A stretch of DNA of 41,582 nucleotides from Parcubacteria group bacterium GW2011_GWA1_40_21 (GTDB lineage: Bacteria > Patescibacteriota > Minisyncoccia > Phycocordibacterales > GWA1-40-21). The notes under the pieces were generated by a model. It did not search any database. It was given only the letters and a program-made list of their open reading frames with translations, and was not told the DNA's origin. A program made the translations under genes and the position numbers. Each line of letters opens with the position of its first letter. The stretch's first letter is position 1. This document shows, piece after piece, positions 1 to 41,582 of this stretch. The stretch is taken from positions 1 through 41,582 of the forward strand of contig LBYO01000003.1 in the NCBI GenBank assembly GCA_000996205.1. Direction: 5' to 3'.

Positions 1-55
1 CGACAAAAGAAATGTCCTCATCAATTCCACCGGCCAGATTTCCATCGGCAGATAG
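1..55 (+). CDS. 3' end of an upstream gene, probably a FimT/GspH-like minor pilin (partial)
   Basis: Frame 2 reads DKRNVLINSTGQISIGR* (TAG at 53-55), directly upstream of three pilin genes. Confidence 0.5.
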   Translation, partial: DKRNVLINSTGQISIGR

Positions 56-79
56 AATTAAAAATGATCAAACAGCCAA

Positions 80-823
80 ATGAACACTAATATTATTACA
101 AAAAAACTCTCCCCTAAAAAGCTAAAAAGCTACCCGCCCGCCACGACTGCTGTCGGGCATGTCGGGCGCGGCAAGCTACAAGCTAACCGTTTTCATCCAT
201 CAGCTTCCCGAAACCTACAACTCCGCCTCATCGGCGGACGAGCCACAACCAAAAACCCAACCTCATCGGCGGGCAGGCTACAACCTAATCGCGGTTTCAC
301 CCTGATTGAAATGCTCGTCTCAATTTCCGTCTTTATGGTGGTTATGCTTGTCGCCGCGAGCTCGCTTTTGAGCATTATTGACGGCAACAACAAAGCCCAG
401 TCCCTGAAGTCCGCGATAAACAATTTGAATTTCGCACTTGAGAGTATGCAGAAAAATATAAGGGTGGGAACAAGTTATTCGGGGGGTGGGAGTTGTTCTC
501 CCGCCGATACTTGCATAATCTTCGATTCCTACAAAGACCTTAATGGTGATGGTAATATGGATAATGATACTGTTATATATAAGTATAATGATACCGAAAA
601 ATCAATAGAGAGATGTGAGAATATCTCAGGCGTAACTTGTAGTTTAAGCAGTAATTTCACCAGATTGACCGCGCCGGAAGTAAAAATAACTGATATGAAA
701 TTTTATATTGACAGCAGTTCTCAGCCAAGAGTCTTGATTACCATAAGTGGCGAAGCGGGAACTAAGGAAAGAATAAAAACAAATTTTAATCTTCAGACGA
801 CCGTATCGCAAAGATCATTCTAA
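80..823 (+). CDS. Type IV minor pilin (PilW/PulJ-like) with an abnormally long, repeat-derived leader
   Basis: Class III signal G|FTLIEMLVSISVF followed by a hydrophobic helix; about 72-aa leader; DLNGDGNMD Ca-binding-like motif. Confidence 0.88.
   Translation: MNTNIITKKLSPKKLKSYPPATTAVGHVGRGKLQANRFHPSASRNLQLRLIGGRATTKNPTSSAGRLQPNRGFTLIEMLVSISVFMVVMLVAASSLLSIIDGNNKAQSLKSAINNLNFALESMQKNIRVGTSYSGGGSCSPADTCIIFDSYKDLNGDGNMDNDTVIYKYNDTEKSIERCENISGVTCSLSSNFTRLTAPEVKITDMKFYIDSSSQPRVLITISGEAGTKERIKTNFNLQTTVSQRSF
134..172 (+). repeat. 39-nt GC-rich module A, identical copy at 939-977
   Basis: ccgcccgccacgactgctgtcgggcatgtcgggcgcggc occurs twice, 39/39 identical, in different reading frames. Confidence 0.95.
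211..294 (+). repeat. 84-nt module B, copy at 1513-1596
   Basis: 83/84 identical; contains the palindrome tccgcctcatcggcgga, ggcgggcagg and ACCTACA heptamers. Confidence 0.95.
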
Positions 824-843
824 TTGAGTAAGATACAATCTAT

Positions 844-1494
844 ATGAAATTTATAAAAATAATAAAAAATAAAATCCTAGCCGCCAGTTGCAATTTGTCA
901 TGCGTCAGGAAACTCTTCCCTAAAAACCTACCACCTATCCGCCCGCCACGACTGCTGTCGGGCATGTCGGGCGCGGCCGCCTACAACCTACAACCTTCCG
1001 CCAAAGGTTTCACCCTCATAGAAACTCTCGTCGCCATCTCAATCCTTATGGTCGCGGTCGCGAGCCCCTTAACTATCGCCCAGAAAGGATTAGCTTCAGC
1101 TATCTATGCCAAAGATCAAATCATCGCCTCTTATCTGGCGCAAGACGCGATAGAATACATAATAAACGCGAGCGATAAAAATGTCGCGGATGGAAAAGGC
1201 TGGCTTCTGGGAATAAGCGATAATTGCGGAACGGCTTGCGCGGTTAACACAAGAATAGACAGCGGAATTGCCTCTTGCGCTGGAACTTGCGACGCTCTTA
1301 ATTACAACGAGTCAACAAATATTTACAGCCATGATTCTACAGGTGGTGACAATAAAGCGTCGCCATTCACGAGAACAGTTAAAGCTACAGAAGGTCCGAC
1401 CGACGAAGCGCTGATTACCGTGACGATGTCTTGGAAAGACAAAGGAGCTGATAGGAGCCTTAATTTTTACACGAGAATATTTAATTGGAGATAA
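844..1494 (+). CDS. Type IV minor pilin (PilV/PulI-like)
   Basis: G|FTLIETLVAISIL motif; A..LAQDAIE helix; C-terminal F.R.V / ITVTMSW; long leader. Confidence 0.88.
   Translation: MKFIKIIKNKILAASCNLSCVRKLFPKNLPPIRPPRLLSGMSGAAAYNLQPSAKGFTLIETLVAISILMVAVASPLTIAQKGLASAIYAKDQIIASYLAQDAIEYIINASDKNVADGKGWLLGISDNCGTACAVNTRIDSGIASCAGTCDALNYNESTNIYSHDSTGGDNKASPFTRTVKATEGPTDEALITVTMSWKDKGADRSLNFYTRIFNWR
939..977 (+). repeat. Module A, second copy
   Basis: Identical to 134-172; flanked by ACCTAC(A/C) heptamers. Confidence 0.95.
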
Positions 1495-1501
1495 TAATAT
1501 T

Positions 1502-2086
1502 ATGGCAAATAAAAACCTACCACTCCGCCTCATCGGCGGACGAGCCACAACCAAAAACCCAACCTCATCGGCGGGCAGGCTACAACCTAATCGCGGATTC
1601 GCGATGCTGTTTTCCGTCCTCGTATCCAGCTTGCTTGTCGTTATCGGACTGTCAATCTTCAACATCACCCTCAAAGAATTGACCATTTCAACCTCGGCAA
1701 GAGAATCTCAGACGGCTTTTTACGCCGCCAACAGCGGACTGGAATGCGCCCTTCGGTGGGATAATTTAAATGGAAATGGCTTAAGAAGCGCCTTCGCTTC
1801 CACTTCCGCTTCGGATGAAATTGACAGTGCCAAAAGCGTAATAGCTTTATGCAATACCGTGAGAGTAAACAGCGCCACCTCCGCCACTACGGAATTTGAA
1901 TTTAAAGTAAATAACTCGGGTGATTCCAATGGTCCTTGCGCCAAAGTTAAGGTTGTAAAGACTCCCGGTTCTCCGACTGTTGAAAAGATGACCACGGTAA
2001 TTGAATCTCGTGGCAAGAACATTTGCGACACAAGCGGCAGAAGAGTTGAAAGAGGCTTGAAAGCCACTATAATTACGCAGATGTAG
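1502..2086 (+). CDS. PilX/PulK-like minor pilin
   Basis: G|FAMLFSVLV (no Glu at +5), S..AFYAANSGLECAL, C-terminal IESRG...R.VERGL. Confidence 0.85.
   Translation: MANKNLPLRLIGGRATTKNPTSSAGRLQPNRGFAMLFSVLVSSLLVVIGLSIFNITLKELTISTSARESQTAFYAANSGLECALRWDNLNGNGLRSAFASTSASDEIDSAKSVIALCNTVRVNSATSATTEFEFKVNNSGDSNGPCAKVKVVKTPGSPTVEKMTTVIESRGKNICDTSGRRVERGLKATIITQM
1513..1596 (+). repeat. Module B, second copy
   Basis: 83/84 identical to 211-294. Confidence 0.95.
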
Positions 2087-2125
2087 CCAGGCGAAGCTCG
2101 TAGCTTTTTAGCTTGTTAGGTATAA

Positions 2126-4237
<2,112 letters not shown>

Positions 4238-4240
4238 TTA

Positions 4241-4350
4241 CCTTGAATTACGAAACGCAAAAAATTTATAGGTCTATTGAGCAAAAACACTTAGAAGACA
4301 AAGAGATTTTGCGACCCGAGGACCTAATTTTTGCTTTTCGTAATTCAAGG
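4241..4350 (-). mobile_element. 110-nt MITE-like hairpin element, copy 1 of 3
   Basis: Terminal IR ccttgaattacgaaa/tttcgtaattcaagg; its reverse complement aligns with 30056-30173 and 40918-41027. Confidence 0.8.
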
Positions 4351-4367
4351 ATTTTGAATGCTGTGAA

Positions 4368-4817
4368 TTAAAAGAGGCTTTCCGCGGCTTCTTTCACATC
4401 GGCGCCGTCAGCCGTACCGTTTAACTCTTTCATTGTCGCGCCTATAAGCTGTCCGATTTTTGATTTGTCGGCGATACCTAACTTTTCTTTCATTTCAACA
4501 ACTTTTTTCTTCACGTCTTCTCTGCCCATCATCCTCGGAAGAAAGGTTTCAAGAATTTTAAGTTCCAATTCTTCGGCTGAAGCCAGTTCTTCTCGCCCAC
4601 CTTTTCTGAATTGGTCAATTGAATCTTTTCTTTGTTTAACCGCTCTTCTGATTACGGTGATGATTTCTTCGTCAGACAATTCTTCCTGCGGTTTCCTCTT
4701 GGTCGCGACCAATTCGTTGGTAAACGCAGTAAGAAGTCCGCGCAAAACGGTCAGACGAACTGTGTCCTTGGCGAGCATAGCTATTTTAATTCCTTCTTTT
4801 ATTTGTTTGTGCAACAT
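4368..4817 (-). CDS. GatB/YqeY domain protein
   Basis: AM.AKD..RL.VLR, KQRKDSIDQF..GGR.ELA..E, G.ADG..V motifs. Confidence 0.92.
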   Translation of the reverse strand: MLHKQIKEGIKIAMLAKDTVRLTVLRGLLTAFTNELVATKRKPQEELSDEEIITVIRRAVKQRKDSIDQFRKGGREELASAEELELKILETFLPRMMGREDVKKKVVEMKEKLGIADKSKIGQLIGATMKELNGTADGADVKEAAESLF

Positions 4818-4826
4818 ATTTTTTAA

Positions 4827-4920
4827 AAGGTTATAGGTATTAGGTTGTAGGTTTAAGATAGGAAAATTAATTTTTTAATCCAAAACCTATAACCTAACAC
4901 CTACAAACTAAAACCTTCCG
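4827..4920. repeat. Inverted pair of 7-mer (ACCTA(C/T)A-type) arrays
   Basis: Left arm aaggttataggtattaggttgtaggttt; right arm aaacctataacctaacacctacaaactaaaacc. Confidence 0.9.
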
Positions 4921-4963
4921 ACAATACTATCACAATCGCGTTCGGATTGGTATAATGATTTTT

Positions 4964-6031
4964 ATGTCCAATCAATTGATCATAATTTTATTGATAATTC
5001 TGTTTCTCGTGGGAATTTTTAATGTATTCTTTATACGATTCGCGCTTAGGAGGAAGAGTGAGCCGGAAAGAGGAGCGGAAGAGACCGGTTTCAAATTGCT
5101 TCTGGAGCAAGTCAATGAACTTTCAAGAACGGTTGACCACAAGCTTGGGGAATCGGCGAAGCAGATGAACGAGTCGGTGCGATTTCAATCCGCCGAATCG
5201 TCAAAAATAATCAGAGACATCACTGAGAGGCTTACTCGCCTTGATGAGACGAACAAGCAAGTCGTGTCTTTCGCCGACCAGCTCCAGTCTCTCCAAGATA
5301 TTTTGAAAAATCCGAAACAACGAGGAATCCTCGGCGAATATTATTTGGAGACATTGTTAAAAAATGTTCTTCCTCCGGGCAGTTATCAAATGCAGTATCC
5401 GTTTAAAGACGGCACTATCGTAGATGCGGTAGTTTTCGTGAAAGATAAAATAATACCGATTGATTCAAAATTCTCTCTTGAAAATTATAATCGTTTGAGC
5501 GAAGAAAAGGATTCAACCGAAAGAGAACGGTTAGAAAAAGCTTTCAAAGCTGACCTTAAAAATAGAATTGACGAAACTTCAAAGTATGTGAAACCCTCCG
5601 AAGGAACGATGGATTTCGCCTTTATGTTCATTCCTCACGAAGCTATTTATTACGACCTGTTGGTGGCGCAAGTTGGAGCGGTCAAGGTAAACACAAGAGA
5701 TTTGATAGAGTACGCATTTAAGGAAAGGCATGTCATTATCGTCTCGCCGACTTCCTTTTTAGCTTACTTGCAAACGGTATTGCAAGGACTTAAGGCTCTT
5801 CAGATAGAAGAGTCCGCGAAAGAAATAAGAAAAAATGTTGAGGATTTGCAAAAACATTTGAGAAGTTACGAAGAATACCATCAAAAGCTCGGCAATTCTT
5901 TGACGACGACAGTCAACCATTTCAACGCGTCCGGCAAGGAATTTAAAAAGATTGACAAAGATGTGATGAGAATAACGGGAATAACTTCAGAGTTTGAGGC
6001 GTTGCCGATAGATAAGCCGGAAGCGGAATAA
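4964..6031 (+). CDS. rmuC: DNA recombination protein RmuC
   Basis: N-terminal TM, coiled coil, K.RG..GE..LE, IDSKF, T.DFAFMFIP.E, VSPT. ATG 4964 lies 7 nt after TGgTATAAT (ORF track starts at 4955). Confidence 0.92.
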   Translation: MSNQLIIILLIILFLVGIFNVFFIRFALRRKSEPERGAEETGFKLLLEQVNELSRTVDHKLGESAKQMNESVRFQSAESSKIIRDITERLTRLDETNKQVVSFADQLQSLQDILKNPKQRGILGEYYLETLLKNVLPPGSYQMQYPFKDGTIVDAVVFVKDKIIPIDSKFSLENYNRLSEEKDSTERERLEKAFKADLKNRIDETSKYVKPSEGTMDFAFMFIPHEAIYYDLLVAQVGAVKVNTRDLIEYAFKERHVIIVSPTSFLAYLQTVLQGLKALQIEESAKEIRKNVEDLQKHLRSYEEYHQKLGNSLTTTVNHFNASGKEFKKIDKDVMRITGITSEFEALPIDKPEAE

Positions 6032-6082
6032 AGGCAGGTTTTAGGTTTCTAATCAAATCCCAATGTCTAATCCAAATTTCTT

Positions 6083-6120
6083 AAACCTATAACCTAACAC
6101 CTACAACCTAAAACCTTCCG
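6083..6120 (+). repeat. 7-mer array, 37/38 direct repeat of 4883-4920
   Basis: aaacctataacctaacacctacaacctaaaaccttccg. Confidence 0.92.
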
Positions 6121-6161
6121 CATATTGCATTTAACCCGCGAATATGTAAAATGTAATAATT

Positions 6162-6482
6162 ATGGAATTTGCGGTTATAAAAACAGGCGGGAAGCAATAC
6201 AAAGTCTCCGTGGGCGACTCTGTCAATATTGAGAAGATGCGCGGAGAATTCAAAGAGGGTGACAAAATCACTTTTGATAAAGTCTTGCTTGTTGACAACG
6301 GCAAAGACACAACTACAATCGGGACGCCTTACATAGACGGAGCTAAAGTGGAAGCTGTGCTTGAAAAAATCGGCAGAGCGAAGAAGGTTATAGTGATAAA
6401 ATACAAGCAAAAAAGCAGATATTTCAAAAAGAACGGGCATAGACAGCCTTTCTTCAAAGTAAAAATAGCGGCTATCGTGTAA
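6162..6482 (+). CDS. rplU: 50S ribosomal protein L21
   Basis: AVIKTGGKQYKV ... KK.GHRQPF. Confidence 0.98.
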   Translation: MEFAVIKTGGKQYKVSVGDSVNIEKMRGEFKEGDKITFDKVLLVDNGKDTTTIGTPYIDGAKVEAVLEKIGRAKKVIVIKYKQKSRYFKKNGHRQPFFKVKIAAIV

Positions 6483-6492
6483 ATTATAGAAT

Positions 6493-7095
6493 TTGAATTT
6501 CCTCGATATTCTAATGGGAAAAAAGAAAATCTTCATACTTCTTGGACATCCGGACAAAGAAACAAAATCGGGTTATTTTGCTGACAGCTACGAAAAAGGC
6601 GCGAAAGAAGCGGGTTACGAAGTAAAAAGGGTAAATATCGGCGACTTGAAATTTGATCCGATTCTCCGCAAAGGATATAAAGAAATACAAGGGCTTGAAC
6701 CCGATCTCGTGATGGTTCAAGACAATATAAAATGGGCTGATCATTTCGTAATTTTTTATCCAAGCTGGTGGTCTACGATGCCGGCAATTCTCAAAGGAAT
6801 GTTTGATAGAATGTGGCTTCCGTGTTTCGCTTTCAATTTCAATAAAAAAGGTTTCGGCTGGAAAAAACATCTCAAAGGGAGATCGGCGCTAGTGGCGGTT
6901 TCTTCCGACTCTCATCCCTTCATCGCGCGGATTCTTATGGGTGATTCCACCAATGAAATAAAGAAAGGCATCCTTAAATTCGCCGGATTTTCACCGGTCC
7001 GGATTTTAAAAGTCGGACCTCTTAAAAACATTTCGCAAGAGAAAAAAGAGAAGTGGGCAAAAAAGCTTTTTGAATTAGGCAAAAAAGGAGTCTAG
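6493..7095 (+). CDS. NAD(P)H-dependent oxidoreductase, flavodoxin-2 fold (KefF/MdaB-like)
   Basis: LGHP, WADHFVIFYP.WW..MPAILKGMFDR. Start is TTG 6493 or ATG 6514. Confidence 0.9.
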   Translation: MNFLDILMGKKKIFILLGHPDKETKSGYFADSYEKGAKEAGYEVKRVNIGDLKFDPILRKGYKEIQGLEPDLVMVQDNIKWADHFVIFYPSWWSTMPAILKGMFDRMWLPCFAFNFNKKGFGWKKHLKGRSALVAVSSDSHPFIARILMGDSTNEIKKGILKFAGFSPVRILKVGPLKNISQEKKEKWAKKLFELGKKGV

Positions 7096-7099
7096 AGTA

Positions 7100-7135
7100 G
7101 TTGAAAGTTCATCAAGTTTGTAAAGTCTATAAAGT
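7100..7135 (+). repeat. 9-mer tandem array (AAAGTNNRT-type)
   Basis: gttgaaagttcatcaagtttgtaaagtctataaagt; relatives at 29923, 30175, 32294 and 32400. Confidence 0.75.
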
Positions 7136-7166
7136 AGAGATGGGGGAGTCGGAAGTTAAGAGCGAG

Positions 7167-7294
7167 CATTCTCTTTTTAAAAGACTTGCGCAGGAAATTA
7201 GAAAATAACAACTTTCTTAAGTTGATTATTTTATTGATTGACGAGCAGAGAAATCCGTCAGCTGACGGATATTCGTGCTTTTAAAAAGAGAATG
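7167..7294 (+). repeat. Structured hairpin element with an ATCCGTC-AGCN-GACGGAT core (member 1)
   Basis: Perfect 17-bp terminal IR; internal 7-bp hairpin at 7253-7270; core shared with 19242-19359. Confidence 0.8.
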
Positions 7295-7305
7295 TGAGCG
7301 ATCTC

Positions 7306-8019
7306 TCATTCTTTGCGCAGGGGCGCTTTTTTAATTATCTCAATTATTTCATCGTCTGAATCTACTATTTTATATAGATCCATATCATCTTCGTCAATAG
7401 CACTTATCTCTTTGAAGAGAGTTTCTCTGATGAATTCATCAACTTTGTCCCAGTGCTTCTTGCCGACCAAAACAATCGGAACTTTCGGTATCTTTTTTGT
7501 TTGGACGAGGGTTACTATTTCAAATAATTCGTCCATAGTTCCAAATCCTCCGGGGAAAAACAGGTAAGTCTCGGCGGAAAATGAGAGCATTACTTTTCTG
7601 CTGAAGAAAAAGCTGAATTCTCTGAAATTGGTCAAATATTTATTTGCCGGAAATTCTTCAGGAAGTTTGATTATAAGACCCAATGAGTCGCCGCCGGCCT
7701 CGAAGGCTCCTTTGTTGGCGGCCTCCATAATTCCGGGGCCGCCTCCGCTCACAACCGCGTAATTGAGCTCCTTTACTATTCTTGCGGAAAGTTCGGCGGC
7801 TCGCTTAAAATATTCGTTGTCTTCCGTAAATCTTGAGGAACCGAAAAAAGTCACGGATCTGGGATATTTCTTAATTAATTCAAAACCAGACTCAAACTCG
7901 CCATTTATCACAACCATTCTTTTTTTTATCGCTTCTTCAACTTTCTGGAGCGTAAGAGGAAGTTCCGCTTCACAGCATAGCTTTCGGTACTGGCTGATTT
8001 TTGATCCATTTTCTTTCAT
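7306..8019 (-). CDS. LOG family protein (TIGR00730, YgdH/PpnN-like)
   Basis: SVTFFGSSR, SGGGPGIMEAANKGA, FF.RK, PGGFGTMDELFE. Confidence 0.93.
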   Translation of the reverse strand: MKENGSKISQYRKLCCEAELPLTLQKVEEAIKKRMVVINGEFESGFELIKKYPRSVTFFGSSRFTEDNEYFKRAAELSARIVKELNYAVVSGGGPGIMEAANKGAFEAGGDSLGLIIKLPEEFPANKYLTNFREFSFFFSRKVMLSFSAETYLFFPGGFGTMDELFEIVTLVQTKKIPKVPIVLVGKKHWDKVDEFIRETLFKEISAIDEDDMDLYKIVDSDDEIIEIIKKAPLRKE

Positions 8020-8191
8020 AAATTTTATTTGCCCTTATGTATAAATATTATGCTATATATTAGCAGTTTTTTATTTTTTTGCATATTTGCGAAAAAAGGT
8101 GTGCGGATAAATATTATGTGATACAATTTCGGAAACGGGTTTGGTATGTATATTTATTTTTATTAGATAATAGTTTTATGCAATTATAAAT

Positions 8192-8623
8192 ATGAAAAAA
8201 AGAAATGAAATAATAGCGGTAGCCGTTGCTTTGGCGGCGGTGGGAGTATTATTTTTCTGGGGCAAAGGTTTTACAAATAAGATTAATCCTAACGATAACA
8301 ATAAAATGCAAGATGAAAATATTGTCGGCGATGGGGCGAAAGCGGGCGATGTGGTGACTATTCATTACACGGGCACTTTGGAAAACGGGACTAAGTTTGA
8401 CAGCTCGCTTGACAGAGGCCAGCCGTTTGAATTTACGCTCGGCGTGGGGCAAGTTATCAAAGGATTTGATAATGGCATACTCGGAATGAAAATCGGAGAG
8501 AAGAAAACAATCGTGATCAACCCTGAAGACGGATACGGCAGCGCCGCGGTCGGTTCAATTCCCCCGAACTCCACTCTTATTTTTGATGTTGAGCTGTTGG
8601 GTATCGCGCCGGAGAAAAATTAG
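8192..8623 (+). CDS. FKBP-type peptidyl-prolyl isomerase, membrane anchored
   Basis: [42 protein letters not shown]; N-terminal TM. Confidence 0.96.
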
Positions 8624-8698
8624 GACTTGGATGTTTAGCGAACTTATTCGTTCTAAACTTTGGTTTAATAAAACTTTGAATTGTGAAATACTATTTTC

Positions 8699-8771
8699 TG
8701 TCATTCCCGTGAATACGGGAATCCAGATTTAATCAAGGTTGAACTGAATTCCCGCTTGTGCGGGGATGACA
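8699..8771. repeat. 73-nt REP-doublet element (TGTCATTCCCG...GGGAATCCAG / ...GGGGATGACA), intergenic copy
   Basis: Two inverted hairpin arms with a 17-nt spacer; same length and layout as 23084-23156. Confidence 0.9.
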
Positions 8772-8782
8772 TAGTAAGAAAA

Positions 8783-10000
8783 ATGTCCGCCATTAAATTC
8801 AAAATCGAAAAAAGGCTCAAGGGGAAATTGGGCAGAGCCGGTGTTTTGGAGACTCCAAACGGGTCAATTCAAACGCCGGCTTTTGTCGTTGTGGGGACTA
8901 AAGCGACCGTGAAGGCTCTGACGCCGGAACAAGTGAAAGATTTGGGAACTCAAGTTGTTCTTGCGAATACTTACCATCTCTATCTTCAGCCAGGCGACGA
9001 GATTGTAGCGGAGGCTGGCGGATTGCGCAAATTTATGAATTGGCAAGGACCGACAATGACGGACTCCGGCGGTTTTCAAGTGTTTTCTCTAGGAGCCGCA
9101 TATGGTAAAGAAATTTCCAAAGTGGTGAAAATTACCGACCCATCGCTTATGATTCCCGAACGGTTTGACGATTCCGACGCGCCGTGTCTGGCAAAAATCG
9201 GACAAGACGGTGTGTCTTTCAAATCGCATTTGGACGGTTCGGTTCACTACATCACTCCGGAGAAATCAATCCAGATTCAGCACAATCTTGGCGCCGATAT
9301 GATTTTCGCCTTTGACGAATGCACATCGCCCGCGGAAGATATCCGCTATCAGACAGAGGCGCTTGATCGGACGCATAGATGGGCGAAAAGAAGTCTGGAA
9401 GAACACATTAGACTGAATAAAGAAAATAAAATCGCTCTCTTTGGAATCGTGCAAGGCGGAAGGGAAGAAGATTTGAGAAAAAAATCCGCCAAGTCTCTGT
9501 CGGAGATGGAAGTTAATGGCGAAGGCTTTGATGGGTTCGGCATCGGCGGATCTTTCGCCAAAGAGGATATGTCTACCGCCGTAAAATGGGTCAATGAAAT
9601 TTTGCCCGAAGAGAAACCAAGACATCTGCTCGGCATCGGCGAGCCGGAAGACTTATTTATGGGAATAGAAAACGGCGTTGACCTTTTTGACTGCGTAGCT
9701 CCGACGAGAATCGCCAGAAATGGCTCGCTTTATACAGGGATAGGAAACATCAATATCTTAAATTCCAAATTCATCTCCGATTTTTCAAAAATTGATGAAG
9801 ATTGCCATTGCTACACCTGCCAGAATTACACTAGAGCCTATCTCGCGCATCTTTTCAGAGGCAAAGAAATTCTAGCGAACACTTTGGCATCAATTCATAA
9901 TCTATATTTCATAGTGAGCCTAGTAAAAAAAATCCGCCAGTCAATTTTGGACGATAATTTTGCGGATTTTAAAACGGACTTTTTAATGCGATATAAATAA
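8783..10000 (+). CDS. tgt: tRNA-guanine transglycosylase
   Basis: LANTYHL, TDSGGFQVFSL, GIVQGG, DLFDCVAPTR.ARNG, CxCxxC...HN. ATG 8783 preferred, because the upstream TTG lies inside the repeat. Confidence 0.97.
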   Translation: MSAIKFKIEKRLKGKLGRAGVLETPNGSIQTPAFVVVGTKATVKALTPEQVKDLGTQVVLANTYHLYLQPGDEIVAEAGGLRKFMNWQGPTMTDSGGFQVFSLGAAYGKEISKVVKITDPSLMIPERFDDSDAPCLAKIGQDGVSFKSHLDGSVHYITPEKSIQIQHNLGADMIFAFDECTSPAEDIRYQTEALDRTHRWAKRSLEEHIRLNKENKIALFGIVQGGREEDLRKKSAKSLSEMEVNGEGFDGFGIGGSFAKEDMSTAVKWVNEILPEEKPRHLLGIGEPEDLFMGIENGVDLFDCVAPTRIARNGSLYTGIGNINILNSKFISDFSKIDEDCHCYTCQNYTRAYLAHLFRGKEILANTLASIHNLYFIVSLVKKIRQSILDDNFADFKTDFLMRYK

Positions 10001-10002
10001 TC

Positions 10003-10026
10003 TTTGGACATTCGATATCTAAGTTT
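10003..10026 (+). repeat. Degenerate TTGGACATnnGATGTCCAA palindrome, direct repeat with 11490-11513
   Basis: tttggacattcgatatctaagttt vs tttggacatcagatgtccaagttt, 20/24 identical. Confidence 0.7.
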
Positions 10027-10235
10027 TTGCACAGCATCTTTACAAAATAGATAAGCTATGCTTAAGTTAAGAAATAAATATGAATAAATATTACAAACAA
10101 ATAAATAATAGGTCAATTTCCCAGGCGAATCTGGGTATTATAGGTCTTTATCTAAAAACGAATATGTTTTCGTCTAGCCGTGGTAATTTTATGATTAACT
10201 TTTTCTAAATTTTTGAAAAAATCTCATCTTAAAAT

Positions 10236-10268
10236 AATCTCGGCTGAACAAAAGCTGAGATTTTGTTT
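10236..10268 (+). terminator. Intrinsic terminator-like hairpin in the leader of the GNAT gene
   Basis: aatctcggct-gaacaaa-agctgagatt followed by ttgttt. Confidence 0.5.
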
Positions 10269-10325
10269 GGTAAAATAATTGTACTTTTAAAATTCTATAA
10301 ACTTTTTAAGGAAAGGATTTAGTTT

Positions 10326-10901
10326 ATGAGTAGAAGAGATAAGGTTGTTTTTTTGGCTGGCAATAAGATCAATCTTAGGCCGCTATTAAAAAGCGATGCT
10401 GGCAAGTTATCGAGATGGATAAATGATCCCGAAGTAACTCAGTATCTTTCTGTGTATTTACCAATGTACGAAAAAGAGGAGATTGACTGGATAGAAAATC
10501 TCTCTAAATGCAAGCCTAATGATATTGTTTTGGGGATTGAAACCATCGCAGGCATTTTAATTGGAACAATAGGTCTTCATGGGACAAACTGGAAAGACAG
10601 AGCAACTAATCTTGGTATCTCTATTGGTGAGAAAAAGTATTGGGGAAAATGTTGCGGAACAGAGGCTGTATCGTTAATTATAGGTTATGCGTTTGAAACC
10701 CTGAATTTGCACAAAGTCTGTTTATCCGTTTTTGGTCACAATGAGCGAGCAATAAGATGTTACAAAAGATGCGGTTTTAAAACGGAGGGTTGCAGAAAAA
10801 AACAAATCTTCAAAAACGGTCGCTATGCAGATGAAATCTTAATGGCTGTATTTAAGGTCAACAAAAAAACAGAAAGGAGATCAAAATGGATAAAACAATA
10901 A
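10326..10901 (+). CDS. GNAT N-acetyltransferase, RimJ/RimL family
   Basis: LRPL..SD, W.NDPEV, IG.IGL, LGISIGEK.YWGK..GTEA, N.RAIRCY..CGF..EG. Confidence 0.93.
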   Translation: MSRRDKVVFLAGNKINLRPLLKSDAGKLSRWINDPEVTQYLSVYLPMYEKEEIDWIENLSKCKPNDIVLGIETIAGILIGTIGLHGTNWKDRATNLGISIGEKKYWGKCCGTEAVSLIIGYAFETLNLHKVCLSVFGHNERAIRCYKRCGFKTEGCRKKQIFKNGRYADEILMAVFKVNKKTERRSKWIKQ

Positions 10902-11383
10902 TGTTAAGACCTCATCATTTTGGAGAAATATACGAGATTTTTGCAGGGTGGTTGTCCACGAAGTCAAGCGAAAAATACATCGATAGTTTGATTAAGAGAA
11001 AAATTGATTTTTTTGTTTCAAGCACAAATTATCCCCAGGAAACAATAAATAAACTAAAAGATATCCTTTTGAATTTTTTTTCCAATGATGACATTCTTGT
11101 CGTTTTCAAAAAGGGACCGGACAGCATATGTAATTCCGGATGCTTATTGTTTAATAAGGAATCGATTGCTAGTGCTGACAGCGAGTGTGTTAAAATCGCT
11201 AAAATGATGACCATTGCTGAACTTTGTGAAAAAGAAAACCCCAAAGAAGATGTTTTAATGGAAGAAATTTTTGAGATAGAGATAGGAAAAAAATACAGAA
11301 AGGAAGAATTAAAGTCTAAGATGATTCACGTCTTTCAGAAGTATAGAAAAATCTATTGGAAACGTTTAATTAGTGAAAATTAA
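10886..11383 (+). CDS. DUF1284-like metal-binding protein
   Basis: LRPHH near the N-terminus and a GPDSIC...C motif; SD aaaggag upstream. Confidence 0.6.
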   Translation: MDKTIMLRPHHFGEIYEIFAGWLSTKSSEKYIDSLIKRKIDFFVSSTNYPQETINKLKDILLNFFSNDDILVVFKKGPDSICNSGCLLFNKESIASADSECVKIAKMMTIAELCEKENPKEDVLMEEIFEIEIGKKYRKEELKSKMIHVFQKYRKIYWKRLISEN

Positions 11384-11419
11384 TTTTGCCTCATAAGCAA
11401 GATAAGAGTGCTGGTATTG

Positions 11420-11462
11420 AGAGTTCACTCGTGTATTAAATTGCACGGTGAACTCTTTTTTA
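11420..11462 (+). terminator. Intrinsic terminator
   Basis: agagttcac...gtgaactct followed by a T run. Confidence 0.7.
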
Positions 11463-11489
11463 ATTGTAATTTTTCTAATATGTAAAATA

Positions 11490-11513
11490 TTTGGACATCA
11501 GATGTCCAAGTTT
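11490..11513. repeat. Palindrome TTGGACATC-A-GATGTCCAA
   Basis: 9-bp perfect IR directly before the uvrB -35 box. Confidence 0.85.
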
Positions 11514-11514
11514 A

Positions 11515-11543
11515 TTGTCTATTTACAAAGACGGCGGTATAGT
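11515..11543 (+). promoter_or_regulatory. Sigma70-type promoter of uvrB (leaderless)
   Basis: TTGTCT-17 nt-TATAGT; ATG 7 nt downstream; no SD. Confidence 0.6.
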
Positions 11544-11550
11544 GTGAATC

Positions 11551-13701
11551 ATGCAAAAATTTAGACTTAAATCCGAATTCAAGCCGGCGGGAGATCAGCC
11601 GAAGGCGATTGAATCTTTGGTGAGCGGACTTAAAAAGGGTATGCGTCATCAGACACTTCTCGGGGTCACCGGCTCGGGAAAGACTTTTACCGTTGCCAAT
11701 GTTATTGAGAAAATTCAGAAGCCGACTTTGGTAATTGCTCACAATAAGACTTTAGCGGCTCAACTCGCGCAGGAGTATCGGGATTTTTTCCCGAATAATG
11801 CCGTGCATTATTTTGTTTCTTATTATGATTACTATCAGCCGGAGGCCTATATGCCGATTACCGATACTTATATAGAAAAAGAGGCGATGATAAATGAAGA
11901 GATTGACCGCCTCCGCCACGCTTCCACGCAAGCGCTTCTGACTCGCCAAGATGTTATCATTGTCGCTTCGGTGTCTTGCATTTACGGGCTCGGTTCTCCC
12001 GAAGAATACGAGAAAGTGAATATGAAGATTGAGAAAGGAATGAAGATAAGCCGAAATGAATTTATAAGGTCGCTTGTCGCGATTTTCTACGAAAGGACGA
12101 ATGCCGATCTTTCTCCCGGAATGTTTCGGGCGATAGGCAACGCGATTGAAATAATGCCGGTTGATGAAAGAGTGATTTGTCGGATTGAAATTTCGGGTGA
12201 AAATATTGAGAATGTCAAAAAGATTGACGCGGTGTCCAGAAGTTTTATCAGAGATATTGACATTTTCTATCTTTTCCCAGCCAAGCATTTCATCACATCT
12301 GAAGACCAAAAGAAAAAAGCGATTAAGAGCATAAAGACTGAAGCTGGGGAAAGGGTCAAGGAATTGGAAGCGGAAGGTAAGAATCTTGAAGCGGAAAGAC
12401 TAAAAAGAAGAACGAATTACGATTTGGCTCTCATAAGAGAAGTCGGATATTGCAATGGTATAGAAAATTATTCAAGGCATTTTTCGGGACGAGCGCAGGG
12501 TGAAGCGCCAGACACTTTAATCTCCTATTTTCCGCGGGCTACTCCGCATGGAAATGCGAACGCCCAAGGAAGCGCTGACTTTCTAACTATAATAGATGAA
12601 TCCCATGTGACCGTTCCGCAAATCGGTGGAATGTATGCGGGCGACGCTTCAAGGAAAAAAACCTTGATTGAACACGGTTTCAGGTTGCCGTCCGCGGCGG
12701 ACAACAGACCTCTCAAGTTTAATGAATTTGAAGAGAGAATCGGACAAGTGATTTACACTTCCGCGACTCCTGCCGAGTATGAATTCAAAGTAAGCGGGCA
12801 GGTGGTGGAACAGGTCATTAGGCCGACGGGGCTTATTGATCCTATGGTGGAAGTGAGGCCGATAACGGGAAGCGGTGATAAAAACCCCCACACCTTGACT
12901 GCAAAGTATAATATTCTGCGACAAAAAAAAGATAAGCAATCCCAAGTCAATAATATAAAGTATTCTACGCAAGGTGAAGGGGTAAATTACAAAGGTCAGA
13001 TTGCCGACTTCATCGCCGAAACAGAGAAAGCGGTGAAGCGAGGCAATAGAGTGATTGCCACCACGCTGACGAAAAAAATGGCGGAAGACTTGAGTGAATT
13101 TCTTAAAGAAAAAGGAGTGAAAGCGGAGTATCTCCACAGCGACATAAAGACCATAGACAGGATTGAACTATTGACTGAATTTAGAAAAGGGAAGTTTGAC
13201 TGTATTGTCGGGGTTAATCTTTTGCGAGAAGGATTGGATTTGCCGGAGGTGTCGTTCATAGGAATACTTGATGCGGACAAAGAAGGATTCTTGCGTTCCG
13301 AAACTTCGCTCATTCAAACTATCGGCCGCGCCGCGAGAAATGTGGAAGGAAGGGTAATTTTGTACGCCGACAATATTACAGGTTCAATGGAAAAGGCGAT
13401 AGGCGAGACCGAAAGAAGAAGAGAGATTCAGCTTGAATACAATAAGAAGCACAACATCACGCCGAAAACCATAATCAAGAAAATACACAGCATCACCGAC
13501 GAAATGGAGAGCCGACACCAGAAGACCGTAAAAACGCTTCTTGAGATTGATAAAAAATTATACGAAAAAAATCCGACAAAATTGATTAAGGAAAAAACCA
13601 AGCAGATGAATGATGCCGTGAAAATTCTGGATTTCGAGACTGCTGCAATCATCAGGGATGAAATCGTGGCAATTACAAAAGAACTGGAATCAAAAAAATG
13701 A
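11551..13701 (+). CDS. uvrB: Excinuclease ABC subunit B
   Basis: GVTGSGKT, YYDYYQPEAY, DESH, SATP, GVNLLREGLDLPEV, QTIGRAARN, C-terminal UVR domain. Confidence 0.98.
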   Translation: MQKFRLKSEFKPAGDQPKAIESLVSGLKKGMRHQTLLGVTGSGKTFTVANVIEKIQKPTLVIAHNKTLAAQLAQEYRDFFPNNAVHYFVSYYDYYQPEAYMPITDTYIEKEAMINEEIDRLRHASTQALLTRQDVIIVASVSCIYGLGSPEEYEKVNMKIEKGMKISRNEFIRSLVAIFYERTNADLSPGMFRAIGNAIEIMPVDERVICRIEISGENIENVKKIDAVSRSFIRDIDIFYLFPAKHFITSEDQKKKAIKSIKTEAGERVKELEAEGKNLEAERLKRRTNYDLALIREVGYCNGIENYSRHFSGRAQGEAPDTLISYFPRATPHGNANAQGSADFLTIIDESHVTVPQIGGMYAGDASRKKTLIEHGFRLPSAADNRPLKFNEFEERIGQVIYTSATPAEYEFKVSGQVVEQVIRPTGLIDPMVEVRPITGSGDKNPHTLTAKYNILRQKKDKQSQVNNIKYSTQGEGVNYKGQIADFIAETEKAVKRGNRVIATTLTKKMAEDLSEFLKEKGVKAEYLHSDIKTIDRIELLTEFRKGKFDCIVGVNLLREGLDLPEVSFIGILDADKEGFLRSETSLIQTIGRAARNVEGRVILYADNITGSMEKAIGETERRREIQLEYNKKHNITPKTIIKKIHSITDEMESRHQKTVKTLLEIDKKLYEKNPTKLIKEKTKQMNDAVKILDFETAAIIRDEIVAITKELESKK
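12884..12983. repeat. About 100-nt degenerate hairpin inserted in frame in uvrB
   Basis: Ends acccccacaccttg / caaggtgaaggggt (12/14 IR); encodes about 33 aa of extra sequence. Confidence 0.7.
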
Positions 13702-13754
13702 ACATTATAATCTAAAAAGACGAAGTCCCGTAAATGTCTTCGTGTTGCGGGGAT

Positions 13755-13814
13755 GAAACTGCCGCAATAATAAGAGATGAAATAAAGGAGTTGGAGAATG
13801 ACTCTAATAAATAA
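13755..13814 (+). pseudogene. Displaced duplicate of the uvrB 3' end
   Basis: Encodes ETAAIIRDEIKELENDSNK*; ETAAIIRDEI is identical to uvrB 13636-13665 but with synonymous codon changes. Confidence 0.8.
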
Positions 13815-13881
13815 AAAAATCCTGTGCTTACTTTGCCCGCTTGAGCATTTCAACACAGAATTTATATGAAAGTTTTACTGA

Positions 13882-14286
13882 TTATATCCTTGAGACATCA
13901 ATCAGTTTCTTGCAATACGACATTTGTCTCGTAACATATTTTCTGTACTCTTTTCTTTTATCAATCGAATCATCATCTAATATGTGTTCTGCGAATTGGC
14001 TAGGATTTTTATTAGAAATTTCTTTTACTTCAAGATTTCTATGGTTTATAATTTGTCCCCCAATGTGAACCTTTCTGAAATCACTTGGTAAATATTCCAA
14101 ATCAAAGTCTTTCAATTTTTCATAAAAAATTTCCATCCTTAAGAAAGACTCTACTATAACAATGTCCCTTTCTTCATTTGGAATGTCAAGATAGAATTTT
14201 TCATCAAGTTCATTAAACATTTCCATAATTTTTCGAACTACCAATTCCATCACTTCTTCCTTCAGATTTAAAATTTGAACAGGCAT
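13882..14286 (-). CDS. Hypothetical protein (AT-rich orphan)
   Basis: 134-aa ORF; strong SD aaggagg; TTGACA/TATAAT upstream at 14395-14369. Confidence 0.75.
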   Translation of the reverse strand: MPVQILNLKEEVMELVVRKIMEMFNELDEKFYLDIPNEERDIVIVESFLRMEIFYEKLKDFDLEYLPSDFRKVHIGGQIINHRNLEVKEISNKNPSQFAEHILDDDSIDKRKEYRKYVTRQMSYCKKLIDVSRI

Positions 14287-14424
14287 TTTAATCCTCCTTC
14301 TGCTTACGCATTCAATTTTAACGAAGAGGCAAAAAACGCTTTTTACCCCTAACTTATTCTCATCAAAGATTATAACCTTATTGTGATTTTGTCAACGCCG
14401 TGATAAGCTTGGCTATAAAATTTT

Positions 14425-17001
14425 ATGGACAAAAAAGAAGATAAAATCATAGTCAAAGGGGCGAGGACGCATAATTTGAAGAATATTACGGTGGAGATGC
14501 CGCGCAATAAGATGGTGGTTTTTACTGGGCTTTCCGGATCGGGGAAGTCGTCTCTCGCGTTTGATACTATTTTCGCCGAAGGACAGCGCCGATATGTGGA
14601 ATCACTCTCTTCTTACGCCCGCCAATTCATTCGCCAGATGCAGAAGCCGGATGTGGATGAAATAATCGGACTCTCGCCGGCGATTTCTATTGACCAGAAA
14701 TCAAGGTCCAACAATCCGCGTTCAACTGTAGCGACTATTACGGAAATCTACGATTATATGAGGGTTCTTTTCGCGCGCATCGGAAGACCTCATTGCCTCA
14801 TTTGCAATAGAGAAATTAAAAAACTGTCCAACGAGGAAATACTTGAGACGATTATTGAAACAGTGTCGTCAATTGACCTTTCCAAGAAGAGCAAAAAAGT
14901 GATGGGGGTGGATATTAACGGCGAGAAAATAAAAATTTTTTCGCCTGTCGTTGTGGGCAGAAAGGGAGAATACTATCAGCTACTTTACGATTTGCTCGCG
15001 AAAGGCTATGAGACAGTGATGATTGACGGGCAGATTAAAAAACTCCGCGATCAGATAATTCTCACCAAAACCAAAAAGCATAATATAGATGTTCTGGTGG
15101 ACGAATTCTTCTTGAGCGAATTTGATTTGTCCAAAGAAAACACTCGCGAAAGATTATCCGAAGCGATTGAAAAAGCGATAGAAGAATCGGGCGGGTTTCT
15201 GAAAATCGTCACGGCGGAAAGCGAGAAAATGATGTCGGTGAAATTTATGTGCCCTTATGACGGATATTCTTATCCTGAAGTCGAGCCGCGTCTTTTCTCC
15301 TTTAATTCTCCTTATGGGGCGTGTCATGAATGCAAAGGATTGGGAACAAGACACTTTTTCGGCGAGGAGCCTTGTCCGGTGTGCCACGGCGCGCGGCTTC
15401 GAGAAGAGGCGCTTCATGTCCTTCTTGGAGGGGTGAATATAGTGGAATTGGCGGGGAAGTCAATCGCCGATTCCAAAAAATTTTTTGATACTGTGAAGCT
15501 GACCGATCGGGAGAAAAATATTTCCAAAGTGGTGATGAAAGAAATACAGGCCAGACTTCAGTTTATGATTGATGTCGGCATTGAATACTTGTCGCTTGAT
15601 AGAAGAGCGCACACTCTCTCCGGCGGAGAAGCTCAGAGAATTCGTCTGGCATCCCAGCTTGGCTCGGGACTCGTGGGAGCCTTGTATGTCTTGGACGAGC
15701 CGACTATCGGACTTCACCCGAGAGATAATGACCGTCTTATAAAAACTCTTTTGAATTTGAGAGACATCGGCAACACTATCCTCGTCGTTGAGCACGACGA
15801 GGATACGATTTATTCTTCTGACTATATCGTAGACATAGGTCATGGCGCGGGAGTCCATGGCGGAAATGTCGTAGTGTCCGGATATTTGGATAAGCTTTTG
15901 ACGGAAAAGAAGAATTCATCCGGTTCAATAACACTGGATTATCTAAGAGGTGAAAAAGTCATTGATTTTCCGGAAAAAAGAAGGACATCGGAAAAAGGTG
16001 AAATCAAAATAAGGGGAGGAAAAATTTTCAACATAAAAAATTTGAATGCTGACTTGCCGCTCGGAAAACTCGTCTGTATCACTGGAGTTTCCGGCTCGGG
16101 CAAGTCCTCTTTCATCTATGAAATTTTGCATAAGAATCTCCAAGCCCGTCTTGAAAGAAGATACAGGACGAATGAGGTGTTTAATTGCAAATCATTTACC
16201 GGCTCGGAATATTTAAGTCGCACTATTATGATTGACCAGTCAGCAATAGGAAGGACTCCACGCTCAAATCCTGCGACTTACACCGGCGCTTTCACTTTCA
16301 TAAGAGATATGTTCGCGGCTACGAGCGAAGCGAAAGCCAGAGGGTGGAGAGCTAATAGATTTTCTTTCAATGTCAAAGGCGGGCGATGCGAGACTTGCCA
16401 AGGAAACGGAATGATTGAAGTGGAAATGCATTTCTTGCCGACCGTCTATGTGTCGTGCGATGTCTGCGGAGGTAAGCGGTTTATGAAAGAAACGCTAGAG
16501 GTAAAATTCAAGAAAAAAAGCATCTATGATGTCCTTCAAATGACTGTGGAAGAAGCGCTGGAATTTTTTGAAGATATTCCGGCAATTTCTGACAGACTGA
16601 AAAGTCTGAACGATGTCGGGCTTGGCTATTTGGAATTGGGGCAATCGGCGACGACACTCTCCGGCGGGGAAGCGCAAAGAGTGAAAATTTCTTCCGAGCT
16701 TTATCGCGCCGGCCTGCAGAGGACAATATATCTTTTGGATGAGCCAACCATCGGACTTCATTATGAAGATGTGAAAAAATTGATTGAGATACTTGAGAAG
16801 TTGGTTCATAAAGGCAATACTGTGGTCGTCATTGAGCATAATATGGACTTGGTCAAAAACGCCGATTATGTGCTTGACTTCGGTCCCGAGGGCGGTTCGG
16901 GTGGCGGGGAGGTGGTAGCCAAAGGAACACCGGAAGAAATCGCTAATTCTACAAAATCTCATACGGCTAAATATTTGAGAAAGGCGCTGAAAAGGAAATA
17001 A
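14425..17001 (+). CDS. uvrA: Excinuclease ABC subunit A
   Basis: GLSGSGKSS, two LSGGEAQR signatures, LDEPT twice, Zn fingers. Confidence 0.98.
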
Positions 17002-17013
17002 TTATTTTTTATA

Positions 17014-18267
17014 ATGATTCCAATCAATCAAACTAAAAAACTTCCTGACGCGGCGGGGGTGTATTTATTCAAGAAGGGAAAAGAAATACTTTACATAGGG
17101 AAAGCTACTTCGCTCAGAGACAGAGTGAGGAGTTATTTCAGTGCGGATTTGGCAAACACAAGAGGTCAATTTATCGTGGATATGGTCGGCAAAGCGGAAA
17201 AGATTGATTATTTCAAAACTGATTCCGTCTTGGAGGCGATTATTCTTGAATCCAATCTCATAAAAAAATACCAGCCGAAATACAATACCAAAGAGAAAGA
17301 CGATAAAAGCTACAATTATGTCATCATTACCAAAGAAGATTTTCCTCGCGTCTTGCTTATTCGCGGGAGGGAGCTTGAAGCTAAAGTCGGCGGGGTTCAC
17401 GAATTAAACATAAAATACAAATTCGGTCCGTATCCGAACGGGTCGGCTATAAAAGAAGGATTGAAAATAATAAGAAAAATTTTTCCTTTCAGAGACAAGT
17501 GCAATCCTTCCAAGGGGAGTCCTTGGAAACCGTGTTTCAACAGACAGATAGGTCTTTGTCCGGGAGTCTGCTCGGGTGAAATATCAAAGACCGATTATGC
17601 TGACACAATTCGCAATATCAAAATGTTTTTTGAAGGGAAAAAGAAAAATCTTATTAAAAAACTTGAACGACAGATGAAAGAATTCGCCAAGAATCGGGAG
17701 TTTGAGAAAGCCGGCAAAGTCAAGAAAACATTATTCGCCTTGAATCACATCCAAGATGTCGCATTGATAAAAAAGTCGGAAGAGGAAATCGTTGAAAATG
17801 TTTTCAGTCGCGGGGCAGTTTTCAGAATGGAAGCGTTTGATGTCGCTCACATAAGCGGGACAAATACGGTCGGGGCGATGGTTGTTTCGGAAAATGGCGA
17901 GCTGAAAAAATCGGATTATCGCAAGTTTAAAATAAGGGGCGTTAAAATTCCCAATGACACCGCCACTCTTAAAGAAATCTTGGAAAGAAGATTAAAGCAC
18001 AAAGAATGGCGTTTGCCCGATGTAATTGTTTATGATGGTGGAATCGCCCATAGAAACGCCGTTCTGGAAATTTTTAAAAAAGATTTGGGTGAAAATCACG
18101 GAATGAAAATTATCGGAGTAGTTAAAGACGAAAGGCACAAGCCGAAGAAGATAATCGGCGAGGCAGAAATAATCAAAAAACACAAAAAACAAATACTCCT
18201 CTTAAACAGCGAAGCGCACCGCTTCGCGATCAGTTTCCACAGACAGTTGAGAAATTTGAATCGTTAA
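17014..18267 (+). CDS. uvrC: Excinuclease ABC subunit C (short, no C-terminal HhH)
   Basis: GVY...YIGKA GIY-YIG domain, PKYN...KDDK, Cys cluster, EAFDVAH, YRKFKI, PD....DGG, EAHRFAI.FHR. Confidence 0.93.
   Translation: MIPINQTKKLPDAAGVYLFKKGKEILYIGKATSLRDRVRSYFSADLANTRGQFIVDMVGKAEKIDYFKTDSVLEAIILESNLIKKYQPKYNTKEKDDKSYNYVIITKEDFPRVLLIRGRELEAKVGGVHELNIKYKFGPYPNGSAIKEGLKIIRKIFPFRDKCNPSKGSPWKPCFNRQIGLCPGVCSGEISKTDYADTIRNIKMFFEGKKKNLIKKLERQMKEFAKNREFEKAGKVKKTLFALNHIQDVALIKKSEEEIVENVFSRGAVFRMEAFDVAHISGTNTVGAMVVSENGELKKSDYRKFKIRGVKIPNDTATLKEILERRLKHKEWRLPDVIVYDGGIAHRNAVLEIFKKDLGENHGMKIIGVVKDERHKPKKIIGEAEIIKKHKKQILLLNSEAHRFAISFHRQLRNLNR
17508..17528. repeat. 21-nt palindrome in frame in uvrC
   Basis: ttccaagg-ggagt-ccttggaa. 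Confidence 0.6.
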
Positions 18268-18338
18268 ATAAATCAATTTTTATCTACCCTCAATTTCCCA
18301 TCCGCTTACGGCAGGATTCATAATCCGTCAAAAACATA

Positions 18339-18366
18339 TCTCTAATTCGCGCGAATGGTAGAATAG
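18339..18366 (+). repeat. 28-nt palindromic direct repeat (ATTCGCGCGAAT core), partner at 18659-18686
   Basis: 25/28 identity; the pair brackets the arsR gene. Confidence 0.9.
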
Positions 18367-18391
18367 ATTTGTATTCAGTATAATGTTGATT

Positions 18392-18658
18392 ATGAAAGAA
18401 AAAGAATTGGAAAAAATTTTGAAAGCGCTTGCAAACAAATGCCGCCTTTCTATTTTGAAATATCTCAAATCTGAAGGTTCGGCTTCGGTTGGAGATATTG
18501 CGAGTGAAATCAAGCTTTCGTTCAAGGCGACCTCCAAGCATTTGATGATTCTTTCGCATGCCGATATTGTGGAAAAAGAACAAGTCAGTCTGACTATGAT
18601 ATAAAGCCTGTCAAAAGAAAATCATCCTATTGTTAAAAAATTGTTTGAGTTGCTCTAG
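18392..18658 (+). pseudogene. ArsR/SmtB family HTH regulator with an internal TAA
   Basis: LKALAN..RL.IL, SVGDIA..IKLS..ATSKHL..L. TAA at 18602-18604, after which the frame continues SLSKENHPIVKKLFELL*. Confidence 0.75.
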
Positions 18659-18686
18659 TCTCTAATTCGCGCGAATAGGCGAATAG
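18659..18686 (+). repeat. Second copy of the arsR-flanking repeat
   Basis: tctctaattcgcgcgaataggcgaatag, starting immediately after the TAG. Confidence 0.9.
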
Positions 18687-18821
18687 TATGAAAATAATTG
18701 GATAGTGATCGTGGCGGGCGAATGGGACTTTGCGCGCAAGACTGTCGGCGATGTGTCAGCGGTGGGGGCAGTCTATGCGTTAAAATTTTACAAGCTCTTA
18801 ATTTATGTTAAATTGAAGCCT

Positions 18822-19196
18822 ATGAAATACGAAGAAGCGAAAAAACTTTTAGATATTTACGGTGAAGCGTGGTTGAAACAAGATCCGGAACTTATTCTTA
18901 CAATTTTTACTCCTGACGCCGTTTACGATGATTCTAAAGAACCGGAAAATCATGGACATAATGAAATCAGATATTATTGGGTCAATAAAGTCATCGGCGA
19001 ACAAAAAGATATTAAATTTAAATTGCTTAATGTGTGGACGGATAGGAATGAAGTTATCGCTGAATGGGATGCCGAGTTTGTTGATATAAAAAGAAATTTG
19101 CGCGTACAGATGCGAGAAATCGGGATTTTTACGACCAAGGACGGAAAATTCAGCTCGTTGCGCGAATATTATAAAACAACAAAAACACCTCTTTAA
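18822..19196 (+). CDS. SnoaL/NTF2-like protein
   Basis: Y..AW...DPE....IFTPDAVY, G..EIR.YW, DGK...LREY. ATG 18822 lies 7 nt after TGtTAAATT. Confidence 0.85.
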   Translation: MKYEEAKKLLDIYGEAWLKQDPELILTIFTPDAVYDDSKEPENHGHNEIRYYWVNKVIGEQKDIKFKLLNVWTDRNEVIAEWDAEFVDIKRNLRVQMREIGIFTTKDGKFSSLREYYKTTKTPL

Positions 19197-19241
19197 CCTT
19201 TCATTCCGATTTTTTTCAGTGTATCATATGATTATATTTAC

Positions 19242-19359
19242 CTTGAATCACTAAACTCCGTTATGAGCGGAAACTTGCGGAGCGCGGCTGGCGAGGAGAG
19301 AGCAATCCGTCAGCCGACGGATATGTGTGTTCCGCGAATAATGGAGTTTCGTGATTCAC
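19242..19359 (+). repeat. 118-nt structured hairpin element (member 2), upstream of gatC
   Basis: Long terminal IR; ATCCGTC-AGCC-GACGGAT hairpin; homologous to the reverse complement of 25803-26033. Confidence 0.88.
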
Positions 19360-19370
19360 AATATTTATTT

Positions 19371-19661
19371 ATGATTGAACTAAAAGATATAGAAAAACTG
19401 GCGGAGCTTTCAAGAATCAATGTTTCCGGCGAGGAGAAGCAGGCATTCCTTAAGGACATAGAATCTATTTTAAATTATGTTGACCAGATTAAAACGGTCG
19501 CCGGGGAAGCGGATATGACAATGTCGCGTCAAGAAACGGAGCTTGCAAATGTTTTCAGAGAAGATAAGGATTGCCGCGATTTAGGGCGATTTACTGAAGC
19601 TCTCATTGAATCCGCGCCGGAAAAAGAGAATGGATACATAAAGGTCAAAAAAATCCTGTGA
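19371..19661 (+). CDS. gatC: Asp/Glu-tRNA amidotransferase subunit C
   Basis: IEKLAELSRI, IL.YVDQI, NVFRED, APE..NGYIKVKKIL. Confidence 0.95.
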   Translation: MIELKDIEKLAELSRINVSGEEKQAFLKDIESILNYVDQIKTVAGEADMTMSRQETELANVFREDKDCRDLGRFTEALIESAPEKENGYIKVKKIL

Positions 19662-19688
19662 ATTATATTCTTCACTACAACCTAAACC

Positions 19689-21110
19689 ATGATGATTAAT
19701 CTAAAAAATCTCACCATCAGCAAAGCCCGTGGCCATCTTATAAAAGGCGATTTTAAGGCCGTTGAACTTGCCCAAAGTTATTTGGACAGGATAGAAGAAA
19801 CCGACCAAGACATAAATGCTTATCTTGAAATATTTTCCGATGTTTTGAGCCAGGCCGAATCAGCGGATAGAAAAATCGCCAAGAAAGAAGGAGGGTTATT
19901 GTCCGGAATACCGCTTGCTATCAAGGATAATATTCTGATTAAAGGCAGAAAATGCTCCGCGTCGTCAAAGATACTGGCTGATTATGTCGCGCCATATGAT
20001 TCTACCGTGGCGAGAAAATTAAAAGACACTGGAGCCGTATTTTTAGGCAGGACCAATATGGATGAATTCGCTATGGGCGGTTCAACCGAAAATTCCGCTT
20101 TTGGTCCAACCAAAAATCCGCACGATCTTTCGCGCGTTCCCGGCGGTTCATCTGGCGGAAGCGCGGCGGCGGTCGCTTCAGGTGAAGCTCTGGCTTCTCT
20201 TGGTTCCGATACCGGAGGGTCGGTGAGACAGCCGGCGAGTTTCTGCGGAGTTGTCGGACTCAAGCCCACATACGGGTCCGTGTCCAGATACGGACTAATA
20301 GCTATGGGCTCGTCTCTTGATCAGATAGGTCCGATAACAAAGACTGCCGCTGACGCGGAAATTATCTTCAATGCCATAAAAGGAAAAGATATTATGGATA
20401 GCACGACAATTGAAACAGCCGACTTGAAAACGGCTGATTCAAAAAATATCAGAATAGGAGTTCCGACCGGCTTTGTGGAAAATGAAGGAATAGACGAAGC
20501 CGTGCTTAAAAATTTCAACGATTCGCTGGAAAAATTCAAATCAATGGGATATGAAGTGAAGGATATAAATTTGCCGAATGTGAAATATTCTCTGGCCGTC
20601 TATTACACGATTATGCCAGCCGAAGTGTCTTCAAATATGGCGCGTTTTGACGGAATGAGATATGGTCTTCATATTTCCGGCAAAAATTTGATTGACGATT
20701 ATTTTTTGACCAGAGAAGCCGGATTGGGCAAGGAGGTTAGAAGGAGAATAATTTTAGGGGCTTATGTGCTTTCTTCTGGCTATTATGATGCTTATTACAA
20801 CAAGGCTAATTTTGTCAGGACTCTGATAAAAAATGATTACGCTGAGGCTTTTAGAAATGTTGACATAATCGCGACTCCAACCGCGCCTTCTCCGGCTTTC
20901 AAAATTGGAGAGAAATCCGATAATCCGCTTGAGATGTATCTTTCGGATATGTTTACGACTCCGGCAAACATTGCCGGAATTCCGGCTATCTCTCTGCCGT
21001 CGGGATTTAAAGCCGGCGCCAAAAATCTTCCCTTGGGAATACAGTTGATGTCAAATTACGGCAGGGAAGACATTCTGTTTGGGGCCGGGAAAGATTTCTT
21101 AGGCGAATAA
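19689..21110 (+). CDS. gatA: Asp/Glu-tRNA amidotransferase subunit A
   Basis: AIKDN, TNMDEFAMG.STENS, PGGSSGGSAAAV, GSDTGGSVRQPA amidase signature. Confidence 0.98.
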   Translation: MMINLKNLTISKARGHLIKGDFKAVELAQSYLDRIEETDQDINAYLEIFSDVLSQAESADRKIAKKEGGLLSGIPLAIKDNILIKGRKCSASSKILADYVAPYDSTVARKLKDTGAVFLGRTNMDEFAMGGSTENSAFGPTKNPHDLSRVPGGSSGGSAAAVASGEALASLGSDTGGSVRQPASFCGVVGLKPTYGSVSRYGLIAMGSSLDQIGPITKTAADAEIIFNAIKGKDIMDSTTIETADLKTADSKNIRIGVPTGFVENEGIDEAVLKNFNDSLEKFKSMGYEVKDINLPNVKYSLAVYYTIMPAEVSSNMARFDGMRYGLHISGKNLIDDYFLTREAGLGKEVRRRIILGAYVLSSGYYDAYYNKANFVRTLIKNDYAEAFRNVDIIATPTAPSPAFKIGEKSDNPLEMYLSDMFTTPANIAGIPAISLPSGFKAGAKNLPLGIQLMSNYGREDILFGAGKDFLGE

Positions 21111-21122
21111 TATTAATTTTTT

Positions 21123-21722
21123 ATGATTGACCCTCTTCATTCTTACGATCCGTTTGACATACTGAATCTCATTTATGAGCTTATTCGGTATCTCATAACC
21201 GGACAAGGTTCGTCCTTTTTGTCCGATTACTTCTTGGGTTTTTATGGAAGGTACGGATATTTTTTGATTCTTTCTTCTCTTTTCTTGTCATCGGTTCTTG
21301 TCATTTTTATCGCGTATGTCATCTTTCGCGTCCACGGAGTTTATTCCAAACAAAGAAAATCATTGAAGCCGGTTCAAAGCACAGAAGAGGAAAAGGAAGA
21401 AGCCGTCAAAAATGAAAAGTGGAAAATAATCGCGGAGCATATTGAATCCGAAAATCCTAACGATTGGAGGCTGGCCATTCTTGAAGCCGATATTGCCTTG
21501 GGCGAGATGCTGGACAAGTCTGGATATCGCGGTGAGGGCATAGGAGAACAATTGAAGAGCGCCGACAAAAGCGATTTCACTACGATAGATGACGCGTGGG
21601 AGGCGCACAAGATCAGAAATTCAATCGCTCATGAAGGAGCAAGCTTTATGATCACCGAAAGGGAAGCGAAGCGGGTGATAGGATTGTATAAAAAAGTTTT
21701 TGAAGAGTTTGATTACATCTGA
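21123..21722 (+). CDS. Conserved hypothetical membrane protein
   Basis: TM helix, then WRLAILEAD..L..ML...GY.G...GE.LK and AWEAHKIRN.IAHE (HEPN-like RxxxxH). Confidence 0.8.
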   Translation: MIDPLHSYDPFDILNLIYELIRYLITGQGSSFLSDYFLGFYGRYGYFLILSSLFLSSVLVIFIAYVIFRVHGVYSKQRKSLKPVQSTEEEKEEAVKNEKWKIIAEHIESENPNDWRLAILEADIALGEMLDKSGYRGEGIGEQLKSADKSDFTTIDDAWEAHKIRNSIAHEGASFMITEREAKRVIGLYKKVFEEFDYI

Positions 21723-21830
21723 CCGGCTGCGAGTTGTCCACAAAAACTTGCGCGAATATTTTTTTGTTATGGTAAAATAAATTCAAATGTGGTCGATTTT
21801 TAAAATTATAAATATAATCAATGGGGAAAT

Positions 21831-21910
21831 AGTTTCTTAGCTTGTAGATTTTTGAAGAAGAAAAAATATCAGATTCTTCCTACAACCTACAACCTAACAC
21901 CTACAACCTA
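21831..21910. repeat. 7-mer array (ACCTACA) with a degenerate inverted arm
   Basis: cctacaacctacaacctaacacctacaaccta at 21879-21910. Confidence 0.85.
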
Positions 21911-21920
21911 ATTAAAAACT

Positions 21921-22037
21921 ATGGCAAGCAAGAAAAGAAAAGTTTCCAAATCTCCTTCAAGAAAGCTTAAGGTAAAATCCGTTAAAGGGAAGAAAAAATC
22001 TAAATCTTCAAAAGGGAAAAGCAAGAGAAGAAGATAA
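21921..22037 (+). CDS. 38-aa Lys/Arg/Ser-rich basic peptide (not in the ORF track)
   Basis: MASKKRKVSKSPSRKLKVKSVKGKKKSKSSKGKSKRRR*; followed by a terminator. Confidence 0.7.
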   Translation: MASKKRKVSKSPSRKLKVKSVKGKKKSKSSKGKSKRRR

Positions 22038-22064
22038 GCTCGTATTGCGGAAAAAGATTTTGCT

Positions 22065-22095
22065 AAAAACATTGCGTCTTAGACGCAATGTTTTT
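22065..22095. terminator. Bidirectional intrinsic terminator
   Basis: aaaaacattgcgtct-t-agacgcaatgttttt, between convergent genes. Confidence 0.8.
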
Positions 22096-22247
22096 GCGTT
22101 CCATTCACCTTAAGTCAAAGGACATTTTTTCTGTTATTCCCGTCTCGAAGCAAGATTCGGGATAAATTCCGGCGGGAAACCGGATTCAATCATTTTTGAT
22201 CAGAATTTCGCAAGCGAAATTCTGTGGGTATCTGATACCCACAGAAT

Positions 22248-23603
22248 TTAATTTGAAATATGCTCAGATTTACCCGACGAACTTCCGGCCACGAAGCCTG
22301 TCGTCCAGCAGAGCTGAAGGCTGTAGCCGCCCGAAGGGCGGTCTATGTTCAAGATGTCGCCCGCGAGATAAAGGTTTGGAAAAAGGCGGGAGCTCATTGT
22401 TTTGAAATCAATTTCGCGAAGTGAAACCCCGCCACTTGAGACGATGGCTTTTTCCGCGCCGAGCAATTTGTCGGCGCGAATCGGAATATTTTTCAAAATA
22501 TTCACGAGCGCCAGTCTTTCTTCGCGGGTGATGCTGTTGCACTCCGTGTCGGGATTGATTTTTGACATTTCCACTATCGCCGAAGCGAGCCCCGCCGCGA
22601 GCGGAGCGAGCGCGTGAAGAGCGTTCTTAAATTTTTTACTGTGATTTTCTTTGAATAATTCTTGAAGTTTGAGGTTAAGCGCGCCGTGATTTTCCGATGG
22701 GAATAAATCAAGCGAAATTATGACCTCTCCGTATTTCAAAAGTTCTCCGATACTCCTGCTCATATTGAGAATTGCCGGACCGCTTAGTCCGAAGTGCGTA
22801 AAAATTATTTTTCCTTTGTTTGTTTCTTGCTTCGCGTCGTTTTGGAAAGTGGCGATTTTGACATTAGCAAGACTTAATCCGGCGAGTTTCTTGACCCAAT
22901 CGTCTTTTACTGCGATCGGGACAAGTGAAGGTGCTGGTTCAATCACGGCGTGACCGATTTTCCGAAGCCATGCGAAGCCGTCGCCGGTTGAGCCGGTTTC
23001 CGGACGGGAAGTTCCGCCTGTCGCGATTATGACTTTGCGCGCCAAAATTTCTTTCCCGTCTTTTACTTTGATCACGCATACTTTGTCATCCCCGTGAAGA
23101 CGGGGATCCAGACTCGCATTGATTAAATCCAGATTCCCGCCTGCGTGGGGATGACAATTCGAGTTAATGTCCATCAAAATATCAACAACAGGAGAATTTA
23201 AAATAATTTCCACTTTATTTTTCTTAAGATATTTCAAGAGCGCGTCAAAAACAGTTTTGGCATTGCCACTCACGGGGAACACCCTTTGCTCATTTTCAAT
23301 TTTTGTTTCAACTCCGCATTTGTGAAAAAATTCCAATGTCTCTTTGACGCTGAACTGTGAAAAAGCGGAAAATAGAAATTTTCCGCCATTTTTGAATTTT
23401 TCCAGAAATTTTCGCGTGTCAAATTCAGCATTGGTAAGATTGCATCTGCCTCCGCCTGTGATAAGAAGCTTTTTTCCTAATGAGTCATTTTTTTCTATCA
23501 AAATAACTTTTGCTCCCAATTCCGCCGCCCTTCCCGCCGCCATCATCCCCGATGGCCCTCCGCCAACGACGGCAACATCATATATGATTTCGGTTTTCTT
23601 CAT
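22248..23603 (-). CDS. HI0933/YhiN/BaiN family flavoprotein
   Basis: GGGPSGMMAA, GKKLLITGGGRCNLTN, ATGG.S.P.TGSTGDG, FTHFGLSGP, SGGYSLQ.CW.TG. Confidence 0.96.
   Translation of the reverse strand: MKKTEIIYDVAVVGGGPSGMMAAGRAAELGAKVILIEKNDSLGKKLLITGGGRCNLTNAEFDTRKFLEKFKNGGKFLFSAFSQFSVKETLEFFHKCGVETKIENEQRVFPVSGNAKTVFDALLKYLKKNKVEIILNSPVVDILMDINSNCHPHAGGNLDLINASLDPRLHGDDKVCVIKVKDGKEILARKVIIATGGTSRPETGSTGDGFAWLRKIGHAVIEPAPSLVPIAVKDDWVKKLAGLSLANVKIATFQNDAKQETNKGKIIFTHFGLSGPAILNMSRSIGELLKYGEVIISLDLFPSENHGALNLKLQELFKENHSKKFKNALHALAPLAAGLASAIVEMSKINPDTECNSITREERLALVNILKNIPIRADKLLGAEKAIVSSGGVSLREIDFKTMSSRLFPNLYLAGDILNIDRPSGGYSLQLCWTTGFVAGSSSGKSEHISN
23084..23156. repeat. 73-nt REP-doublet element inserted in frame in the HI0933 gene
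   Basis: tgtcatccccgtgaagacggggatccag-17 nt-ccagattcccgcctgcgtggggatgaca; twin of 8699-8771. Confidence 0.92.
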
Positions 23604-23815
23604 TTCGTCATATTATCACAAAGTAGCCTATTCCTCTAGTACGAAAAAACGGCTCTAAATAAGGATTTAACAGATATTTTGCCAAATTTGCTTGACAAAT
23701 ATATTATTTATGCTATTCTTTTAGTGTAAAAACGGTAAGATCAAAAACTGATAGAAAAGAAGAATCTTGAAAATTAAATTTATTTTCTGAAAATTTCTGG
23801 AAGGAGAAGGGAAAA

Positions 23816-24160
23816 GTGAAAGATTTAAAAAAAAGAATTATCGGGATAACGATAATGATTGTCTGCTCATTGCCATCGCTCTGGACTGCACGGGGTTCAG
23901 AGGTAATATCACCAGTACCAGTATCAGATAAGTCCGTTGGGGTAAAAAAATTTACAGAGAGAAGGGACGGAAAAGGGGAGAGATATTATTTTTATTGCCT
24001 GCAAACTGTGATAATTCAAAGTAAGCCTTTATTGTACTCAGGTGTAATTAAGGCTGATAAAGATGAAACTCCCGATCAAGTGTTCAAAAGGGTGCTAATG
24101 TCCAACGAAAAATCACTTCAACGCTGTGTAGTAATTATTCAATTTAGCAAGCTTGAATAA
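23816..24160 (+). CDS. Hypothetical exported protein
   Basis: 114-aa ORF with a signal-like N-terminus; SD aaggag; TTGACA-16-TATTCT promoter; own terminator. Confidence 0.7.
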   Translation: MKDLKKRIIGITIMIVCSLPSLWTARGSEVISPVPVSDKSVGVKKFTERRDGKGERYYFYCLQTVIIQSKPLLYSGVIKADKDETPDQVFKRVLMSNEKSLQRCVVIIQFSKLE

Positions 24161-24195
24161 AGTAAGCAGAGTTTCTCTAGACGGCGAGAATTTAA

Positions 24196-24228
24196 AAAGG
24201 ACTTTTTGATGTTATCAAAAAGTCCTTT
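24196..24228 (+). terminator. Intrinsic terminator
   Basis: aaaggactttttgat-gtt-atcaaaaagtccttt, a 15-bp IR. Confidence 0.8.
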
Positions 24229-24404
24229 CATTTTTATAAATCGAAGATTCGTTTAAAACCCAGTTTCAAGGTGAAATTTGACAAAATTAATTTTTTAATA
24301 TATTATTGTTTTGTTATTAAAAAAGCAGGTTATTCTCATTCGTTTTTGTTTTTAGGGAATTTTTTCTAAATATACGGAATCGTTGAGACAAATGCAGTAA
24401 ATAT

Positions 24405-25592
24405 ATGTATAGAAAAACATTCAATAGAAACACACAAAGTGGCGGACGGAGCCGTTTTGCTCCGCGGAAGAGATTTGAGCGCAAAGGGGCGCCGATTCAC
24501 ATATCTAAATTAGTGTGCAAGGCGGTAATTACCGAAGAAGCGGAGCATTTTACGCCCGAACATTCGTTCAGTGATTTTAAAATTGACGAAAGATTGAAAA
24601 GGATTGTCATAGCCAAAGGATATTCCGCACCGACTCCAATACAGGACAGGACTATTCCGCATATTTTGCATGGGCTTGATGTGGTTGGAATTGCAAACAC
24701 TGGCACGGGAAAAACTGCCGCCTTTCTTCTTCCTCTTATAAATAAAGTTCTTTTGAATCCGAAGGAAAATGTCCTAATAATGGCACCGACTCGCGAGCTA
24801 GCTATCCAGATTGAAGAGGAGCTTAAAAGTTTTACGAAAGAACTCAAAATTTTTTCGGTTTGCTGTGTCGGAGGCGCCAATATAGGACGCCAGATTGCCG
24901 ACCTTCGCTATCACAATAATTTTATCATCGGCACACCGGGAAGATTGAAAGATTTGATTCAAAGAAAAGTTTTAAGTCTCGCCGGGTTCAATACCGTTGT
25001 CTTGGACGAGGCTGACAGGATGCTTGATATGGGCTTCATCAATGATATGAGATTTATGATGGCGCAGATGCCGGCGAAAAGACACACTCTCTTTTTCTCC
25101 GCCACTATTTCCAAAGAGATTGAAGGCTTGATTAAAGAATTTCTCAATGAGCCGGTGCGGATTTCCGTGAAGACTCAGGACACTTCCAAGAATGTTGACC
25201 AAGATGTCGTGAAAGTTCAAAAAGGGAATAATAAGATTGATGTTTTGTCCCAACTTTTGGCGCAATCGGATTTTAGCAAGGTCCTTATTTTTGGACGCAC
25301 CAAACACGGAGTGGAGAGACTTTCCAGAGATTTAGCCAGCAAAGGTTTCAAGGTTGACTCAATCCACGGCGACAAGAATCATTCCAGAAGGCAGAAGGCT
25401 TTGAGCTTGTTCAAGAGTCATCATGTCAATATTTTGGTAGCGACGGATGTCGCGGCTAGAGGATTGGATATTGCCGGAGTGAGCCATGTCATAAATTACG
25501 ATATGCCGGCGACATACGAGGATTATGTCCATCGTATCGGCCGAACCGGCAGAGGAGATAAAAAGGGGAAAGCCCTGACATTTATCGAATAA
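24405..25592 (+). CDS. DEAD-box RNA helicase (RhlE/CshA-like)
   Basis: PTPIQ, ANTGTGKT, PTRELA, TPGRL, LDEAD, SAT, ARGLD, HRIGRTGR. Confidence 0.97.
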   Translation: MYRKTFNRNTQSGGRSRFAPRKRFERKGAPIHISKLVCKAVITEEAEHFTPEHSFSDFKIDERLKRIVIAKGYSAPTPIQDRTIPHILHGLDVVGIANTGTGKTAAFLLPLINKVLLNPKENVLIMAPTRELAIQIEEELKSFTKELKIFSVCCVGGANIGRQIADLRYHNNFIIGTPGRLKDLIQRKVLSLAGFNTVVLDEADRMLDMGFINDMRFMMAQMPAKRHTLFFSATISKEIEGLIKEFLNEPVRISVKTQDTSKNVDQDVVKVQKGNNKIDVLSQLLAQSDFSKVLIFGRTKHGVERLSRDLASKGFKVDSIHGDKNHSRRQKALSLFKSHHVNILVATDVAARGLDIAGVSHVINYDMPATYEDYVHRIGRTGRGDKKGKALTFIE

Positions 25593-25597
25593 CGAAT

Positions 25598-25786
25598 ATG
25601 AAAAAAAATACACCAAAAAAATTTCAAAAAAGAGGCCCCGGAATTTGGGTGGAAAGACCGCGCCGATGCGAGATTCTAATATGCCCGTGCGGGAACAAAT
25701 ATCTTAAAACCAGAGAAGGGCAGACTGTCTGCATCAAATGCATCAATAAATTGAAAGAGAAAGAAGCCAAAAAAGTTACCAAGTAG
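25598..25786 (+). CDS. Small basic Cys-rich (Zn-finger-like) protein
   Basis: 62 aa, CPCGNKY...CIKC; starts 5 nt after the helicase stop. Confidence 0.65.
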   Translation: MKKNTPKKFQKRGPGIWVERPRRCEILICPCGNKYLKTREGQTVCIKCINKLKEKEAKKVTK

Positions 25787-25802
25787 AAAGTTGTTAAATT
25801 GT

Positions 25803-26033
25803 TTGAATCGCAAAACTTCGTTATACGCGGAACACGCGTAATTTTCTGCTGAAAATTCGCTCTGCCCCGCCCGCCTTCGCCCCAATGCGCTATGTATTGC
25901 GTACTGCAAAAAGATTATAATACAAATGTGGAACTTTATTAAGATTATCACTGTAATCACTCAGGCATTGGCGGGCAGGTCGCGCCGCCGCGCTCCGCAA
26001 GTTTCCGCTCATAACGGAGTTTTGTGATTCAAG
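25803..26033 (-). repeat. Structured hairpin element (member 3) with a nested insert of about 113 nt
   Basis: Both ends match 19242-19359 on the reverse strand; insert 25867-25979 is bounded by ccgcccgcc/ggcgggcagg. Confidence 0.88.
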
Positions 26034-26084
26034 AAAATTAAGCGAAAAATTTGATTTTTTGCCGTTCATGTATATAATACTGAA

Positions 26085-26753
26085 ATGCTTAAATTAAATG
26101 TTGAAAATAGAGATAAAACGCAAAAAAACTTCGCTTTGAGAAAAGCGGGCAAAATGCCGGCTGTTTTCTATGGGAAAAAGGAGAAATCAACTCCCATAAC
26201 CATTTCAAAATCGGAATTCAAGAAGGTTTGGAAAGAAGCCGGCGAGTCTTCCGTGATTGATCTTGTCGGGAAAGACATAGAGGCGGAAGCCTTAATTTAC
26301 GATATTGACCGCGACCCTGTCACTGACGAGCCTCGCCACGCCGATTTTTATGTTTTTGAAAAAGGGAAAAAGATAGAGATTGCCGTTCCTCTTGAATTTA
26401 TCGGCATCGCTCCGGCGGTGAAAGATATGGGCGGAACTTTGGTGAAAGTTTTGCATGAACTGGAGATTGAAGCTTTGCCAAAAGATTTGCCGCACAATAT
26501 AAGAGTTGACATTTCTTCTCTTTTGAATTTTGACAGCCAGATTCTCGCCAAAGACATAAAATTGCCTCAAGGAGTTGTTTTGGTGACCAAGCTTGAAGAA
26601 GTGGTCGCGTCAGTGTACGAAACCAAAGAGGAAGTTGAGGAGGCCGCTCCCGTAGACCTAGCCAGCATAGAAGTTCAAAAGAAAGGAAAAGAAGCTAAAG
26701 AAGGCGAAGGAGCCGAAGCGGAAGATGGCGTGAAAGAAGAAGGGAAGAAATAA
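26085..26753 (+). CDS. rplY: 50S ribosomal protein L25/Ctc
   Basis: LR..G.MPAVFYG, HADFY, VPLEFIG.APAVK..GG, LP.DLP..I.VDIS.L, acidic tail. Confidence 0.96.
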   Translation: MLKLNVENRDKTQKNFALRKAGKMPAVFYGKKEKSTPITISKSEFKKVWKEAGESSVIDLVGKDIEAEALIYDIDRDPVTDEPRHADFYVFEKGKKIEIAVPLEFIGIAPAVKDMGGTLVKVLHELEIEALPKDLPHNIRVDISSLLNFDSQILAKDIKLPQGVVLVTKLEEVVASVYETKEEVEEAAPVDLASIEVQKKGKEAKEGEGAEAEDGVKEEGKK

Positions 26754-26773
26754 CTACAAGTGAAAAACTGGGT

Positions 26774-26913
26774 TAATTTCTAATTCCTAATTCCTAATTT
26801 CTAATCAAATCTCAAAAATCAGAAAAAGTGAACCAATTGTTAATTTGGCAGTCTAAATTTGTTTTTTTATTGGGATTTCATTAGATCAATTAGAAATTAG
26901 TTATTAGAAATTG
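26774..26913. repeat. Inverted pair of a second 7-mer family (TAATT(T/C)C)
   Basis: taatttctaattcctaattcctaatttctaatcaaat ... aattagaaattagttattagaaattg. Confidence 0.8.
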
Positions 26914-26996
26914 AAATAAGGTGCAAATTTCCACCTCATCATTATTATTGATAGAATGTTGGCAAGCGGTGAAATACCCGCTTTAGGATATTATTT

Positions 26997-28400
26997 ATGT
27001 TCTTGTATAAAAAGACCAAAATTTGCTTGTTTTTACTCGGTTTATTTTTTGTTTTGATTTTCTTCGGCTACAATGACATTTCAACGGCGCAGACAACCAG
27101 CGATCCCGTTTCGGCAAAAGAGGAGGAACTTAAAAAAGAACTTGAAAATATTGAAAAGGAGATTTTGATTCAAAATGAGATACTCAAATCAAAACAAAGG
27201 GAATCTGTTTCCATTGAAAGAGACATCTCTATTTTAAACGCTAAGATTAAAGAAGCTCAACTCAATATAAAAGCCAAAAACATCAAAATTAGCGGTCTTT
27301 CCAAGGACATATCGGTTAAATCAAAAGATATAGAGAATCTTGAGAAGAAAATTAAAAAAGGGAAAGATTCAATAGGGGATCTTCTCCGCAAGTCTTATCA
27401 GATAGACGACACATCTCTCATAACAATGGCGTTAAGCGACAATGACTTATCGCAATTTTTTATAGACATAGATTCATTTGATTCAATCAAAAGATCGCTT
27501 CAGACTACTCTTGACGATGTGAGAGAGACAAAAGATGAGACTGAAAAGCAAAAGGAATCTTTAAGCGCGAGGAAAGACCAGGAGACTGATGCGAAAGTAG
27601 CCATAGAATCCGACAAGAGAAAGGTGGAGAAGAACGAAGGCGAGAAGAAGCAGCTTTTGAGCATTAACAAGCAACAGGAAAAAGCTTACAAAGAAATATT
27701 GAAAGAAAGGGAAGAAAAAGCGGCCCAAATAAGAACCGCCCTTTTTGATCTTCGCGATAGCGCAGCCATTCCTTTCGGCAAGGCGCTTGAATATGCCAAT
27801 TTGGCGGCGACAAAGACAGGTGTAAGGCCGGCTTTTTTGCTAGCAATTTTGCAGCAAGAAAGCAATTTGGGGAAAAATGTCGGCACTTGCAATAGGGCGC
27901 AAGACACAAAAAAATGGCTTGATATTATGCCCGGTCCGACTGAATATCAAGTCTATCTGCAGAATAAAAAAAGTTGCAAAAAAGCAAAAACCGCCTGTTC
28001 TTCTCGTGATGACCGGACGCCATTTATTGATATTATGGCGAGTCTGGGCAGAAGCCCGGACAATACTCCTCTTTCTTGTCCTATCTCGTCGGCGGGTCCT
28101 TGGGGCGGCGCTATGGGACCGGCGCAGTTTATTCCTTCAACATGGCAATTGTTTAAAGAAAGAATAGCGAGCATAGTCGGCAAGCCTGTCCCAGACCCGT
28201 GGGAACCTAAAGATGCCATAATCGCTTCAGCCCTTTACCTTAGCGACTTGGGAGCCGATGGCGGAAGTTACAGCGCCCAAAAAAAAGCCGCTTGTAAATA
28301 TTACGGATCGGGCGGAGCCTCGTGTTCTTACGGCAATCAGGTAATGGCTAAGGCGCAAAATATCCAGGAAACAATGATTGATATTTTACAAGGGAGTTAA
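26997..28400 (+). CDS. Secreted coiled-coil (CwlO/PcsB-like) protein with a lytic transglycosylase domain
   Basis: Signal/TM, long coiled coil, LLAILQQES, GGAMGPAQFIPSTW, DPW.P.DAI.A.A.YL. Confidence 0.88.
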   Translation: MFLYKKTKICLFLLGLFFVLIFFGYNDISTAQTTSDPVSAKEEELKKELENIEKEILIQNEILKSKQRESVSIERDISILNAKIKEAQLNIKAKNIKISGLSKDISVKSKDIENLEKKIKKGKDSIGDLLRKSYQIDDTSLITMALSDNDLSQFFIDIDSFDSIKRSLQTTLDDVRETKDETEKQKESLSARKDQETDAKVAIESDKRKVEKNEGEKKQLLSINKQQEKAYKEILKEREEKAAQIRTALFDLRDSAAIPFGKALEYANLAATKTGVRPAFLLAILQQESNLGKNVGTCNRAQDTKKWLDIMPGPTEYQVYLQNKKSCKKAKTACSSRDDRTPFIDIMASLGRSPDNTPLSCPISSAGPWGGAMGPAQFIPSTWQLFKERIASIVGKPVPDPWEPKDAIIASALYLSDLGADGGSYSAQKKAACKYYGSGGASCSYGNQVMAKAQNIQETMIDILQGS

Positions 28401-28402
28401 AG

Positions 28403-28515
28403 AAGGTTGTGGGTAGTAGGTTATAGACGGTAGGTTTTTAGGAGAAGAAATTATTTAGAGATTTTTCTTATCTGCAACTCTTACCTACAACCTACTACCT
28501 AACACCTACAACCTA
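28403..28515. repeat. Inverted pair of 7-mer arrays
   Basis: aaggttgtgggtagtaggttatagacggtagg ... acctacaacctactacctaacacctacaaccta. Confidence 0.9.
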
Positions 28516-28558
28516 TTTTCGCTTGCGCGATATTTTTTTTGTGTTATGTTTATCAAAT

Positions 28559-28789
28559 ATGAAAAAAGATATACACCCGAAATATTTTGATAAAGCGGAA
28601 GTTTCTTGCGCCTGTGGCGCTAAATATGATTTTGGCTCAACCAAAGAGAAAATCAGCATTGAAATTTGCGGTCATTGCCACCCCTTTTATACTGGAACTG
28701 AAAAGATGATGGACACAGCCGGCAGGGTAGAAAAATTCAAAGCCAGAAAGGCGGCGGCCGGGACAAAGAAGACAGCGAAGAAGAAATAA
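28559..28789 (+). CDS. rpmE: 50S ribosomal protein L31 (Zn-binding type)
   Basis: MKKDIHPKY, CxC...CxxCHPFYTG, DTAGRVEKF. Confidence 0.97.
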
Positions 28790-28856
28790 CTTATTTCGCA
28801 AAATCACAAAGACTGAACACCTCGCTGTTTGGTTTTTTTGGTTCTAATATTTTGAG

Positions 28857-28972
28857 AAGGTTGTAGGTAGTAGGCTTTAGGTAGTAGGTTTTTATGAAAG
28901 AGAGGAGGAGGATTGTTCACATATCTTTTGTCTTACCTGCTTTCTTGCCTACTACCTACTACCTACAACCTA
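28857..28972. repeat. Inverted pair of 7-mer arrays
   Basis: aaggttgtaggtagtaggctttaggtagtagg ... gcctactacctactacctacaaccta. Confidence 0.9.
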
Positions 28973-28979
28973 AAAACAT

Positions 28980-29936
28980 ATGACTGACATTGAAAAATTT
29001 AAAAAAAATAAGAAGACCGCGTTTCTAGCGGAGGAATACGAAAGACTCTCAAAAGAAGAGAGGGGTATTTTGGAAATGTCCGAAAAAGATCCGACTGTGG
29101 CTGAATTGGCACGAGAGGAGTCGGATGTTTTAAGAACCCAAAAGGAAGGCATTTTAAAGGAGATGGAAAGCATACTTACGGAAGAATCGGCGGAAGAAGA
29201 ATTTCCGAATGAAATAATTCTTGAAGTAAGAGCGGGGGCTGGAGGCGAGGAGGCGGCGCTTTTTGCCCAGACTTTGGCTAATATGTATAAAAAATATGCC
29301 GATTCAAAAGGGTGGTCATTTTCAGTCGTCAACGAGTCAAAAACTTCTCTCGGCGGTTATAAAGAGGCCGTTTTTGAAATAAGGGGGAAAAATGTTTACC
29401 AAGAATTGCGTTTTGAAACGGGCGTGCATAGGATACAGAGAGTGCCGGAAACGGAGAAAATGGGCAGAGTCCACACTTCCACGGCTTCAGTGGCTATTTT
29501 GCCGATTAGAAAGAAAACTTCAGTTGAAATAAAACCTACCGACATTGAAATTGAGTTTTCAAGATCAGGTGGAGCCGGAGGGCAGAATGTCAACAAGGTT
29601 GAGACGGCCGTGAGGCTCATACACAAACCGACCGGCATTGATGTCCGCTCAACCGCCGAACGAAGCCAGCAGAAAAACAGAGAAAAAGCGATGAGTATAC
29701 TTGTCGCCAAATTGGAAGTCTTGAAAGAAGAAGAAGAGGCGAAAAAATACTCCGCCGAAAGGAAAGAGCAGGTGGGAACAGCCGACCGTTCCGAAAAGAT
29801 AAGAACATACAACATCTTGCAAGATAGGATTACCGACCATAGGATAAAAGAGTCATGGCACAATATTGAAAAAATACTCGCGGGCGAAATCGGACCGATA
29901 ATTAAGGCGATGGGGAGAAGCGGTAGAAGTTTATAA
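28980..29936 (+). CDS. prfA: Peptide chain release factor 1
   Basis: [26 protein letters not shown] (PxT motif), [13 protein letters not shown]. Confidence 0.96.
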
Positions 29937-30055
29937 AGTCCGTAAAGTCAGCAAAGTAAGAATGGTTAATATCAAATTTAAAATTTCAAATTCTGAATGA
30001 CTTAATTTCAAATTCAAAATTTTTATTTGATTCAAAATTTTTTTGCCTTTAATTG

Positions 30056-30173
30056 ATAACCCCAAATTACGAAATGCAAAAAATTCAGGTCCTCGGGTCG
30101 CAAAAGCTATTTGTTTTTAAATGTTTTTGCTCAACCAGACCTGAATTTTTTGCATTTCGTAATTTGGGGTTAT
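30056..30173 (+). mobile_element. MITE-like hairpin element, copy 2
   Basis: Perfect 36-bp terminal IR (30056-30091 / 30138-30173). Confidence 0.85.
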
Positions 30174-30252
30174 AAACTTGATAACTTTACAAACTTTATA
30201 ACTGGTTCAAAAAATTTGCAATAAGGTTGATTATTTGTTAGGCTGTTTTTAT

Positions 30253-30975
30253 ATGGAAGAAGTAAAAAATACGAAAAATTCCGATGAAATTATAGAGGAA
30301 ATGTTCAAAGCCGGCGCTCATTTCGGCTATTCAAGGTCAAGAAGGCATCCAACTGCTTCACCTTATATTTTCGGCGTTAAAAATCGCGTGGAGATTTTTG
30401 ATTTGGCAAAAACGGCGGACCTTCTCAAAAACGCCTTGGATTTCGTTTCGGGCCTCGCCAAAGAAGACCGTCAGATTTTGTTTGTTGGCGGCAAAAACGA
30501 AGCTAGAGATTTGATAAAGAACGCGGCGATTTCAATTGATATGCCTTATGTCGCGGGAAGATGGATAGGCGGGACATTTACAAATTTTCCCGAAATCAAG
30601 AAAAGAATTTCAAAGCTGGAAGAGCTTACAAAGCAAAGAGAGAAAGGGGAATTGTCAAAATACACAAAGAAAGAACGGCTTGTAATAGACAGAAATATAG
30701 CCAATCTGGAAAGATTTTTTTCAGGTCTTTTATTGATGAAAGAGATGCCTAAAGCTATTTTTGTGATTGATCCTAAAAATGAAGCAATCGCCGTGACGGA
30801 AGCCAAAAAAATGGGAATTCCCGTTATCGCTTTGGCCGGTTCCGACTGCGACATTAAGGATGTTGATTATCCCATAGCTGCTAACGACTCTTCCATTTCA
30901 AGCATATCTTTCTTTGTCAGCGAAATAGTCAACGCGTATAAGAAAAACAAGGGATCTTCCAATAAGAAGGCTTAA
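30253..30975 (+). CDS. rpsB: 30S ribosomal protein S2
   Basis: [40 protein letters not shown] 30253 lies 8 nt after TTGCAA-17-TAGGCT. Confidence 0.97.
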
Positions 30976-30987
30976 CTTCAATAATTC

Positions 30988-31017
30988 AATTTGATTGTCA
31001 GATCAGACAATCAAATT
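30988..31017. terminator. Hairpin between rpsB and tsf
   Basis: aatttgattgtc-agatca-gacaatcaaatt. Confidence 0.5.
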
Positions 31018-31038
31018 AGTTAACAGTCTTCCTCACAT

Positions 31039-31638
31039 ATGAATAACAAAATGATTACCATGGAACAGATAAAAGAATTGCGTGACAAAACGGAAGTTTC
31101 CGTAATGCAGTGCAAAAAAGCTCTTGAAGAGGCGGGGGGCGATATGGACAAGGCTCTCATAATTTTGCGCAAAAAAGGTTCTGATATAGCCTCCAAGAAG
31201 TCGGACAGAACATTGGGTTCCGGCAGAATAGCTTCCTATGTTCACGGAAACGGAAGCATCGGGTCGCTTGTGGAATTGAGGAGCGAAACTGATTTTGTGT
31301 CAAAAAATGACCAATTTTACGCTCTAGCTTACGATATAGCTATGCAAGTCGCGGCCGCTAATCCGACATATCTAAAAAGGGAAGATGTAGCTGAAGAAGA
31401 AAAGAAGAAGATTTTGGAGGTTTTTGAAAAAGAAGTAATCGGGAAACCCGAAGAGATTAAAGATAAAATCCTCAAAGGCAAGCTGGACTCCTATTTAGCC
31501 GATAAGATTCTGTTGGAACAGCCGTTTGTGAAAGACGGCGGCGTAAAGATAAAAGACCTGATTGAATCCGCTATACAGAAATTTGGGGAAAAAATTGAAA
31601 TAGCGAGGTTCGCCAGGTTCAATGTTTTGGAAAAATAA
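31039..31638 (+). CDS. tsf: Elongation factor Ts (short form)
   Basis: IKELRD.T....MQCKKAL, ETDFV, DIAMQVAA, LLEQPFVKD, RFARF. Confidence 0.97.
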   Translation: MNNKMITMEQIKELRDKTEVSVMQCKKALEEAGGDMDKALIILRKKGSDIASKKSDRTLGSGRIASYVHGNGSIGSLVELRSETDFVSKNDQFYALAYDIAMQVAAANPTYLKREDVAEEEKKKILEVFEKEVIGKPEEIKDKILKGKLDSYLADKILLEQPFVKDGGVKIKDLIESAIQKFGEKIEIARFARFNVLEK

Positions 31639-31640
31639 TT

Positions 31641-32012
31641 ATGCTTACGATAATCTTCATACTCTCTCTGTTCTCAATCGCGGCAATCATCAGTTGGAAG
31701 ATGATAGAAGAAAAAAAATCAAAAATGTTTTTCTTTTCAAACTTGCGCAAGTGCGCGGATGAAGCGGTGGAAAAAACCGTCAACGGCGCGAAAAATCGCT
31801 TTTCTGTTTTAAATAAAAAAAATGCCAAATTGTTCGTGGCTTTTGCGGGGAATTCAATACTTAACGGCGTTTCAAGCGTCAAAAGAAAAACTTACTTGAA
31901 AAAATTAAAATTTCTGGATTCTCTCATGGCCGGAGGAAATTTAAAGAAAAAAGGTTCAGCTTCATTCTTTTTGAAGAATGTGTCAGAATACAAAGGCAAA
32001 TATACCAAGTAG
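31641..32012 (+). CDS. Hypothetical basic membrane protein
   Basis: N-terminal TM; C-terminal G...KKGSASFFLK.VSE; 2 nt after tsf. Confidence 0.7.
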   Translation: MLTIIFILSLFSIAAIISWKMIEEKKSKMFFFSNLRKCADEAVEKTVNGAKNRFSVLNKKNAKLFVAFAGNSILNGVSSVKRKTYLKKLKFLDSLMAGGNLKKKGSASFFLKNVSEYKGKYTK

Positions 32013-32049
32013 CCGACGGTAAATAAAAAGTTATTTTTTTGGATTTCTC

Positions 32050-32122
32050 GCCACCCTAGCTCAGTTGGTAGAGCAACGCTTTTGTAAAGCGAAGGTCGTC
32101 AGTTCAAGTCTGACGGGTGGCT
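32050..32122 (+). tRNA. tRNA-Thr(UGU)
   Basis: Acceptor stem gccaccc/gggtggc, D arm gctcagttggtagagc, anticodon loop tt-tgt-aa, T loop gttcaag; CCA not encoded. Confidence 0.96.
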
Positions 32123-32129
32123 CACTCAA

Positions 32130-32427
32130 ATAGGTTTTAGTGATTAGGTTGCAGGTGGTAGGTTTCGTAAACAGAGTTTAGGGATTTAAGCAATGGAAAA
32201 TTTAGAAATTCACAAATGTCCTTTATAAAACATAAAGGACATTTTATCAAGGACAATATTTATCATGTCCTTAAGAATTATTTATTAAATAAAAAAGTTC
32301 ATAAAGCCCATAAAGATATAAAGATAATTCTCAATTTTCATTGAATTTACACTTTTAAAAGTTTCAAATGATTGGAAATTGATCATTTCTAATTTGCCCA
32401 CTTTAACTTTATAACTTGATAAACTTC
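32130..32427. repeat. Cluster of a 7-mer arm, hairpins and inverted 9-mer arrays
   Basis: taggttttagtgattaggttgcaggtggtagg; aaatgtccttta...taaaggacattt; 9-mer arms at 32294-32323 and 32400-32427. Confidence 0.7.
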
Positions 32428-32566
32428 CCACTCCTACTTTTAAGGTTATCCCCAGCAGCTTGCATCCTCTGATAGCTGTATTATAATAAAACTAATATTG
32501 ACTTCTCATAAGTCAAGTCGTTTTATTTTTAAAAAAGTTTTTTAATAATTTAATAATTTTTATTTT

Positions 32567-35500
32567 ATGCGTAATTTGAAAAGTTTTTTTCTGTCGGCGA
32601 CGGCTTTTTTGCTGTTGCTGTTTTTATTTATCAATTTCTTCTTTTCTCCTAATTTTGCCGAAGCGGCGATCACGGTGCAAGCTCCACCCATTGACAGATT
32701 TTTCCAAAGCCCGACGGTGGGTGGAGGAGCAATCCTTCCTCTTACCAGTTTTATGCTGGTTCAATCCAGCGGTTCTGACACTTTGTCTAAAGTAGGTGTC
32801 CAGCTTTTCGCTTCTTCAACCGTAAGTCAGGGCGAGATTTCCAGAGTTTCGCTTTGGAAAGAGTCGGGAGCGACTCCGGGTTTTCAGATAAGCCAAGATC
32901 TTTTTGTCAGTGGCGCCGCTTCAGGGACGCCCATGGTGGACGGCACTTTGATTGTTCTTTCCCCGACAACGCCGGTTTCAATAGCTTCCACCCCGTCTGA
33001 ATTTTATGTTGTCGCGTCAACCACCGCCGTAAGCGGAATTACCAACGGTCACGGTTTTGATTTAAGAATGCAAAATAATTACGCCAGCACCACTTCGGGC
33101 GGTATCGGTTTGGCTTTCAATCCGGGCAAGAAAGTGACGCTTAATCAATCAGCCGCGCTTAAGATAAGCGAAGTGAAAGCCGGTTCAACGGGCAACGCGG
33201 GAGACGAATTCGTTGAACTTTACAACACCGGAGAAGCCGATATAAATCTCGCGGATCTTCCTCTAAACTTGCACACTTTTTATTCCACTCCTAACGGCAG
33301 TTCCACTCCTGTCGCTCTTACTTATTATAAAAGAATAATACCTAGCCACGGCTTTTTCTTAATCGGTTCGCAGATAGGATATAGCGGCGCGACCCCGCTT
33401 GATGCTGTCTTCGCGACCAGCAGTTTCAGCGCATTCAACGCGAACGGCGGTGTGTCAATCGCCACGAGTTCGGGAATTGCCGCCACGACTACGGCCATAG
33501 ACAGGATCGCGTGGGGCAGTCAGTCGTTGGCGAACGGAGAAGGTCCTTCTCTGCCGGCGGATTTGGCCAATGATAAGAGTTATGAACGGAAAGCCAGCAC
33601 CACTTCAACTAATGTGTCAATGGCTTCCGGCGGAATGGACGCGTCTAAAGGTAATGGTGTAGACAACAATGACAACAGACTGGACAATGATGGAAACGCC
33701 ACCGACGCGGGAGATTTCATTGAGCAGAGTGGCGCGGGAATAAATCCTCAAAATTCCAACAGTCCCGTTGAATTTCCTTTTGGCGGAGGCGGGGGTCCTG
33801 ATATGTCATCGCCACAAGTGATGGGTTCTTATCCTTCAGACGGAATGACCGGCGTACCGGTTGATTTTTCTTTCATAGGTTTCGGGTTTAATAAGCCGAT
33901 GAGCTCAACGACCATAAACACGACAAATGTTACTCTTCAAGCCGGAGGAATAGGTGCTAATCTTTGTTCAAGTGTCACCTACAATCCATTTCCAAGCAAC
34001 TTTGAACCGTCGGCGAAATGCGTCGTCTCGGCTCTTTCTGCCGGCACGAGCTACACTTTTACCGTCGGAACGGGAGTCCAAGATATGTCAAACAATGCCC
34101 TTGATCAAAATTCGTTCACCGCAGGCAGTCAATCTTATACAGCGACATTCACGACCGGAGCCGCCAATCAGACATTCGCGAATACGATGCCTCCTTCCGT
34201 AATAGGAGTAAGTCCGTTTATGGGAGGCTTCAATATTCCCACCAATCTCGCTATGGTGTCCATTGAATTCAGTTCGGATATGAAAGTAAGCACGTTCAAT
34301 AACACGAACATCACTTTGGCCGCGGGCGCGACGAATGTTCCGCTCTCCAGTTTCTCTTTCGGCACTTCAACAGGCAAGAACTTGTTGCTGGCAACAATAA
34401 ACCCGTCCAGTCTTCCTTTGTCTTCAAACACGGCTTACACAATAACCGTTAAGACTGGTGTCCAAAATAGCAACAGCATATCTCTTCCAATGCAGTACAC
34501 ATCAACATTTACCACCAGCGCCCAAGCGGACAACTCCGCCCCTGTAATCGTGGGAGTCTTGCCGACCGCGGGCGCCACCATTGCCGCCAATACTAGCGAT
34601 TTCATTTTCACTTTTGACGATAACATTGACGCTTCTACCGCCACTTCCGGCGCGATTACGCTAGGCATTTCCGGCGGAGCCAATCTTCCGGGAAGCGTGA
34701 TGTACAATCCCGTCGCCAAGGAAGGTCATTTCATACCTAACAATGTTTTGCCAATTGGACAAAGCCTTGTTCTTACCATTAAAGGAGCATCAATAAAAAA
34801 TGTCTCCGGCGTATATCTCACTACCAATGTGACGAAAAATTATACCGTTGAAGCAACGAATTCCGACATCACCGCTCCATCAATCCTTTTCGCGAACGGC
34901 AACGAATTTAATCTAGCGATAACTTTCAGCGAGGCGGTGAATTCCACCGATGCCACCACTCTAGCCAATTATTCCTTGACTGTCAGCGGAACCGCCCAGA
35001 CTTTAAGTGGAATGGCCGGCAATATGTTAAGTTATGACGCCCAGACAAGGACAGTCAAACTGACAGGCGTTCGCCTTACTTCCAACGCTACTTTCGCGAT
35101 TACCGCCCAAAACATAAAAGATATGACAGGCAACACTATGACTTCAAATTCTTTTAGTGGCACCATTTCTTCCGCCTCGTCGCAGGGTTTTGTCGGTCCG
35201 GGTAGCTTCACTGGCTCCACTTTTGGAGAACAGAAGGATTTCAGTTCCTCTGGCATAGGATTTATGCCTCCTGTTCAAATCAAACCGTCAAGCAATTTCA
35301 TAAACGCTTCCAGCACTTACAATTTTGAATTGCCGATAGCCAAGCAGATAGATGCTAGCGGAACAATCGTGATTACTTTCCCATCTACCGCCGATTTCAG
35401 CATCTGTTGCGCCGCGACCACAAGCGCGAATAATCCTTTTATGACTTCGCAAAACAGCGATATAAACGGTCCGGGCGCGGGGACGATAGGAATTAAAACC

Positions 35501-38500
35501 ATTACCAAAGATTCAACGGCAAAAACAGTAACTCTGACTTTGGACGTGGCGACAAGGTCGGAGCTTTTTAACGGCAACACTGACACTCATGATTTCTTGC
35601 GGTTCGCCATTGCCGATATAAAAAATCCGTCAATACCGAAAGGTATAGATACTTCAGGATACAGCATTGACATAAAATCCAAGAAAGCCGACGGCACTCT
35701 TCTTGAATCATTCTCCGCCAACCCTGTCTATATAGGAGGGGGTTCTTCCGGTGGCGGCGCCACGACGACTGTCCGCGGAAAGGCGACAGGCAACGGTGGA
35801 AACCTGGTAAATATGAAAATCCATATGATGTCTTCGCTGACCGGCCTTGTTGACGCGACAACCAATACTTCCGGAGATTATCAATTCACCGATATTCCGG
35901 TGGGCAGTCAGATGCTTACAAACAATTTTGGAGGAGGAAGCCAATTCTTCTTGTTCACGGATCCGTTCATAAGCGGAATCAATGATTCAAACGGCGCAAC
36001 CACCACCGCGTTTTTCGGCGACAGTATGCCAACCCCGATTCAAGCGACTTCCACAAGCGTTATCACCAGAAATTTCGCTTTGACCGCCACTTCCTCGGCT
36101 ATCAATTTCAATATCAATGTTACGGCGTCAAGCGGCACTTTCGGCGCGACCGAACAGATTGATGTGTTCGCCGGAGGCCCGGGAAAGTTTGTTACCAGAA
36201 CTGTTACCCCGGGGAGCGGAACACTGACCAACACGCTTTTGACCACGATACCGATACCTCAAGTGAACGGTCATTGGGGCATCGGAATTGGTCCGGCTAT
36301 GCCTAAAGGTGTAGGCGAAATGATGGGGCCTATGCCACAGGTTGCTTGGTCTATGCCAAGACCTGTTGACATTACGGTTTCCGGTTGTCCTTCGGCTTGT
36401 ATAGCTACCGTAAACAATGTCGCTACGACTTCCAACTTATTTACTTTACTAAAAGCGGATAAACCGATAATCGGTTTGCTTCAGGACGCGAGCGGAAATG
36501 CGATTTCCGGCGCGATGGTGATGGCTTATTCGCCGACAGGTGGCTCGGGTAATCAGGCCCAAACTTCAGCTTCGGGTTCATTTTCTATAGGTGTCGCTCA
36601 AGGGTCTTATATGGTGGGAGCTTTTTCTCCGGGCATAGGCCAATCAAAAGAAATTACGGCGGTCGTTGATTCATCGGGCAATGTGTTTGTGAACGGCTCG
36701 CCGACGGCTTCCACGGGAGCGAGCGGAGCCAATCCTTTCATAATGAAGATGGTCAAGCCGGGTTATAAGATTACAGGCAGGGTGACTGACGGCACGAATC
36801 CTGTCGGAGGCGCTTCGGTTTACGCTTACAGAACGGACGGTCCCGGCCACGGTGACGCCATTACCGATTCTTCAACGGGAAATTACACGATTTACGCCGA
36901 CAACGGCGCGTGGAAAGTCGGCGCTTTCGTGCCGGGATTCGGTCCGATGGCGGAACAGACAGTTACGGTGGCGAGCGCCGACAAGACAGGGATAGACTTC
37001 GCGCCGGTTTCAGGAACGACTCTCTCGGTGCTTTCAGGAACTCTGTACGAAGATTTAGACAGCAATAATATTTACGCGACCGGCACGGAAGCCATTTCCG
37101 GCGCGGTGATCAGAGTTTCAGGAAGTGGCGGGGTGAATGAAGGCGTATCCGGCAGTGATGGTTCTTTCTCTATCAGAGTGCCTTCCGGGAGCGGATATTC
37201 CATTTCTGAAATTTTTCATCCTTCCTACGGCAGGATAGCGCCTTTGAATAGCGCCGGAACCGCTATCGGAATCCTAAACCTTACGGCTTCAACGACGCAA
37301 TACATAAGAGTTCCGGTCAGGAGGACGGTGACGGTTAATATCAAAGATTCAAGCGGCAGTCTTCTCACTGTGCCTAAAGCGTTCATTGATCTCTTTGATA
37401 ATGTGAGACAGACTGGTGTTCACGCAGAAATAACAAACGCTTCATCCACCACTATGTCAGTGCCGAATGGAGCCAGCACGACCATTCGCGCATTCATCCA
37501 AGGAATGCCATCGTCAAACATTTCCATCGCCGCGGTTGACAGCAATACTTTGATTCTAAGCGGAATCCTTGAAGTCAATGGAAACGAGGGAGTCAACATA
37601 ACGGTTGACACATCATCCAAATCAATGCGGACTGTTTCCGGAACTGTTTACAAAACAGCGGCCGGTAGTGGCAACGAACTGGCTGACGCATGGGTGCAAT
37701 TTATTGACAACACCAACGGAATCCGTGTCGGAACGCAGACATCTTCTTCCGGGGCTTACAGTTTGCAGTTGGCCGACGGGACATATAACGCGCAAGCTAT
37801 GAAGCCGGGATTTGTAGGAACTCCCTCGTCAGTTACGGTTGGCGCCAATATTACTCAAAACTTTGTTCTTACTCAATCAAATTTGACTATCTCGGGACAG
37901 GTGACAGCCGGAGGTTCGGCCGCTAAAGACGCTTTTGTTAGAGCTGAAAAAGCGGGCGGAGGAGAAGCTATAGGAAAGACCGATACCAGTGGAAATTACA
38001 CTCTTAATGTGACCGGCGGAACATGGCGAGTGTTTGCCTCGGCGGAAGGGTACAGTCAAGCAGGTTATGCGTCCAATCCCCTCATCGTAACGACGGGCTC
38101 GCAAAGCAATATTAATATCGCTTTGACCACGGCAGTTTCGCTCCAGACGAAGCTCGCGACATCCAACACTTTCACCGACACCTCGGCGGGCACATTTAAC
38201 GACAGCACTGTCGGAGTAAATATTCAGCTTGATTCAGGCACTCTCGGCTCGGCGGGAAGCAACGCTTATTTGACAGCTAGAGAGACGAGTAATATTCCAG
38301 ATACGGCCAGCGTAAATATCATCGGAGATAAAGCCAAAGACATAAGCGCCTATTCCGGTGGCAGTCAAGTGAAGAATCTCCAATCTGGAAAGACGGCTAC
38401 CGTTGATCTGACTTACACTAAGAGCGAGTTGACGGCAGACGGCATAACCACGACCGACAAGGTGAGCAAGCTTAGCATGGTCTCATACAGCGACGACAAG

Positions 38501-39637
38501 CAGGAATGGGAGTCTCTTTCAACAACAATCACTTACAAAGATTCAGACGGCGCAACCATAGCTTCTCCATCATCTGATTTGACCGGTGTGGCTACGGTAG
38601 TGTTCACGGCGGTCGGCACCCACTTCTCGCCATACGCCTTGTCTGAAGCGGTTGGTGTAAATCCTCCGGATGTTCCTGTCGGGCTGGATGCCGCGACTGG
38701 AGGTTCGGGCAGCGGACAGATTACCATCAATTGGAGCTCGGTCAGCGGCGCCACCGGATATTATATTTACAGAGACACATCTTCCACCGGTTCATTTCCT
38801 CTCTTGGTTGACGCGGGTAATGTGACGAGCTATGTGAATACCAGCCTTACGAGCGGCACAACCTATTATTATAAAGTTTCCGCTTATAAAGGAACGGGAA
38901 GCCCTGAATCAGCCGCGTCCAATCCCGTAAACGCTTCCGTGTCAGCGGTCGCGGGAGGCGGCGGAGGGGTCTCAATCCGCGCCTCTTCTTCCTCTTCCCA
39001 ATCCGTCTCATCCGCGGCTTCTTCTGTGAGCGTAGCATCAGTTCCTGCGACATCAGTCGCCAGTCCGTCATCGGTCGCCCGATCAGTCTCGCCTGTATTC
39101 AACAAGAATTTGACGCGCGGAAGCAAAGGAGAGGATGTCAAAAATCTCCAGAAATTGCTGGCTCAAGACAAGACAATCTATCCTGAAGGAATAGTGTCCG
39201 GAGTGTTCGGACCAATGACTGAAAAAGCAGTCAAGAAATTCCAAGCAAAATACAGCCTACCTCAAGTCGGGACAGTCGGACCGGCAACGAGAAGCATTCT
39301 TAATCTGGTGGCGAGCGTAAGCCCTTCCGCGACAGTTCAACAATCATCATCGTCCCAATCGGTAAGTTCTTCTTCAATTTCTCCAACAGGAGCAATCAGC
39401 AAGCGTCTGCAAAAAGGAATGAAAGATAATCAAATTTCAACACTGCAACAGTGGCTTTCCCAAGACAAAGACATTTATCCTGAAGGAACGGTCAGCGGAT
39501 ACTACGGTTCTCTGACGGAGAAAGCCGTTCAGAAATTCCAGGAGAAATACGGCATTGTCGGACCGGGCGAAGCGGGCTACGGCGTTGTCGGACCGAAGAC
39601 CAGAGCCAAGCTCTCGGAGATATTCGGAGGAAACTGA
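32567..39637 (+). CDS. 2356-aa secreted surface protein (lamin-tail, Ig-like Big_5, carboxypeptidase-regulatory-like, FN3, two PG-binding domains)
   Basis: Signal peptide ending AEA; ISEV...DEFVELYN; D..AP.(I/V) Ig starts; I.G.V.D..G..GA.V repeats; INWS.VSGATGYYIYR..YYYKVSAY; two L.(R/K)G....LQ..L...G..G..TEKAV.KFQ units. Confidence 0.9.
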   Translation: MRNLKSFFLSATAFLLLLFLFINFFFSPNFAEAAITVQAPPIDRFFQSPTVGGGAILPLTSFMLVQSSGSDTLSKVGVQLFASSTVSQGEISRVSLWKESGATPGFQISQDLFVSGAASGTPMVDGTLIVLSPTTPVSIASTPSEFYVVASTTAVSGITNGHGFDLRMQNNYASTTSGGIGLAFNPGKKVTLNQSAALKISEVKAGSTGNAGDEFVELYNTGEADINLADLPLNLHTFYSTPNGSSTPVALTYYKRIIPSHGFFLIGSQIGYSGATPLDAVFATSSFSAFNANGGVSIATSSGIAATTTAIDRIAWGSQSLANGEGPSLPADLANDKSYERKASTTSTNVSMASGGMDASKGNGVDNNDNRLDNDGNATDAGDFIEQSGAGINPQNSNSPVEFPFGGGGGPDMSSPQVMGSYPSDGMTGVPVDFSFIGFGFNKPMSSTTINTTNVTLQAGGIGANLCSSVTYNPFPSNFEPSAKCVVSALSAGTSYTFTVGTGVQDMSNNALDQNSFTAGSQSYTATFTTGAANQTFANTMPPSVIGVSPFMGGFNIPTNLAMVSIEFSSDMKVSTFNNTNITLAAGATNVPLSSFSFGTSTGKNLLLATINPSSLPLSSNTAYTITVKTGVQNSNSISLPMQYTSTFTTSAQADNSAPVIVGVLPTAGATIAANTSDFIFTFDDNIDASTATSGAITLGISGGANLPGSVMYNPVAKEGHFIPNNVLPIGQSLVLTIKGASIKNVSGVYLTTNVTKNYTVEATNSDITAPSILFANGNEFNLAITFSEAVNSTDATTLANYSLTVSGTAQTLSGMAGNMLSYDAQTRTVKLTGVRLTSNATFAITAQNIKDMTGNTMTSNSFSGTISSASSQGFVGPGSFTGSTFGEQKDFSSSGIGFMPPVQIKPSSNFINASSTYNFELPIAKQIDASGTIVITFPSTADFSICCAATTSANNPFMTSQNSDINGPGAGTIGIKTITKDSTAKTVTLTLDVATRSELFNGNTDTHDFLRFAIADIKNPSIPKGIDTSGYSIDIKSKKADGTLLESFSANPVYIGGGSSGGGATTTVRGKATGNGGNLVNMKIHMMSSLTGLVDATTNTSGDYQFTDIPVGSQMLTNNFGGGSQFFLFTDPFISGINDSNGATTTAFFGDSMPTPIQATSTSVITRNFALTATSSAINFNINVTASSGTFGATEQIDVFAGGPGKFVTRTVTPGSGTLTNTLLTTIPIPQVNGHWGIGIGPAMPKGVGEMMGPMPQVAWSMPRPVDITVSGCPSACIATVNNVATTSNLFTLLKADKPIIGLLQDASGNAISGAMVMAYSPTGGSGNQAQTSASGSFSIGVAQGSYMVGAFSPGIGQSKEITAVVDSSGNVFVNGSPTASTGASGANPFIMKMVKPGYKITGRVTDGTNPVGGASVYAYRTDGPGHGDAITDSSTGNYTIYADNGAWKVGAFVPGFGPMAEQTVTVASADKTGIDFAPVSGTTLSVLSGTLYEDLDSNNIYATGTEAISGAVIRVSGSGGVNEGVSGSDGSFSIRVPSGSGYSISEIFHPSYGRIAPLNSAGTAIGILNLTASTTQYIRVPVRRTVTVNIKDSSGSLLTVPKAFIDLFDNVRQTGVHAEITNASSTTMSVPNGASTTIRAFIQGMPSSNISIAAVDSNTLILSGILEVNGNEGVNITVDTSSKSMRTVSGTVYKTAAGSGNELADAWVQFIDNTNGIRVGTQTSSSGAYSLQLADGTYNAQAMKPGFVGTPSSVTVGANITQNFVLTQSNLTISGQVTAGGSAAKDAFVRAEKAGGGEAIGKTDTSGNYTLNVTGGTWRVFASAEGYSQAGYASNPLIVTTGSQSNINIALTTAVSLQTKLATSNTFTDTSAGTFNDSTVGVNIQLDSGTLGSAGSNAYLTARETSNIPDTASVNIIGDKAKDISAYSGGSQVKNLQSGKTATVDLTYTKSELTADGITTTDKVSKLSMVSYSDDKQEWESLSTTITYKDSDGATIASPSSDLTGVATVVFTAVGTHFSPYALSEAVGVNPPDVPVGLDAATGGSGSGQITINWSSVSGATGYYIYRDTSSTGSFPLLVDAGNVTSYVNTSLTSGTTYYYKVSAYKGTGSPESAASNPVNASVSAVAGGGGGVSIRASSSSSQSVSSAASSVSVASVPATSVASPSSVARSVSPVFNKNLTRGSKGEDVKNLQKLLAQDKTIYPEGIVSGVFGPMTEKAVKKFQAKYSLPQVGTVGPATRSILNLVASVSPSATVQQSSSSQSVSSSSISPTGAISKRLQKGMKDNQISTLQQWLSQDKDIYPEGTVSGYYGSLTEKAVQKFQEKYGIVGPGEAGYGVVGPKTRAKLSEIFGGN

Positions 39638-39679
39638 TTCGTCAATCCGGCAACTCCAAACCAAAGTCATTTGGAACAA

Positions 39680-39708
39680 AAACAATCCCGCTTAAAGCGG
39701 GATTGTTT
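39680..39708 (+). terminator. Intrinsic terminator
   Basis: aaacaatcccgctt-a-aagcgggattgttt. Confidence 0.8.
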
Positions 39709-39824
39709 CGTCTGCTTGATTTTAAGATTGAGCGGTGGAATAATTATTAAAAGTGTTGTTCTTTGAATATTGCCATCTGAATGTTTTTTACCCCGAATCT
39801 ATCAATTTTTAGGAGGGTTATTGA

Positions 39825-40142
39825 ATGATGAAGATAAAAAAGTTTTTGAAGTTTTACATGGCTTCTATATTATTTGTTTTTATCCCTTTTTTAGTTTTAC
39901 AATCGGGAAAAGGCGCTGAGCAGGAACAAATAAACACACAAAGTCATAAAATAAAAAAAATAGTTGTAATAATCACCGAAGAGTTTGAACCGAGAGGAAG
40001 GGCAATATGCGAGACTGCTAACGGAGTGGTTTACGGTGATTGGATGGATGTTGAAAACGCTATTGTGGAACGCAAAATAATGAAAGTAAGATTCGGCAAA
40101 AGTAATAAGTTTTGGATTCAATACGACAAGTGGCCGTATTAA
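39825..40142 (+). CDS. Hypothetical exported or membrane protein (AT-rich orphan)
   Basis: 105 aa; SD aggagg; N-terminal hydrophobic segment; hairpin downstream. Confidence 0.7.
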   Translation: MMKIKKFLKFYMASILFVFIPFLVLQSGKGAEQEQINTQSHKIKKIVVIITEEFEPRGRAICETANGVVYGDWMDVENAIVERKIMKVRFGKSNKFWIQYDKWPY

Positions 40143-40229
40143 TTAAGGCTTTAGTTTTTTAGAGAGGCGCGTTTGTTTGGATGCGCCTCTTTGTCTTTTA
40201 AATATTATGATATAATTCTTTGTGAAGTT

Positions 40230-40433
40230 ATGGAAAATGAAATTTTGAAAAAAATTGAGGAGCAGGGAAAGAAAATTGAGGAAATATTTGTTTCGGTTGA
40301 AAAAACGAGAAAATATTTTCTTTGGACTTTGATTATAAGCGCGGCATTTGTAATCTTGCCAATTATAGGATTAATGCTTGTAATTCCTCAATTTTTAAAC
40401 ACTTTGAATGTGGCAAGTGGTTTAGGACTATAA
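40230..40433 (+). CDS. Small membrane protein
   Basis: MENEILKKIEEQ..KIEEIF.SVEKTRKYF followed by a TM helix; ATG 40230 preferred. Confidence 0.75.
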   Translation: MENEILKKIEEQGKKIEEIFVSVEKTRKYFLWTLIISAAFVILPIIGLMLVIPQFLNTLNVASGLGL

Positions 40434-40463
40434 ATATTTTAATAATTTAATTTTTTAAAAAAA

Positions 40464-40904
40464 ATGACAAAATCGCAAAAATTTTCAATTCTTATACTTA
40501 GGCTATCGCTCGGTTTTTTAATGTTCTACGCCGGCATTACCAAAGTGACGGACTCGTCATGGTCGGCGGCCGGATACATCAAAGGGGCGAAAGCATTCAG
40601 CCCTCTTTATAATTTTCTATTAAATCCTTCGGTTTTGCCCGTTATAAACTTCCTAAATGAATGGGGACTGACGCTTTTGGGCATATCCTTAATTTTCGGC
40701 GTTTTTGTCAGATTGAGCTCGGTTCTCGGCATCGCTTTGATGATTCTCTATTATCTGCCAATTTTAAAATTCCCTTATGTCGGCGAACATTCTTATCTTG
40801 TGGACGAGCACATAATCTATTCCGCCGTTCTTTTTTTGCTCTTGATCTTTAACGCCGGCAGAATTTTCGGATTTGACGGCTGGTTTTACAGATTCCGCAG
40901 ATAA
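40464..40904 (+). CDS. DoxX family membrane protein
   Basis: LRLSLG..MFYAG.TKV, G..LIFG.FVRLSS..G..LM.LYY, AGRIFGFD. Confidence 0.88.
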   Translation: MTKSQKFSILILRLSLGFLMFYAGITKVTDSSWSAAGYIKGAKAFSPLYNFLLNPSVLPVINFLNEWGLTLLGISLIFGVFVRLSSVLGIALMILYYLPILKFPYVGEHSYLVDEHIIYSAVLFLLLIFNAGRIFGFDGWFYRFRR

Positions 40905-40917
40905 ATTTATATATTAA

Positions 40918-41027
40918 CTTTGAATTACGAAACGCAAAAATTCAGGCCATCGGGTCGCAAAATCCCTTTATCTTCTAAATGTTTTTGCTCAACCTGACCT
41001 GATTTTTTTGCATTTTGCAATTTGGGG
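40918..41027 (+). mobile_element. MITE-like hairpin element, copy 3
   Basis: Aligns along its length with 30056-30173 and with the reverse complement of 4241-4350. Confidence 0.8.
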
Positions 41028-41057
41028 AATAATGTATTGACTTTGCGATTCATTTAG

Positions 41058-41561
41058 GCGAAAATTCTATCAAAAGTCATAATCACTGAATACAGCGATT
41101 TTCAGTGCCCGGCTTGCGCTTCGTATTATGAAATTGTGAAGCAGATTCATAAAGAATTCGGCGACAAGCTGGCTATTGTTTACAGGCATTTTCCGCTCCG
41201 ACAAATACACGCAAACGCGGAAACAGCCGCTTTGTCCGCGGAAGCCGCCGGCAAGCAAGGCAAGTTTTGGGAAATGCACGATATGATTTTTGAAAAACAA
41301 AAAAAATGGGAGAGTGAGAAAAATACCAAAGAAATTTTTACTGGATATGCTGAAGAACTGGGGTTGAATCCGGAACAATTTAAGAAGGATTTGAATTCAA
41401 AAGAAGTTAAAGAAAAAGTTGAAGCTGATTATCAAAGCGGGGTTAAAGCCGGGGTAAATCATACGCCTACTTTCTTTTTAAACGGCAAGGAAATCCAAAA
41501 TCCGCGAAGCTATGAGGAATTTAAAAATATAATAAATGAAGCTGAGTCCAAAAAAACATAA
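41058..41561 (+). pseudogene. DsbA/BdbD-family thiol-disulfide oxidoreductase, 5'-truncated or with a non-canonical start
   Basis: EYSDFQCPAC lies upstream of the first GTG (41136); in-frame TAG at 41055; YRHFPL, GKFWEMHD, GV..TPTFFLNG. Confidence 0.75.
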
Positions 41562-41582
41562 GTTTTTATACTTCACTTTTCT

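Follow-up and report, generated by a model that had tools for sequence, protein, structure and literature searches.

Palindromic modules and heptamer arrays in the leader-coding segments of minor pilin genes of a parcubacterial genus

The STRR sequences of cyanobacteria are heptamer repeats. Also built of tandem 7-nt units are the TAACTGA-type repeats of marine Beggiatoaceae, cyanobacteria and Bacteroidetes, presented in PMC4679880 as lineage specific, mostly intergenic and directed at the downstream gene, ending just before its start codon; as given there, their hosts are poor in Shine-Dalgarno sites, and the few copies within ORFs keep a stop-free orientation. The palindromic elements of Rickettsia, in the account of PMC10969869, are dispersed in a small genome, occupy intergenic DNA and, in frame, unrelated housekeeping genes, and are tolerated at permissive sites. 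The same source covers REP/BIME, ERIC, BOX and MITEs, all small, structured, multi-copy and sometimes intragenic. The opa genes of Neisseria carry, in the region for the removed signal sequence, a tandem repeat whose unit (CTCTT) has a length not divisible by 3 (PMC3745409). Finally, type IVb and Tad/Flp prepilins have a class III signal whose hydrophilic leader is longer (15 to 30 aa as listed in PMC4471445), ends in Gly and is cut on the cytoplasmic side. The repeats and leaders described here share these traits with the respective systems, the cytoplasmic cut being our inference for this locus.

A minor-pilin operon with predicted long leaders

The window, i.e., the whole stretch of 41,582 nt analyzed here, comes from Parcubacteria group bacterium GW2011_GWA1_40_21, which belongs to a genus of tiny bacteria living in groundwater, and opens inside a conserved operon with the order prepilin peptidase, pilin-1, ORF1, ORF2, ORF3 and ligA (Table 1). 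The peptidase gene (C7:22716-23564; A24_N_bact, 1.6e-30; Peptidase_A24, 6e-10) is directly upstream of pilin-1, and the metagenome contig L039 links the end of contig C7 (6,000 nt, 100%) to positions 1-294 of the window (100%) through 468 nt. The break between contigs C7 and C3 of the MAG falls within pilin-1. ORF1, ORF2 and ORF3 are prepilin-like genes in which a site of the form G↓F(T/A)(L/M)(I/L)(E/F) is followed by a hydrophobic stretch. Pfam N_methyl was found in ORF1 (aa 70-92, 2e-8) and ORF2 (aa 53-73, 1.5e-6), and both are above the cut-off of NCBIfam TIGR02532. The site of ORF3 is G↓FAMLF, with Glu5 absent as in PilX/GspK. Its match to PilX_N is weak (0.018) and below the cut-off; among the 11 loci of relatives that were read, 9 have an ortholog with FA(L/M)LF (L002 and L005-L012, but neither L003 nor L004). 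The structure model of ORF1 shows no secondary structure in residues 1-72 (pLDDT 44-51 as block means over residues 1-70); a helix (75-129) and a beta-sheet of seven strands come next (mean pLDDT 72 overall). The top PDB fold matches of the model were a Thermus type IV-like pilin and EpsJ/GspJ, all of them weak (E 5e-3 to 1e-2, TM 0.33-0.56, none at E 1e-3). The predicted protein is a disordered leader with a pilin-like mature part. A search of positions 1-2400 against Rfam (E up to 10) gave only three chance-level matches, far below gathering scores.

Table 1. Coordinates of genes and repeats at the start of the window
Feature	Position	Strand	Details
Pilin-1 gene, 3' end	1-55	+	Stop TAG 53-55; 5' part and 60-aa leader at end of contig C7
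ORF1, prepilin-like, GspJ/PilW-like	80-823	+	Leader 80-295 (72 aa); Gly(-1) 293-295; mature part 296-820
5' boundary motif and AGCTA-type heptamers (CTCTCCCCTAAAAAGCTAAAAAGCTAC)	100-133	+	Repeat families D3, D6; inverted pair I1 with 2100-2133
Module A, copy 1	134-172	+	39 nt, 13 codons, GC palindrome; in ORF1 leader
Module B, copy 1	211-298	+	Heptamer, intact hairpin TCCGCCTCATCGGCGGA, spacer, degenerate hairpin, GGCTACAACCTAAT, Gly-Phe codons
ORF2, prepilin-like, GspI/PilV-like	844-1494	+	Leader 844-1008 (55 aa); alternative in-frame ATG 964 within module A
Module A, copy 2	939-977	+	Between ACCTACCACCTAT and GCCTACAACCTACAACCTT; in ORF2 leader
ORF3, prepilin-like without Glu5, PilX/GspK-like	1502-2086	+	Leader 1502-1597 (32 aa)
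Module B, copy 2	1513-1600	+	In ORF3
Array element upstream of ligA, intergenic	2100-2160	.	Reverse AGCTA units, T-rich center, forward ACCTA units

Leader lengths were counted from the first in-frame ATG, and those of ORF1 and ORF3 agree with a preliminary description of this DNA, which had given about 56 aa for the second leader in place of 55. With 14, 10 and 6 Lys plus Arg in ORF1, ORF2 and ORF3, respectively, and neither Asp nor Glu, the leaders are hydrophilic and basic, yet longer than the 6 to 26 aa given in PMC4471445; the genus leaders of 55 to 107 aa are far outside that range. Outside the genus, the four-gene minor-pilin operon recurs in eight relatives (L005-L012), with leaders of about 9-17 aa from the first in-frame Met, and the mature parts are orthologous to these short-leader genes. 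In the four members of the genus, leaders have 16-107 aa and are made of NLQPTTY-type and PASSAGRLQP-type translations. Comparison of these sequences supports the view that the long leaders are recent, genus-specific expansions of ancestrally short ones.

Two kinds of repeats and their spread

The 38-nt pattern of module A occurs without mismatch at 135-172 and 940-977 (100 shuffles gave 0 matches), and the preceding C extends the stretch shared by ORF1 and ORF2 to 39 identical nucleotides, the 39/39 first reported; a wider unit of 69 nt is 84% alike between the copies. A third exact copy is found in the pilin-1 leader, at the end of contig C7. In a collection of genome contigs, the exact 27-nt core of module A gave 0 matches and a degenerate pattern gave 3. 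The module is translated as PPATTAVGHVGRG in ORF1, RPPRLLSGMSGA in ORF2 and ARHDCCRACRAR in the pilin-1 leader, and across copies three of its sense frames and an antisense one are used, with stop codons in none of the six. What is conserved is thus the DNA and not the peptide, as already suggested from two frames. Its folding energy is -24 to -27 kcal/mol (z about -2.3). One copy, in L034 only, is flanked by a 12-nt direct repeat; copies in arrays are flanked by heptamers. Module B of ORF1 and ORF3 (83/84 in the preliminary description) is identical at 86 of 88 positions with an exact core of 70 nt. Of its two hairpins, the first alone is intact and the second is degenerate (z -1.4). Module B does not stop just before the cleavage site, as had been claimed for both; it spans the Gly(-1) and Phe(+1) codons.

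It is very improbable that the identical copies are an artefact of repeats collapsed or mis-threaded during assembly. The MAG does break within pilin-1, and in four runs the Logan contigs end within both modules (pieces 1-159, 265-968, 948-1596 and 1567-2400); among the pieces listed, none extends 31 nt beyond a whole module on both sides, so the arrangement is neither confirmed nor refuted by these contigs. However, contig L040, from an independent assembly, is identical over 1-1629 and has A at 135 and 940 and B at 211 and 1513, while L039 includes pilin-1 and ORF1 with their copies of module A. The same modules at the same places in both contigs indicate that the copies are real. Besides, the gene order agrees with 11 related operons and the modules are short (39 and 88 nt).

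Both modules are flanked by ACCTAC/AGCTAC heptamers that recur between genes, confirming their embedding in arrays of the intergenic type. Arrays of the ACCTACA type and small GC hairpins are dispersed genome-wide and not confined to pilin genes, so the modules do belong to dispersed mobile repeat families, as had been proposed. The sequence CTACAACC has 132 sites (about 10-fold enriched) and the hairpin core CCTCATCGGCGG occurs 9 times over 5 contigs. The 17-mer ACCTAMMACCTAMMACC gave 111 matches in this genome (G000) and 24, 17 and 62 in three congeners; among 37 relatives outside the genus, 35 had 0 and the other two 1 and 3, and the reversed sequence, used as a control, gave 0. ACCTACA/ACCTACC arrays are stop-free in all sense frames, where their products are neutral peptides (TYNLQPT); on the antisense strand, every 21 nt bring a TAG in each of the three frames. 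Outside the pilin leaders, arrays are mostly 5' untranslated and oriented toward the gene, ending 1-14 nt before many ATGs. At the 2100-2160 element, the forward ACCTA units stop 5 nt short of the ATG at 2165. Pilin leaders are strongly enriched for these arrays: two units within the first 250 nt were present in 4 of 10 pilin-like ORFs versus 2 of 526 other long ORFs (Fisher p 9e-7). The arrays of ORF1-3 have 2 imperfect units each, and perfect runs of at least 4 units are found in two other pilin leaders (C7:22033 and C19:5543).

Housekeeping genes harbor the repeats too, in frame and in loops: cysteine desulfurase, KsgA, a XerD-like recombinase, a 1656-aa surface protein, LepA, Fmt and SufB. 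In G000, the Aminotran_5, RrnaAD, Phage_integrase and Laminin_G_3 genes are, judging by domain, read through the repeats, and lepA and fmt of three congeners are in frame through them. Among 16 metagenome contigs, module A is in frame in the XerD-like gene, lepA, fmt and an ORF without a name, and a further in-frame copy lies in the sufB gene of another lineage. The idea of the cleaved leader as a safe haven is backed by the enrichment, but the leader is not the sole haven. Read-through is not clean in every host gene, since fmt and lepA of G000, each single-copy, have a +1 frame change across the hairpin CCGCCTCATCGGCGGGCAGGCTACAACC, which is flanked in both by TAC codons 28 nt apart (hand count). 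That both genes need such a +1 step fits a reading in which the modules are removed or skipped at expression, by a tiny intron, ribosomal hopping or +1 frameshifting, and the real leaders are short. This reading is barely plausible, as the hairpin is in frame in cysteine desulfurase, ORF1, ORF3 and two leaders of G002, all of which a 28-nt skip would break; fmt and lepA are in frame through arrays and module A in three congeners and in other strains, and Rfam has no match. Recoding at the hairpin (a hop or a +1 shift) was set aside on these five contexts and the congeners.

Probable translation of the repeats and possible exchange between leaders

In 11 of the 12 ATG-containing leaders of the genus, the first ATG that follows the stop of the upstream neighbor shares the frame of G↓F, with no stop codon up to that site (P 4.7e-5 at a chance of 1/3, the four genomes being kin). 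The lengths in this comparison all differ (180, 165, 96, 213, 135, 177, 141, 111, 147, 321 and 48 nt). A 13th leader, that of pilin-1 in G001, has in-frame TTG codons only. As the frame is kept despite the unequal lengths, the repeats are most likely translated and then removed with the leader, judging from the reading frames. Alternatively, the modules could be 5' untranslated elements that tune initiation, with translation beginning within or after them, a role similar to the one proposed for TAACTGA repeats in PMC4679880. The position of the arrays before many ATGs, pointing to the gene, fits this possibility, and so do the CCTA at up to 25 nt upstream of 20 of 425 long ORFs (a GGAG-like site is found in merely 52 of 425), the ATG at 964 of ORF2, which lies 15 codons ahead of the Phe and would leave a 15-aa leader, and the in-frame GTGs at -22 and -29 codons in a second major-pilin-like gene (C7:22074). 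However, from the repeats to G↓F, in-frame ATG, GTG and TTG codons are lacking in ORF1, ORF3, pilin-1 and the majority of congener leaders; together with the conserved frame, this makes the untranslated alternative unlikely, and with it the start downstream of the modules raised at the outset. The heptamers were also considered as a Shine-Dalgarno substitute and rejected, the 16S gene (C1:20956-23315) having no TAGGT or longer complement (0 in 2,375 nt), a lack that speaks against the untranslated alternative as well.

A translated tract of 7-nt units, 7 not being divisible by 3, could also be a slipped-strand switch in which one unit gained or lost flips the pilin on or off. The opa repeats in PMC3745409 offer a precedent in a leader-coding part, the runs at C7:22033 and C19:5543 are perfect, and fmt of G000 exceeds the ortholog of G003 by 7 nt across the array (hand count), out of frame. 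Against this, the arrays of ORF1-3 are short and imperfect, the leaders of the window and of L040 are equal in length, as are those of C7 and of L039 or L042, and the ON frame is found in each of the 12 leaders tested. No indel is listed for the Logan contigs of the four runs either, a weak test of phase variation in that contigs drop rare variants. Such switches seem quite unlikely. A broader proposal, that leader tracts are contingency switches, in which slippage by one unit turns single major or minor pilins on and off and gives an ultra-small bacterium opa-like pilus variation, and that the +1 breaks of fmt and lepA stem from the same slippage or are offset by hairpin recoding, is also of low probability.

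The 3' ends of the leaders cluster by genome rather than by orthology. Over the last 60 nt, paralogs are 98% (G000, ORF1 and ORF3), 82% (G000, pilin-1 and ORF2), 88% (G003, pilin-1 and ORF3) and 78% (G002, pilin-1 and ORF1) alike, whereas orthologous leaders are only 50-75% alike; over the initial 150 nt coding for the mature pilin, orthologs are 76-85% and paralogs 52-64% alike. Leader ends closer to paralogs of the same genome than to orthologs point to gene conversion between paralogous leaders, or repeated insertion. The suggestion that the modules act as recombination points is therefore favored by the leader ends, but no swapped or deleted pilin was seen in the 12 operons read, with gene order constant throughout. 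ORF3 has one strain-level mosaic, whose 5' limit is not placeable at module B.

We favor, with a probability of roughly 0.7, a reading in which two kinds of dispersed repeats, in this genus alone, colonized translated and cleaved leader segments as selfish or neutral DNA. One kind would be the arrays of ACCTACA, ACCTACC and AGCTACA units, and the other small GC palindromes lodged in them, i.e., module A and a hairpin unit of 17 nt at the core of module B. Transcribed and translated, they would give very long, basic, disordered class III leaders that remain cytoplasmic until prepilin peptidase presumably cleaves at G↓F, so that the mature pilins would be unchanged. The repeats would be tolerated because sense arrays are stop-free and encode neutral peptides, because module A is made of whole codons open in six frames and because the leader may need little beyond its hydrophilic, basic character and the terminal Gly. 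The near identity of paralogous leaders would derive from recent insertion or from gene conversion between neighbors, which have heptamers in common on one flank and the conserved FT(L)(I/V)E helix codons on the opposite one. The elements would not need to serve the cell.

Comparison with known repeats and leaders

If this reading is correct, repeat DNA can heavily remodel coding sequence even in a streamlined genome of 0.76 Mb, with the cleaved class III leader being particularly permissive; provided that the long precursors are processed, prepilin peptidases would set almost no limit on leader length. For annotation, a long "N-terminal extension" on a pilin of this lineage should be taken as a repeat insertion. 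The repeats flag insertion-tolerant sites in LepA, Fmt, KsgA, XerD and SufB, and the operon provides material for testing how small palindromes and 7-nt arrays spread and homogenize within it. In a limited literature search, neither prepilin leaders made of repeats nor repeats of this kind in Patescibacteria turned up.

Type IVb and Tad/Flp prepilins differ in that the leaders here have 32-72 aa (107 aa in a congener), above the lengths given for them in PMC4471445, and are built of repeat DNA, while operon and mature parts alike belong to the type IVa/T2SS minor-pilin kind. The opa tracts, as described in PMC3745409, are long, perfect and shown to vary; those of ORF1-3 are short and imperfect, with no length variation seen. 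The TAACTGA type, in the form given in PMC4679880, has another unit, and here nested GC palindromes are present; unlike it, the arrays here enter 5' coding regions, owing to their stop-free forward orientation. As to MITEs and similar elements, no terminal inverted repeat with target duplication is definable, apart from the single direct repeat in L034, and there is no linked transposase. The closest resemblance, in type, is to the Rickettsia palindromic elements, which have about 100-150 bp in PMC10969869, compared to 39 and about 17-21 nt here. The elements described here are also nested in 7-nt tandem arrays, piled up in cleaved leaders and, given the frames of module A, without a conserved peptide. 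We consider the module family a variant, like the Rickettsia elements, of selfish DNA in coding sequence, and new as such.

Pilin operon and the modules of its leaders

Position 1 of the window is also base 1 of contig C3, and three prepilin-like genes lie close to this end. ORF1 and ORF2 are both over the cut-off for Pfam N_methyl and NCBIfam TIGR02532, and weak matches below the cut-off relate ORF1 to GspJ/ComGE, ORF2 to GspI/PilV and ORF3 to PilX_N/PilV. An AlphaFold model of ORF1 (12 orthologs as input) leaves residues 1-72 without secondary structure (block means of pLDDT 44-51 across residues 1-70); after this leader come a 55-residue helix and then a beta-sheet. The top PDB matches of the model, a Thermus type IV-like pilin and EpsJ/GspJ, were weak (E 5e-3 to 1e-2, none at 1e-3). 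One metagenome contig (L039) matches the terminal 6000 nt of C7 at 100% identity and, after 468 nt more, window positions 1-294, again at 100%. By bridging both contigs, it gives an operon of prepilin peptidase (A24_N_bact, 1.6e-30; Peptidase_A24, 6e-10), a further pilin (pilin-1, whose 5' part lies on C7), ORF1, ORF2, ORF3 and ligA.

Prepilin-like genes near the start of the window
Gene	Position	Strand	Features
ORF1, prepilin-like	80-823	+	G|F site then hydrophobic helix
ORF2, prepilin-like	844-1494	+	G|F site then hydrophobic helix
ORF3, prepilin-like	1502-2086	+	G|F site then hydrophobic helix

The preliminary description had the leaders of ORF1 to ORF3 built from shared repeat modules, and this was confirmed with minor corrections to the figures: leader lengths of 72 and 32 aa were right, and that of ORF2 is 55 aa, not 56. 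Module A (39 nt) is identical in ORF1 and ORF2 (134-172 and 939-977), and a third exact copy sits in the leader of pilin-1; each copy is in a different reading frame, as the description had noted for two. A 38-nt pattern of this module had two matches, against none in 100 shuffles. Module B, equally borne out, is common to ORF1 and ORF3 (211-298 and 1513-1600; 86 of 88 positions identical, with an exact 70-nt core). Both had been called palindromes, which holds for module A (hairpin of -24 to -27 kcal/mol, z about -2.3) but only partly for module B, where the first of two hairpins is intact and the second is not. An AGCTA-type inverted pair (34 nt, 82% complementary, at 100-133 and 2100-2133) flanks ORF1-ORF3; arrays are so common that it is probably due to chance.

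Probable translation of the repeats

Three lines of evidence indicate that the leader repeats are most likely translated. In eight relatives outside the genus, the same four genes have leaders of about 9-17 aa from the first in-frame Met; in all four members of the genus they measure 16-107 aa, and the added residues are translations of arrays and hairpins. Of the 12 genus leaders with an ATG, 11 keep the frame, in that the first ATG past the stop of the preceding gene is in phase with G|F and no stop codon intervenes (P = 4.7e-5 at a chance rate of 1/3, for genomes that are kin and leader lengths that all differ). The exception is ORF1, which uses the second ATG, 16 nt downstream of the first, and a 13th leader, that of pilin-1 in the congener G001, has in-frame TTG codons only. 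From the modules to G|F, ORF1 and ORF3 contain no in-frame ATG, GTG or TTG; ORF2 has an in-frame start codon at 964, within module A. As the third line, conserved enzymes elsewhere read through the same repeats: in the window's genome (G000) a class-V aminotransferase (KNLSPRLIGGQATT), a XerD-like recombinase (TPPYNLQPTTYNL), KsgA (as a 32-aa insert) and also a 1656-aa Laminin_G_3 protein (C9:5182-10149, minus strand), and in the congeners G001 to G003 lepA and fmt, with in-frame arrays in a loop. The Laminin_G_3 protein looks secreted, has Laminin_G_3 and concanavalin-like domains, and is interrupted by heptamer arrays at three places in its first 200 residues.

The single-copy genes fmt and lepA of G000 break frame at such an insert. 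In fmt (C23 about 4844-4919, minus strand; L013:1045-1120) there is a +1 frame change across a hairpin-plus-heptamer insert, and lepA (C23 about 7700-7800, plus strand; L013 about 3900-4000) has a +1 change across the same hairpin. G000 is alone in this, whereas the loop arrays of both genes are in frame in the three congeners and in other strains. By hand count, the fmt insert is 44 nt in G000 against 37 nt in the congener G003, i.e., one heptamer more. Since five other contexts keep this hairpin in frame, we consider recoding less likely than 7-nt slippage, decay of the genes or an error in the consensus.

Several properties of the repeats and of the leaders would explain why the repeats are tolerated. 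Module A equals 13 codons and is stop-free in all six frames. Arrays of ACCTACA/ACCTACC are stop-free in the three sense frames, giving TYNLQPT- or TYHLPPT-type peptides, and their antisense has TAG in each frame every 21 nt; ACCTAAA units introduce TAA in one sense frame. Among long ORFs, sense array matches are far more numerous than antisense ones. A strict two-unit array within the first 250 nt was found in 4 of 10 pilin-like ORFs, a class defined crudely by script, versus 2 of 526 other long ORFs (Fisher p 9e-7); counted by eye, six of the eight pilin-like genes of G000 have leader repeats. The leaders of ORF1, ORF2 and ORF3 contain 14, 10 and 6 K+R residues, respectively, and no D or E, consistent with a leader retained in the cytoplasm (PMC4471445).

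Leader similarity, alleles and assembly support

At their ends (last 60 nt), the leaders cluster by genome, not by orthology. Paralogs reach 98% (ORF1-ORF3) and 82% (pilin-1-ORF2) in G000, 88% in G003 (pilin-1-ORF3) and 78% in the congener G002 (pilin-1-ORF1), the matching pairs differing from genome to genome; orthologous leaders are 50-75% alike, no more. Over their first 150 nt, by contrast, the mature parts cluster by orthology (orthologs 76-85%, paralogs 52-64%). Such similarity of leader ends is what gene conversion, or repeated insertion of one element, produces. The proposal that the modules act as recombination points is half supported: the leader ends agree with it, but gene order is unchanged in 12 of the 12 operons read. 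Window positions 1-1629 and 1991-2114 recur without a difference in L040, from a second assembly; in between (1630-1990, the ORF3 mature domain) L040 has 43 mismatches and in-frame deletions of 6 and 3 nt. This segment is an allelic mosaic of the minor pilin in the population, with a 5' limit not assignable to module B.

An assembly artefact, weighed as an alternative, is made unlikely by L040 and L039, which back the module arrangement. The sequencing runs that contain the region are groundwater metagenomes, with no RNA run listed among them. Their reads, taken as Logan contigs, gave pieces covering 1-159, 265-968, 948-1596 and 1567-2400 at 100% in two samples; the pieces break within the modules, and so speak neither for nor against the arrangement, and no indel is listed for them. 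Compared with G000, strain-level contigs showed no change in the length of the heptamer tracts. In runs X5 and X7, alignments had loose ends at window positions 133 and 168, with the module A core in other contexts (for example, followed by GGGAGAGGATGGAGAG...ATG); its presence in such contexts in other samples indicates that further organisms at the site carry this core.

Repeat families within and beyond the genus

In G000 (760,931 bp, 26 contigs, 40% G+C), CTACAACC occurs 132 times, about 10-fold above composition. The arrays are mostly intergenic and oriented toward the downstream gene, ending either a few nucleotides ahead of its ATG or in ACCTTCT upstream of TTGACA-like sites, and many form divergent, palindromic pairs centered on AAGAAATTAATTTCTT. 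Such intergenic palindromes are found genome-wide (e.g., C1:16950-17045, C12:8270-8370 and window 2100-2160) as reverse heptamers, a T/A-rich center (often AAGAAATTAATTTCTT) and forward heptamers, one arm after a stop codon and the other reaching the next ATG; they could function as a terminator and, in addition, as a leader that is free of G and unstructured. The hairpin core of module B, CCTCATCGGCGG, has nine copies across five contigs. The 17-mer ACCTAMMACCTAMMACC has 111 matches in G000 and 24, 17 and 62 in the three congeners, against 0-3 in each of 37 other relatives, which indicates a genus-level expansion of the repeat families; the reversed 17-mer had no matches in any genome. A further dispersed GC family, GTCATTCCCGC...GCGGGAATGAC (translated IPAQAGIQ or SFPRRRES), is found at C2 (about 100-300 and 14800) and C4 (about 15700 and 16900), with a copy in the 107-aa ORF2 leader of G002. 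The 16S rRNA match of G000 (C1:20956-23315) spans 2360 nt for a model of 1533 positions, implying one or more large insertions, and the 3' end region of the gene looks interrupted too.

Module A is mobile outside the window's genome: a degenerate pattern retrieved it from 3 records among species-representative genomes and from 16 metagenome contigs. In a record labelled Candidatus Kerfeldbacteria (L034), it lies in sufB, antisense and in frame (4579-4612), without heptamer flanks and with a 12-nt direct repeat on either side, GTCGGGCGTGGC, possibly a target duplication. Among the metagenome contigs, L038 has it in frame within a XerD-like gene, L046 within fmt, L037 within one unnamed ORF and L043 within lepA (621 aa open). 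ACCTAC and AACCT of the array flank most remaining copies.

A limited literature search, of listings and abstracts, found no published report of repeat-built prepilin leaders. Of known systems, Rickettsia palindromic elements come closest (PMC10969869). The arrays are similar to heptamer repeats of the TAACTGA type in Beggiatoaceae and cyanobacteria (PMC4679880), and a non-triplet repeat within leader-coding DNA recalls the opa CTCTT tracts (PMC3745409).

What the first reader, a model, noticed from the sequence alone, without database searches (positions are those of the whole stretch)
23084..23156. Same 73-nt element found both intergenic and translated inside a flavoprotein
Seen: 8699-8771 (intergenic) and 23084-23156 (coding) have identical length, TGTCAT...ATGACA ends, two hairpin arms and a related 17-nt spacer (atttaatcaa...). 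The spacer is inverted relative to the arms between the two copies. The coding copy gives CHPHAGGNLDLINASLDPRLHGDD. Known: the arms fit the ATTCCC-N8-GGGAAT pattern of Neisseria dRS3 and similar proteobacterial REP-like repeats. Inference: this is the clearest internal evidence that a dispersed element created a 24-aa protein insertion.
Basis: partly seen in the sequence, partly recalled or inferred. Interest (0 to 1): 0.75.

Follow-up and report, generated by a model that had tools for sequence, protein, structure and literature searches.

The report
Hairpin repeat inserted in-frame in flavoprotein
A 73-base two-hairpin DNA repeat of a family known from Neisseria and Rickettsia has landed in frame inside a flavoprotein gene of a tiny-genome groundwater bacterium, adding a floppy 24-residue loop; it is a clear example of a known phenomenon.

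Summary
Window 8699-8771 (between an FKBP gene and tgt) and 23084-23156 (inside an HI0933-like flavoprotein gene) are two copies of one 73-nt element in opposite orientation. That explains the "inverted spacer".

The coding copy is a clean 24-codon insertion. Same-genus and metagenomic orthologues are empty at that codon junction. A good AF2 model puts the insert in a low-confidence loop between two beta-strands.

The arms are not merely dRS3-like. They belong to the published CGTC/TGTC-tagged REP family, also called NTS/SRM, whose hairpins are cut by small GIY-YIG single-strand nucleases (Ssn). In related CPR genomes the same termini bracket a 94-aa GIY-YIG gene, so the 73-nt element looks like its gene-less miniature. 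No such gene lies beside the arms in this genome.

Related hairpin elements sit in the same loop in two other genera.

In-frame REP dimers are already described (Rickettsia RPEs; Di Nocera 2013). This scan has also reported Ssn-type hairpins inside genes of many other CPR genomes. I therefore call this a well-documented new member of a known kind. Mobilisation by Ssn is inferred, not shown.

The parts
23084..23156 (-). In-frame copy of the 73-nt two-hairpin element inside the flavoprotein gene. It encodes residues about 150-173 (CHPHAGGNLDLINASLDPRLHGDD).
   Evidence: The empty-site comparison gives a 24-codon insertion between AAT (N) and AAA (K).
23084..23111 (+). Arm A of the coding copy (TGTC tag, perfect 8-bp stem ATCCCCGT/ACGGGGAT, loop GAAG, tail CCA).
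   Evidence: Matches the published SRM search pattern. Sequence.
23129..23156 (-). Arm B of the coding copy. Its stem has two transitions relative to the family consensus: G-T wobbles on the + strand and C-A mismatches on the mRNA-sense strand.
   Evidence: Within 4 mismatches of the NTS consensus. Sequence. The pairing was worked out by eye from the sequence.
8699..8771 (+). Intergenic copy of the same element, 75 nt after the FKBP gene and 11 nt before the tgt ATG.
   Evidence: ssDNA fold -16.4 kcal/mol, z = -4.8.
8699..8726 (+). Left arm of the intergenic copy. It contains an exact dRS3 pattern at 8703-8722.
   Evidence: SRM match.
8744..8771 (-). Right arm of the intergenic copy.
   Evidence: within 4 mismatches of NTS..
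22248..23603 (-). Host gene: HI0933-like NAD(P)/FAD-dependent oxidoreductase, 451 aa, intact.
   Evidence: Pfam PF03486 at E = 3.9e-76 and PF22780 at E = 1e-31. Thousands of homologues. PDB 2i0z at E = 1.6e-79.
22171..22209 (+). Weak half-copy of the element fused to another repeat module, about 40 nt beyond the stop codon of the flavoprotein gene.
   Evidence: nhmmer E = 0.012. Sequence. Weak, and should be treated as a lead only.

Best explanation
The 73-nt element is a dimer of two inverted hairpin repeats. The repeats belong to the CGTC/TGTC-tagged REP family, which includes Neisseria dRS3/NTS and the 'Ssn-related motifs'. Structurally it is the gene-less miniature of a unit of about 370 nt in which the same two termini bracket a 94-aa GIY-YIG nuclease gene. 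One copy inserted into the DNA that encodes a beta-hairpin turn of an HI0933-like flavoprotein. It happened to insert in the one reading register of the element that is normally free of stop codons, so the gene stayed open and now encodes an extra, probably disordered 24-residue surface loop. The insert is most likely a tolerated passenger, not an adaptation. Shown here: the repeat identity, the empty sites in orthologues, the loop location, and the link between these arms and GIY-YIG genes in relatives. Inferred: that an Ssn-type nuclease mobilises the element, presumably acting on hairpins in single-stranded DNA and leaving no target duplication; and that the enzyme still works.
For: Repeat family:
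- 7 full-length and about 13 partial copies in the 761-kb genome.
- 14 dRS3-pattern hairpins against 0 for the reversed-pattern control.
- 14 SRM-pattern matches against a mean of 1.7 in 20 mononucleotide shuffles.

Insertion:
- L002, L003 and L031-L033 read ...AAT|AAA... where the window has AAT-[72 nt]-AAA.
- 31 of the 35 closest homologues lack the peptide.
- Solved homologues have about 10 residues where the query has 34: 2i0z residues 161-170 against query 143-176.
- In the AF2 model (mean pLDDT 88.5) residues about 144-175 are coil with pLDDT 48-67, between strands 139-143 and 176-180.

Frame filter:
- Frame f1 is open in 6 of 7 full copies; f3 and r3 always end in TGA.

Not an artefact:
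- Contigs from three or four other studies lie on the junctions: 0 differences across the 23156 junction (X5, X6, X8), and 3 differences reaching 27 nt across the 23084 junction (X8 record 29), which is under the tool's 31-nt rule for bridging.
- A 98%-identical protein cluster with 14 member sequences carries the insert.

Link to GIY-YIG:
- In four CPR relatives, 7 of 23 small GIY-YIG loci have arms within about 100 nt. Four of them are bracketed on both sides.
- 0 of 8 Y1-transposase loci have an arm within +/-1.5 kb.
- L220 shows TGTCATTCCCG...GGGAATCCAG - gene - CTGGATTCCCG...GGGAATGACA, the same termini as the 73-nt element.

Published support:
- NTS consensus, SsnA ssDNA cleavage and the NTS-ssnA-NTS layout (PMC11893778, passages).
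- CGTC REPs equated with dRS3 and RPE-6, and intragenic dimers encoding 20-30 aa (PMC3733652, passages).
Against: - None of the four small GIY-YIG genes in this genome is near an arm; the nearest is more than 12 kb away. They are only 29-41% identical, over part of their length, to the arm-flanked protein. Any mobilising enzyme is therefore absent, unassembled (26 contigs) or different.
- The window's arms do not meet the published NTS criterion of at most 1 mismatch. They have 3 or more mismatches, and only 2 of the 4 arms fit the SRM pattern.
- I could not compare the CPR GIY-YIG protein with N. meningitidis SsnA. No Neisseria protein was among the top 120 hits.
- No transposition by Ssn has been shown anywhere; the paper only raises it as a hypothesis.
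- Sixteen of the 23 GIY-YIG loci have no arms.
- I saw no RNA or protein evidence that the insert is translated or that the enzyme is active.
- The flanks of the insert have diverged from the empty alleles (MDINSN / KVCV against ISKEGKN / KISG), so the exact original junction is inferred.
Confidence: 0.75

Rival explanations
1. The element is a REPIN: two inverted REPs mobilised by a RAYT (Y1/HUH tyrosine transposase). Bertels and Rainey propose this for the same sequence in Neisseria.
For: The architecture fits: two inverted REPs less than 130 bp apart that fold into one long hairpin. No target duplication is seen, as with IS200/IS605-type ssDNA transposition. The genome has two Y1_Tnp genes above the Pfam cut-off. 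The preprint 10.1101/2021.07.10.451892 (passages) ties the 21-mer ATTCCCGCGCAGGCGGGAATC to a Group 2 RAYT in Neisseria.
Against: Each of the two Y1 genes is flanked by its own, different palindrome family (GGACATCGGATGTCC; CTGTGGGTATCAGATACCCACAG), not by these arms. In four arm-rich CPR relatives, 0 of 8 Y1 loci have an arm within +/-1.5 kb, and three of the five arm-rich genomes searched have no Y1_Tnp match at all. Both Y1 proteins score 30-36 bits against NCBIfam REP_Tyr_transpos, below its cut-off of 80.
Confidence: 0.1
2. It is a classical MITE derived from a DDE-transposase insertion sequence (TG...CA termini), moved in trans by a transposase.
For: It has terminal inverted repeats of about 29 nt that begin TG and end CA. 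It is small, dispersed and patchy among genomes.
Against: None of the 7 full copies shows a target-site duplication. The only gene found between these termini encodes a GIY-YIG nuclease, not a transposase. No IS110-type gene is present. I did not search for other DDE families.
Confidence: 0.05
3. The insert has been co-opted. Either the extra loop gives the flavoprotein a new interaction or regulation, or the intragenic hairpin acts as a cis site that modulates recombination or transformation at this locus, as NTS does in Neisseria.
For: The reading frame has been kept in lineages 80-98% identical (P0002, P0006, P0012). One arm keeps a perfect stem through a compensatory double change. The same loop carries hairpin elements in two other genera. 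SsnA with NTS lowers transformation in Neisseria (PMC11893778).
Against: The loop is predicted to be disordered. The insert sequences differ widely between lineages, including nested extra insertions in P0006 and P0012. The second arm is decaying. Most orthologues manage without it. No cognate nuclease lies near the arms in this genome.
Confidence: 0.08

Closest known systems
CGTC-tagged REPs, family CGTC-1 (Di Nocera et al. 2013, PMC3733652; passages read). The authors equate CGTC-1 with Neisseria dRS3 and with Rickettsia conorii RPE-6.
   Same: The tag is CGTC, 'changed to TGTC' in many repeats. The stem is 8 bp and starts with AT, the loop is 4 nt and the tail is CCA. Organisation is mainly dimeric. 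Intragenic dimers encode 20-30 aa. No dedicated transposase was known to those authors.
   Different: They list five phyla and CPR/Patescibacteria is not among them. I did not align the window's arms to their consensus figures, which are not held as text.
NTS / Ssn-related motifs with SsnA GIY-YIG ssDNA nucleases (Chenal et al. 2025, PMC11893778; passages read).
   Same: The arm sequence is nearly the 28-nt NTS: GTCATTCCCG...CGGGAATCCAG, including the upstream GTC and the C after the palindrome that the paper reports as critical. In CPR relatives a GIY-YIG gene of about 95 aa is bracketed by inverted arms, the NTS-ssn-NTS layout.
   Different: In the window's genome the arms are orphans, with no adjacent GIY-YIG gene. 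The window arms have 3 or more mismatches to the strict NTS. A term search of that paper's main text found no mention of Patescibacteria, 'candidate phyla' or 'intragenic'. Its supplementary tables were not opened and may list such genomes.
Rickettsia palindromic elements (RPEs). Seen only as summarised in the MITE review PMC10969869 (passages); the original papers are recalled, not read.
   Same: Palindromic repeats inserted in frame into unrelated housekeeping genes, adding peptide segments that are thought to be compatible with the fold.
   Different: The classical RPE-1 is about 150 bp; this element is 73 nt. The host here is a free-living, episymbiont-type CPR bacterium from groundwater, not an intracellular alphaproteobacterium. 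Exact arm matches do occur in a Rickettsia endosymbiont genome.
REPIN/RAYT systems (Bertels and Rainey; preprint 10.1101/2021.07.10.451892, passages read).
   Same: An inverted REP doublet that folds as one long hairpin; the 21-mer they give for the Neisseria REPIN also occurs in this genome (C2:343-363).
   Different: The RAYT-like genes in this genome and in its relatives are not flanked by these arms.

Membership tests
CGTC-tagged REP (CGTC-1 / dRS3 type) | Tetranucleotide tag CGTC (or the TGTC/CCTC variants) at one end of the hairpin | tested here: met
   All four window arms and all 7 full copies start TGTC. The definition is from PMC3733652.
CGTC-tagged REP (CGTC-1 / dRS3 type) | Stem of 8-9 bp beginning with AT, loop of 4-5 nt, 3-nt tail close to CCA | tested here: met
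   ATTCCCGT-GAAT-ACGGGAAT-CCA at 8703-8725 and ATCCCCGT-GAAG-ACGGGGAT-CCA at 23088-23110. The two other arms have tails CTG and TCA and imperfect stems.
CGTC-tagged REP (CGTC-1 / dRS3 type) | dRS3 pattern ATTCCC(N8)GGGAAT | tested here: met
   Exact at window 8703-8722 and at 13 other sites in the genome. The three other window arms miss by 1-2 transitions. The pattern is from PMC3898611.
NTS / SRM - Ssn system | Match to the NTS consensus CGTCATTCCCGCGMAVGCGGGAATCYRG with at most 1 mismatch (the paper's criterion) | tested here: not met
   The window arms need 3-4 or more mismatches. Three arms elsewhere in the genome meet the criterion, and 17 lie within 4 mismatches.
NTS / SRM - Ssn system | Match to the degenerate SRM search pattern | tested here: met
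   2 of the 4 window arms match (8699-8726 +, 23084-23111 +). There are 14 matches in the genome against a mean of 1.7 (maximum 5) in 20 mononucleotide shuffles.
NTS / SRM - Ssn system | Repeats flank a small GIY-YIG (ssn) gene | tested here: inconclusive
   Not met in the window's own genome: 4 small GIY-YIG genes, none near an arm. Met in relatives: 7 of 23 GIY-YIG loci have arms nearby and 4 are bracketed on both sides.
NTS / SRM - Ssn system | The flanked protein is homologous to N. meningitidis SsnA (E < 1e-10 over more than 75% of its length) | not tested
   No SsnA sequence was available from any tool. The top 120 homologues of the L220 protein include none labelled Neisseria. Pfam GIY-YIG was matched at genome level.
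NTS / SRM - Ssn system | Strand-specific binding and cleavage of the hairpin as ssDNA by the nuclease | not testable with these tools
   Needs biochemistry.
REPIN / RAYT | Two REPs in inverted orientation less than 130 bp apart | tested here: met
   Arms are 45 nt apart start to start. The whole element folds as a hairpin.
REPIN / RAYT | A cognate RAYT gene flanked by the same REP | tested here: not met
   The two Y1_Tnp genes are flanked by other palindromes. 0 of 8 Y1 loci in relatives have arms within +/-1.5 kb.
MITE of a DDE transposon | Target-site duplication flanking the terminal inverted repeats | tested here: not met
   No duplication is seen at any of the 7 full copies.
HI0933-like flavoprotein (host gene) | Pfam HI0933_like Rossmann domain plus barrel/H2TH domain above the gathering score | tested here: met
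   PF03486 at 256 bits (cut-off 50) and PF22780 at 110 bits (cut-off 27).

The most novel reading that the evidence does not exclude
The beta-turn loop of this flavoprotein is a recurrent landing site. Ssn-type hairpin dimers entered it independently in at least three genera of one CPR family. Within the window's genus the filled allele is distributed against the gene tree while sharing flank motifs, as if the loop allele spreads by homologous recombination. If NTS-type hairpins and their GIY-YIG nucleases modulate recombination in these competence-dependent CPR bacteria as they do in Neisseria, intragenic hairpins would mark and shape recombination tracts inside genes rather than being mere passengers.
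Probability: 0.2. Interest if true: 0.6.

Novelty: new member of a known kind. Interest (0 to 1): 0.35.

Why it matters
The case shows, with empty-site controls and a confident fold, how a selfish hairpin repeat can lengthen a protein loop by 24 residues without breaking the gene. This is a simple route to protein length variation in genomes as small as 0.76 Mb. It extends the Ssn/NTS and CGTC-REP family to candidate-phyla bacteria. It also ties the gene-less dimers to a GIY-YIG cassette with identical termini, which bears on the open question of how these repeats multiply. For annotation, peptides such as CH.R..GGN...LD.RL.G.D inside otherwise conserved proteins flag repeat-derived loops.

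Tried and rejected
- **First fold.** The first AF2 job, on a shallow 20-sequence alignment, gave mean pLDDT 44 and was discarded. A 71-sequence alignment gave 88.5.
- **Rfam.** Gathering-threshold search of the window found only a tRNA; no family covers the element.
- **IS110.** The phage/Piv-type recombinase family known to target dRS3 in Neisseria has no match in this genome.
- **Metagenome scan.** It returned only empty-site relatives. DNA for the filled relatives P0002, P0006 and P0012 and for the possible empty allele P0015 was not obtained, so their junctions are known only as protein.
- **Sequencing runs.** No RNA holder was listed. This says nothing about expression.
- **Joints across the element.** Joints skipping 115-121 nt across the element region (X5, two single contigs with sides 41 and 30; X8, two contigs with side 19) may be empty alleles of relatives. 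With short sides and 85% likeness they are too weak to use.
- **PDB and NCBIfam for the L220 GIY-YIG protein.** Only weak, generic matches (1zg2 at E = 0.003).
- **Other copies lying in long stop-to-stop frames.** They turned out to be upstream of real genes (PheS-like and L28-like starts, named from recall) or in spurious frames. The exception is the TspO case.
- **QMITE1 of Coxiella.** Seen only as a search listing and not compared.
- **Literature searches.**. I did not run a search combining Patescibacteria with these repeats, so I make no claim that the CPR occurrence is unpublished.

Full report
**1. The observation**

Window 8699-8771 and 23084-23156 are both 73 nt. Both begin TGTCAT and end ATGACA, and each holds two GC-rich hairpin arms. 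Aligned as given, the arms match but the centre does not. When copy 2 is reverse-complemented the centre matches as well. Overall identity is 52 of 73. In the spacer it is 14 of 21 inverted against 7 of 21 direct. The repeat finder reports the pair as the longest inverted repeat in the window (78 nt, 72% complementary). The "spacer inverted relative to the arms" is therefore the whole element lying in the opposite orientation. The arms are near-palindromic terminal inverted repeats and look alike either way.

Copy 1 lies between an FKBP-type isomerase gene (8192-8623) and tgt (ATG at 8783; Pfam TGT E = 6.5e-136). Copy 2 lies inside an intact 451-aa ORF (22248-23603, minus strand). That ORF is an HI0933-like flavoprotein (PF03486, E = 3.9e-76), and the copy is read as CHPHAGGNLDLINASLDPRLHGDD.

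**2. It is a dispersed family**

The window's genome is 760,931 bases in 26 contigs with 40% G+C. Names given to homologues place it among Patescibacteria/Parcubacteria.

- A profile of the two copies finds each at E about 3e-20.
- It also finds about 18 more loci. Seven copies in all are full length (73-96 nt; one has a nested insertion in an arm). The rest are halves, and some are fused to other repeat modules.
- None of the seven full copies shows a target-site duplication.
- As single-stranded DNA the copies fold into one long hairpin: -16.4 kcal/mol (z = -4.8) for copy 1, and -15.4 and -15.1 kcal/mol (z = -2.9 and -2.6) for the two strands of copy 2.

**3. The insertion**

Of the 35 closest homologues, 31 have 20-25 residues between the conserved LNSPV...IL and ...IKL strands. 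Four (P0001, P0002, P0006, P0012) have 46-59 residues there.

At the DNA level, the same-genus genes L002 and L003 and three metagenomic genes L031-L033 are empty. L031 reads AAG AAT | AAA ATT TCC GGA ATC AAA. The window reads TCG AAT [72 nt] AAA GTA TGC GTG ATC AAA. The net gain is exactly 24 codons between N and K. The final A of TGACA coincides with the first A of the lysine codon. A separate one-codon difference lies upstream.

Solved homologues also split here: 2i0z residues 161-170 face query residues 143-176. The second AlphaFold model (71 sequences, mean pLDDT 88.5, pTM 0.77) shows residues about 144-175 as coil with pLDDT 48-67, between strands 139-143 and 176-180.

The register used, f1, is free of stop codons in 6 of 7 full copies. 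Two other registers always end in TGA. An insertion in f1 can therefore survive selection.

The filled allele is not an assembly artefact. Contigs from other studies match the junctions, with zero differences across the 23156 junction and three differences reaching 27 nt across the 23084 junction. A 98%-identical protein cluster of 14 member sequences carries the insert.

**4. What the arms are**

A literature search with arm sequences taken from tool outputs led to three descriptions of the same sequence.

- **dRS3.** Schoen et al. give dRS3 as ATTCCC(N8)GGGAAT. They give the phage-Nf1-targeted subtype as ATTCCCRCCTRCGCGGRAAK (PMC3898611, passages). Arms at C2:388 and C6:37890 of this genome fit that subtype exactly.
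- **CGTC-tagged REPs.** Di Nocera et al. 2013 define these by a tag often changed to TGTC, an 8-9-bp stem starting with AT, a 4-5-nt loop, a CCA tail and a mostly dimeric organisation. They equate CGTC-1 with dRS3 and with R. conorii RPE-6. They report intragenic dimers that encode 20-30 aa, and they note that no transposase is associated (PMC3733652, passages). The window arms meet each of these features.
- **NTS and Ssn.** Chenal et al. 2025 extend dRS3 to the 28-nt NTS. They show that SsnA, a small GIY-YIG protein whose gene is flanked by NTS, binds and cuts NTS only as single-stranded DNA and lowers transformation. They define a degenerate Ssn-related motif, SRM (PMC11893778, passages).

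Tested against these definitions in this genome:

| Criterion | Result |
|---|---|
| NTS, at most 1 mismatch | 3 arms |
| NTS, at most 4 mismatches | 17 arms |
| SRM pattern | 14 matches, against a mean of 1.7 in shuffles |
| Window arms fitting SRM | 2 of 4 |
| Window arms meeting the strict NTS criterion | 0 of 4 |

**5. Distribution**

The dRS3 pattern occurs in 20 of 151 genomes sampled from the same order. Bursts occur in unrelated families (133, 52, 41, 39 and 23 hairpins, against 14 here), and most genomes have none. The reversed-pattern control gives 0-1 per genome.

The hosts span CPR groups, Proteobacteria (including a Rickettsia endosymbiont), Planctomycetota, Nitrospirota, Desulfobacterota, Chloroflexota, Bacteroidota and one Nanoarchaeota bin. 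In metagenome contigs laid on the locus, depth rises about 100-fold over one arm.

**6. What could move it**

This genome has two Y1_Tnp (RAYT-like) genes, but each is flanked by its own, different palindrome. It has no IS110 match. It has four small GIY-YIG genes of 85-97 aa, none within 12 kb of an arm.

In four arm-rich relatives the picture is different. Seven of 23 small GIY-YIG loci have arms within about 100 nt, four of them bracketed on both sides. None of 8 Y1 loci has an arm within 1.5 kb.

In L220 the unit reads TGTCATTCCCGCGCAGGCGGGAATCCAG, then a 94-aa GIY-YIG gene, then CTGGATTCCCGCCTTCGCGGGAATGACA. These are the termini of the 73-nt element. The element therefore looks like the same unit with the gene deleted.

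The 94-aa protein has homologues at 70-80% identity in Omnitrophota, Thermodesulfobacteriota, Planctomycetota, Chloroflexota, Latescibacterota and CPR, as expected for a horizontally moving unit. The window's genome holds only 29-41% partial matches to it, so its arms are orphans in the present assembly (97.7% complete).

That the nuclease mobilises the repeats is my inference. It is also the paper's hypothesis, and it has not been demonstrated. I could not test homology to N. meningitidis SsnA.

**7. History of the insert**

A maximum-likelihood tree of the 35 homologues, with the loop masked, scatters the four insert-bearers and needs at least 3 changes of state. P0001 and P0002 sit in a strongly supported 11-row clade (100/97) with P0006 and eight empty sequences. 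P0012 lies elsewhere.

An AU test rejects all four as one clade (p = 7.7e-14). It does not reject P0001, P0002 and P0006 together (p = 0.20).

Yet the filled alleles share flank motifs (N|CH ... G[DN]D|[KR]V; KSQN in P0006, P0012 and the empty P0015). Spread of one loop allele by recombination is therefore as plausible as repeated hits. Only protein sequences were available for these relatives.

Across genera the case for independent events is better. L004 (sister genome L012 is empty) carries a 66-nt related dimer four codons away. L005 (sister genome L011 is empty) carries a mosaic of another hairpin type plus a half arm. Both lie in the same loop. Only these 3 of 27 orthologue genes hold paired termini, always in this loop; L011 has one unpaired motif elsewhere. 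L006, L007 and L027 also have extra sequence there, and L007 and L027 have short GC palindromes.

**8. Verdict**

The phenomenon is known. In-frame REP dimers and RPEs are described in PMC3733652 and in the review PMC10969869 (passages). The Ssn/NTS system dates from 2025.

Earlier reports of this scan describe Ssn-type hairpins inside genes of many other CPR genomes, and other in-frame mini-elements in this same genome. I had reached the NTS/Ssn link before reading those notes.

What this case adds:
- a clean empty-site comparison and a fold-based location for the insert;
- identity of termini between the gene-less dimer and a GIY-YIG cassette in the same bacterial family;
- orphan status of the arms in this genome;
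- repeated occupation of one loop.

Noticed in passing
L220 (G009:C1) 539-3194: The hairpin-GIY-YIG-hairpin cassette sits between an ORF with DUF4131 + Competence domains and an ORF with a metallo-beta-lactamase domain. Together these make up a ComEC-type competence protein. The upstream ORF stops just before the element. The downstream ORF's ATG is the reverse complement of the element's terminal CAT.
   Followed up: partly
G000:C11:4646-4674 (L245): A half arm is read in frame as GSRLHGND inside a TspO/MBR-family membrane protein (Pfam E = 6.8e-51). This is a second intragenic copy of the family in this genome.
   Followed up: partly
G000:C1:11900-12330: A 97-aa GIY-YIG gene and a second tRNA-like stretch lie between two direct copies of a tRNA anticodon-arm-like hairpin (TTCCCGATGTTCATCGGGA). 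It looks like a nuclease module nested in a duplicated tRNA gene.
   Followed up: no
G000:C5:10835-11536 and G000:C9:4034-4801 (L065, L066): Two RAYT-like Y1 genes are each flanked by their own palindrome family. One copy of the C5 palindrome lies in frame inside the C5 gene itself. The C9 palindrome forms 19 hairpins genome-wide.
   Followed up: partly
window 4869-4920, 6069-6120, 21862-21920, 28474-28525, 28945-28988: Arrays of 7-nt-type repeats (CCTACAA / CCTAACA variants) recur in intergenic stretches, in both orientations (D1, D2, D6, D7).
   Followed up: no
window 30053-30176; also 4234-4332 and 40911-41027: A different inverted-repeat element has AATTACGAAA-containing arms (39-nt arms, 97% complementary, 46 nt apart). 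A related CTTTGAATTACGAAATAC module lies just outside three copies of the 73-nt element and brackets C20:19271 on both sides.
   Followed up: no
window 211-298 and 1513-1600; 117-185 and 922-990: Two pairs of long direct repeats (88 nt at 98% identity; 69 nt at 84%) with GC-rich hairpin cores lie near the start of the window (D3, D8).
   Followed up: no
window 19235-19288 and 25987-26040: A 54-nt inverted repeat, 93% complementary, with arms 6.7 kb apart; a second pair (69 nt, 71%) lies at 19299-19367 / 25795-25863 (I3, I5). Unexplained.
   Followed up: no
window 23078-23131: In contigs of four other metagenome runs, summed depth over one arm is 1100-1800 against about 5-70 on the flanks. The arm is therefore a very abundant repeat in those communities.
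   Followed up: no
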